Program-made: the position numbers and the translations under genes | Shown here: positions 1 through 17,443 of the stretch, piece after piece | Numbering within the stretch: the stretch's first letter is position 1 | Layout of the letters: every line of letters starts with the position of its first letter | The notes under the pieces: model-generated | Databases searched by the model: none | The model's input: only the letters and a program-made list of their open reading frames with translations | Told to the model about the DNA's origin: nothing | From: a virus | Lineage: Duplodnaviria > Heunggongvirae > Uroviricota > Caudoviricetes | Length of the DNA stretch: 17,443 bases | IMG/VR virus record: IMGVR_UViG_2698536519_000009 | Reading direction: 5' to 3' (one strand)

Positions 1-237
1 TCAATAAATCCCATCATTGCGATCAACCTCATCCTTAACCATTGATGCGAGCAGTTCTTCCAGTTTCTGCGCTGATAGCTTTACCTGGTGATCTTCAGCA
101 TCTTCCCGGGCTATTGTGGTTCGCGCAGTGGCTGATTTTGCTGACATCACCACAGGGGGCAGACGGACCATTGAACCATGGCCTCCGGAACAAATAAGGG
201 CAAAAATAACAACCACTATCGAAAGCTCACAAACTAA

Positions 238-451
238 CCGCAGCACGTTCCTGCATACGACGTGTCTGCGGCATAATCCCAATGATTACTCCCTGACAGG
301 ATTTGCAGGCCACTCAATATCAGGTGCAGTTGATGTATCAACACGATTCAACAATACCCGATATTTATTCCATGCCTCCAGCAACGATCTTTCTTCCTCC
401 GTTGCGATTTCCAGATCTACAGCATCCTGCAGTGGCGCAATATACTCACTG
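238..451. repeat. Direct repeat copy A (~215 bp): hairpin plus 3' end of a tfa-type gene
   Basis: Aligns by eye with 1288..1500 at a constant offset of ~1049-1050 with roughly 90% identity. Covers a degenerate copy of the hairpin (238-271) and the last ~55 codons of the Tfa-like ORF. Confidence 0.8.
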
Positions 452-555
452 AATTCCTGGATGTAGAACTGTGTGGTGACGGTCTTCCAGCCATTCGGCT
501 CCTGCTGTATCGAAGCATACCAGGCTATTTCAATATCGCTATGCTGCGGCAGCAT
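286..555 (-). CDS. Short Tfa-like ORF: unrelated 38-aa N-terminus fused to a Tfa C-terminal domain (tfaX-like remnant or small chimeric tail fibre assembly protein)
   Basis: 89-aa ORF. The C-terminal 51 aa ([51 protein letters not shown]) are nearly identical to the Tfa C-terminus; the N-terminal part ([38 protein letters not shown]) is unrelated. RBS AAGGGG sits 5 nt upstream of the ATG. Confidence 0.55.
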
Positions 556-611
556 TTAACCCCTTGTAATTCATCGCCATAATTGATTTAATTCACAAAT
601 AAAACTATAAC

Positions 612-1280
612 ATGGTGAAATCAATGAAAAAAAACACAGATGATGGGGCTAAAATTTACACACCACTTACCCTAAAGCTTTATGACTGGTGGGTTTTGGG
701 AGTATCAAATCGGCTTGCATGGGGATGTCCTACAAAGGAACACCTTCTTCCACACTTTCTGGAACATGTAGGTAACAACCATCTGGATATTGGTGTTGGA
801 ACTGGGTTTTACCTTACTCACGTACCTGAGAGTAGTCTGATATCTTTAATGGATTTGAACGAAGCTAGCCTGAACGCGGCATCTACAAGGGCTGGGGAAT
901 CAAAAATTAAACATAAAATTAGCCATGATGTTTTTGAACCTTATCCCGCGGCGTTACATGGTCAATTTGATTCCATTTCCATGTTTTACCTTCTTCACTG
1001 CCTGCCTGGAAATATATCTACAAAAAGCTGTGTAATACGCAATGCGGCGCAGGCCTTAACTGACGATGGAACTCTATACGGAGCCACAATTCTTGGCGAT
1101 GGAGTTGTGCACAATAGCTTCGGTCAAAAACTGATGCGCATTTACAATCAGAAAGGCATCTTTTCAAACACAAAAGATTCCGAAGAAGGCTTAACACATA
1201 TACTCTCAGAGCATTTCGAGAATGTTAAAACCAAGGTTCAAGGTACTGTAGTAATGTTTTCCGCTTCAGGGAAAAAATAG
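612..1280 (+). CDS. Class I SAM-dependent methyltransferase (small-molecule/protein type rather than DNA methyltransferase); cargo gene
   Basis: 222-aa ORF with Rossmann motif I LDIGVGTG, acidic post-I residue (LMDLNE) and motif II/III-like FDSISMFYLLHCLP. An alternative start at 624 (MKKNTDD...) has better spacing to GGTGA. GC content is clearly below the flanking tail genes. Its position next to tfa fragments recalls the ybcY methyltransferase pseudogene of the E. coli K-12 DLP12 prophage (from memory, unverified). Confidence 0.75.
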   Translation: MVKSMKKNTDDGAKIYTPLTLKLYDWWVLGVSNRLAWGCPTKEHLLPHFLEHVGNNHLDIGVGTGFYLTHVPESSLISLMDLNEASLNAASTRAGESKIKHKISHDVFEPYPAALHGQFDSISMFYLLHCLPGNISTKSCVIRNAAQALTDDGTLYGATILGDGVVHNSFGQKLMRIYNQKGIFSNTKDSEEGLTHILSEHFENVKTKVQGTVVMFSASGKK

Positions 1281-1287
1281 CATCCAA

Positions 1288-1320
1288 CCGCAGCACGTTC
1301 TTGCTTAAGACGTGCTGCGG
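1288..1320. terminator. Stable stem-loop between the convergent methyltransferase and tfa genes (putative bidirectional terminator or RNA-stabilising hairpin)
   Basis: ccgcagcacg / cgtgctgcgg perfect 10-bp stem, extended by tctt/aaga with a one-nt bulge and gctt loop. Lies 8 nt after the methyltransferase stop and 15 nt after the tfa stop. No U-run directly follows on either strand, so intrinsic termination is uncertain. Confidence 0.45.
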
Positions 1321-1500
1321 CATAATCCCAATGATTACTCCCTGACAGGGTTCGTAGGCCACTCAATATCAGGTGCAGTTGATGTATCAACACGGTTCAG
1401 CAACACCCGATACTTTTTCCAGGCTTCCAGCAATGAGGTTTCTTCCTCCGTTGCAATTTCCAGATCTGCAGCATCCTGAAGCGGCGCAATATGCTCACTG
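1288..1500. repeat. Direct repeat copy B (~215 bp): hairpin plus 3' end of tfa
   Basis: Partner of 238..451. Together the two copies bracket the methyltransferase gene and its divergent promoter region. Confidence 0.8.
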
Positions 1501-1919
1501 GCTACCTGCATCAGGTTGTTTTTTGTTTCTTCCGCCTCCCGGATCCGGAACAGTTTTTCTGCTTCTGCATCTTTCACCCAGGTTGTGCCGTTCCACTTCT
1601 GAAACTCCCCTTCCGGCGATAACCAGGTAACATTTTCCGGTAATAAGCCGAGTTCAGAAATAAATAACGCGTCGCCGGAAGCTACGTCATAAACCGTTTT
1701 ACCCCGATGATCTTCAACGAGATGCCACGATGCCTCATCACTGTTGAAAACAGCCACAAAGCCAGCCGGAATATCTGGCGGTGCAATATCGGTACTGTTT
1801 GCTGGCAGACCTGTATGAGGCGGAATATATGCGTCACCTTCACCAATAAATTCATTAGTTCCGGCCAGCAGATTATAAATTTTTATGGTCCGTGCTTGTT
1901 CACTCATTCTGAATGCCAT
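1335..1919 (-). CDS. tfa: Tail fibre assembly protein Tfa
   Basis: 194-aa [57 protein letters not shown]..., strongly resembling the Tfa proteins of E. coli cryptic prophages and lambda Tfa. Translationally coupled to stf. Confidence 0.9.
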
Positions 1920-4900
1920 TATGCAAGCCTCACAATATAGTTAAATGCGATGTTTTTGACGGTGTTTTCCGCGTTACCAGCAGCGTTAACGGTGATGGTG
2001 TGTCCATGTGAACCAATCGCAACGGAGTGCGTATGTGCACCAATACCTACAGTATGTGCATGTGCGCCAGAACTTGCTGCAGTACCAGACAGCGAGTGGG
2101 TATGAGCACCTGCTGACTGTGTCTGAATACGTTGATAATACGATCTACGGGAAGAAGTCCCCGGGCTTACTTGATACTGTGAATCCTGGACATAAGTGAA
2201 CCCACCGCCATCATAAAATGCTAACGCAGAACCGCCGCCTCCTGGCCAACGAATACCATTACCATGAGTATGATCACCGGCAGACCCCGTAGAGCCACTC
2301 AGACTGTGCGTATGCGCCCCGGTGTTATTCGTGGATTTAGTGCCGTAATCAAACGACGATGTGGTTTTCGTCCCCAAATCCGTACTGGATGCGCTGGCGC
2401 TGTGGGTGTGCGATTTAATGCCGTCCTGTTCCTGAGACAATACGGCTCGATCACTGGCGGGCTTGCCCTTAATCGTCCAGCCACGCATATCAGGAATAAC
2501 GCCTGACGGATAAGCCACTGCAAGTTTCGGGTAAGCAGATTTGTCAAAAGTCTGCCCCTGCATCAGGGCATAACCAGACGGAACGGTATCTGATGGCCAC
2601 GGGATTGGTGCACCGACTGGGTAACTTTCTGGTGGAAGATTTTTCGAGGTATAAACTTCTGCCCAGTCTTCCTCAAAACCATAACCGTCTCTTGAAGAAC
2701 GGTAGAACAGACCACCATTTCTGTAATGCGCCTTCATCTGCAGGGTCCGGCAACTTCCGACTCCGGTATAGAAGTTAACCAGAATATAGCTGTCGCCAGA
2801 GCGGGTGACATTGTAAGCGCCTGATTCGGCATTCCAGGGAACGCCACCATCCGCATCGGCATATGTATCCGTTGCCCTTCTGGCAAAAGCAGCCACATGC
2901 GCAGCGGTTAAAGTAATATCTCTGGAACCATCAAACTCAACACCAGAAACCAGTCTTGGCGTTTGCAGCTTTGTTGCTGTTAATGCATTACCGTTCAGAC
3001 TTGCGGACAGTTTGGTTCCAATAATCAGTTCGCCGGTTGCGTTATCAATAGCAACCGGTCTTAATGTATTCCAGCCACCATAAACATCACCTTGATTGGT
3101 AAGCAGCAGGTAAGTTTTAGCGCCATCATTACGCCATAATGCCCCATACTCCCCACCTATCATTCGAATCTGATTACCACCACGCGCTACAATTTCGTCT
3201 GTGGCAAAAAGTTTTTTGCACGACAAGTTATCGTTAACGATTAACGAATGAGACTCATAAAAACCACGCCCACTCTTAAAATCAAGGATAACGTCCGCCG
3301 CGATACATTCAGTCGCTGGATTTGTTGCCCCAAACTTATAGGTCGTATCATTAACAACGAGATCAGCACCAGGTGCGGATATTGACAGGCCATCTTCGAT
3401 AAACGCAAAAACAGGGAAAGCAGCGCCATCAACATAGAACACAGAGCGCAAATCATCGCCCTTATTACTCATCATTATTGAGTGGATGGCTCGTTCATTG
3501 TTTTGATATTGCCAGAACATTCCATAAGCATAACGCCCCCTGTCAGTCCAGCCACCAGGCATAACAAATCCGTTAAACTCGCAGTTATTCATCGGATCGC
3601 CTGCGGTTCGCGTTGCCGTGGTGATAATGACCCTTGATGCCAGTTCGCTTACTGAGCCAGCAGAACGCATAACAACAACAGGGTAATATTTTCCAGATGT
3701 TGCACCTGCAGGAGCGTTAACCCGCACATAACGCATACCACGCTTATCAGCAAAGTCTGTTTTACTGACCGCGTTAATGTTGTTCAGGAAGCGTCCCTTA
3801 TCGGGTATATCAGCGCCGTTCTGGTCTTTCTGCAGACGTTTCTCTGCATTGTCATAGGCTGATTTTACTGCCTTTGGCGTTGCCGCCAGCGTTTCAGACG
3901 TACTGTTGGTCGCACTGCTGAGCTGTACTATCCCCTTTTTCGTCGTACTTGCATCCTCAAGCGCCACGGCGGATGCAATATCCTCTGCCCGTTTTGCCGC
4001 TGTCTCAGCGCGCGTTGCTGCGGATTCCGCCGTACTTTTGCTCTGAGCTGCCGCCGTCGCACTGCCAGCTGCCTCTGTCGCCTTCGTGGATGCCGTCGTG
4101 GCGCTGCCCTTCGCTGCTGACGCCTGTCTGGTCGCCTCATCTTTTGAAGCAGACGCCGATGATGCCGATGACGCCGCCGAACTGGCGGACGATGCGGCAG
4201 CCGTTTTTGAGGATTCTGCGCTGGTCTCCGACGCTTTCGCGTTCGTCTCGGATGTCTTCGCTGCCTCTTTTGAGGCCGCCGCACCCCGTGCCGAGGTGGC
4301 AGCTTCTGACGCCTTCGTGGTCGCTGTGGATGCAGAAGTGGCTGCCGATTTTTGTGATGCTGCGGCATTCGTTTCTGACGTTTTCGCGGCACTGGCGCTG
4401 GTAGCTGCCGCGCTTTTTGATGACTCTGCAGCAGCAGCACTTTTTGATGCCTCAGAGGCTTTTGCTGATGCCGTTCCTGCGCTGGAAAAAGCCTCCTGAG
4501 CCGACGTCGCGGCCTGTCCGGCTGACGTGCTGGCTGCACGTGCTGAGCCTGCAGCATCAGTCGCATGGGTTGCCGCCTCACGGGCTGATGTGCTGGCATC
4601 GCCGGCTGACTTCTTCGCGGCTGCCGTGTTCTGTGCCACTGCGGACGCGTTACGCGCCACCTCTTCCACCATCTGCTCAAAGCGGCGCAGTGCCTCCGGT
4701 CGGACATCATCCTCCGTCATGGCACCGAGAAAATCATTCAGCGTACCTGGTCTGGAACCTTCATAGACGGTAATGGTCCCGGCATGTGAAGGCGGAAAAC
4801 CTTCAACCAGCAGGGTGACGCTGTACTGACCATGCTCAACATCCATGCTGTAACGTCCGGCTTCATCCGGATTTTCAGAGGCCACCGTGTTCACCACCAC

Positions 4901-4996
4901 CGTGCTGCTGGTTCGTCTGGCCTTCAGCACAATGGTGCAGTTCTGTACTGGTTTTCCTGTGCCATCTTTAAGCACGCCAGAAATTTTTACTGTCAT
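1919..4996 (-). CDS. stf: Side tail fibre protein Stf (mosaic: conserved N-terminal domain, Ala/Ser/Thr-rich repeats, divergent central domain, conserved His-rich C-terminal domain)
   Basis: 1025-aa ORF. N-terminus [28 protein letters not shown]... and C-terminus ...[40 protein letters not shown] match lambda Stf from memory, as does the [24 protein letters not shown] motif. Stop TAA overlaps the tfa ATG (TAATG). Confidence 0.9.
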
Positions 4997-5007
4997 ACTT
5001 TTCCACC

Positions 5008-5043
5008 AATAAAAAAAGCCCGCAGCAGTGACGCCACGGGCTT
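5008..5043 (-). terminator. Putative intrinsic terminator downstream of lom
   Basis: On the minus strand, stem aagcccg/cgggctt (5016-5022 with 5037-5043) is followed by UUUUUUUAUU (complement of plus-strand 5008-5017). The loop is long (14 nt). The stf RBS GGTGGA and ATG follow immediately. Confidence 0.5.
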
Positions 5044-5147
5044 CAGGACAGTGTAACTTTACGTTTCCTCAAACGCAGTTCACCCCATAAGGTGGATGAA
5101 CCTGCGTATCATAACAATATTTACAGAAGATAAATCGGCGTCTGTTG

Positions 5148-5747
5148 TCAGAAACGGTATCCGATACCAACAATAAATGCATCCGTTCGCCAGTCGCCAC
5201 TACCGGAACCTTCATAAGCAAGGTCAATGGTCACGGATTCGGTCGGGTTAAACTGCACGCCAGCCCCCCACGCCAGAGACGTGTTGCTGTGGCGACCGTC
5301 ATCACTTCCGGTCAGCACATCGTGCGTTTTCCCCTTGTTGTCAATTACGCGGAGATAATCCCCGGAGAAAGTCGACACACGGCTGTAAGCCACACCCGCC
5401 ATCGCATACGCGCTGAACCATTCATTCACGCGTACAGACGGCCCCGCCATCACGCTGAACCAGCGGTTACGCACGGAATCTTCATGCCAGCGGGTATCGC
5501 TGTAGCGCGTTTTTTGCTCATCCTCAGCATTGGCATAACTGAAGGACGTAATCAGCCCCAGCGCGTCCGTAAACTCATAACGGTATTTCACGTTAATCCC
5601 GTTCAGATCATCACTACCGGGAACGTTCGTCGAGGCATGGAGATACCCCGCGCTCAGCGTGGACTGATGTTCTGCTGCACTCGCTGGCGTAGCAGCGGCG
5701 ACCTGCCAGACTACTGCGGACAAAATAACAGCACATAATTTACGCAT
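5148..5747 (-). CDS. lom: Lom-family outer membrane beta-barrel protein (Ail/Lom/PagC/OmpX family), lysogenic-conversion moron
   Basis: 199-aa ORF with a signal peptide (MRKLCAVILSAVVWQVAAATPASA|AEH) and the family-typical C-terminus ...DLAYEGSGSGDWRTDAFIVGIGYRF, as in lambda Lom. Lies between J and stf, as in lambda. Confidence 0.88.
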   Translation of the reverse strand: MRKLCAVILSAVVWQVAAATPASAAEHQSTLSAGYLHASTNVPGSDDLNGINVKYRYEFTDALGLITSFSYANAEDEQKTRYSDTRWHEDSVRNRWFSVMAGPSVRVNEWFSAYAMAGVAYSRVSTFSGDYLRVIDNKGKTHDVLTGSDDGRHSNTSLAWGAGVQFNPTESVTIDLAYEGSGSGDWRTDAFIVGIGYRF

Positions 5748-5771
5748 AATTACCTCTCGCTTTTCTGCAAT

Positions 5772-5796
5772 AAAAAAGGCGCCATTTCTGGCGCCC
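5772..5796 (-). terminator. Putative intrinsic terminator between the J stop and the lom start
   Basis: ggcgcc atttct ggcgcc hairpin (5778-5795), followed on the minus strand by a U6 run (plus-strand A-run 5772-5777). Located 19 nt after the J stop and ~25 nt before the lom ATG. Confidence 0.6.
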
Positions 5797-5814
5797 GTAT
5801 CTGGGTTATAAAAT

Positions 5815-8800
5815 TCAGCTAATCGTGATGCCTGCAGTGGCTTTCTTCATCACCACAACCAGCAAATCGCTGATACTTGCTGTGGGATACCAGTTATTTA
5901 CCAGCCATGCTGACACCGAAAACTCCAGTGTCATGTGACCGTGACCGGCAGGCATATCAATAACACCACTGTAAATCAGCGTATTATCCAGCGCGGTACG
6001 GTTATAAATTTCAGCACCGTTTTTCCGCACTATCAGACGGCATGAGGAGTAAATATCAGTATGCTCTTTCTCATGTTTAGCGCCGCTGAATGCCACCGCC
6101 GGAATAACAATCTGCCGGTCAAACGGCTGATCGTCATAAACCCTGACGGTAATGGTTCCTGATGGCCACCGCTCCGGTGCACGGGAGTCCCGGGGGAAAG
6201 CTTTGCCCACTGTTTTAACGAGATCGCCTTCAATCTGGTTCGCGGACAATTTTCCCAGAACCCGACAGTTCTCGTTAATCGTGACGTTGTTGAGCGTCCC
6301 GGAGTTCGCATTCACGTTACCGCTGATATCGGCATTTTTCGCCGTCAGCCGCCCGTCCGGTGTCAGGGAAAATGCCGGAGGATTACCGCCGCTGGTAATG
6401 GTGGGAGCCGTCAGATATTTCAGGAACACTTCATTCATAAATATCTGATCGCCCTGACCAACAAACATCGGCTTTGTGTTGCCATTCGCAGGATTAATCA
6501 TCGCAATCCTGTCTGCCGCCAGCAGCACCTGACTCTGCATTCCTGCTGGCGTATTCTCAATACCGGCACCGATACCCGCAATATAAAGGCGTCCGTCCTG
6601 CATCTGCTGCAGTTTCACGGCCCACATGCTGTTCAGGTTATTATTTGTATCAACCTGAACTTTCTGTATCTGCTGGATTGCCGCACTCTGATTTTCCAGT
6701 TTTTTATTGACGGTCTGCGTGATTTCATTGCTGACATTCGTAATGGACGTCCTGATTTCAGCCAGGTCCGGCGCAAGCTGACCGTTATCAATCTGCGTCC
6801 ACAGCTCCTGGGCCAGATGTGTTTTCCCGATTTCTCCTTTGAAAAAATCCAGGTAACCTTCCGCATCATCGCTCGCCCGACCGACAGCCTCCACGAATGC
6901 CGATTTGCCAACAGTATTCACACTGCGGATATAAAAATAATAATCATGGCCCGGTTTGATATTGATACTGGCAGCTATCCAGTACAGCGCCGAGCCAAGA
7001 TAGCGGGCTGCGGTTTCAACCTGCCTGATATCCGCAATCCGCTTTTCCGAGAACCAGAACTCAAACTGTACCGTCGGGTCATAAACGGCAAGATGCGGCG
7101 TGGCGGTTATCTGAAAATAGCCCGGCGTCAGCTCAATCCGCGACGGTGCTGCCGGTGCGGCAATCCGGAAGGTGGTGGTGGCAGGTTCACCCTGCTGGCC
7201 ATAGCTGTTTATCGCCCGCACCGTCAGGGTGTATTCCCCGAGCGGCAGGCCGCTGAAACGGTGCTCCGTGTCTGCGGTGATGGCGGTGGTCACCAGTCTG
7301 GCATCCGTTCCCTTACCACTGGTCAGGCGCAGACTGAAGCGCACGCCCTTCACCACCCGCGGCGTGTCCCATTTAGCCTGCGCCAGATACTGGCCGTCAG
7401 CTGCGCTCACCTCCACCGTCAGGTGCTGTACTGCCGGTGGGATGACGCTGTTCAGGGAGCCTGACTGCGGCTCAAAGCGGGCACCGTTATCCACGATGGC
7501 TTCTTTTTCCGGTACGTGCTGCACCGCCGTGATGGCAAAGGTGCCGTCCGTGTTTTCCCGGATGGAGACACAGCGGAACAGGCGACGGCGCAGTGACGGC
7601 AGGGAGAGTCCCCACACCCCGTATGTCTCCACACCATCAGGCAGGGTACTGACCTGTATCCGGTCCGGCGCGGGGTGTTCGGTGATGTCCACACTCACCG
7701 GCTTACCGCTGCCGTTAATCAGGTTCACCGTGGCGGCACCGGTCTCCGGAAGTGTCACTTCACGGTCCAGCGTCAGGGTGCGGGTGGCAGCATCAATGGA
7801 CAGGACACGTCCGCCGGTCAGAGTCCCGGCATAGTCGTTATCACAGATTTCAATGATGTCACCGGGTGTGTGCCGCAGCCCCTGAGACCCGAGCGTGAAA
7901 TCCACCGTCTGCGTTTCCAGCAGTTCAGTCTTTATCACCCACAGTCCGGCACGGTGGGCCTGACCGCGGCTGGTACAGCCGAACGCGTCCATCTTCAGCA
8001 GGTTGCGTCCGTAGCGCAGTATGGCTTCCGGGTCTTCCACCAGTTCCGTGGAGGTCTGCCAGCCGTTCTGCGGGTCGGTGTAATTCACCTCCACCGCCGT
8101 GTGCCGGTCCTTCAGGGCACTGAAGCTGTAGCGGAATCCCACGCCGTTATCATCCACCACCACATCGCTGTTGGTGTACGGCCACACCACATCCGACGGG
8201 CGGTCCTGAACGAACGTCAGCGTCTGACCGTTCCATACCGGCATACAGCGCATCGCAGAGCAGAAATCACTGAGAACGTCCCACGCCTTACGCTGTTGTG
8301 CCAGGTACGCATTAAAGGTCATCCGCGGCTCTGTCCCCCCGAAACCATCCGGGACCGTCTGGTCGCAGTACTGCCCGATGGCATACAGCGCCCACTTGTC
8401 CACATCCGCCGCCCCCAGACGTTTTCCCATGCCGTAGCGCGGGTGAGTCAGCATGTCCCACAGGCACCAGGCCGGGTTGTTGCTGTATGCCGGTTTCAGA
8501 CTGCCGTCCCAGATACCACTGTACGTGCGTTTTTCCGGGTCATAGTTTGACGGCACCTGGATGATGCGACCGCGGATATGGTAGTTCACCGTCATCTGCT
8601 GGCCGCCGAACTGCTCCGCATCCACCTGCAGCCCCACAATGGCCGTGTTCGGGTAGCACTGTTTCACATCGATGATTTCGGTGTATGACGACCACAGCGT
8701 CTTATTCTGCAGCTGGTCCGTGGTGCTGTCCGCCGTCTCCCGGACCATCCGGATGTTAAAGGGCCGGGGAGGCAGATTATCCAGAATCACCGAGGCCAGG

Positions 8801-9288
8801 AACTGTGAGGTGGTCTTGCCGTTAATGGTGACGTCCTTTTCCGTCACCCAGCGGCCATTACGCTGTAACTGAATCAGAATCCGGACAGAGGAAGGATTAC
8901 GGTCGCCCTTTGACGTGGTCTGCACCAGTGACTGCACCCCGAAGGTAACCCGCAGGCGGTCAATGTTCGCGGACGTAATGGTGCGCGTCACCGGTTTTGC
9001 CTTCGTCACTTCCACGCCCAGTCCGGTTTCAGCTCCGGAGGACTCAAAGCCTTCCGGTGGTGTCTGCTCCTGCTCCCCGGCGCGCCAGACCGCCGTCACA
9101 CCGTGTATCACGGGATTGCCGTCCGTGTCCGTCAGTGGGGTTTTGTTCACCAGAATACTCTGCAGTCCCTTCACCGGACCTTCTATCGGTCCCTCACCAA
9201 TCGCATCAATCACACTCATCATCTGCGTGGATTTGAGATTATCCTTCGCCTCACGAGGCGTGTGTGCCTTACCGCCACCTTTTCCCAT
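5815..9288 (-). CDS. J: Central tail fibre / host specificity protein J
   Basis: 1157-aa [42 protein letters not shown]...; the N-terminal ~750 aa are highly similar to lambda gpJ. The coiled-coil-like region and C-terminal ~150 aa are divergent. RBS AGGGGAAGG precedes the ATG. Confidence 0.93.
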
Positions 9289-9394
9289 ACAGCCTTCCCC
9301 TGAATAAATTAACCGCCACTTGCCATTCCGTACAGAAGTCGGATATCCTTCGCCCGAAAAGCATGAAACACATTTCTGCCATGCTAAAGAGAAA

Positions 9395-9427
9395 CCCCGG
9401 TATCAGCAGATACCGGGGTTTTCTTTC
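9395..9427. terminator. Bidirectional intrinsic-terminator-like hairpin in the I-J intergenic insert
   Basis: ccccggtat cagcag ataccgggg: perfect 9-bp GC-rich stem with 6-nt loop (9395-9418). Followed by ttttctttc on the plus strand, and by tttctcttt on the minus strand (complement of 9386-9394). Confidence 0.7.
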
Positions 9428-9493
9428 ATGCCCACCGATAATCCTGTTGGTTAAAACCGGTAATGGCATAAAAATTCTGAATATCTTCACATT

Positions 9494-9521
9494 TTCACAC
9501 ACTGACTGTGGCGCTTATAAT
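9494..9521 (+). promoter_or_regulatory. Near-consensus sigma70-type promoter (TTCACA - 16 bp - TATAAT) facing away from the tail operon
   Basis: -35 TTCACA at 9494-9499 (5 of 6 to TTGACA), 16-bp spacer, perfect -10 TATAAT at 9516-9521. Predicted start near 9528; the plus-strand terminator lies ~70-100 nt downstream. Confidence 0.5.
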
Positions 9522-9591
9522 TTCGCTGCGTTAGTGTTTTTTTGCCCGAGTAACAAAAACAACTCCTTAACATTGATCTTCATTTGTCTGT

Positions 9592-9627
9592 CCCCGCAGC
9601 TCCGCGATCACTGCGGGATTTTTTTAT
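9592..9627 (+). terminator. Plus-strand intrinsic terminator at the end of the I-J intergenic insert
   Basis: cccgcag / ctgcggg stem (9593-9599 with 9611-9617) with an 11-nt loop, followed by attttttta (9618-9627). The U-run is on the plus strand only, so orientation is opposite to the tail genes. Confidence 0.6.
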
Positions 9628-9630
9628 GTT

Positions 9631-10311
9631 TTATCCCTGTCGCCCGATAACCACGACCGTTCCGCCCCCGCCTTCATCACGGGTGCTGATGTCCTGGGAT
9701 ATACGGCGGGAGCCAACCAGCATTTCCCCGTAAGGCACCGGCATCGGGTTCCCCTGGGCAATCATGTTATCCAGCGAGGAAAAGTACGTGTTCTGTCTGC
9801 CGTTATCCGTTGCGCGGTAATCCGGTGTTTTTGCCTTCGGGGCCAGCATCTGGGCCACACCGCCCAGAATCATGCTGGCTCCAAGTGAAAACAGCATCGT
9901 GGTGGCAGAAAAACCACCGGCTGCCAGGGCTGAACCCCATAACGCCATTGATGCCCCGGCAGTGAAGAAAGAGCCCACGATGGCTGCCGCCCCCAGCACA
10001 ATCTGCAGTCCACCCTTTCCGGCCCCGGCCAGTCGCGGCACAATATGGATGACCGTTCCCTCACCCAGCTGTTCGTGAAGACGGGCGTACACCGCCTCCG
10101 GTGCCGTGTCATAACCGGCAATACGTATCTGGTACCAGCCTTCGTTCATCTGACGGCGAAAGCCCGGCACCTGTAACGACAGCGCCCGGATGGCTTCCGC
10201 TGCCGTGTTCACATACAGGCTGAGGCGGCGGCCAAATCGTTGTAAATCCCCGTGAAGGCAGATGCGTGCCAGTGGCGGTGACGCCAGACAGAATGCGTTC
10301 GTCGTTGCCAT
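9631..10311 (-). CDS. I: Tail assembly protein I
   Basis: 226-aa ORF MATTNAFCLASPPLARICLHGDLQRFGRRL...; the central Gly/Ala-rich hydrophobic segment and ends match lambda gpI. Overlaps the 3' end of K by ~100 nt, as K and I do in lambda. Confidence 0.9.
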   Translation of the reverse strand: MATTNAFCLASPPLARICLHGDLQRFGRRLSLYVNTAAEAIRALSLQVPGFRRQMNEGWYQIRIAGYDTAPEAVYARLHEQLGEGTVIHIVPRLAGAGKGGLQIVLGAAAIVGSFFTAGASMALWGSALAAGGFSATTMLFSLGASMILGGVAQMLAPKAKTPDYRATDNGRQNTYFSSLDNMIAQGNPMPVPYGEMLVGSRRISQDISTRDEGGGGTVVVIGRQG

Positions 10312-10952
10312 TTTTCGGAATACCTCTCCCGTTTACTCAGTTGTTCAGGCAGATGGTGAAGCAGCTCACCGTTGCCGCAGTAAATGGCGGCATGGTTCGG
10401 TACCGAAGCACCAAAGCAGCACAGCAGAATATCGCCCGCCTGTGCAGAGGACAGGGGCACCCGGTAAAAGCCGGTGACCGCCATATTGTCCAGGTAAAGG
10501 TTCTGACCGTTGCGCCACCAGTCATCCTCGCGATGAAAATCCGGCATCTCAGTCCCCGCCAGATGATAAGCATCCCGGAACAGCGTGTAACAGTCCGTCA
10601 CCCCGTGCTCAAAGCGCCGTCCTGTCAGATGTGGCACACAGCGGAATTTGTGAATGTCACCCCGGCAGACCAGCCACCAGGGCAGTGCGCTTTTTATCTG
10701 CAGCCGCCGGTCAGCCTCGCTCAGCCAGGGCAGCCCACCGGGATGACTGTGGACCAGTGCCACAATCTCCCCCTGCATCTCTGCCCGCAGCCAGTCTTCC
10801 GGTGCGATACGAAAATACGCCTCCGGCTCTGCAGAAATATTCACACAAGGGATATACCACTCCCCCTCCGGCGTGCTTATCACGAAGCCGCACGACTCCG
10901 CAGGCGCACACCGCCGGGCATGCGCCAGAATCGCTGATTCAGTCTGTGTCAT
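10209..10952 (-). CDS. K: Tail tip assembly protein K (N-terminal JAB/MPN metalloprotease-like domain plus C-terminal NlpC/P60-like domain)
   Basis: The ORF track gives a 334-aa frame, but the lambda gpK-like sequence begins at internal MTQTESAILAHARRCAPAESCGF... (ATG is the complement of 10950-10952), giving 247 aa. JAMM-like motif HSHPGGLPWLSEAD is present; the C-terminal half has the Cys/His pattern of NlpC/P60. The upstream 87 codons overlap L and are taken as non-coding in this frame. Confidence 0.88.
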   Translation of the reverse strand: MTQTESAILAHARRCAPAESCGFVISTPEGEWYIPCVNISAEPEAYFRIAPEDWLRAEMQGEIVALVHSHPGGLPWLSEADRRLQIKSALPWWLVCRGDIHKFRCVPHLTGRRFEHGVTDCYTLFRDAYHLAGTEMPDFHREDDWWRNGQNLYLDNMAVTGFYRVPLSSAQAGDILLCCFGASVPNHAAIYCGNGELLHHLPEQLSKRERYSEKWQRRTHSVWRHRHWHASAFTGIYNDLAAASACM

Positions 10953-10962
10953 AAACCGGGAT

Positions 10963-11661
10963 TTACTGCGAAAGTTTATTAATGGAAAGGAAACCGCCAA
11001 AATTGCCGACATTCCTGCGCAGTTCACACCCGCGCATGCACTTGCTGCATCTGTCCTTACGGATATCCGTGGTGGGTTTATCGAACTCATCCGCCACCGC
11101 AGGACCGTTATACCCGCATTCATCTCCCCGGTAATCCCACATACAGGTGTTCGCCAGCATGATGCGACCGGGAAACAGCGCCCCGTCCGTCTCGGTCGGT
11201 GTAGCCAGCACAAACGAGGCCGTCATGGCTGTCAGCTGCGACATCTGCTCCACCACCCAGCGGTCACTCAGCTCCTGCTCCGGGTCCGCCTCCGGATTGC
11301 CCGCAACGAAATTCACCGCATCCAGAAAACGGGCATACACCCGGCGGCGGACCACCGTGGCCCCCACCAGACTCTGCAGGTCTTCCGCCATCCCGGTGAC
11401 CAGACCGAACAGATTGGACACCGTCAGCGACGGTCTGGCACTGCTGCCCCGGCCGTTCATCTCAAAGCCGCTGCCGTCAATCGGGTATGCCTCATACTTA
11501 CGCCCCTGCCAGATGACCGGCTCCCCTTTTTCATTCAGCTCATTACAGAAAAAATACCGCTCACCACCCTGTACCGTCAGGTCGATTTCCCAGAGTACCA
11601 CCCGCGGTGACTGCTCTGACTTAACCGACTCGTTCAGACTTTCTTCGCGAATATCCTGCAT
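10963..11661 (-). CDS. L: Minor tail protein L (tail tip assembly)
   Basis: 232-aa ORF MQDIREESLNESVKSEQSPRVVLWEIDLT...GNFGGFLSINKLSQ matches lambda gpL, including the Cys-rich C-terminal region. Start overlaps the M stop. Confidence 0.9.
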   Translation of the reverse strand: MQDIREESLNESVKSEQSPRVVLWEIDLTVQGGERYFFCNELNEKGEPVIWQGRKYEAYPIDGSGFEMNGRGSSARPSLTVSNLFGLVTGMAEDLQSLVGATVVRRRVYARFLDAVNFVAGNPEADPEQELSDRWVVEQMSQLTAMTASFVLATPTETDGALFPGRIMLANTCMWDYRGDECGYNGPAVADEFDKPTTDIRKDRCSKCMRGCELRRNVGNFGGFLSINKLSQ

Positions 11662-11990
11662 CAGTTCACCACCTGCTTAAACTCCGCGCTGAACTCAACG
11701 CGCAACATCCCGACCCGCGCAGACCACCCGGCACAGGTCACCTTTATCTGCCGGTATGCATAGGGTGGCTTCCACAAAAATGCCTTCCAGCCACCGTGCT
11801 CTGCCAGGAACGCTTCCAGATGCCGGGCCTCCTCCCGGGTCACGGAAAGCGTCACCCTGTATGTTTTCAGGTCAGCATTCAGCCCTGCCGCCATACGCTG
11901 TGAGTACCCGTCACCAAAACGCACTTCACGCACCGATGGCTGCGAGTTCACCTCCATATCCGGCTTCACTTTCCAGCGAAAGGTTTTCAT
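11661..11990 (-). CDS. M: Minor tail protein M
   Basis: 109-aa ORF MKTFRWKVKPDMEVNSQPSVREVRFGDGYSQR...LRVEFSAEFKQVVN, collinear with lambda gpM. ATGA overlap with the H stop. Confidence 0.9.
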   Translation of the reverse strand: MKTFRWKVKPDMEVNSQPSVREVRFGDGYSQRMAAGLNADLKTYRVTLSVTREEARHLEAFLAEHGGWKAFLWKPPYAYRQIKVTCAGWSARVGMLRVEFSAEFKQVVN

Positions 11991-14560
11991 CCACCGCTCC
12001 CTGATAACATACCGCCATCACGCAACTGCAGCCGGAGTTCATCCTGTGCCCCCTTGCGGGCCATCTCATACACCGCTTTCATCAGCTGCGGCCCTGCCCG
12101 CCCGTTGGGGCCGTCGTTCTGAATCACCACGTGATTGTTCTGATTAAAATTAATGCCTTCCGCCCGCCGCATCTGCGCCGGACTTCCGGCACCGCCGACA
12201 TAACCACCTTCCGCATAGCCCCGCATCAGGCGGTACAGATTGCCGACACCAATCCGGCTGGTCGCCTCCTTCGTGAAGACAAACTCCCCGCGATGAACAA
12301 TCCCCGCAGGTTCATATTTACCCCCCGTCCCCGTAAATCCCCCGGTCGCGAAATGGAAGTTCGCCGCCGCAGCCTGAATGGCTGTACCGCCTGACGCGGA
12401 TGCGCCGCCACCAACAGCCCCGCCAATGGCGCTGCCGATACTCCCGACTATCCCCACCATCGCCTGCTTCAGAAAAATCTCTGTCAGCATGGACAGCACA
12501 GAACGGGTGAAACCACGCCAGTTCTGTTCGCTGCCGGTCAGCATCGCTGCCATATTCTGTGCAATACCGTCAAAGGTCTGCGTGGCCGCGTTTTTAACCT
12601 GCGAAAAACTGTCCGTCGCACTTTCCGCCCACTCGCCCCAGCCGGACTTCATCCCGGCCATCCAGCTTCCACGAAGCTGCTCCTCCGCAGACCAGGTGTT
12701 CTTCAGTGCAGATGTGGCCTTCGCCAGCGCAGCCGGATTATCACCGTACACCTCACGAAGGCGCTGCTCTTCCGACTCCCGCTGCGCCTGACGGTCGGTG
12801 AGTCCGCGGGCTTTTGCGCTGATTGCCGCCTGCTTCGCGCTCTGCTGCTGTTCAAACCGCGCCGCCTGCTGTGCCAGCTCATTCAGCCGTTTCTGGTGTT
12901 CAATCTTGTCGCCCAGCTCAGCCAGCTGGCGTTTGTACTCCAGCGTTTCTTTCTCATGGGCCAGCAGGGATTTTTCCTGCTCAGATAACTGCCGTTTCGT
13001 GGCGGCCTCTTTCAGGACCACATACTGATTTTCCGCTTCCCATAAATCCCGGCGCTGCTGGCTGATTTTCTCATTCACACCGCTGTGTTTTTCCAGCGTC
13101 CTGAGCTCGGTTTCAAGCGCCAGCATGGCTGCATGCGCCCGGTCTTCCTGGCGCTCACCGGCAGACACCTTCACACCTGACGGCTTTTTCAGCGTCGATT
13201 CATAATCCTTTTTTGCCGACGCCATCAGCGTGTTGTAATCCGCCTGCAGGATTTTTCCGTCTTTCAGGGCCTTATTCAGCTCTTTCTGACGGGCGGTATA
13301 TTTATCCAGCGGCGTCTGCAGGCGCTCATACGCCTTCTGCGCCTCTCCGGTATACTTCAGCTGTGACGCCTCACGCTCAGCCCGGTCCCTTGCCGCCAGT
13401 TCACCGGCTTTTTCCATATCCGACTGCAGCGTGGCCGCTGCCAGACCCAGACGGGCATTTTCCCGGTCATCCCATGCCCCCTGAAGGTTCGCACGAAAAG
13501 AGGAGGTCTTTCCCCGGCGCTGGCTCCGGCTCTGGTACCACTGCCATTTTTTATCCGCCTCATCAAATGCCTTCTGCGCACTGGCGAGCATATCCGCTGA
13601 GGATTCAGGACGACCGATATCCAGAATGGCATCCCACATCGATTTGAATGCCTTCCCTGTTTTATCCGCCCAGGTCTCCAGTGTTCCCATGTTTTCTTTC
13701 AGGCGACGGGTCTGCTCATCAAAGCCTTTCGTGGCGATATCGTTCGCCGCCTGCAATGCCCCGGCCTCGTCTCCGGAACGCTGCAGCTGTGCAACATACG
13801 CAATCTGCTCTGCCGTCACGTTACGGAACTGGCGCGCCATCGCCATCAGTCCCGACGTCGGGTCAGTGGTCAGCTTCCCGAAGGCTTCAGCGACTTTATC
13901 CACCTCCACACCGGATGCAGACGCAAAACGCGCGACACTCTGGTTGATGGCATCAAACTGTTCACCACCACGCACACCGGCATTCACCAGGGCTGCCAGT
14001 GACTCTCTCGCCTGGTTAAACGTCAGCCCTGCTGCCTGCCCGGCTCTTGAGAGAGTCAGCATACGATCGGCAGTCAGTCCGGACTGATTACCGGAAAGAA
14101 CCAGGGTTTTATTAAACGCTGAAAGCGTGGAATCTCCCTGGTACCAGGCGTACACCAGCGCACCTGTCGCCACCGCCAGCGAGGTGACCCCGACCATCGG
14201 CAGGGTGATCGCACCGGCGAGCCCCCTGAACATGGGGATCATCCCGCCGAAGGAGTCCTTCACCTGACCGCCCTGTTGCAGCAGGATCAGCCAGGGATTC
14301 TGACCACCGGCAAGCTGCGTGGCGATATCCGTAAACTGTGCGGGCAGGGTACGCATGGCCGCTTTATACTGCCCGACGGAAATCCCGGCTTTTTGTGCAG
14401 CCAGCGCCTGGCGGCTCAGGCCCTGTTCAACAGCACTGGCGGTTTTTCTGGCGTCGGTATCCAGACCTGAAAAATGACGCCTTACCCGGCTCATCTGCTC
14501 ATCGAAACGGACAGCATCCAGACTCAGGTCAATAACAAGATCACCAACCGGCTGGGACAT
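11987..14560 (-). CDS. H: Tail tape measure protein H
   Basis: 857-aa ORF MSQPVGDLVIDLSLDAVRFDEQMSRVRRHFSG...; long stretches match lambda gpH (853 aa), including the Gly-rich hydrophobic C-terminal segment IVGSIGSAIGGAVGGGASASGGTAIQAAAA. Strong RBS GGGAGGTG upstream; start overlaps the T stop. Confidence 0.93.
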   Translation of the reverse strand: MSQPVGDLVIDLSLDAVRFDEQMSRVRRHFSGLDTDARKTASAVEQGLSRQALAAQKAGISVGQYKAAMRTLPAQFTDIATQLAGGQNPWLILLQQGGQVKDSFGGMIPMFRGLAGAITLPMVGVTSLAVATGALVYAWYQGDSTLSAFNKTLVLSGNQSGLTADRMLTLSRAGQAAGLTFNQARESLAALVNAGVRGGEQFDAINQSVARFASASGVEVDKVAEAFGKLTTDPTSGLMAMARQFRNVTAEQIAYVAQLQRSGDEAGALQAANDIATKGFDEQTRRLKENMGTLETWADKTGKAFKSMWDAILDIGRPESSADMLASAQKAFDEADKKWQWYQSRSQRRGKTSSFRANLQGAWDDRENARLGLAAATLQSDMEKAGELAARDRAEREASQLKYTGEAQKAYERLQTPLDKYTARQKELNKALKDGKILQADYNTLMASAKKDYESTLKKPSGVKVSAGERQEDRAHAAMLALETELRTLEKHSGVNEKISQQRRDLWEAENQYVVLKEAATKRQLSEQEKSLLAHEKETLEYKRQLAELGDKIEHQKRLNELAQQAARFEQQQSAKQAAISAKARGLTDRQAQRESEEQRLREVYGDNPAALAKATSALKNTWSAEEQLRGSWMAGMKSGWGEWAESATDSFSQVKNAATQTFDGIAQNMAAMLTGSEQNWRGFTRSVLSMLTEIFLKQAMVGIVGSIGSAIGGAVGGGASASGGTAIQAAAANFHFATGGFTGTGGKYEPAGIVHRGEFVFTKEATSRIGVGNLYRLMRGYAEGGYVGGAGSPAQMRRAEGINFNQNNHVVIQNDGPNGRAGPQLMKAVYEMARKGAQDELRLQLRDGGMLSGSGG

Positions 14561-15005
14561 ATCTCACACCTCCCGGAATCCCCGCTGAAGCCATCATTAA
14601 TGCGGCATCATCCACCATGACATCCGCCACATCCGCAGACGATAAAATATCGCGCCCTCCGTCCCCACCGAACCGGACGCCTCCGGCAAGTCCTGCCGCT
14701 TTCTGCATCAGCATTTTGTCCTCATCCGGCCTCTCCACCTGCTCTTCCTCATGCCGGGGGACAAGCAGACTGAAATCAGAGGGATGCATATCCGGATCGC
14801 AAAAAAACAGGCTGAGTACAGCGTACGTCAGCCCGGAAAAATGCATATCCAGCTGGGTATCCTGAAAATAATGCGTGCGGTAAAAACAGTGCCAGTCGGC
14901 ATATTCGGTGGATGTCATCCCGGCAAGCATGGCGCGCCAGTCGGGTCTCCCCATCTCACGCGCCAGTCTGAGGGCAAAGTTCAGCTCGCCGTCGAAGACT
15001 TTCCC
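14541..15005 (-). CDS. T: T segment of the tail assembly chaperone G-T fusion, expressed only by programmed -1 frameshift from G (fusion product spans 14541..15412)
   Basis: The open frame downstream of the heptamer is the -1 frame relative to G (codon upper boundaries congruent to 2 mod 3, versus 1 mod 3 for G). Its translation (...GRPDWRAMLAGMTSTEYADWHCFYRTHYFQDTQLDMHFSGLTYAVL...VPAGW*) is gpT-like. The ATG at 14954 in the ORF track is probably not a real initiator. Confidence 0.85.
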   Translation of the reverse strand, partial: GKVFDGELNFALRLAREMGRPDWRAMLAGMTSTEYADWHCFYRTHYFQDTQLDMHFSGLTYAVLSLFFCDPDMHPSDFSLLVPRHEEEQVERPDEDKMLMQKAAGLAGGVRFGGDGGRDILSSADVADVMVDDAALMMASAGIPGGVRYVPAGW

Positions 15006-15412
15006 GCAGAAAAATCATCATCAGTCAGCGTGTTATTTTTCGCCACTTCAGTAATATCAGTATCCGGACGAACAGCTTCGATCATCCCGGACAGGCACAA
15101 CACCACGTCTTCCGCCCGGGCAATGGCATCGGCAGGCCAGGTGGTGAGCACTTCCTGCTCTATCTTCATCACGGCCTCATTCATTGACGGTGACTGCGTT
15201 TTCTGTGGATGGTTATGCCACAGGGACATCGCCACCAGAAACGCGCCGGTTCTGACGAGATCTTCCACGCTTACCTGCAGGTTGCCGCTGGATTCTGCCT
15301 GTTCTGCACGCCGTTTCAGGAGGGCAAGATGCTCGATACGCTGCAGCGCAGACAATTCGGAAAGCGTGACAGACACACCGTTATATTCAAATTGTTCTGT
15401 TTTCAGAAACAT
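14981..15412 (-). CDS. G: Tail assembly chaperone G (zero-frame product)
   Basis: 143-aa ORF MFLKTEQFEYNGVSVTLSELSALQRIEHLALLKRRAEQAESS... matches lambda gpG. It ends ...FSAGKSSTAS* with the slippery heptamer inside its last codons. Confidence 0.9.
   Translation of the reverse strand: MFLKTEQFEYNGVSVTLSELSALQRIEHLALLKRRAEQAESSGNLQVSVEDLVRTGAFLVAMSLWHNHPQKTQSPSMNEAVMKIEQEVLTTWPADAIARAEDVVLCLSGMIEAVRPDTDITEVAKNNTLTDDDFSAGKSSTAS
14999..15005 (-). other. Programmed -1 ribosomal frameshift slippery heptamer G GGA AAG (G-T recoding site)
   Basis: Plus strand reads ctttccc at 14999-15005, i.e. GGGAAAG on the minus strand, positioned in G frame as GCG GGA AAG (X XXY YYZ). It sits 5 codons before the G stop, exactly as in lambda. 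Confidence 0.8.
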
Positions 15413-15425
15413 GTATTACCTCCGT

Positions 15426-16178
15426 TTACCCTGCAGCGCCCGCTTCAGTAACGGTGACTTCAGCCACTGCGGCGAACTGACCATTTCCGCTCACCACAGG
15501 GATCTGCACCTTACCTGTCGCCACGCCGTTTACCGTAATTGTCATATCTTTCACACTAATGGTGGCTTTCGACGGATCGGCGGAAACCGCTCTGAACGTC
15601 TTGTCGGTTGCACTTTCCGGCTCAAAAGAAACCGTCAGGGTGGTTGTTTTCCCTTTTGCCACCGTACCGGATGTCGGCGTCACCTTAATCGCACTGACCG
15701 GCGTAATTTTGCTGCGTTCTTCCGCTACAGAAGGTTTACCCACGTTAGTGACTTTCACCGTGCGGGTGATCACTTCTTTCGCCGTCACGGCCTTACCGAT
15801 ACTGCTGACCCAGCCACGAAACACATCCACCGTGCCATTCGGAAAACGGATTTTATAGGCCCGGACATCGCCGCTTTCAAACCAGCCTATAAGCCCTTTC
15901 TGGCCTTCCTCTCCCGGTTTCCAGGCCAGCGTAAAACTGGTATCACCTGCAGATTTCTGCCCCTGCCCGGTCGCGGTCCAGTCCGCGTCTTCATCATCCA
16001 GGTAGTTATCATCGAAGGATTCTGCCGTCATCTCGCCCGGCGTCAGATCCTTCACCTTAGCCAGTCGCTGCCAGTCATCGTCTGACAACGGGTTTGCATA
16101 AGCATCACCCTTGCCGTTGTAAACCCACAGAGTGGTACCGGCACCTTTTACCGGCTCAAGGGGATTTGGTGTTGCCAT
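15426..16178 (-). CDS. V: Major tail tube protein V with C-terminal Ig-like (Big_2-type) domain
   Basis: 250-aa [60 protein letters not shown]... matches lambda gpV along its length. The C-terminal ~90 aa ([24 protein letters not shown]...[15 protein letters not shown]) is the Ig-like decoration domain. Confidence 0.93.
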
Positions 16179-16185
16179 ATCGTCC

Positions 16186-16581
16186 TCACATCTCGTATGT
16201 AATGGAATAAGTCAGATCTGCAGAACTCCATAACGCCATATCGTCATCACGACGATACTCATAGCCCTGCGTAACCATCGTGGTAATCAGTCCTGCCAGT
16301 GCCGGGATCGCGGTCATCGCCGGGTAAATCCGGCTTTCCATCCACTGATCGAGCTCTGAATCCGGTACCTGTGCCGGTAAAAACACCTCAATATGCAGCG
16401 TGGCCCGCCAGGTATCTGCATCCAGCTCTTCACCGGTATACTCTGCATCCGTCAGATAAACCGCGATCGCAGGAAAATCCTCTTCGTCAAAAACAACGGG
16501 GCGACCATCAAACAGCGTCGCCCCGTGTTCATGCTGCTCGAGTGCATCCAGCACTGCGGCACGAATGTCAGTGTGTTTCAT
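16186..16581 (-). CDS. U: Tail terminator protein U
   Basis: 131-aa [36 protein letters not shown]...[10 protein letters not shown], near-collinear with lambda gpU (same length, same ends). Synteny Z-U-V. Confidence 0.92.
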
Positions 16582-17153
16582 CGTTTTATCGCAATCCTCA
16601 GTTGTTGTTTCAGCGCGTATGCCAGTTCTTTAGGCAGGCGTTCACGCCGGATACGGTCAACATTCTCATCAAATGCCTGTTTCAGTGGGGCCGCCATCGG
16701 GATTTTCACCACCTGAATGGGAAGGCGATTACGCTTTTTCCTTCCCTTGTCGTCATTGCCCTCCTTATATCTGGCCTGGGGAAGACGTTGCATAACATGC
16801 CAGCGCCCATTATTTAATCGCTGGATAAATGCCCGCTGATAACGATGCTGACCGGCTTTGAGTATGCTGTTCGGACGACGCCCCAGCATTCTGATCCCCA
16901 GCTTAATCACAGGGAGATCACCGCGGTTAACGATAATTCTGGCATTCGGATTTCTGACCGTCGCCCGTTTCAGTCTGGACCGTTCCTTTACCAGTTTCCG
17001 TCTCACCCTGGTTTCCCGGGCAACCTGTGACGAAGACTGATTAATCGCCGTTGTGGCCACGCGGTTAATGGTCATTGCAGAAGCAGCCGGAATGGCGTTT
17101 TTACGAACCCGGCTCAGATTGTCAATCGCCTGATCAAGCCCTTTTATCGCCAT
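16578..17153 (-). CDS. Z: Tail completion protein Z
   Basis: 191-aa ORF; N-terminus MAIKGLDQAIDNLSRV... and C-terminus ...[25 protein letters not shown] closely resemble lambda gpZ. Position between FII and U; 4-nt overlap with U start. Confidence 0.9.
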   Translation of the reverse strand: MAIKGLDQAIDNLSRVRKNAIPAASAMTINRVATTAINQSSSQVARETRVRRKLVKERSRLKRATVRNPNARIIVNRGDLPVIKLGIRMLGRRPNSILKAGQHRYQRAFIQRLNNGRWHVMQRLPQARYKEGNDDKGRKKRNRLPIQVVKIPMAAPLKQAFDENVDRIRRERLPKELAYALKQQLRIAIKR

Positions 17154-17167
17154 AATTCACCCTGCGT

Positions 17168-17443
17168 TTATCGTCGCCGGTTAACTGCGGGTGGTTGCCC
17201 ACGGTTGAGCCAGAGATAACAGCTACCCCCGTCATCCGGAGAAACACGATCCACCCAGAATGTCTCACCATTAATGGTCAGCGTGTCACCACGCCGCACG
17301 GCACGAACCGTATCCGTCCGCACAAATAATGACGGGCTGCTTCCTTCAATACGGACCCCGCTACCGGCAAACCCCAGCGACTCCGGATCGTCAAAAACCC
17401 CCTGAACTTCGCTGCCACACTGTGCCCCCGAGGTGAACTGCGC
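17168..17443 (-). CDS. FII: Head-tail joining protein FII homolog, C-terminal 91 codons only (5' end lies beyond the right edge of the window)
   Basis: Minus-strand translation from the window edge ends ...GVRIEGSSPSLFVRTDTVRAVRRGDTLTINGETFWVDRVSPDDGGSCYLWLNRGQPPAVNRRR*, matching the C-terminus of lambda gpFII from memory. Stop TAA is the complement of 17168-17170. The Z start follows 15 nt downstream, as in lambda. Confidence 0.8.
   Translation of the reverse strand, partial: AQFTSGAQCGSEVQGVFDDPESLGFAGSGVRIEGSSPSLFVRTDTVRAVRRGDTLTINGETFWVDRVSPDDGGSCYLWLNRGQPPAVNRRR

Follow-up and report, generated by a model that had tools for sequence, protein, structure and literature searches.

The window, meaning the whole 17,443-nt stretch of DNA analysed here (IMG/VR virus record IMGVR_UViG_2698536519_000009, Caudoviricetes), carries near one end an open reading frame (ORF) of 222 amino acids that encodes a methyltransferase of the YbcY family. 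On one side of the gene is a complete tfa, for tail fibre assembly, and on the other a Tfa-like fragment, both on the opposite strand, the arrangement that an earlier note on this DNA had described (Table 1). The tfa product aligns with lambda Tfa over its full length with few differences. To its left, the cassette is flanked in this prophage by a pseudogene relic that adjoins the ompW′ prophage end; Pfam gave no match for a 93-aa ORF at 1–282. The methyltransferase gene (41.1% GC) is more AT-rich than the tail genes, as the same note had stated (tfa 47.7%, stf 52.4%; whole window 54.3%). Its product matches phrog_2132 over the full profile (E = 4.2e-157; residues 5–222 on positions 1–218 of 218). 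Because both the homologues and this profile begin at residue 5, translation probably starts at the ATG at 624, which would give a product of 218 aa.

Table 1. Features of the methyltransferase cassette and its surroundings, in window coordinates.
Feature	Position	Strand	Content or basis
'DUF4376 domain-containing protein' pseudogene, 3′ relic	1–189	−	PGAP annotation of identical loci; internal stop, N-terminus missing
Left direct repeat	236–462		Hairpin and last 59 codons of tfa; itself recombinant, as read from diagnostic sites
Left hairpin	238–271		CCGCAGCACGT...ACGTGTCTGCGG; identical hairpin between ea31 and ea47 of phage lambda
TfaX-type chimeric ORF, 89 aa	286–555	−	Caudo_TAP positions 75–130 of 131 only
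Foreign AT-rich block, 823 bp	463–1285		41.4% GC; 5′ stub of a small gene, divergent spacer, methyltransferase gene
Divergent spacer, 56 bp	556–611		Candidate sigma-70-like hexamers for the methyltransferase gene
Methyltransferase gene, YbcY family (phrog_2132)	612–1280, probable start 624	+	Open ORF; profile matches
Right direct repeat	1286–1511		Hairpin and last 59 codons of functional tfa
Right hairpin	1288–1320		Within right direct repeat
tfa, full-length tail fibre assembly gene, 194 aa	1335–1919	−	Pfam Caudo_TAP, E = 4.8e-44, positions 1–130 of 131
stf, side tail fibre, 1025 aa	1919–4996	−	ORF list; annotation of near-identical loci and phages; upstream of tfa

The direct repeats that bracket the gene, previously placed at 238–451 and 1288–1500 with roughly 90% identity, are real, and we have revised their extents to those in Table 1, at about 89% identity (range 89–90%; by count, 25 mismatches and one indel in 227 nt). 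They were detected as a 29-nt plus a 197-nt repeat family with a start-to-start spacing of 1049–1050, interrupted by one 1-nt indel at 265. The hairpin and tfa 3′ end that the note had seen in each repeat are present in both copies. The hairpins fold at −19 to −28.5 kcal/mol; set against shuffled sequences, these energies have z-scores of −3.1 to −5.0. A U-tract was absent at the hairpin on either strand checked, and we treat it as a candidate terminator only.

The foreign block between the repeats has a counterpart in Citrobacter freundii. Positions 469–1292 of the window share 91.8% identity over 825 nt with two contigs of this species (L016 and L018), and the homology ends at the edges of both repeats. 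In the Citrobacter locus, the methyltransferase gene is divergent from an intact 80-aa gene of the phrog_3893 family, which is followed by umuD-like fragments, and dinI lies after the methyltransferase gene. Intact homologues of the small gene (79–80 aa) occur in Citrobacter and in a Klebsiella phage, where the gene is preceded by a perfect LexA box and followed by a UmuD-like gene. The TfaX-type ORF matches phrog_2341 over its full length, and its residues 3–37 match positions 2–36 of phrog_3893: residues 1 to about 37 represent the N-terminus of the small gene and residues from about 31 to 89 the C-terminus of Tfa. What appeared to be a Tfa-like fragment can be read as a chimeric relic because the left founding junction fused the 5′ end of the phrog_3893 gene to the 3′ end of tfa. 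This fusion junction is identical in all five TfaX copies compared. The ORF has neither a complete Caudo_TAP domain nor a conserved reading frame; TfaX is 61 aa long in K-12, frameshifted in phage 2G7b and has a replaced C-terminus in phages PhiR26_1 and Turner. It is probably a non-functional, decaying relic. A 'DinI family, partial' call made by PGAP on the plus strand of one genome (about 457–531) lacked Pfam support and was discarded.

To define sites without the cassette, we used as query the flanks without the repeat. In 19 genomes the same flanks enclose exactly one 227-nt repeat copy, and the methyltransferase gene is absent; a comparison of this region in related prophages had been proposed in the earlier note. 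In five of the 19 empty sites, this copy is left-type at 19 of 19 diagnostic sites between 216 and 306 and mostly right-type from 346 onwards. Other cassettes match the window only rightward, from 331 in phage or from 309 in K-12. The left repeat is accordingly a mosaic, in which approximately 236–320 corresponds to the resident tfa end and hairpin of the empty sites and approximately 330–462 to the relic that travels with the cassette. Judged by these diagnostic positions, the left repeat is recombinant, with its joint between 306 and 346. Filled and empty sites thus exist at one locus, with a joint inside the tfa 3′ repeat, and the cassette therefore moves by homologous recombination in tfa 3′ ends, in support of the module exchange suggested at the outset. 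The sequences are compatible with gain and with loss alike as the source of the difference between filled and empty sites.

As a refinement of that suggestion, the comparison with Citrobacter and the make-up of TfaX indicate that the foreign block was first joined at its two founding junctions by illegitimate rather than homologous recombination. An alternative for this founding event is an in-situ tandem duplication, in which sister phage genomes were joined illegitimately, so that the tfa 3′ end and hairpin became doubled with the methyltransferase block caught between them as filler DNA, the two copies later diverging to 89% identity. The direct orientation of the repeats, the single origin of both block junctions and the exact coincidence of the block ends with the repeat edges are all as such a duplication would have them. 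The repeats differ, however, by about 11%, whereas cassette copies at different loci differ by merely 1–3%, and the left copy has cassette-linked substitutions, EEERS and AWNKY among them, that are missing from all five of the full-length Tfa proteins set beside it. Nor does a simple local duplication predict that the left copy should be a mosaic of resident and travelling sequence. We regard the duplication as unlikely, though the strongest of the competing accounts; it concerns the founding event only and is not needed by our preferred model of illegitimate capture followed by homologous spread.

On gene order and sequence, this is the ybcY cassette of lambda-like prophages in its intact state, an arrangement that is already annotated and ordinary. 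The comparable position in the DLP12 prophage of E. coli K-12, said in the note to hold only a ybcY pseudogene, indeed contains tfaD, the ybcY pseudogene and tfaX in the same order and orientation, with the same TfaX fusion. K-12 is 97% identical to the window over 309–1560 and 99% identical over the methyltransferase gene alone. The two loci differ in that a 2-nt deletion has removed the start region of K-12 ybcY and K-12 tfaX stops at 61 aa, whereas in the window the methyltransferase gene is intact and the left repeat spans the complete tfa 3′ end and the hairpin. There is nothing unusual about an intact copy: 3,832 of 5,426 complete E. coli genomes (about 70%) have the gene at 95% or greater nucleotide identity, in up to four copies each, cultured phages have it as well, and the whole 2-kb arrangement is found in 1,113 genomes. 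Cassette loci number roughly 4,900 in all. In phages PhiR26_1, Turner, 2G7b and ev243, the cassette lies next to differing tail-fibre modules. In the three of these loci that were fetched (PhiR26_1, Turner and 2G7b), an alpha/beta hydrolase gene and ompT come after the cassette, with int next in Turner and 2G7b. Because lambda lacks the cassette and phage Ayreon retains only a relic from which the methyltransferase gene is deleted, the cassette is, as far as these genomes indicate, dispensable for phage growth.

These distributions bear on whether the cassette serves the tail fibre, with the methyltransferase and TfaX modifying or chaperoning Stf, or altering the receptor, and so affecting host range or superinfection exclusion. 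The cassette does adjoin stf and tfa, and TfaX keeps the conserved C-terminal segment of Tfa. Against this, TfaX is truncated, frameshifted or altered at its C-terminus in the copies described above, the cassette is found beside unrelated tail-fibre modules, and lambda and Ayreon manage without the methyltransferase. The gene is, moreover, on the opposite strand, and each homologue seen in Salmonella, Enterobacter, Erwinia, Yersinia and Klebsiella stands alone on the chromosome, where the neighbours that were called include no phage genes. A tail-fibre role thus appears highly improbable. Across nine neighbourhood look-ups of homologues at 56–90% identity, we found no conserved partner gene. 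Esterases and alpha/beta hydrolases recur loosely near the methyltransferase gene in four contexts, namely phages, Enterobacter, Erwinia and an E. coli island.

The methyltransferase family was checked against profiles, and four Pfam methyltransferase models exceed their cut-offs (Methyltransf_12, 37.5 bits against a cut-off of 30; Methyltransf_23, 29.0 against 27; Methyltransf_25, 27.7 against 27; Methyltransf_11, 24.6 against 21.2), upholding the SAM-dependent fold class. The AF2 model (pLDDT 91) has a predicted seven-stranded alpha/beta fold. Among 38 homologues, which share 56–90% identity, 55 columns are invariant; these include D55, G57, G59, G61 and D77, and an acidic residue ends beta-strand 2. 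Both observations on which the note had based its view that a DNA N6/N4 methyltransferase is unlikely proved correct: motif I is present as LDIGVGTG, and a regular-expression search found no (D/N/S)PP(Y/F/W/H) motif. That view is strengthened by the best matches, which are to small-molecule and lipid methyltransferases, with no DNA methyltransferase among the sequence or fold matches listed. Among solved structures, the enzyme comes nearest to PE N-methyltransferase, JHAMT, phosphoethanolamine methyltransferase and natural-product C-, O- and N-methyltransferases, and the best sequence or fold matches comprise PmtA (8ys9), juvenile hormone acid methyltransferase (7ec0), UbiG (4kdr) and natural-product methyltransferases. 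The YbcY-type protein shares with these enzymes a Rossmann fold, motif I and the acidic residue that ends beta-strand 2. It stands apart from them in its identity of just 12–21%, in scores far below the family-specific NCBIfam cut-offs (18 bits against 175–390) and in conserved motifs particular to its own family (an N-terminal YDWWVL helix, HCLPG and YN.KGIF.N). Sequence and predicted structure support a class I SAM-dependent methyltransferase of the small-molecule type and not an amino-DNA methyltransferase. The PADLOC search returned no meaningful match (12.8 bits, E = 0.0096), and a known defence system was rejected on this basis. The idea of an orphan DNA or RNA methyltransferase, acting in anti-restriction or prophage regulation, is very unlikely and was rejected, given the missing (D/N/S)PP(Y/F/W) motif, the small-molecule and lipid character of the best sequence and structure matches, with nucleic-acid methyltransferases missing from the top ones, a length of 218 aa without a target-recognition domain, the PADLOC result and the stand-alone chromosomal homologues.

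The spacer upstream of the methyltransferase gene contains two pairs of promoter-like hexamers: TTGATT (583–588) and TATAAC (606–611), separated by 17 nt, and TTAACC (556–561) and CATAAT (578–583), separated by 16 nt. Such hexamers are no more frequent in the spacer than in shuffled sequence; they are kept in Citrobacter. Genomic SELEX in K-12 lists TTGATT-17-TATAAC in the ybcY/tfaX spacer as a site of the RpoD holoenzyme; the entry bears the flag 'HNS' (PMC3946193). SOS control of the methyltransferase gene was considered and rejected, as positions 400–700 contain no LexA box. In the literature searched, we found no report of expression of the gene in lysogens and no functional study of ybcY or tfaX; what it yielded was limited to the SELEX promoter table and studies of the appY promoter island.

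Lambdoid prophages are known to carry morons, autonomous promoter–gene–terminator units such as lom and bor. The cassette resembles these in its atypical base composition (41% GC, compared with 54% for the window), in the promoter-like sequence before the gene and the stem-loop after it, and in its absence from lambda and from the 19 otherwise matching E. coli prophage sites. Its position likewise recalls the lambda b region: it lies at the boundary between the tail-fibre genes and the b region and, like ea47 in lambda, it points towards tfa on the other strand. Unlike morons, it brings with it the remnant of a fused gene and lies between repeats of 227 bp, and its promoter and terminator are candidates only. 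A second comparison is with the invertible segments Mu G, P1 C and e14 P, which also have duplicated tail-fibre and tfa 3′ sequences beside fibre genes. Those systems, however, combine inverted repeats with a neighbouring invertase gene. The cassette has direct repeats, and we therefore rejected an invertible tail-fibre segment. The only inverted pair within 1–3000 is a 14-nt match with 86% complementarity whose arms are 2,259 nt apart, and no inverted-repeat pair brackets the cassette. There is also no invertase gene within 1–1919, where the ORFs are the pseudogene relic, TfaX, the methyltransferase gene and tfa.

We propose a two-step history for the cassette. In a single old event, illegitimate recombination would have joined the foreign block, comprising the first 31–37 or so codons of the phrog_3893 gene, the divergent spacer and the intact methyltransferase gene, to a tfa 3′ end, giving rise to the chimeric, decaying TfaX ORF. 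On its other side, the block would have been joined to a post-tfa hairpin, 5–6 nt past the methyltransferase stop codon. With these two founding junctions, the block would therefore have ended up between two copies of a unit made of a tfa 3′ end and its hairpin. In the second step, which the comparison of filled and empty sites shows, the cassette spreads or is lost among lambdoid prophages through homologous recombination in this shared tfa 3′ and hairpin sequence, the left crossover in this window falling between 306 and 346. We put the probability of this reading, taking the identity, origin and mobility of a moron-like ybcY cargo unit jointly, at roughly 0.75.

The functional part of the explanation is much less certain than identity, origin and mobility. 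Lying opposite the late tail genes, the gene seems to have brought its own candidate promoter of the sigma-70 type, and its transcript most likely ends at the shared hairpin, such that lysogens would probably express it whether or not the tail genes are transcribed. The target of methylation is most likely a small molecule or a lipid, within the cytoplasm of the host or at its membrane, rather than DNA, RNA or the tail fibre, and the enzyme may have an accessory or conversion role. More specifically, and by analogy, it could be a lysogenic-conversion enzyme with one particular substrate, either a membrane lipid (for example phosphatidylethanolamine, to be N-methylated as by PmtA, the best fold match) or a carboxylic acid or xenobiotic; we consider so definite an assignment a long shot. 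The carboxylic acid or xenobiotic option might involve the nearby esterases or alpha/beta hydrolases. If the enzyme does act in conversion, the advantage that it gives the host would account for the retention of an intact copy in about 70% of E. coli genomes.

The genomic feature itself is minor, being annotated in K-12 and thousands of genomes, and it fits the established picture of mosaic lambdoid cargo. It is an unusually clean case of cargo capture and passage, in which one illegitimate founding event appears to be recorded in a chimeric relic, conserved tfa 3′ ends served homologous recombination in the later spread, and sites with and without the cassette can still be seen. As prophage methyltransferases go, the enzyme is highly conserved and extremely common, and the identity of its substrate would fill a small gap in the biology of E. 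coli accessory genes.

The window carries the tail end of a lambda-like prophage, in which the minus-strand tail-fibre genes run into a cassette comprising two copies of a tfa 3′ end with its hairpin and, between them, a plus-strand methyltransferase gene. Detailed analysis covered stf, tfa and the sequence past them. The annotation of an identical locus places lom and J further along, and in Escherichia coli chromosomes the identical sequence lies downstream of the trp operon, adjoining yciE and a truncated ompW. The truncated ompW (flank, 8572–9189 of L001, an E. coli locus running beyond the window) and the DUF4376 relic lie directly past the cassette, and gene relics are stacked up at this prophage end; Pfam gave no support for DUF4376 in the 93-aa ORF. 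The N-terminal third of stf (3900–4700) is Ala/Ser/Thr-rich and of low complexity (60–67% GC), and its other frames contain long spurious ORFs. RefSeq also lists a 45-aa ‘hypothetical protein’ (WP_001309429.1; 1225–1362, minus strand) across the methyltransferase stop, hairpin and tfa stop, which is probably spurious.

Features of the cassette and its surroundings (window coordinates)
Feature	Position	Strand	Remark	Basis
stf	1919–4996	−	first in minus-strand order	
tfa	1335–1919	−	after stf, then hairpin	
Right stem-loop	1288–1320		inside right repeat	folding
Methyltransferase gene	612–1280	+	faces tfa	
Hexamer pair TTGATT-17 nt-TATAAC	583–611		sigma-70-like	scan
Hexamer pair TTAACC-16 nt-CATAAT	556–583		sigma-70-like	scan
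TfaX, Tfa-like ORF, 89 aa	286–555	−	then second hairpin	
Relic travelling with cassette	~330–462		part of left repeat	K-12/phage cassette comparison
Resident tfa end and hairpin	~236–320		part of left repeat	empty-site comparison
Left stem-loop	238–271		inside left repeat	folding
DUF4376 pseudogene relic	1–189	−	beyond second hairpin	

The earlier note had described direct repeats of about 215 bp, each a hairpin plus a tfa 3′ end, and these were confirmed at 236–462 and 1286–1511. The repeat finder returned two in-register families (236–264/1286–1314 and 266–462/1315–1511; 89–90% identity, offset 1049–1050 nt), and pairwise alignment gave sharp edges of similarity, with onset at 236/1286 and end at 462/1511. 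Each copy holds the final 59 codons of a tfa frame on the minus strand. The stem-loops have energies of −19 to −28.5 kcal/mol (z-scores of −3.1 to −5.0 relative to shuffled sequence). The repeat is the conserved 3′ end of tfa and recurs among lambdoid and P2-like phages of five genera (Escherichia, Salmonella, Klebsiella, Yersinia and Cronobacter); many phages contain unannotated fragments of it. The Rfam candidate E. coli sRNA IS009 (RF02111) matches the right repeat region over its full length (1378–1576, minus strand, 225.7 bits) and the left copy slightly below its gathering score of 117 (329–532, minus strand, 112.5 bits); because both matches fall within tfa/TfaX coding sequence, what this ‘sRNA’ family describes appears to be the conserved 3′ end of tfa genes.

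The left hairpin has an exact copy in lambda between ea31 and ea47. The lambda hairpin after tfa is a variant in which both stem arms are changed with complementarity kept (CAGCACGT/ACGTG.CTG in the window versus CAGAACGTT/AACGTTTCTG in lambda). The two lambda hairpins (1918–1951 and 3505–3541 of the lambda locus) are in direct orientation, one of them identical to window 238–271, and thus bracket ea47 much as the window pair brackets the methyltransferase gene. In lambdoid b regions this hairpin may recur as a marker of module boundaries.

The segment between the repeats resembles a locus of Citrobacter freundii, in which an intact phrog_3893 gene diverges from a 90%-identical methyltransferase gene over a 59-bp spacer, with umuD-like fragments past the former and dinI after the latter. 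Window 469–1292 is 91.8% identical to this locus over 825 nt. Because the homology stops exactly at the inner edges of both repeats, the segment is a foreign block, in which a phrog_3893 5′ stub and the divergent spacer precede the methyltransferase gene. TfaX, a full-length match to phrog_2341, is chimeric in its matches: residues 31–86 correspond to the Tfa C terminus and residues 3–37 to the separate family phrog_3893. Intact members of the latter (79–80 aa) were found in two places, the C. freundii contigs and Klebsiella phage Kp4882-3. In Kp4882-3 the gene is preceded by a perfect LexA box (TACTGT-N8-ACAGTA) and overlaps a UmuD-like gene at the start of the latter (phrog_3469, E = 1.5e-48; PDB UmuD, E = 1e-4); phrog_3893 appears to be an SOS-regulated, uncharacterised partner of the UmuD homologues of phages. 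The phrog_3893 gene lies ahead of the UmuD-like gene at 3960–4571 of the Kp4882-3 locus and 4307–4941 of the Citrobacter locus. A partial ‘DinI family protein’ called by PGAP in one genome (L023, 6418–6492) lies antisense to the TfaX N terminus at ~457–531 on the plus strand, where Pfam gave no DinI signal.

At the left junction, the foreign block is fused illegitimately into a tfa frame; at the right, it abuts a tfa hairpin 5–6 nt past the methyltransferase stop codon. TfaX was compared between the window, K-12, PhiR26_1, Turner and 2G7b, and the fusion is identical in each of the five, which points to a single founding event for the cassette. The 3′ parts vary, with a stop at 61 aa in K-12, a frameshift in 2G7b and an unrelated C terminus beyond window position 331 in PhiR26_1 and Turner; being truncated, frameshifted or replaced in this way, TfaX looks like a relic rather than a working gene.

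Searching with the outer flanks only (86–235 joined to 1512–1661), we found 19 genomes in which these are separated by exactly one 227-nt repeat copy, without the methyltransferase gene; the left flank occurs with a filled site in 243 genomes. The five empty sites fetched all lie at the same ompW′/DUF4376′ locus. Their single copy equals the left copy of the window at 19 of 19 diagnostic sites (216–306) and from 346 on agrees with the right copy or with other alleles of tfa. K-12 and phage cassettes resemble the window only rightward of 309 or 331. Because empty-site copies are of the left type up to 306 and cassettes elsewhere match only from 309 or 331, the left repeat of the window is a recombinant. 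Its joint at 306–346 lies inside uninterrupted homology and is thereby identified as a homologous crossover, in keeping with the module exchange at tfa 3′ ends put forward earlier. The 19 empty sites could represent the ancestral state or later losses; their sequences fit either.

The cassette is widespread. At a nucleotide identity of at least 95%, 3832 of 5426 complete E. coli genomes have the methyltransferase gene (4877 places, up to four per genome), and at least 80% of window 1–2000 is found in 1113 genomes. The gene is intact in the cultured or induced lambdoid phages PhiR26_1, PhiR29, PhiR30, PhiR49, PhiR68_2, 2G7b, ev243, Turner and Kati. K-12 DLP12 shares this arrangement, with tfaD, the ybcY pseudogene and tfaX; as the earlier note stated, ybcY is a pseudogene, its defect being a 2-nt deletion that removes the start region and leaves the remaining frame open. 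The cassettes of PhiR26_1, 2G7b and Turner adjoin three different tail-fibre modules. Among these three loci, an alpha/beta hydrolase gene and ompT follow the methyltransferase gene and TfaX in all, and int then follows ompT in Turner and 2G7b. The Turner cassette is separated from the tfa/tail-fibre genes by several small ORFs and a DNA invertase gene (4480–6280 of the Turner locus), which suggests an invertible tail-fibre segment beside it. Lambda, in contrast, is without the cassette, and Ayreon retains a relic from which the counterpart of window 584–1245 is deleted, so that the methyltransferase gene is dispensable for phage growth. In the Ayreon relic (3501–3850 of its locus), the small-gene stub and spacer run straight into the final ~36 nt of the methyltransferase gene; the hairpin comes next, and then a short piece of a tfa 3′ end. 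This relic lies downstream of a tail fibre that differs in type.

The methyltransferase gene is intact between the full tfa and the Tfa-like fragment, as had been read, with an open frame of 222 codons, and is as AT-rich as described (41.1% GC versus 47.7% for tfa, 52.4% for stf and 54.3% for the window). Translation probably starts at the ATG at 624 (product of 218 aa), because residue 5 is where both the homologues and the PHROG profile set in. RefSeq names the product ‘class I SAM-dependent methyltransferase’ (WP_000240999.1); generic class I domains scored above threshold in Pfam, bearing out the family assignment, and NCBIfam gave sub-threshold matches only. At E ≤ 0.001 the family comprises more than 2000 members, from Enterobacterales, Aeromonas, Shewanella and Pasteurellaceae. 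Among 38 members (56–90% identity), 55 columns are invariant, including motif I, DLN, HD, DS, YLLHCLPG, GAT, HN and YN.KGIF.N, which indicates strong purifying selection. The (D/N/S)PP(Y/F/W) motif is absent from the sequence, also as claimed, and a defence-system search gave no match. The AF2 model is confident (pLDDT 91.3), and a profile search of PDB sequences matched JHAMT (5e-6) and UbiG (6e-4). Homologues at 56–65% identity stand alone on the chromosome in Salmonella, Enterobacter, Erwinia, Yersinia and Klebsiella, are IS-flanked in Aeromonas, and have no conserved neighbour across the loci examined. Esterases or alpha/beta hydrolases lie near the gene or its homologues in four contexts, a weak functional lead. 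Fold and context together suggest a small-molecule or lipid methyltransferase, cytoplasmic or membrane-associated.

The 56-bp divergent spacer, which arrived with the foreign block, carries sigma-70-like hexamers, such sites being no more numerous in the scan than in shuffled sequence, so that the scan alone is no proof of a promoter; the Citrobacter locus keeps these hexamers. The K-12 ybcY/tfaX spacer is listed as an RpoD holoenzyme site in a genomic SELEX study, at exactly TTGATT-17-TATAAC, in an entry carrying an ‘HNS’ flag (PMC3946193). Neither strand has a U-tract at the hairpin past the methyltransferase stop, and a literature search found no transcript or phenotype data for the gene.

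The finding of the earlier note is real and its interpretation largely right, for a feature that is ordinary and already annotated; our analysis adds the donor-type locus, the chimeric TfaX and a mapped homologous joint backed by surviving empty sites. The region is the DLP12 ybcY cassette in its intact and very common form, a moron-like unit of cargo in lambdoid prophages.

Follow-up and report, generated by a model that had tools for sequence, protein, structure and literature searches.

According to a published summary of work on the Tfa protein of phage Mu, this protein has a non-conserved N-terminal domain, which binds the fibre, and a conserved C-terminal helical domain, which mediates trimerisation (PMC9608196). 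In Escherichia coli K-12 the prophage remnant DLP12 carries, in order, 'tfaD, the frameshifted methyltransferase gene ybcY, tfaX and then appY, and the spacer between ybcY and tfaX has been reported to contain an RpoD-holoenzyme SELEX site and to bind H-NS (PMC3946193). Our literature search found incidental mentions of tfaX but no functional study, these mentions being the SELEX sites, one macroarray study in which the K-12 tfaX mRNA changes, and one screen in which a tfaX over-expression clone raised the kanamycin MIC 3-fold; for ybcY nothing was found. The mosaicism of lambdoid phages is familiar from the work of Juhala and Hendrix, as are the morons that these phages carry. Haggard-Ljungquist et al. 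(1992) reportedly described how phages of the lambda, P2 and Mu types exchange their tail-fibre and tfa genes horizontally.

The DNA analysed here, hereafter the window, is a stretch of 17,443 nt (IMG/VR record IMGVR_UViG_2698536519_000009) which, from its ORF list and Pfam matches, is the tail end of a lambdoid prophage. Its minus strand carries J (5815-9288), lom (5148-5747) and the side tail fibre gene stf (1919..4996, 1025 aa; ORF list and Pfam), and directly downstream of stf lies a full-length tfa gene (1335..1919, minus strand, 194 aa) that matches PF02413 over the full profile (positions 1-130, E 4.8e-44). Convergent with tfa on the plus strand is a moron, a class I SAM-dependent methyltransferase gene of the ybcY type (612..1280; Pfam and phrog_2132), and an 11-bp perfect-stem hairpin lies between the two genes (1288..1320; fold z-scores: minus strand -4.7, plus strand -5.9). 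Beyond a divergent spacer of 56 nt (556..611), the minus strand carries the subject of this study, a chimeric, tfaX-type ORF of 89 aa (286..555; phrog_2341). This ORF had been reported in an earlier note on this DNA, and it was confirmed, with its ATG start, from the ORF list and the translation. It is followed by a hairpin (238..271, minus strand) that is a copy of the terminator-like hairpin of tfa with a 1-nt bulge (-24.1 kcal/mol, z -3.1; terminator-like scan match at 255..239), and then by the remnant of a gene with a DUF4376 domain (1..189, minus strand; annotated by PGAP in E. coli 55989 and NMBU-W13E19), which RefSeq records as a pseudogene with an internal stop. The first 2 kb of the window have a 99.9% match in E. 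coli 55989, beside ompW/yciE/trpA, where PGAP calls only positions 286-462, as a "tail fiber assembly protein" pseudogene without an N-terminus.

The earlier note had likened the ORF to a recombination scar such as tfaX of DLP12. This likeness turned out to be literal, as sequence comparison identifies the ORF as the ortholog of K-12 tfaX and as an E. coli-wide remnant. Residues 1-88 match the phrog_2341 profile end to end (positions 1-88 of 88, E 4.1e-61), and the 176 nt from 440 to 615, which hold the 5' part of the ORF and the start of the methyltransferase gene, are present in 3868 of 5426 complete E. coli genomes, K-12 included. K-12 tfaX (ylcE) has the same DNA from the ATG to codon 59 except for one synonymous base at codon 15, the same divergent class I SAM-methyltransferase neighbour (ybcY), and the same tfa fragment (tfaD) upstream. 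In contrast to the window ORF, it has a TGA at codon 62 (61 aa), another tfa 3' haplotype and a 3' junction to appY; the allele of the window is an intact 89 aa, is followed by the DUF4376 remnant, and lies in a prophage at the ompW/yciE site. The chimeric ORF is also found in plaque-forming lambdoid phages, for example ev243, the PhiR series, Kati, Turner and 2G7b, usually under the label "tail fiber assembly protein". It is no new kind of element and is already known as tfaX and as a PGAP pseudogene; what appears to be new is the detail of its chimeric ancestry.

To describe the setting of the ORF in other viral genomes we used the best 80 of 591 IMG/VR matches, a biased sample of loci that are not phylogenetically independent. 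Among these best 80 of 591 matches, the methyltransferase gene lies upstream of the short ORF in 75 loci, a full-length-type tfa is found beyond the methyltransferase gene in only 32, and 48 have no gene encoding a Tfa N-domain within 2.5 kb upstream. The ORF therefore travels with the methyltransferase rather than with the fibre. In the window itself it is not adjacent to the fibre gene, since tfa and the opposite-strand methyltransferase gene lie between it and stf.

Origin of the N-terminus and the fusion junction

The first 38 residues had been described in the earlier note as unrelated, with the suggestion that they be sought in other genomes. They are unrelated to Tfa, but they are not an orphan sequence, being the N-terminus of the phrog_3893 family, here called gene X (residues 3-37 match positions 2-36 of 79, E 3.3e-7). 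The search elsewhere, run with phmmer for residues 1-42 against 1.84 billion cluster representatives, gave an exhaustive list of only 18 clusters, which comprise variants of the chimera and a few small phage proteins of phrog_3893 (55-117 aa) that are 54-68% identical over residues 1-37 and unrelated beyond. Codons 1-37 of the chimera (445..555, minus strand) come from the 5' end of a gene of this family, and over these residues the chimera is 76% identical to the gene X consensus.

Gene X is a real, constrained gene. It encodes 79-80 aa across the Enterobacteriaceae, matches no Pfam domain, and in NCBI and UniRef widely bears the label "DNA polymerase V"; gp28 of HK225 is a member. Intact gene X has a pN/pS of 0.25 (35 synonymous to 30 nonsynonymous), and an AlphaFold2 model (pLDDT 90.7) predicts one compact domain with the order helix-strand-helix-helix-hairpin (H5-15, E24-27, H28-37, H44-54, E57-60, E70-74). 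In about 70 of 80 IMG/VR loci gene X is divergent from a dinI-family gene, an umuD'-like ORF often follows, and in 60 of 67 loci the spacer between dinI and X contains a LexA-box-like site, CTG-N10-CAG. Sequence searches of Pfam, NCBIfam and PDB with gene X gave nothing, and a fold search of its model against PDB gave no significant match (best E 0.15); many of the weak matches to the model are winged-helix domains. The phrog_3893 proteins are an uncharacterised, well-conserved and probably SOS-linked family of small proteins that is widely mislabelled.

Given this parent, the N-terminal 37 residues might keep part of the phrog_3893 activity, with Tfa helices taking the place of the C-terminus. 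In such a reading the parent would be a winged-helix-like, SOS-linked small protein, and both the 76% identity to the X consensus and the retention of X's translation signals would be as expected. However, the most conserved residues of gene X are those of its C-terminal half (alignment A1), including the stretch ANxWIE...TFRDVSTQEGExRTFQLFNPNGGL, and this half is missing from the chimera, and with it the third helix and the beta-hairpin of what is predicted to be a single compact fold. The LexA-box-like site is absent from window positions 520-660, and in some loci the ORF has stops at codons 12 and 29. We consider residual gene X function exceedingly unlikely.

The ancestry of the chimera can be read from an IMG/VR contig (L096) in which an intact, 80-aa X is divergent from the same methyltransferase gene. 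The window is identical to this contig at all 6 nt that follow the methyltransferase stop (1281-1286), at 617 of 669 positions of the methyltransferase coding sequence (612-1280, 92%), at 53/56 in the spacer (556-611), at 76 of 87 in codons 1-29 (469-555) and at 14 of 24 in codons 30-37 (445-468), and then falls to the random level of 40/159 in codons 38-90 (286-444). The unit common to the two therefore runs from 6 nt past the methyltransferase stop into X. At the switch, the sequence is CAGGAACTGAGCAAG in gene X, CAGGTAGCCAGTGAG in tfa and CAGGAATTCAGTGAG in the chimera (codons 33-37; 445..459, minus strand; read directly from the alignments), and from these three sequences we infer that the join lies within a patch of microhomology. 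The chimera is thus composed of X codons 1 to about 35 fused in frame to tfa codons ~142-194. Two B2-type DLP12 remnants (L007 and L008) were also considered as examples of the ancestral arrangement of methyltransferase and X, and were rejected, being deletions to ompT.

The same comparison bears on the expression signals of the ORF. A good RBS had been said to be retained, and there is a Shine-Dalgarno-like AAGGGG (565->560) 4 nt before the ATG; it is not a relic of tfa, since the spacer is 53/56 identical to that before the intact X, and so it is the RBS of gene X. Because the RBS, the start codon and probably the promoter were inherited from gene X, the chimera in the window could well be transcribed and translated, and on these sequence features its expression is plausible. 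The spacer also contains a promoter-like site for the methyltransferase gene, TTGATT-17-TATAAC. The promoter hexamers quoted for tfaX in PMC3946193 had no unambiguous placement on the window sequence.

With only 56 nt between the start codons of the two divergent genes, and with a K-12 spacer that carries an RpoD SELEX peak and is bound by H-NS (PMC3946193), the 5' part of the ORF could instead have been kept only as upstream promoter DNA of the methyltransferase gene. The alleles themselves argue against this. Between the window and locus L172 there are 7 differences in the 111 nt of the first 37 codons and 8 in 666 nt of the methyltransferase gene, so that the 5' part of the ORF is the less conserved of the two rather than the more conserved. 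In addition, the B2-type DLP12 remnants keep the methyltransferase gene with only ~86 nt of upstream sequence. A purely cis-regulatory role is for these reasons very improbable.

The retained Tfa domain

Codons 38-89 and the stop (286..444, minus strand) are the 3' end of a tfa gene and encode only the conserved C-terminal Tfa domain. Residues 31-86 match positions 75-130 of the 131 in PF02413 (88.3 bits against a cut-off of 22.1), and in an alignment with Mu Tfa (U; chain B of PDB 5YVQ) residues 32-86 correspond to its residues 123-174. The earlier observation that this stretch is almost unchanged from Tfa was borne out, as the alignment of codons 36-89 with codons 141-194 of the resident tfa is free of gaps and contains 5 amino-acid and 12 synonymous codon differences. 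The function that the earlier note had ascribed to the stretch, contact with the fibre, has to be reversed, as it is the N-terminal domain that binds the fibre and the conserved C-terminal domain that trimerises (PMC9608196). By the alignment with Mu Tfa residues 123-174 and these domain roles, the ORF keeps the oligomerisation module without the fibre-binding module, the opposite of what a mini-chaperone presupposes.

A functional mini-chaperone had been the other proposal of the earlier note, in which the C-terminal Tfa domain, made from its own RBS, aids folding or trimerisation of the side tail fibre. Several features would fit this proposal. The PF02413 match is strong (88 bits), the ORF is intact in about 80% of the loci sampled (best 80 of 591 IMG/VR matches), the dN/dS between the two copies of the tfa 3' end in the window is low, and there are viable phages, such as ev243, with no annotated full-length lambda-type tfa between the tail protein gene and the methyltransferase gene. 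Against it, the fibre-binding N-domain is absent, and the ORF, often truncated, persists in tail-less remnants such as DLP12.

An orphan oligomerisation domain might alternatively act as a decoy or poison, co-assembling with the Tfa of the resident or of a superinfecting phage and interfering with fibre assembly. The segment, the proposed trimerisation domain of Tfa, hardly differs from the C-termini of many Tfa proteins in E. coli phages, and the ORF has start signals of its own that are independent of the late operon. It also sits in a moron region, and exclusion genes are common in such regions; in variants of this reading, the ORF would be a regulator or a prophage-encoded exclusion factor riding with the methyltransferase moron and expressed independently of the late operon. 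If true, the decoy reading would mean a prophage-encoded interference function that rides with the methyltransferase moron. However, PADLOC gave no significant match for the ORF, nor for gene X or the methyltransferase, the structure of the chimera is predicted with low confidence (pLDDT 48.7, from a shallow alignment), and there is no experimental hint of interference. Recent mutations in the ORF bear no sign of purifying selection and nonsense alleles are frequent, as described below. Interference with fibre assembly is in our judgement highly improbable, and the regulator and exclusion variants are to be regarded as highly unlikely as well.

Relaxed constraint and decay

The earlier note had proposed comparing synonymous with nonsynonymous differences between the two repeat copies. 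The ratio is indeed low, with 12 synonymous and 5 nonsynonymous codon differences; as a test of the short ORF it is confounded, because the divergence predates the fusion and the C-terminal part has repeatedly been replaced by recombination. The divergence between the copies built up while each still belonged to a full-length tfa gene, in different phages. The low paralogue ratio that would favour a mini-chaperone is therefore inherited from full-length tfa ancestors and from recombination. The replacement is apparent from an allele that is 83% identical to that of the window (P0039, locus L172). By NG86, the N-terminal part differs by 2 synonymous and 5 nonsynonymous changes only, too few for a verdict, and dS is 0.64 in the Tfa-derived part as against 0.02 in the adjacent methyltransferase gene, from which it follows that the C-terminal part has been repeatedly replaced from functional tfa genes, importing synonymous-rich divergence.

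We therefore relied on polymorphism among 76 ungapped IMG/VR copies, subject to the sampling bias named above, in which variants present in at most 3 loci were counted as rare (an arbitrary cut-off) and the others, which are tract-like, as common. In codons 38-77 of the chimera the rare variants are 0 synonymous to 11 nonsynonymous (one of them a stop), in contrast to 7:1 in the same 40 codons of full-length tfa from the same loci (Fisher p = 1.6e-4); common variants number 16:9 and 3:1, respectively. Over the whole chimera (codons 1-77) the rare variants are 4:20, a pN/pS of 1.36, as against 25:14 in the whole of full-length tfa (Fisher p = 2.7e-4), with 17:10 and 18:11 among the common ones. 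The methyltransferase gene has 9:14 rare and 8:6 common variants, and the rare variants of the chimera do not differ significantly from these (p = 0.11). The 37 X-derived codons taken alone have 5 synonymous and 10 nonsynonymous changes (2 of them stops), a pN/pS of 0.45 that is not significantly different from neutrality or from intact X (p = 0.25).

Disabling alleles are common. Truncation affects 16 of the best 80 of 591 IMG/VR matches and results from a stop at codon 12, 29 or 62 or from a frameshift, and the K-12 TGA allele is found exactly in 606 complete genomes, with the TGG version of the same haplotype found exactly in 9. In a protein census the forms ranged from 48 to 142 aa and came exclusively from Escherichia or Shigella; one of 82 aa was present on about 1000 contigs and one of 55 aa on 694. 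The PDIEWP motif, invariant in Tfa, is missing from many forms, among them these two widespread ones. The chimeric protein is under no detectable purifying selection, and its alleles, with their nonsense mutations, frameshifts and diverse 3' junctions, show it to be in decay. With the recent mutations in the retained oligomerisation domain all nonsynonymous or nonsense, against 7:1 in real tfa, with abundant variants lacking an otherwise invariant motif and with truncated alleles common, the mini-chaperone proposal is supported neither at the protein level nor by the domain content, and we regard it as very unlikely.

Judged from its sequence, the ORF combines truncated pieces of identifiable parents, a defined junction, independent disabling mutations and, over its whole length, a neutral substitution pattern, the marks of a fusion scar. 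Some points stand against a scar, namely the in-frame fusion, the usable RBS, the intact state of the ORF in about 80% of the sampled loci and its presence in phages that are viable and form plaques (ev243, the PhiR series, Kati and Turner), as do the non-significant comparisons for the X-derived codons and with the methyltransferase gene. The macroarray and kanamycin results for tfaX would likewise allow for expression and for some effect.

Duplicated tfa 3' ends and comparison with known systems

The Tfa-derived part of the ORF belongs to a longer direct repeat. Copy 1 (236..462) and copy 2 (1286..1511) share 227 nt that are 89-90% identical with one 1-nt indel, far beyond chance, and that span the last ~59 tfa codons and ~50 nt past both stop codons, hairpin included; copy 2 holds the 3' end of the full-length tfa. 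These copies bracket the methyltransferase cassette. A synthetic query from which the cassette had been deleted identified a cassette-less allele whose tfa leads straight into the DUF4376 remnant at the ompW/yciE site (e.g. NZ_CP043406.1). In one such cassette-less locus, L169, the tfa 3' end is a hybrid that is identical to copy 1 on its downstream side (left) and to copy 2 on its upstream side (right), with a switch near window position 345. Recombination between the two repeats would be expected to yield just such a hybrid, and the cassette-less state could be a deletion or could be ancestral. E. coli genomes have at least 3 alternative 3' junctions within the Tfa-derived part, at window positions ~236, ~309 and ~331. 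Another setting of the cassette of tfa, methyltransferase gene and 89-aa ORF is near smpB, behind tail fibre and tfa genes of the P2 type.

We conclude that the ORF is most likely a neutral, in-frame scar of a fusion between X and tfa that is linked to the methyltransferase moron, and whose tfa-like DNA serves as homology for gain, loss and shuffling of the cassette. The starting state may have been a methyltransferase moron in its normal divergent position next to the small gene X (~80 aa, phrog_3893). The short microhomology would then have been the site of an illegitimate join between X codon ~35 and, in frame, tfa codon ~142, and the resulting chimera would have inherited X's RBS, start codon and probably its promoter while losing the C-terminal half of X and the N-domain of Tfa. 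What persists is the DNA, in that the tfa 3' fragment of the chimera and the 3' end of the resident tfa bracket the cassette with direct repeats of ~227 nt, and these arms are also homologous to the tfa genes of many phages. Homologous recombination in the arms could remove or insert the cassette, could swap the DNA downstream, and may have moved the cassette behind both lambdoid and P2-like tfa genes.

As a protein, the ORF is likely to be of little importance for phage biology, because it is a common tfaX remnant. For annotation, the name tail fibre assembly protein should be avoided for the chimera, which counts as a gene in several phage records and in PHROGs. The locus provides a clean, dated example of a moron bracketed by duplicated tfa 3' ends, which then act as recombination arms across lambdoid and P2-like prophages.

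With the phrog_3893 genes the chimera shares the RBS, the start codon and the first ~35 codons, all donated by gene X; unlike them, it has a methyltransferase gene rather than dinI as its neighbour, and it lacks the LexA-box-like site and the conserved C-terminal half. With the Tfa proteins (lambda Tfa, Mu U and P2 G; Caudo_TAP, PF02413) it shares the conserved C-terminal domain in residues 31-86, but not the N-terminal fibre-binding domain, the neighbouring fibre gene or the purifying selection of full-length tfa. The cassette as a whole resembles the morons and mosaic joints of lambdoid phages, in which an accessory gene follows the late operon with a promoter and a terminator of its own and is bounded by sequence common to many phages, with evidence of exchange through the conserved tfa 3' end. 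Unlike those joints, one boundary of the cassette in the window is a duplicated gene fragment that makes an in-frame chimeric ORF.

The methyltransferase and the mobility of its cassette

The class I SAM-dependent methyltransferase gene of the K-12 ybcY type (window 612-1280, plus strand; phrog_2132) behaves like a discrete moron. On the IMG/VR contig L096 it sits between dinI and gene X, the phrog_3893 gene, and elsewhere it lies 3' of lambdoid and of P2-type tfa genes. The unit that the window shares with L096 extends from 6 nt past the methyltransferase stop codon into gene X. The junction between the methyltransferase and the short chimeric ORF is present in 3868 of 5426 complete E. coli genomes. 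NCBIfam and PADLOC searches with the window methyltransferase gave no meaningful match. The same cassette of tfa, methyltransferase and 89-aa ORF also lies in a P2-like prophage remnant near smpB (L170-L173, for example CP058571.1 1169290-1177559), where it is followed by dinI and a DUF4760 gene, and this shows that the cassette has moved between siphovirus-type and myovirus-type prophages.

RefSeq annotates a 45-aa ORF on the minus strand (window ~1225-1362), named 'hypothetical protein' in 55989 or 'nucleocapsid protein' in BW25113, which overlaps the 3' end of the methyltransferase gene and the tfa terminator hairpin. This looks like a spurious call.

The gene X family

Window 445-555, the 5' part of the 89-aa ORF, derives from a phrog_3893 donor. 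This family is a well conserved phage protein of Enterobacteriaceae, 79-80 aa in length, with members in IMG/VR loci L089-L168 and in phage HK225 (gp28; L005 3501-3800), and is widely mislabelled as 'DNA polymerase V'. In nearly all cases dinI is divergent from the phrog_3893 gene, with a LexA-box-like CTG-N10-CAG between the two at 60 of 67 loci, and a umuD'-like ORF is often the next gene after it. No Pfam domain was found in phrog_3893. Its AF2 model is a confident, single winged-helix-like domain (pLDDT 90.7), for which a fold search of the PDB returned no significant match. The family may be regarded as a candidate SOS-linked regulator, as yet uncharacterised. In Escherichia phage vB_EcoS-716R3 the phrog_3893 homolog lies a few genes downstream of a retron-type reverse transcriptase gene (L006, 594-2078), itself directly 3' of the tail genes.

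Prophage end and side tail fibre

At the end of the prophage, a DUF4376-domain gene remnant on the minus strand (window 1-189, continuing past the left edge; annotated by PGAP with an internal stop and a missing N-terminus) is adjoined by a truncated ompW. Strain NMBU-W13E19, which lacks the cassette, carries a gene of the ash family and one for a Rha-family regulator between this remnant and ompW.

Over its first 2 kb, the window matches E. coli 55989 at 99.9% identity. Despite this identity nearby, the side tail fibre is 1025 aa in the window (1919-4996, minus strand) and 1056 aa in 55989 (L001 7919-11089), and fibre-gene length therefore varies among otherwise near-identical prophages.

Follow-up and report, generated by a model that had tools for sequence, protein, structure and literature searches.

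Does lom, which lies between the tail genes J and stf with a hairpin on each side, form a transcription unit of its own, or is it a passenger in the late operon that surrounds it? The question is raised by a 17,443 nt stretch of DNA from a tailed phage (IMG/VR record IMGVR_UViG_2698536519_000009), the whole of which is here called the window. An initial annotation had described lom as a moron that is packaged as an insulated unit between two minus-strand terminators.

Gene layout of the J-lom-stf junction

The minus-strand ORFs of the window span 17153 to 1335. The features that are needed here are listed from J to tfa.

5815–9288, minus strand: J, tail tip attachment or host specificity protein, 1157 aa (from the ORF list and Pfam); stop codon at 5817–5815
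5797–5814, minus strand: 18 nt spacer from the J stop to T1, ATTTTATAACCCAGATAC, holding a −10-like TATAAC with no matching −35 (from the sequence)
5769–5796, minus strand: T1, predicted intrinsic terminator; stem-loop at 5796–5778 (GGGCGCC-AGAAAT-GGCGCC), then the T-run TTTTTTATT at 5777–5769
5748–5768, minus strand: lom leader, GCAGAAAAGCGAGAGGTAATT, 21 nt, with the Shine-Dalgarno sequence GAGAGG at 5758–5753 (from the sequence)
5148–5747, minus strand: lom, predicted Ail/Lom family outer-membrane beta-barrel protein, 199 aa (from Pfam)
5045–5147, minus strand: 'type I' lom 3'UTR, approximately 87 nt longer than the lambda-type spacer, with a hairpin that has no U-run at 5107–5073 (from folding)
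5008–5044, minus strand: T2, predicted intrinsic terminator; stem-loop at 5044–5015 and the T-run TTTTTTTATT running to 5008
5008–5768, minus strand: lom cassette, 761 nt, present or absent between relatives and made up of the RBS, lom, the 3'UTR and T2 (from comparison with phage 21)
1919–4996 (1919–5007 with the Shine-Dalgarno sequence), minus strand: stf, side tail fibre, 1025 aa, ATG at 4996 (from Pfam and the sequence)
1335–1919, minus strand: tfa, tail fibre assembly protein, 194 aa, the final gene of the operon inside the window (from Pfam)

The J product includes the complete lambda gpJ domain set, with the Pfam families Ig_J, FNIII-A_GpJ, Phage-tail_3, Phage_Tail_Tip and Ig_GpJ_C each matched at E ≤ 1e-31. 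The lom product matches PF06316 (Ail_Lom) at E = 4.8e-124, with 412 bits against a cut-off of 23 and residues 1–199 aligned to positions 1–199 of the 199-position profile, and it has a second match to PF13505 (OMP_b-brl; E = 4.9e-21). Its N-terminus, MRKLCAVILSAVVWQVAAATPASA, looks like a signal peptide by eye and its C-terminus ends in GYRF. From the profile match, it is predicted to be a full-length Ail/Lom protein, in agreement with the family given in the initial annotation. The stf product begins with phage_tail_N, the prophage tail fibre N-terminal domain (E = 1.4e-70), and also matches Gp34_trimer, Phage_fiber_2 and Collar; the tfa product matches Caudo_TAP (E = 4.8e-44). The Shine-Dalgarno sequence of stf, GGTGGA at 5007–5002, directly adjoins the T-run of T2.

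The late genes are co-linear on one strand in the lambda-type order terminase-head-tail-J-(lom)-stf-tfa. A prophage of O104:H4 that is 99.9% identical to the window over positions 4850–5950 has a co-oriented cluster that runs from the terminase small subunit through J and lom to a truncated stf, and the reading of the region as a late operon fits this one-strand gene order. The Q gene and pR' lie outside the 17.4-kb window, and the relatives are lambdoid (Stx-converting phages, VT1-Sakai and PhiR49_2). When the 1.1-kb interval around lom was used as a query, matches were found in 203 phage records, mostly of Stx-converting and other lambdoid phages, and in 4799 of 5426 complete E. coli genomes, at up to 14 places per genome. 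Identity was as high as 99.9% with prophages of O104:H4 and other strains, in which the gene is annotated as Ail/Lom (RefSeq). The interval is an ordinary one, a J-lom-stf junction of the standard lambda type in a lambdoid prophage of E. coli, and its architecture is already known and is found in thousands of E. coli prophages.

Comparison with lambda (NC_001416, positions 18903–19650) revealed the same gene order and strand, J-lom-stf (orf-401), with a hairpin and T-run between J and lom and a second that ends 11 nt before the ATG of stf (orf-401). After J, lambda has CGTCCGGGAACGGGCG (stem CGTCCG-GGAA-CGGGCG) plus TTTTATTAT, and after lom it has GCCCGCCGGAACCGGTGGGC (GCCCGCCGG-AA-CCGGTGGGC) plus TTTTTT. 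The lambda lom leader, AAAACAGTGAGAGGTGAACG, is homologous to the leader in the window (AAAA.G.GAGAGGT). However, the Lom proteins are only 43% identical, the T1 stem of lambda (CGTCCG/CGGGCG) is unrelated in sequence to that of the window, and stf is frameshifted in laboratory strains of lambda. The two also differ in the lom-stf spacer, of which there are two types among the relatives: the long type I of the window is 151 nt, whereas the short type II of lambda is 64 nt. Tandem terminators beyond J (the t'J sites) were reportedly mapped in the lambda late rightward operon by Luk and Szybalski in 1983 (Mol Gen Genet), and these would presumably correspond in kind to T1 and T2, which we take as a lead and not as a result.

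The type I spacer is present in 1606 E. coli genomes, in which it is nearly invariant and always unannotated; one of the carriers is EDL933 (NZ_CP008957, 2297515–2297616). The hairpin at 5107–5073 was considered as a conserved RNA and rejected, as changes without compensation disrupt the outer stem in L197, the one divergent copy examined. A search for known RNA families in 4500–6500 returned no Rfam match at E ≤ 1. The small RNA 24B_1, described as lying between lom and vb_24B_43, was set aside because it belongs to Phi24B, where vb_24B_43 and not stf follows lom, and the paper that describes it states that lambda lacks the sequence in the corresponding region.

Boundaries of the lom cassette

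A homologue of T1 lies directly between J and stf in relatives that do not carry lom, namely phage 21 (OL657228) and the IMG/VR loci L142 and L144; the T1 of L142 is a compensated variant (GGGTGCC/GGCACC). From the J stop through ATTTTATAACCCAGATACGGGCGCCAGAAATGGCGCCTTTTTTATT, phage 21 and the window have the same sequence, and the depositors of phage 21 annotate a terminator at the junction (19195–19222), followed directly by the stf RBS. With neither lom nor a second terminator, phage 21 represents the state without the cassette. With the boundary marked by a slash, its junction reads ...GGCGCCTTTTTTATT / TGTGGAGTGAATATG(stf), or in longer form ...TGAATTTTATAACCCAGATACGGGCGCCAGAAATGGCGCCTTTTTTATT / TGTGGAGTGAATATG, matching the window through the T-run of T1 and then continuing with the stf leader. 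The window reads ...GGCGCCTTTTTTATT / GCAG...lom...GGGCTTTTTTTATT / GGTGGAAAAGTATG(stf). When the lom-less junction was used as a query, at least 80% of it was covered in one place in up to 688 of the 5426 complete E. coli genomes, and the best ten E. coli matches were single-piece, 100% identical and annotated as gpJ next to tail fibre.

The cassette is flanked by a direct repeat, TTTTTTATT, found at 5777–5769 and 5016–5008 in the T-runs of the two terminators. Because this repeat bounds the segment on both sides, the T-runs of T1 and T2 contain the end-points of the insertion or deletion, and which of the terminators came with lom can be decided by linkage only. Variants of T1 track the allele at the 3' end of J. 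T2 tracks the 3' end of lom together with the stf leader, and distant lom alleles have a T2 region almost the same as that of lambda. As T1 is present where lom is not, it would be the terminator of the J-stf junction and is no component of a lom package. From this linkage, T2 evidently travels with lom, and T1 evidently belongs to the J-stf junction. The proposal that lom is packaged as an insulated unit is thus not supported on its upstream side, where J-T1-stf occurs in phage 21, L142, L144 and many E. coli genomes.

Promoter searches upstream of lom

lom is a recognised moron and has been reported to be transcribed in lambda lysogens (PMC3594210, PMC7067206, PMC1151598), and such expression would imply a promoter somewhere. 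However, a microarray study left lom undetected in a lambda lysogen and noted that 'little is known' of its promoter (PMC2147009), which makes lysogenic expression itself a condition-dependent premise. In the literature that we could reach, the lom promoter is described no further than by the statement that it is unknown.

A classical moron consists of a promoter, an ORF and a terminator (PMC3594210). Applied to this locus, that model would make lom a self-contained, insulated moron, with a sigma-70 promoter of its own over the 3' end of J, T1 as its upstream insulator, T2 as its own terminator and, in the lysogen, transcription that is independent of the late operon. The reported transcription in lambda lysogens favours such a model, and the initial annotation had concluded that the promoter must overlap the 3' end of J. 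However, a consensus scan of the minus strand from 4700 to 6300 found no sigma-70-like site. Five divergent relatives (lambda, the window itself and members of three other J-allele groups) were also scanned with a position weight matrix over the 600 nt that precede lom; the best scores, 8.0–8.9 bits, are approximately at chance level and fall at positions that are not conserved. With nothing in either scan that exceeded chance or kept its position, the 3' end of J was rejected as the site of a sigma-70 promoter. By analogy with pagC, PhoP boxes were also sought; with three mismatches allowed there were 35 matches against 25 ± 5 expected, and none was suitably placed upstream of lom.

The geometry of the junction also argues against the insulated model. 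T1 begins 18 nt past the J stop and ends 21 nt ahead of the lom ATG (5747), and a promoter would not fit into these 21 nt. One inside J would have T1 downstream of it; its transcripts would meet a strong predicted terminator before reaching lom, and T1 would attenuate lom rather than insulate it. That T1 exists without lom is a further point against it.

The spacer that follows the J stop holds the −10-like TATAAC 7–8 nt upstream of the hairpin. This motif is conserved in most of the relatives that carry lom, and to this extent it favours a promoter at this place. It has neither a −35 nor the conserved T at position 6. As a −10 specific to lom it seemed at first to be absent from the lom-less L142, but the spacer of phage 21 is identical, and there the same sequence precedes stf; it was therefore rejected in this role.

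Morons were defined by Juhala et al. (2000) for HK97 and HK022, with HK97 gene 15 as an example (summarised in PMC3594210). Like those, the lom unit is additional DNA that separates two genes which related phages have side by side, J and stf being adjacent in phage 21, L142 and L144. It also carries cargo of benefit to the host, lies inside the tail operon and has a factor-independent terminator of its own downstream, since T2 is within the segment that is present or absent. It differs in that no promoter was recognised in the sigma-70, position-weight-matrix and PhoP-box scans, in that the upstream 'insulator' is that of the recipient junction, and in its base composition, which is not atypical (53–56% GC in lom against 47–63% in the flanking 300 nt segments). 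The unit matches the textbook idea of a moron but fails on two of the classical features tested, promoter and base composition.

We conclude that the claim of a lom promoter is unsupported and that the cassette appears to have none that is recognisable by simple sigma-70 models, although a non-canonical promoter is conceivable. The insulated moron model as a whole, with its own sigma-70 promoter and two flanking terminators, is unlikely. What may be new here is modest: a cassette that appears promoterless and is bounded by T-runs, and a T1 that is independent of lom.

A different arrangement, which we regard as distinctly unlikely, would have recombination between the two terminator T-runs add and remove the cassette, with lom transcription in the lysogen starting at a non-canonical site next to T1, for example at TATAAC. 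The T1 hairpin would in that case form the 5' end of the lom mRNA and serve as its attenuator or 5' stabiliser, not as an insulator. If this were true, lambdoid phages would exchange morons at terminator T-tracts in general, with these tracts as the docking sites.

Conservation of the hairpins and transcription of the junction

Terminator-like sites number 22 in the whole 17.4-kb window, a modest excess over the 15.9 ± 3.1 expected from shuffles. T2 ranks first and T1 second among these, and the two intergenic gaps beside lom, the only ones there, are taken up by this pair. On the opposite strand both lack a T-run, which would make them unidirectional, acting on the coding (minus) strand. Conservation was counted in a set of loci drawn from IMG/VR and GTDB genomes.

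By the count of the folding tool, the T1 stem has eight pairs (six GC), including A-U and G-U closing pairs, and a GAAA loop. Its minimum free energy is −15.7 kcal/mol (z = −3.21), and none of 200 shuffles folded as well. In a 171 nt fold from the 3' end of J to the 5' end of lom, T1 was the sole centroid structure and no competing antiterminator fold was found. A T1-type hairpin and T-run lies just upstream of lom in 168 of 169 related lom loci (30 of 31 distinct leaders), the single exception being the chromosomal ail of Yersinia. In an alignment of 14 distinct T1 variants (A2), 99.1% of cells in the stem form standard pairs, and four of the eight pairs show compensatory double changes (C:G to U:A, G:C to A:U, C:G to U:A and A:U to U:A), in addition to one G-U intermediate. 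The covariation score was reached by none of 500 shuffles, and sliding the 3' partner as a control reduced pairing to only 35–61%. The U-run is invariant in the same alignment (T23–T28). The loops differ among relatives (AGAAAT, AGGAAT, TCAGGA and CGAAGT), and L158 keeps the stem but has an inverted loop, ATTTCT. These compensatory changes indicate that the T1 stem is under selection for pairing. In another locus, L002, a deletion has an end-point at the 5' edge of T1.

The T2 stem has 12–13 pairs (7 GC of 13), and its minimum free energy is −20.5 kcal/mol (z = −3.59), again with none of 200 shuffles folding as well. A hairpin and T-run that ends 11–15 nt before the stf ATG is found in 149 of 154 stf loci (25 distinct leaders). 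T2 has two forms, that of the window and a lambda-like form, GCCCGCC-GGTTCA-GGCGGGC. Where T2 sequences differ, L197 included, the stem is retained and the loop is changed, with little covariation in what is a closely related sample. With its stem kept and its loop variable, T2 appears to be maintained by selection. IS200-family insertions lie exactly after the T2 T-run in three loci (L047, L080 and L093).

A GC-rich stem-loop followed directly by a U-run on the transcribed strand, the sequence signature of an intrinsic terminator, is present in both T1 and T2. By this signature they would be real and conserved intrinsic terminators, and it is from the signature that we infer termination itself; the invariant U-runs argue that termination is the function under selection. 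In this respect the initial annotation is borne out: two minus-strand terminator hairpins, distinguished by their folding z-scores, rank and conservation, flank lom on the coding strand where they had been placed, and the gap from the upstream one to the lom ATG is indeed short. The one correction is that the T2 hairpin begins at 5044 and not at 5043.

The hairpins might instead serve mainly as stability or processing elements in an antiterminated polycistronic late mRNA, where, by impeding 3' exonucleases, they would determine the relative half-lives of its J, lom and stf-tfa segments, with T1 perhaps a 5' stabiliser of lom mRNA and termination secondary. It is established for lambda that Q-modified polymerase ignores terminators, so in lytic growth the hairpins could act at the RNA level only; compensatory changes in a stem fit any role of the RNA, and T1 persists in lom-less phages between two late genes of one operon. 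However, the perfect U-runs directly 3' of both stems are a signature of termination for which an exonuclease barrier would have no need, and we give such a main role little credence. As an additional role, stability is compatible with the explanation that we prefer (below) and does not exclude it.

That the two elements are functionless by-products, either linker sequences at module junctions or recombination scars, is scarcely credible: several independent rearrangement end-points do fall at them, among them the lom insertion or deletion boundaries in the T-runs, the IS200-family insertions after T2 and the L002 deletion at T1, but the compensatory substitutions at three T1 stem pairs besides the loop-closing pair and the G-U intermediate speak for selection on pairing, stems persist while loops vary freely (to the point of inversion in L158), and the position before stf is fixed at 11–15 nt in 149 of the 154 loci.

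The explanation that we consider probable, taken as a whole, is that a promoterless lom cassette, consisting of the RBS, lom, the 3'UTR and its own T2, lies precisely within the T-run of T1, a J-stf terminator that was there before it, and is transcribed by Q-dependent read-through in lytic growth. Late transcription of lambda yields a single Q-dependent mRNA of 27 kb, made by a terminator-resistant polymerase (PMC10695390). On this paradigm, Q-modified polymerase from pR' would pass both T1 and T2 in lytic growth, so that J, lom, stf and tfa would be expressed from one late mRNA, while polymerase without the Q modification would be stopped. In the repressed prophage, T1 would shield lom and stf from stray transcription of the silent morphogenetic operon, and T2 would keep any transcription that covers lom in the lysogen from expressing the side tail fibre genes. 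Any lysogenic expression of lom would come from a weak, non-canonical or factor-dependent start, or from leakage through T1, rather than from a recognisable promoter inside the cassette.

Two further claims of the initial annotation can be judged from here. Expression of lom had been said to be decoupled from late tail transcription; since antiterminated polymerase would transcribe lom along with the rest of the late operon that surrounds it, lom would not be decoupled, and the one microarray study cited above gave no lom signal in a lambda lysogen. The dependence of stf-tfa on read-through of two terminators fares better. It is supported that transcription from upstream would reach stf-tfa only by terminator-resistant RNA polymerase, which fits the lambda Q paradigm (PMC10695390), but the dependence does not hinge on lom, since with T1 present in lom-less junctions stf would need read-through with or without the cassette.

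A mobile unit that has a terminator but no recognisable promoter, together with the gap in knowledge acknowledged in PMC2147009, poses a small testable question, namely where lom transcription starts in lysogens. More broadly, the region illustrates how a lysogenic-conversion gene can be accommodated inside a silent late operon without switching on the neighbouring structural genes. The principle is an established one, known from lambda lom and bor and from morons in general, so that the import of the present locus is likely to be little beyond housekeeping.

Distribution of the type I lom 3'UTR

In the window, lom is followed by the long form of the lom-stf spacer, which contains the following feature:

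5045-5147 (-), type I lom 3'UTR

Relative to the lambda-type spacer, the type I lom 3'UTR includes approximately 87 extra nt, among them a hairpin at 5107-5073. It was found in 1606 of 5426 E. coli genomes, including a single copy in EDL933, and the identity was at least 99% in 1566 records. In none of the 1606 E. coli genomes carrying copies has it been annotated.

Rearrangements at the lom flanks

The prophage at the related locus L002 (270-1484) is defective. Through a deletion, a gene for a Nu1-like terminase small subunit has been joined to T1, the terminator between J and lom, at its 5' edge, generating an uninterrupted 404-aa reading frame that passes through T1 and on into lom. In a further locus, L087 (approximately 2700-3000), the final four lom codons (…SSRYRF*) are joined to a major capsid protein-like ORF, and the type I 3'UTR, T2 (the terminator between lom and stf) and stf are all still intact downstream. 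This fusion is another decay product.

The T1 homologue in L158 is GGGCGCC-ATTTCT-GGCGCC. Its loop matches the usual -AGAAAT- exactly when reverse-complemented, which suggests that the palindrome was inverted via template switching.

An IS200/IS605-family element is present in L047 (3153-3865), and likewise in L080, L093 and L127. It includes the following ORF:

L047 3246-3755, TnpA-like ORF

The insertion point lies exactly between the T-run of T2 (GGGCTTTTTTGTG|CACAG...) and the stf leader, and the element supplies a hairpin (CCTCCGGCTATGCCGGAGG with ATATTTATT) directly 5' of the stf RBS.

The region beyond tfa and tandem tail fibre genes

Two features were found past tfa in the window:

1288-1320, 11-bp perfect hairpin (CCGCAGCACGT ... 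ACGTGCTGCGG)
612-1280 (+), SAM-dependent methyltransferase-like ORF, 222 aa (Methyltransf_12, E=4e-9; Methyltransf_23; Methyltransf_25)

The hairpin sits in the 54 nt that separate the end of tfa (1335) from the convergent methyltransferase-like ORF, and no U-run adjoins it on either strand. The ORF, which lies just past tfa in the opposite orientation to the tail operon, may be a further cargo gene at the prophage end.

In L116 and L117, a second, divergent stf N-terminal domain (approximately 44% identity) is found at approximately 5689-6028, about 2.7 kb 3' of the first. Thus, these prophages have two tandem tail fibre genes.

Lambda lom in public assemblies and mosaicism of the lom coding region

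Lambda lom was also present in L171-L183 and similar loci, all with the same 42% similarity to the window Lom. These contigs have low coverage, do not exceed approximately 48.5 kb, and come from assemblies labelled Neobacillus, Kitasatospora, Pseudomonas, Shewanella, Bradyrhizobium and others. Lambda lom in these public assemblies is almost certainly contamination by lambda control DNA.

The coding region of lom was compared with its flanks using the window (5148-5747) and the related locus L001 (466-1150). The lambda and window Lom proteins share only 43% identity, but the 3'UTR and T2 of lambda lom barely differ from the corresponding sequences 3' of lom alleles that are approximately 90% identical to that of the window. 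This pattern of sequence identity argues that the lom coding region has been swapped separately from its flanks, probably via the conserved C-terminal codons.

What the first reader, a model, noticed from the sequence alone, without database searches (positions are those of the whole stretch)
5815..7000. J is mosaic: the distal coiled-coil-like region and C-terminal receptor-binding domain diverge from lambda
The first ~750 residues of J track lambda gpJ closely. From about [14 protein letters not shown] onward (an AT-rich DNA stretch ~6600-6960) and in the last ~150 residues (...[109 protein letters not shown]) the sequence differs substantially. In lambda the J C-terminus determines LamB recognition, so this phage probably uses a different outer-membrane receptor.
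Basis: partly seen in the sequence, partly recalled or inferred. Interest (0 to 1): 0.4.

Follow-up and report, generated by a model that had tools for sequence, protein, structure and literature searches.

The report
Mosaic prophage tail-tip protein J, OmpC-binding
This lambda-like prophage tail-tip protein is a patchwork of modules, and its receptor-binding end matches one already shown by experiment to use the porin OmpC instead of lambda's LamB, so the finding is correct but ordinary.

Summary
J (window 5815-9288, minus strand, 1157 aa) is 69% identical to lambda gpJ overall, but unevenly: 77% in the hub, 90-100% in the second Ig/FNIII domain, about 20% in the alpha-helical shaft (77 aa against 49 in lambda), 77% in the beta-prism, and 42% in the C-terminal receptor-binding domain (RBD).

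The unevenness comes from recombination. Both ends of the gene match phage PhiR5_1 and a central block matches phage cdtI, with breakpoints at aa 706-710 and 978-980.

The last about 167 residues match the natural C-terminus in the engineered "gpJ 1A2" chimera of Brödel et al. (Nature 2024). That chimera delivers DNA without LamB and needs OmpC. It accepts the EDL933 OmpC and 20 of 23 tested alleles, but not the K-12 allele.

This RBD family occurs in about 62% of complete E. coli genomes, against about 2% for lambda's own RBD. It is the common form, so novelty is nil.

In passing: the shaft varies in length through a roughly 29-residue repeat, and the 342-nt I-J gap carries the sRNA PasB, antisense to the tail operon.

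The parts
5815..9288 (-). Gene J (tip attachment / central tail fibre protein), 1157 aa, intact ORF
   Evidence: ORF list and translation. 69% identical to lambda gpJ. Matches PDB 8iyk over aa 1-834 with E=0. Six Pfam gpJ domains pass their cut-offs.
7171..9288 (-). Module 1, aa 1-706: hub domains and first Ig/FNIII domain, of the PhiR5_1 / Stx2a-phage lineage
   Evidence: Mostly 95-100% nucleotide identity to PhiR5_1 and Stx2a_JNE090861 (down to ~80% around aa 121-157 and 649-685), against 50-90% to lambda. 479 of 510 informative sites match PhiR5_1 rather than cdtI. Pfam FNIII-A_GpJ 86-207, Phage-tail_3 331-492, Ig_J 609-712.
7161..7173 (-). Recombination breakpoint 1 (aa 706-710)
   Evidence: Best three-block partition of the informative sites.
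6820..7161 (-). Second Ig/FNIII domain (aa 710-823): the only stretch that is lambda-like at DNA level
   Evidence: 95-100% nucleotide identity to lambda, Turner and cdtI, against 57-87% to PhiR5_1. Pfam Ig_J_second 714-816.
6589..6819 (-).
   Evidence: 21% identical to lambda with a 25-28-residue length difference, and 97% identical to cdtI and mEp460_4F5. No Pfam model covers aa 817-869. Hydrophobic period of 3.5 residues, shuffle p about 0.05. A single-sequence AlphaFold model gives one helix over aa ~839-893, the only part with pLDDT of 60-74. The segment holds one copy of a ~29-residue unit that occurs three times in PhiR49_2.
6280..6588 (-). Beta-sheet prism (central straight fibre), aa 901-1003
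   Evidence: Pfam Phage_Tail_Tip covers aa 870-998. Matches PDB 8jvm, 8xcj and 9wca. 94-97% identical to cdtI and mEp460_4F5, 77% to lambda.
6319..6390 (-). Conserved linker [24 protein letters not shown] (aa 967-990), which holds breakpoint 2 (aa 978-980, window 6350-6355)
   Evidence: Nearly invariant among the nine J proteins aligned. Breakpoint. Brödel et al. chose this same stretch (lambda aa 964, equal to window aa 990) as the fusion point for their gpJ chimeras.
5818..6279 (-). C-terminal Ig-like receptor-binding domain, aa 1004-1157, of the '1A2' OmpC-dependent type. The part equivalent to the 1A2 graft is aa 991-1157, window 5818-6318.
   Evidence: Pfam Ig_GpJ_C covers aa 1027-1157, E=4e-37. 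Identity is 42% to lambda, 62.6% to A8 (whose RBD is identical to Turner's; PDB 9wca/9wcb) and 99% to PhiR5_1. The amino-acid sequence matches the printed gpJ-1A2 C-terminus. Strands are conserved and loop patches vary, at aa ~1034-1041, 1066-1082, 1098-1112 and 1125-1143.
5777..5796 (-). Terminator-like hairpin plus T run just downstream of J, before lom
   Evidence: Consensus scan. The same position is annotated as a rho-independent terminator in phage mEp460.

Best explanation
The gene encodes a functional-looking lambda-family tail-tip protein J assembled from exchangeable modules.

The hub plus first Ig domain and the C-terminal receptor-binding domain belong to the lineage found in PhiR5_1, in the long-tailed Stx-converting (Shiga-toxin) phage records examined and in PPompW prophages. 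The middle block comes from the lineage found in cdtI and mEp460_4F5. It comprises the second Ig domain, a long alpha-helical shaft and the beta-prism. Its second Ig domain is also nearly identical to lambda's.

Exchange happens at short conserved linkers. The last one is [23 protein letters not shown], directly upstream of the receptor-binding domain.

The C-terminal Ig-like domain is the host-range determinant. By analogy with lambda, a trimer of it would insert variable loops into a trimeric outer-membrane porin. Here the porin is OmpC, not LamB, and recognition depends on the OmpC allele: EDL933-type and most natural alleles are accepted, K-12 is not. Binding is then presumed to be relayed through the prism and helical shaft to open the tail tip, as seen in the lambda structures.

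Shown here: the module boundaries, the donor lineages, the domain architecture and the sequence match to 1A2.
Taken from the literature: OmpC dependence, LamB independence and the lambda triggering mechanism.
Inferred: that the native protein, with its longer shaft, behaves like the 1A2 chimera.
For: - Identity profile against lambda.
- Module-by-module comparison with nine other J proteins: shaft type and RBD type assort independently. The long shaft occurs with three RBD types, and the window RBD occurs with three shaft types.
- Nucleotide scan and breakpoint partition: 924 of 969 informative sites agree.
- Full set of Pfam gpJ domains, including Ig_GpJ_C. PDB matches to lambda gpJ and to 'A8 gpJ 713'. 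Entry 9wcb also holds an OmpC chain.
- The printed gpJ-1A2 sequence translates to the window C-terminus: 176 of 191 residues recovered overall and 154 of the 167 grafted residues. The remainder is unreadable because the machine-read PDF loses about one base per 60, as measured on its lambda-derived part.
- Published function of 1A2: recipients were lamB-deleted, and delivery into a lamB/ompC double deletion was restored by ompC alleles supplied in trans. It was efficient for EDL933 OmpC but not MG1655 OmpC, and reached at least 76% GFP-positive cells for 20 of 23 alleles.
- Circumstantial: phages with this RBD (PhiR5_1, PhiR55_1) are recorded as propagated on E. coli C, not K-12.
- Normal tail-operon context: G, T, H, M, L, K, I, J, lom, stf, tfa.
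Against: - No experiment exists on this exact protein. 1A2 carries lambda's short shaft and prism, not the window's.
- 13 of the 167 grafted residues could not be read from the machine-read supplement.
- The OmpC allele of this prophage's host is unknown.
- It is unknown whether the prophage is inducible. The J gene of VT1-Sakai, 97% identical at the DNA level, is annotated as truncated by a mutation.
- The helical nature of the long shaft rests on weak evidence: periodicity with p about 0.05, and a low-confidence single-sequence model with mean pLDDT 37.
Confidence: 0.88

Rival explanations
1. The C-terminal domain has diverged in sequence but still recognises LamB, as lambda does.
For: It is homologous to lambda's RBD: 42% identity, the same Pfam family PF12421, and conserved strands.
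Against: A chimera carrying this C-terminus was selected and assayed in lamB-deleted recipients. It needed ompC supplied in trans. The variable patches fall where loops would be expected.
Confidence: 0.03
2. The native protein uses some other or additional receptor (for example OmpF, FhuA or BtuB), because the 13 unread residues or the different shaft and prism change specificity relative to 1A2.
For: 13 of 167 residues are unverified. In rough Salmonella, Gifsy-1 J is reported to bind OmpC, OmpX and BtuB.
Against: All 154 readable residues are identical. The unreadable stretches coincide with frameshifts of the kind seen throughout the machine-read file. In lambda-family J, specificity maps to the C-terminal domain.
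Confidence: 0.06
3. The uneven identity to lambda reflects different rates of point-mutation drift along one vertically inherited gene, not recombination.
For: Surface-exposed distal domains do evolve faster in many tail fibres (general knowledge).
Against: The closest relative switches abruptly: PhiR5_1 at 95-100%, then cdtI at 92-97%, then PhiR5_1 at 96-100%, at two sharp breakpoints. There is a 90-nt stretch identical to lambda inside a gene that is otherwise about 75% identical. Shaft and RBD types occur in all combinations.
Confidence: 0.02
4. The gene is a relic in a defective prophage and has no current role in adsorption, whatever its specificity.
For: Lambdoid prophages in E. coli are often defective. 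The VT1-Sakai copy is annotated as truncated. The window ends in tail-fibre-assembly remnants in a related strain.
Against: All tail ORFs from the tail-tube protein gene to tfa are intact in the window. Phages with 89-99% identical J genes have been isolated as viable particles: vB_EcoS-783R2 and PhiR5_1.
Confidence: 0.15

Closest known systems
gpJ-1A2 chimera of Brödel et al., Nature 2024 (PMC11338833); also used in the anti-STEC (Shiga-toxin-producing E. coli) vector EB003 (bioRxiv 10.1101/2025.02.28.640725)
   Same: The C-terminal ~167 residues, from the conserved ISG junction to the end, match window aa 991-1157 at every readable position. This gives the experimentally defined receptor: OmpC, allele-dependent, LamB-independent.
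   Different: 1A2 has lambda sequence up to aa 964, so it has the short shaft and lambda's prism. The window protein is a natural J with a different hub lineage and a long shaft. The 1A2 DNA is not the window's DNA, because codon usage differs.
Bacteriophage lambda gpJ (PDB 8IYK, 8XCG, 8XCI, 8XCJ, 8XCK)
   Same: Same family, same domain order (hub, two FNIII/Ig domains, helical shaft, beta-prism, Ig-like RBD) and same operon position. The second Ig domain is nearly identical.
   Different: The RBD is only 42% identical and uses OmpC rather than LamB. The shaft is 28 residues longer and unalignable over most of its length. The hub is about 77% identical.
A8 gpJ (PDB 9WCA; 9WCB, which also holds an OmpC chain). 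The A8 RBD is identical to that of phage Turner.
   Same: It is the best solved-structure match to the window C-terminus (E=6e-125). It is an OmpC-dependent J RBD grafted at the same junction.
   Different: Only 62.6% identical in the RBD, with a 4-residue deletion and a 5-6-residue insertion in loop patches. The range of OmpC alleles differs: A8 accepts K-12 OmpC and 1A2 does not.
J proteins of PhiR5_1, of long-tailed Stx1a/Stx2a-converting phages, of PPompW prophages, of VT1-Sakai and of vB_EcoS-783R2
   Same: 89-99% DNA identity over the whole gene and 98-100% identical RBDs.
   Different: PhiR5_1 and the Stx2a phages carry a different middle block: 72% identity in the second Ig domain, 55% in the shaft and 74% in the prism. 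VT1-Sakai J is annotated as truncated by a mutation.
J of phage cdtI and of mEp460_4F5
   Same: The donor lineage of the middle block. Shaft is 97% identical and prism 94-97%.
   Different: The RBDs are unrelated in type: 39% identity for cdtI and 64% for mEp460_4F5. The hub is of the lambda lineage.

Membership tests
Lambda gpJ family (tip attachment protein / central tail fibre) | N-terminal hub domains homologous to lambda gpJ | tested here: met
   PDB 8iyk matches aa 1-834 with E=0. Pfam FNIII-A_GpJ and Phage-tail_3 pass their cut-offs. 77% identity over aa 1-600.
Lambda gpJ family (tip attachment protein / central tail fibre) | Two consecutive Ig/FNIII domains after the hub | tested here: met
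   Pfam Ig_J covers aa 609-712 (E=9e-41) and Ig_J_second covers aa 714-816 (E=7e-40).
Lambda gpJ family (tip attachment protein / central tail fibre) | Alpha-helical shaft between the second FNIII domain and the beta-prism | tested here: inconclusive
   The position and both flanks align with lambda's shaft. Hydrophobic period of 3.5 residues, p about 0.05. A helix over aa ~839-893 appears in a low-confidence single-sequence model. The trimeric bundle was not modelled.
Lambda gpJ family (tip attachment protein / central tail fibre) | Beta-prism fibre followed by a C-terminal Ig-like receptor-binding domain | tested here: met
   Pfam Phage_Tail_Tip covers aa 870-998 and Ig_GpJ_C covers aa 1027-1157. 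Matches PDB 8xcj and 9wca over aa 865-1157.
Lambda gpJ family (tip attachment protein / central tail fibre) | Position in the tail operon: after I, before lom and the side tail fibre genes | tested here: met
   ORF map and the annotated relative. Lom, the stf N-terminal domain and tfa were confirmed by Pfam.
OmpC-dependent J receptor-binding domain of the 1A2 type | Amino-acid sequence of the grafted C-terminus (after the ISG junction) | tested here: met
   154 of 167 residues recovered as identical. The remaining 13 are unreadable because of dropped bases in the machine-read supplement.
OmpC-dependent J receptor-binding domain of the 1A2 type | DNA delivery requires OmpC and not LamB, and depends on the OmpC allele | not testable with these tools
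   Published for 1A2 only. No assay exists for the native protein.
LamB-binding lambda-type J receptor-binding domain | High identity to lambda's RBD, including the receptor-contacting loops | tested here: not met
   42% amino-acid identity and about 50% nucleotide identity. The loop patches are unalignable or contain indels.
A8-type OmpC-binding J receptor-binding domain (PDB 9WCA/9WCB) | Same RBD allele class as A8 and Turner | tested here: not met
   62.6% identity, with indels in two loop patches. The published OmpC allele range also differs. It is homologous but a separate class.

The most novel reading that the evidence does not exclude
The helical shaft is a length-variable spacer built from a ~29-residue repeat. 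No copy was apparent in lambda (49 aa, not tested with the repeat scan), one is present here (77 aa) and three are present in PhiR49_2 (150 aa). It assorts independently of the receptor-binding domain. The shaft refolds during triggering in lambda. Its length could therefore tune how far the tip must reach through O-antigen or capsule, or tune the threshold for tail opening. That would make it a second, receptor-independent host-range dial that nobody has tested.
Probability: 0.15. Interest if true: 0.4.

Novelty: already known. Interest (0 to 1): 0.12.

Why it matters
It matters little as a discovery.

- Modular exchange of lambdoid J C-termini is textbook knowledge.
- This exact receptor-binding domain has been characterised experimentally and is already used in engineered delivery vectors (gpJ-1A2, EB003).
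- It is the most widespread J allele in E. coli. The RBD family is found in 3350 of 5426 complete genomes, against 96 of 5426 for lambda's RBD.

The practical value is for annotation. Prophages carrying this C-terminus can be labelled as OmpC-dependent with allele-restricted recognition, rather than LamB-dependent by analogy with lambda.

Tried and rejected
- A single-sequence AlphaFold2 run on aa 801-1157 gave mean pLDDT 37. Only the shaft helix reached modest confidence, so no fold search was run.
- No paper describing PDB 9WCA/9WCB was found. Instead I showed that 9WCB also holds an OmpC chain.
- The 2026 receptor-prediction preprint covers Drexlerviridae gpJ, not lambdoid J, so it did not help.
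- The Nature 2026 SNIPE paper uses the PhiR phages but gives no receptor data.
- I first suspected that the sRNA-like unit in the I-J gap was AgvB, because of its C/A-rich stretch. I rejected this. AgvB lies at the PR' moron site (a site of accessory-gene insertion), and its Rfam family did not hit. The unit is PasB.
- Low GC as a marker of the divergent segments was rejected, because lambda shows the same GC drop.
- I did not run the large protein-database searches. The phage and E. coli genome collections and the literature had already settled the question.
Full report
**What is there.** The finding lies in the 3' third of one intact ORF on the minus strand, window 5815-9288, 1157 aa.
- Its neighbours are the usual lambda tail genes. 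Upstream are the tail-tube protein gene, G, T, H, M, L, K and I. Downstream are lom (5148-5747), a 1025-aa side tail fibre gene (1919-4996) and tfa (1335-1919).
- A closely related prophage (97% identity over 98% of the window) sits at ompW, next to trpA-yciGFE, in ETEC (enterotoxigenic E. coli). It is a 'PPompW'-type lambdoid prophage. Another relative is in EAEC (enteroaggregative) strain 55989.
- Pfam finds the complete gpJ architecture: FNIII-A_GpJ 86-207, Phage-tail_3 331-492, Ig_J 609-712, Ig_J_second 714-816, Phage_Tail_Tip 870-998 and Ig_GpJ_C 1027-1157. The only unmodelled stretch is aa 817-869.

**Check of the observation.** BLASTP against lambda gpJ gives 69% identity. Sliding and per-module comparisons give the following profile.

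| Module | Window aa | Identity to lambda |
|---|---|---|
| Hub | 1-600 | 77% |
| First Ig domain | 601-700 | 59% |
| Second Ig domain | 701-823 | 90% (nucleotides 88-100%) |
| Helical shaft | 824-900 | 21% (77 aa here, 49 in lambda) |
| Beta-prism | 901-1003 | 77% |
| C-terminal domain | 1004-1157 | 42% (nucleotides about 50%) |

- The second Ig domain includes a 90-nt stretch identical to lambda at window 7045-7134.
- Three details were off:
  - The N-terminal 700 residues are a different lineage, not close to lambda.
  - The stated range also includes lambda-identical and moderately conserved sequence.
  - The low GC of 6600-6960 (0.476) is a property of the whole distal third of J in both phages, not a mark of foreign DNA.

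**It is a true recombinant.** I fetched nine other J genes from the phage collection and compared them module by module and by codon-aligned nucleotide scan.
- The closest relative changes abruptly along the gene:
  - aa 1-~700: mostly 95-100% to PhiR5_1 and a Stx2a phage (Shiga-toxin-converting).
  - aa ~709-815: 95-100% to lambda, Turner and cdtI, but 57-87% to PhiR5_1.
  - aa ~817-965: 92-97% to cdtI and mEp460_4F5, but 4-67% to lambda.
  - aa ~975-1157: 96-100% to PhiR5_1 again.
- I used only sites where PhiR5_1 and cdtI differ. The best three-block partition puts breakpoints at aa 706-710 (window 7161-7173) and aa 978-980 (window 6350-6355). 924 of 969 sites agree with it.
- The second breakpoint lies inside the nearly invariant linker [23 protein letters not shown].
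- Shaft type and receptor-domain type occur in all combinations among the ten proteins. They are independently exchangeable modules.

**What the C-terminal domain does.**
- The best solved-structure match to the C-terminus is not lambda. It is 'A8 gpJ 713' (PDB 9wca/9wcb), and entry 9wcb also holds an OmpC chain.
- A8 comes from Brödel et al. (Nature 2024, PMC11338833). They replaced lambda J after residue 964 with C-termini of natural J variants, screened in lamB-deleted recipients, and obtained two OmpC-dependent chimeras, A8 and 1A2.
- The A8 domain is identical to phage Turner's and 62.6% identical to the window's.
- The supplement prints the 1A2 gene. Its grafted part has different codons from the window, but it translates to the window's sequence:
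  - 176 of the 191 window residues compared (aa 967-1157) were recovered in 5-residue words.
  - 154 of the 167 grafted residues were recovered, and the misses fall at frameshift points.
  - These frameshifts are artefacts. The lambda-derived part of the same printed sequence shows 8 gap positions and 2 mismatches in 494 nt against lambda.
- Published behaviour of 1A2:
  - It is efficient on MG1655 carrying EDL933 OmpC but not on native MG1655 OmpC.
  - In a lamB/ompC double deletion complemented with 23 natural ompC alleles, it reached at least 76% GFP-positive cells for 20 of them and failed on G1, G2 and G40.
  - The same domain is used in the anti-O157 vector EB003.
- Consistent with this, phages with this domain (PhiR5_1, PhiR55_1) are recorded as grown on E. 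coli C rather than K-12.

**Mechanism.** Shown here: the domain is a member of the gpJ C-terminal Ig-like family. Its strands are conserved and it has four variable patches, at about aa 1034-1041, 1066-1082, 1098-1112 and 1125-1143.
- In lambda, the trimeric domain inserts four loops into the LamB trimer. The movement is relayed through the prism, and the helical shaft flips and partly refolds, opening the tip.
- By inference, the window protein works the same way on an OmpC trimer, with the variable patches setting porin and allele specificity.
- The long shaft is not needed for OmpC use. 1A2 and Turner have the short lambda-type shaft, and cdtI combines the long shaft with an unrelated receptor domain.

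**The shaft.**
The segment has few helix breakers and a 3.5-residue hydrophobic period (p about 0.05). It is the only part of a poor single-sequence model predicted with modest confidence, as one long helix.
- Its extra length relative to lambda corresponds to one copy of a ~29-residue unit. PhiR49_2 carries three tandem copies, with scores of 80, 46 and 36 against a shuffled maximum averaging 18.5 (SD 5.8; largest 39).

**How common it is.**
- The receptor-domain DNA (5815-6280) is found over at least 80% of its length in 3350 of 5426 complete E. coli genomes, often in several copies.
- The long shaft is found in 3543 of 5426.
- Lambda's own receptor domain is found over at least 80% of its length in 96 of 5426 (98 hold any match); all four full-length examples listed were K-12 or laboratory derivatives.
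- Lambda is the unusual one.

**Verdict.** Both the observation and the interpretation are right, but the thing is well known. It is a natural mosaic J whose receptor domain is the published OmpC-dependent '1A2' type.

**Remaining uncertainty.**
- 13 residues of the 1A2 graft could not be read.
- The native protein itself has not been assayed.
- It is unknown whether this prophage is inducible.

**Seen in passing.**
- The I-J gap is 342 nt, against 60 nt in lambda, and has low GC.
- On the plus strand it carries the Hfq-dependent sRNA PasB:
  - The published Northern probe matches window 9598-9620 exactly.
  - The 83-nt E2348/69 PasB, which also lies between I and J, aligns 82/83 with window 9543-9625.
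  - A promoter-like site lies at 9494-9521 and a terminator at 9601-9617.
  - The gap sequence is present in 1445 of 5426 genomes, with no annotated feature under the match in any of the eight hits listed.

Noticed in passing
window 9543-9625 (+ strand), within the I-J gap 9289-9630: The 342-nt, low-GC gap between genes I and J (60 nt in lambda) carries a homologue of the Hfq-dependent prophage sRNA PasB, antisense to the tail operon. It is 82/83 identical to E2348/69 PasB. The published Northern probe matches window 9598-9620 exactly. A sigma-70-like promoter lies at 9494-9521 (11 of 12 matches) and a terminator at 9601-9617. Rfam gave no hit at gathering threshold. None of the eight listed hits, out of 1445 complete E. 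coli genomes holding the gap, had an annotated feature under the match.
   Followed up: yes
window ~9383-9420 (- strand): A second strong hairpin in the I-J gap, on the coding strand: AACCCCGGTATC-tgctg-GATACCGGGGTT followed by TCTCTTT. It looks like a terminator in the middle of the tail operon, just upstream of J. Its role is unknown.
   Followed up: no
window 6589-6819 (-); L004 (PhiR49_2) J aa ~830-980: The helical shaft varies in length between J alleles through a ~29-residue repeat unit. The shaft is 49 aa in lambda (no copy apparent), 77 aa here with one copy, and 150 aa in PhiR49_2 with three tandem copies. It assorts independently of the receptor-binding domain.
   Followed up: partly
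window 6010-6120 (-), J aa 1057-1093: A hypervariable sub-patch inside the receptor-binding domain. It is only about 56% identical in nucleotides to PhiR49_2, while the flanks are 88-96% identical, and it has indels. This suggests loop-level exchange or diversification, perhaps tracking OmpC alleles.
   Followed up: partly
window 1378-1576 (-): An Rfam IS009 (RF02111) match at 225.7 bits lies inside the tail-fibre-assembly gene (1335-1919). The 'sRNA family' therefore overlaps coding sequence here.
   Followed up: no
window 612-1280 (+): A 222-aa class I SAM-dependent methyltransferase ORF sits on the opposite strand just beyond tfa, near the prophage end. It is probably a cargo (moron) gene. 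Tail-fibre-assembly remnants follow it in a related strain.
   Followed up: no
L012 (VT1-Sakai) 300-3772: The J gene of the Stx1 prophage VT1-Sakai, 97% identical to the window's, is annotated as two overlapping CDS 'truncated by a mutation'. The window copy is intact.
   Followed up: no

Follow-up and report, generated by a model that had tools for sequence, protein, structure and literature searches.

The I-J spacer of a lambdoid prophage very probably carries pasB, a published Hfq-dependent small RNA, in an allele that differs at the centre of its predicted seed

Introduction

What occupies the gap between the tail genes I and J of a lambdoid prophage when it measures 342 bp, as against 60 bp in phage lambda? 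The question is raised by the IMG/VR record IMGVR_UViG_2698536519_000009, a stretch of 17,443 nucleotides (hereafter the window) that represents the tail region of a lambdoid prophage, shown on the strand opposite to its genes. A preliminary description of this DNA, made from the letters alone, had taken the gap for a candidate small RNA locus. In our reading, the right half of this spacer, from about 9476 to 9626 on the plus strand, is very probably pasB, the gene of a trans-acting, Hfq-dependent base-pairing small RNA (sRNA), carried as a moron at the I-J junction. The RNA is already known and not new. It belongs to a group of five prophage sRNAs reported from EPEC E2348/69 by Pearl Mizrahi et al. 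(2021, PMC8550237); PasB, for 'pathogenicity associated small RNA B' (E2348CN_0006), is located between I and J of prophage PP6 in that strain (PMC8550237).

Results

The I-J spacer is a low-GC, non-coding insert

Pfam searches identified the minus-strand open reading frame at 5815-9288 as J, the tip attachment protein (Ig_J, FNIII-A_GpJ, Ig_GpJ_C), and the one at 9631-10311, on the same strand, as I, a tail assembly protein (Lambda_tail_I). Around this pair, Pfam also recognized L, M, the tape-measure protein, Lom, a tail fibre and a tail-fibre assembly protein. The GC content is 0.38-0.45 within the spacer vs. about 0.6 in the flanks, and this composition, together with the layout of ORFs and Pfam matches, bears out the earlier view of the region as a low-GC, non-coding insert of 342 bp. 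At the I-J junction of some phages an 851-bp insert with a sodC-like gene was found in the same antisense orientation; the presence of such cargo in other phages suggests that the junction is a moron slot. The features located in the spacer are collected in Table 1.

Table 1. Features of the I-J spacer in window coordinates.
Feature	Position	Strand	Basis or remark
I-J intergenic spacer, 342 bp, two independent modules	9289..9630		ORFs, Pfam, modularity across 84 spacers
Left module, non-coding filler	9289..9464		Absent from E2348/69 and Sakai spacers (240 bp)
Hairpin, perfect 10-bp stem, 4-nt loop, pyrimidine/U-rich tails on both strands	9395..9427		Fold z-scores
CRP-like site TCTGA-N6-TCACA, upstream of/overlapping the -35 region	9476..9491	+	Half-sites invariant among alleles
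pasB sigma-70 promoter TTCACA-16-TATAAT	9494..9521	+	11/12 consensus positions; same promoter in E2348/69
Possible 5′ leader of a 98-nt primary transcript, GCGUUAGUGUUUUUUU	9528..9542	+	Distance from -10 (inference), conservation
PasB sRNA, 83 nt	9543..9625	+	Gapless, 82/83 bases identical to E2348/69; A9569 instead of C
(A-R-N)5 run AGU AAC AAA AAC AAC (the CA-rich stretch of the preliminary description)	9549..9563	+	Shuffles, alleles
Predicted seed ACUCCUU[A]ACAUUGAUCUUCA	9562..9582	+	Pairing with published PasB targets, mostly ribosome-binding sites; A9569 at centre
UUUGUCUGUC, directly upstream of the terminator	9583..9592	+	Predicted pairing with holin-upstream RNA of PP2 and PP5
pasB intrinsic terminator: invariant 7-bp stem, variable 11-nt loop, seven U	9593..9625	+	Fold, allele alignment

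The right half of the spacer matches pasB of EPEC E2348/69

The reverse complement of the 23-nt northern probe for PasB (AATCCCGCAGTGATCGCGGAGCT; PMC8550237, Table S6) is found without mismatch at window positions 9598-9620 on the plus strand, where 0 matches were expected by chance. The published PasB coordinates are NC_011601.1 1466343..1466261 (minus strand, 83 nt; PMC8550237, Table S6). As the E2348/69 pasB locus aligns with window 9465-9650 with two differences, PasB can be mapped to the position given in Table 1, and the unit from promoter to terminator is 98-99% identical between the two loci. Synteny is also shared: in PP6 the gene is antisense to both I and J, as it is here, and its probe site, promoter and terminator are identical to those of the window. 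The E2348/69 locus differs in having a spacer of 240 bp instead of 342 bp, another J-proximal module with another hairpin, and a C at RNA position 27, inside the seed, where the window has A (9569). Sequence identity, the probe site, the antisense position between I and J and, in silico, an own promoter and a U-tract terminator were all found in the window.

The wet-lab evidence comes from the E2348/69 locus, which differs from the window by one base inside the RNA and by its left module. There, PasB gave a northern band of the predicted size that was lost in the delta-hfq strain, in which DESeq2 log2FC values of -6.8 and -2.4 were obtained, and it was expressed more strongly under the non-activating growth condition than under the activating one (PMC8550237). 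RIL-seq detected 37 interactions (PMC8550237, Table S5), with PasB nearly always as the 3′ member of the chimera (RNA2), like true sRNAs (PMC8550237); among the RIL-seq rows examined, the single row that lists PasB as RNA1 mirrors the entry for its top partner. The partners in EPEC include napF, caiF, yijD, gshA, ydbJ, trmJ, the rpoS leader, ler/escE, map, perB/perC and bfp genes (PMC8550237). Since the RIL-seq 3′ ends at 1466260/1, equivalent to window 9625/9626, fall within the U-tract, the terminator in actual use is the one that had been predicted from the letters. The pasB match, together with the northern and RIL-seq data of E2348/69, thus bears out the proposal of an sRNA moron that has its own promoter and terminator and runs opposite to the tail operon. 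For the transcript itself, the expectation of a small RNA held, but its length had been put at about 100 nt and the published RNA (9543-9625) has 83 nt.

No Rfam 15 family reached the gathering threshold on the window, spacer included. At E<=10, a search of 9200-9720 gave only sub-threshold, terminator-driven matches (SSRC34_2, STnc310 and others), which we took as chance. In the E. coli genomes among the matches listed, no RefSeq annotation was present under the pasB locus.

Promoter, leader and terminator of the sRNA unit

The near-consensus promoter that had been noticed on the plus strand was confirmed, with the score given in Table 1. Three promoter-like sites were found in the region vs. 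0.8 expected, and across 25 alleles the -35 region is invariant and the -10 box is mostly TATAAT. CRP-like sites number three in the window vs. 0.64 expected; the one at 9476-9491 is centred at -44.5 and may, with low confidence, be a CRP site.

The start predicted from the -10 box lies at about 9528, whereas the start given in the literature and that of the outermost RIL-seq read (1466344) correspond to 9542-9543. A 98-nt primary transcript from about 9528 is possible; its leader, which lies outside the published 83-nt RNA, would begin with GCGTTA (9528-9533), a near-invariant motif among the alleles. The discrepancy may be due to processing in the U-run, or to under-representation of the extreme 5′ end.

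At the other end of the unit, CCCGCAG (9593-9599) pairs with CTGCGGG (9611-9617) and is followed by seven T (9619-9625), in agreement with the plus-strand intrinsic terminator proposed earlier. By analogy, the seven-U run could serve as the Hfq proximal-face site. In an RNAalifold consensus of 13 alleles the invariant 7-bp terminator stem was the sole structure and no covariation was detected, so the body of the RNA is best seen as unstructured. A hairpin between a U-run and an A-run, seen when a single 99-nt sequence was folded, was not backed by these 13 alleles, on which a structured 5′ domain cannot be claimed.

The CA-rich stretch reads as an A-R-N run and the predicted seed lies downstream of it

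The distal face of Hfq binds A-R-N repeats. The CA-rich stretch of the RNA, for which a role as seed or sponge had been suggested, consists of five such triplets. None of 1000 shuffles equalled this run, and 12 of 13 alleles have three to five triplets at the same place, with differing letters. Given the preference of the Hfq distal face and the conservation of the run, we infer that the stretch is an Hfq distal-face binding motif rather than a seed. An A-R-N run upstream of a U-tailed terminator and a largely unstructured body are likewise features of class II Hfq sRNAs such as ChiX and MgrR, and with both (A-R-N)n and a 3′ U-tail present, PasB would fall into this class. Occurrence of A-R-N motifs in vivo is among the observations of Tree et al. 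(PMC4104026).

For the pairing analysis we used 14 published partners out of about 40 interactions, picked for narrow read windows and high chimera counts, with target sequences taken from E2348/69. Folding the whole RNA against long targets with duplexfold gave unrealistically long duplexes; sliding 14-mers and region-limited duplexes were used instead. The sliding PasB 14-mers showed an excess of pairing over dinucleotide shuffles only at positions 30-50 (98-nt numbering). For the corresponding seed region at 9562-9582, duplex energies, which ignore accessibility, averaged -17.7 kcal/mol vs. -12.6 kcal/mol for shuffles (z = -8.3), a value attained by 0 of 200 shuffle replicates, and nine of the 14 targets were individually significant (p<=0.05). 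Against natural flanks (equal-length windows of the same transcripts) the values were -17.35 vs. -10.7 kcal/mol (Wilcoxon p = 1.2e-4). The CA-rich stretch gave no pairing signal with the same 14 targets (z = +1.0 vs. shuffles; p = 0.79 vs. flanks), and its proposed role as a seed did not hold: the seed sits just downstream.

A motif shared by the targets of PasB was not reported in the original study (PMC8550237). In our predictions, the napF duplex has 16 contiguous pairs at -11..+6 (dG -25.4), the caiF duplex spans the start codon and that of yijD covers the Shine-Dalgarno sequence; further start-region duplexes are predicted for ydbJ and for the gene after E2348C_2648. These pairings suggest that PasB is likely to repress translation of its targets.

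The most abundant PasB partner in the non-activating condition (774 chimeras) is an RNA between a SASA esterase gene and a class II holin gene of PP2, with a weaker equivalent in PP5 of E2348/69 (PMC8550237). No Rfam family was assigned to this holin-upstream RNA of PP2 and PP5 at the gathering threshold. Its predicted pairing site in PasB is the segment directly upstream of the terminator, in the region where a seed was proposed from conservation by Zhu, Shabalina and Storz (10.64898/2026.05.13.724894). The pairing hints at cross-talk between prophages.

The allele of the window differs from E2348/69 within the seed

The only difference inside the RNA, A9569 vs. C in E2348/69, falls at PasB position 27, the single base that separates 'PasB-2' from PasB (Zhu, Shabalina and Storz, 10.64898/2026.05.13.724894); the same authors note that the E2348/69 sequence is not the commonest PasB variant (10.64898/2026.05.13.724894). 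We found the 83-nt sequence of the window unchanged in 847 of the 1207 E. coli records with any PasB-family match. The change from C to A weakened every one of the 14 tested duplexes, by 0.8 to 6.4 kcal/mol. Given this base's central place in the seed, the interactions mapped in E2348/69 may not all hold for the far commoner allele of the window, and the target set of the A9569 allele probably differs in part from the E2348/69 map.

The sRNA unit belongs to a varied set of I-J spacers

We compared 84 I-J spacers, from 80 IMG/VR loci encoding the same I protein and from annotated records. They comprise 32 distinct sequences with 25 distinct sRNA units of 74-100% identity. A search of genome contigs with the I protein returned few loci, several of them under implausible organism labels (probable contamination), and was left unused for taxonomic range. 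Invariant or nearly so among the units are the -35 region with the upstream TCTGA-N6-TCACA, GCGTTA, the AUCUUC block, the 7-bp terminator stem and the U-tract; the seed centre and the terminator loop vary.

Three Hfq-CRAC peaks of EHEC O157:H7 Sakai, EcOnc22, EcOnc23 and EcOnc24 (Tree et al. 2014, PMC4104026), seem to be members of the PasB family, a placement that rests on a coordinate calibration. EcOnc22, in Sp15, was seen at about 85 nt on a northern blot and was destabilised in delta-hfq; its homologues are EcOnc23 in Sp14 and EcOnc24 in Sp11 (PMC4104026, Table S2). The targets of all three were entered as unknown in a 2021 review (PMC7873438). The peak coordinates refer to an older genome version and were shifted by +137 to +146, a correction calibrated at one other locus (an Rfam AgvB hit). 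All three peaks lie in the I-J spacers of Sp15, Sp14 and Sp11, opposite in strand to the tail genes, and after the shift they fall inside PasB-like RNAs, starting 13-24 nt past the predicted +1; the PasB-like units occupy 2902836-2902926, 2676767-2676857 and 2166817-2166907 of NC_002695.2. They share with PasB the binding to Hfq, the location in the I-J spacer and the antisense orientation, and with the unit of the window the -35 region, the ARN run, the AUCUUC block and the terminator stem; they differ in having about 74% identity over the unit and another seed centre (CUCCAUAACGUUAAUCUUC). In the literature on EcOnc22/23/24 and PasB we found no statement of their equivalence.

The left module is separate and contains a probable terminator hairpin

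Of 5426 complete E. coli genomes, 1446 have the left module at an identity of at least 99%, and it occurs at 100% identity beside PasB alleles that are only 79-82% identical to that of the window. The full 342-bp spacer is shared by O26 and O145 strains, and ATCC 25922 carries the left module. Judged by these sequence comparisons, the left half (9289-9464) is a separate mosaic module and not part of the sRNA unit.

Within it, CCCCGGTATC (9395-9404) pairs with GATACCGGGG (9409-9418), flanked by the tails TTTTCTTTC on the plus strand and TTTCTCTTT on the minus strand. The U-runs on both strands agree with what had been noted before, but the stem, then given as 9 bp, has 10 perfect pairs. Fold z-scores were -6.4 (plus) and -5.5 (minus), and 0 of 200 shuffles folded as well. 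The hairpin looks like a bidirectional intrinsic terminator, which may insulate the pasB promoter and/or stop non-antiterminated transcription into J; attenuation of I-to-J transcription, as suggested in the preliminary description, is plausible. In lambda biology, Q-modified late transcription would read through such terminators. One natural variant (L037) has lost the hairpin by deletion. The short-type spacers have a different hairpin at the same relative place, an operon-strand terminator with a compensatory C-G to T-A change among alleles. With long and short spacers taken together, an operon-strand stop between the pasB promoter and J seems to be conserved.

Discussion

Alternative readings of the spacer

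Besides a trans-acting sRNA, the spacer could in principle encode a small protein, a sponge for another sRNA or an RNA that acts mainly in cis. The protein would be the 66-77-aa minus-strand hypothetical protein of phage ASU11 or the product of a 128-aa plus-strand ORF. The reading frames themselves exist (9269-9502, minus, and 9264-9650, plus) and one is annotated in ON416862, yet both cross the spacer through strong terminator hairpins, and natural spacer variants carry indels of 1, 1, 5 and 47 bp that interrupt them. Moreover, no Pfam match was obtained for the 66-aa ORF annotated in ASU11, the ATG at 9469 has no Shine-Dalgarno sequence upstream as read from the letters, and the region is missing altogether from short-type spacers. 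We found no credible ORF in the spacer, as had been stated from the outset, and regard a coding function as extremely improbable. An anti-sRNA of the AgvB/AsxR kind, whose CA-rich stretch mimics GcvB targets and so titrates GcvB, is scarcely more probable. Prophage anti-sRNAs with ARN-rich 5′ regions do exist, and AgvB and AsxR (RF02702, RF02703) resemble PasB as short, Hfq-binding, prophage-encoded, multi-copy RNAs with ARN motifs, a conserved 3′ part and a variable pairing part; a duplex of -9.2 kcal/mol is also possible between AACAAAAACAAC and the GU-rich R1 region of GcvB. However, when the CA-rich stretch was shuffled, 273 of 500 versions equalled or surpassed this pairing with GcvB, and neither GcvB nor any other core sRNA is a partner in the PasB RIL-seq rows examined, though GcvB is abundant on Hfq there. 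PasB acts as the 3′, sRNA-type partner of mRNAs, whereas AgvB and AsxR sponge core sRNAs (GcvB, FnrS) and occupy another locus, the moron site that follows PR′ beside the stx or lysis genes (PMC4104026). There is no sequence or covariance-model similarity: the RF02702 and RF02703 models had no match at the gathering threshold in the window, nor at E<=10 in 9200-9720, and AgvB was recovered in the Sakai control at 96.5 bits. None of the three marks of the AgvB/AsxR group (Rfam model, PR′ moron site, pairing with core sRNAs) was found here. The sponge idea fails on the shuffled GcvB pairing, the lack of a core sRNA partner in those rows and the different place of AgvB and AsxR with their unmatched models, and the suggestion that this RNA is one of the known prophage anti-sRNAs falls with it.

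An action mainly in cis deserves more weight, although we consider it unlikely. After induction, PasB would then pair with the late tail mRNA at its I-J spacer, leading to RNase III or RNase E cleavage or to altered translation of J, with the hairpins as attenuators that set the I:J ratio. Such a role is in line with the perfect complementarity of the RNA to the I-J spacer and the antisense position of its gene within the tail operon, with the operon-strand terminator that separates the pasB promoter from J in all spacer types, with its compensatory change, and with the top RIL-seq partner, which is itself a prophage late-region RNA. Against it stand the approximately 40 trans partners detected by RIL-seq and their pairing through a defined seed; no chimera with the I or J transcript appeared among the RIL-seq rows examined. 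Lambda manages with its 60-bp gap, sodC in the same slot of other phages speaks for cargo rather than tail-gene control, and one natural variant does without the hairpin at 9395.

Proposed mode of action and significance

For the trans-acting sRNA that we favour, the following course can be proposed. With a near-consensus sigma-70 promoter and an intrinsic terminator of its own, pasB would be transcribed against the direction of the tail operon, and the lysogen can thus make PasB without any need for late transcription. Hfq would probably grip the RNA by its 3′ U-tail and the (A-R-N)5 run, leaving the single-stranded segment at 9562-9582 to pair with mRNAs, mostly across Shine-Dalgarno or start-codon regions. 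The bidirectional terminator of the left module would most likely shield the sRNA promoter and block non-antiterminated transcription into J. The conserved operon-strand terminator and the pairing with the holin-upstream RNA leave room for a phage-directed role as well, in which co-resident prophages would communicate over late and lysis genes.

As the sRNA was previously published, the main value of the present analysis is a correct annotation of the locus. Beyond the published work, it adds a supported seed at 9562-9582, a commonest allele that is altered in the middle of this seed, and the link to EcOnc22/23/24; the A-R-N reading and the modular spacer are further, modest additions. It is quite possible, if still short of probable, that PasB is one allele of a larger family of I-J-junction sRNAs that includes EcOnc22/23/24, with a fixed chassis (promoter with CRP-like site, ARN run, AUCUUC block and terminator), a diversifying 7-9-nt seed centre and a partly retargeted predominant A9569 allele. 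If this is true, most E. coli that carry 'PasB' would regulate a partly different set of genes than E2348/69 does, and, as the partners of PasB in EPEC include ler, map, per and bfp transcripts, such allele-specific targeting could bear on virulence regulation.

PasB partner RNA and PasB-like units in other prophages

The most abundant RIL-seq partner of PasB, with 774 chimeras, is an unannotated RNA of prophage PP2 of E2348/69 that lies upstream of a holin gene, and a homologue of it was found in prophage PP5 (L112). No family matching the PP2 holin-upstream RNA was found in Rfam. On the PasB side, the pairing with this partner is predicted to involve nucleotides 9583-9592 of the window.

In O157 Sakai, the Hfq-CRAC sRNAs EcOnc22, EcOnc23, and EcOnc24 (Tree et al. 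2014, PMC4104026) are all located within I-J spacers and, once a coordinate shift is corrected, their positions fall inside PasB-like units sharing approximately 74% identity with the unit of the window. The targets of these three sRNAs are listed as unknown (PMC7873438).

Features in the window and in related loci (window coordinates unless an accession or locus is given)
Feature	Position	Strand	Remarks
PasB partner RNA (L111)	NC_011601.1 743482-743711	+	PP2, between SASA esterase and class II holin gene
PasB-like unit (L114, Sakai Sp15)	NC_002695.2 2902836-2902926		EcOnc22
PasB-like unit (L115, Sakai Sp14)	NC_002695.2 2676767-2676857		EcOnc23
PasB-like unit (L116, Sakai Sp11)	NC_002695.2 2166817-2166907		EcOnc24
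CRP-like site	9476-9491	+	TCTGA-N6-TCACA, just upstream of pasB -35 region, overlapping it
Intrinsic terminator	L001 1931-1954 (E2348/69)	tail-operon	GCAGGCACC..GGTGCCTGT, then TGTTTTTG
Candidate second small transcript	9320-9428	+	weak promoter-like site, then two hairpins
Rfam IS009 (RF02111)	1378-1576	-	full-length match, 225.7 bits
ORF, 222 aa	612-1280	+	SAM-dependent methyltransferase domains

Organization of the I-J spacer

The half-sites of the CRP-like sequence at the pasB promoter are invariant among alleles and the spacer between them is variable. With its centre approximately 44.5 nt before the predicted start, the site has an atypical position; the window contains three such sites in all, this one included, vs. 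0.64 expected. In short-type spacers, an intrinsic terminator is positioned between the pasB promoter and J; its equivalent is present in the Sakai-type spacers, and a compensatory change from C-G to T-A was observed among its alleles.

Of 5426 complete E. coli genomes, 1446 carry the left module of the spacer (9289-9464) at no less than 99% identity, and diverged copies of it do not occur; the sRNA alleles adjoining it vary by up to 20%. In one natural variant, L037, a 47-bp deletion removes part of this module, including the hairpin. As judged from the sequence, the module possibly encodes a second small transcript: two hairpins ending in the 9395-9427 terminator lie downstream of a weak promoter-like site (TTGCCA-18-TATCCT, 9320-9349, plus strand), and the fold z-score for 9356-9428 is -7.1.

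At the I-J junction of L088 (2182-3032), and likewise in L091 and L013, pasB is replaced by an 851-bp insert; the phages that carry it have a near-identical I gene. The insert ORF, oriented antisense to the tail operon, is presumably a Cu/Zn superoxide dismutase gene (sodC-like), as recognised from its translated sequence. Contigs L004, L006, and L013, labelled as Streptomyces flavalbus, Parendozoicomonas haliclonae, and a Clostridiales MAG, contain E. coli phage tail DNA (I protein identity 90-98%), most likely as contamination of those assemblies.

Other elements in the window

IS009, a frequent neighbour of PasB (Zhu et al., 10.64898/2026.05.13.724894), is matched inside the tail-fibre assembly ORF (1335-1919, minus strand; Pfam Caudo_TAP). 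The methyltransferase-domain ORF, which lies past the tail-fibre assembly gene and is encoded on the other strand from the tail genes, may represent another moron.
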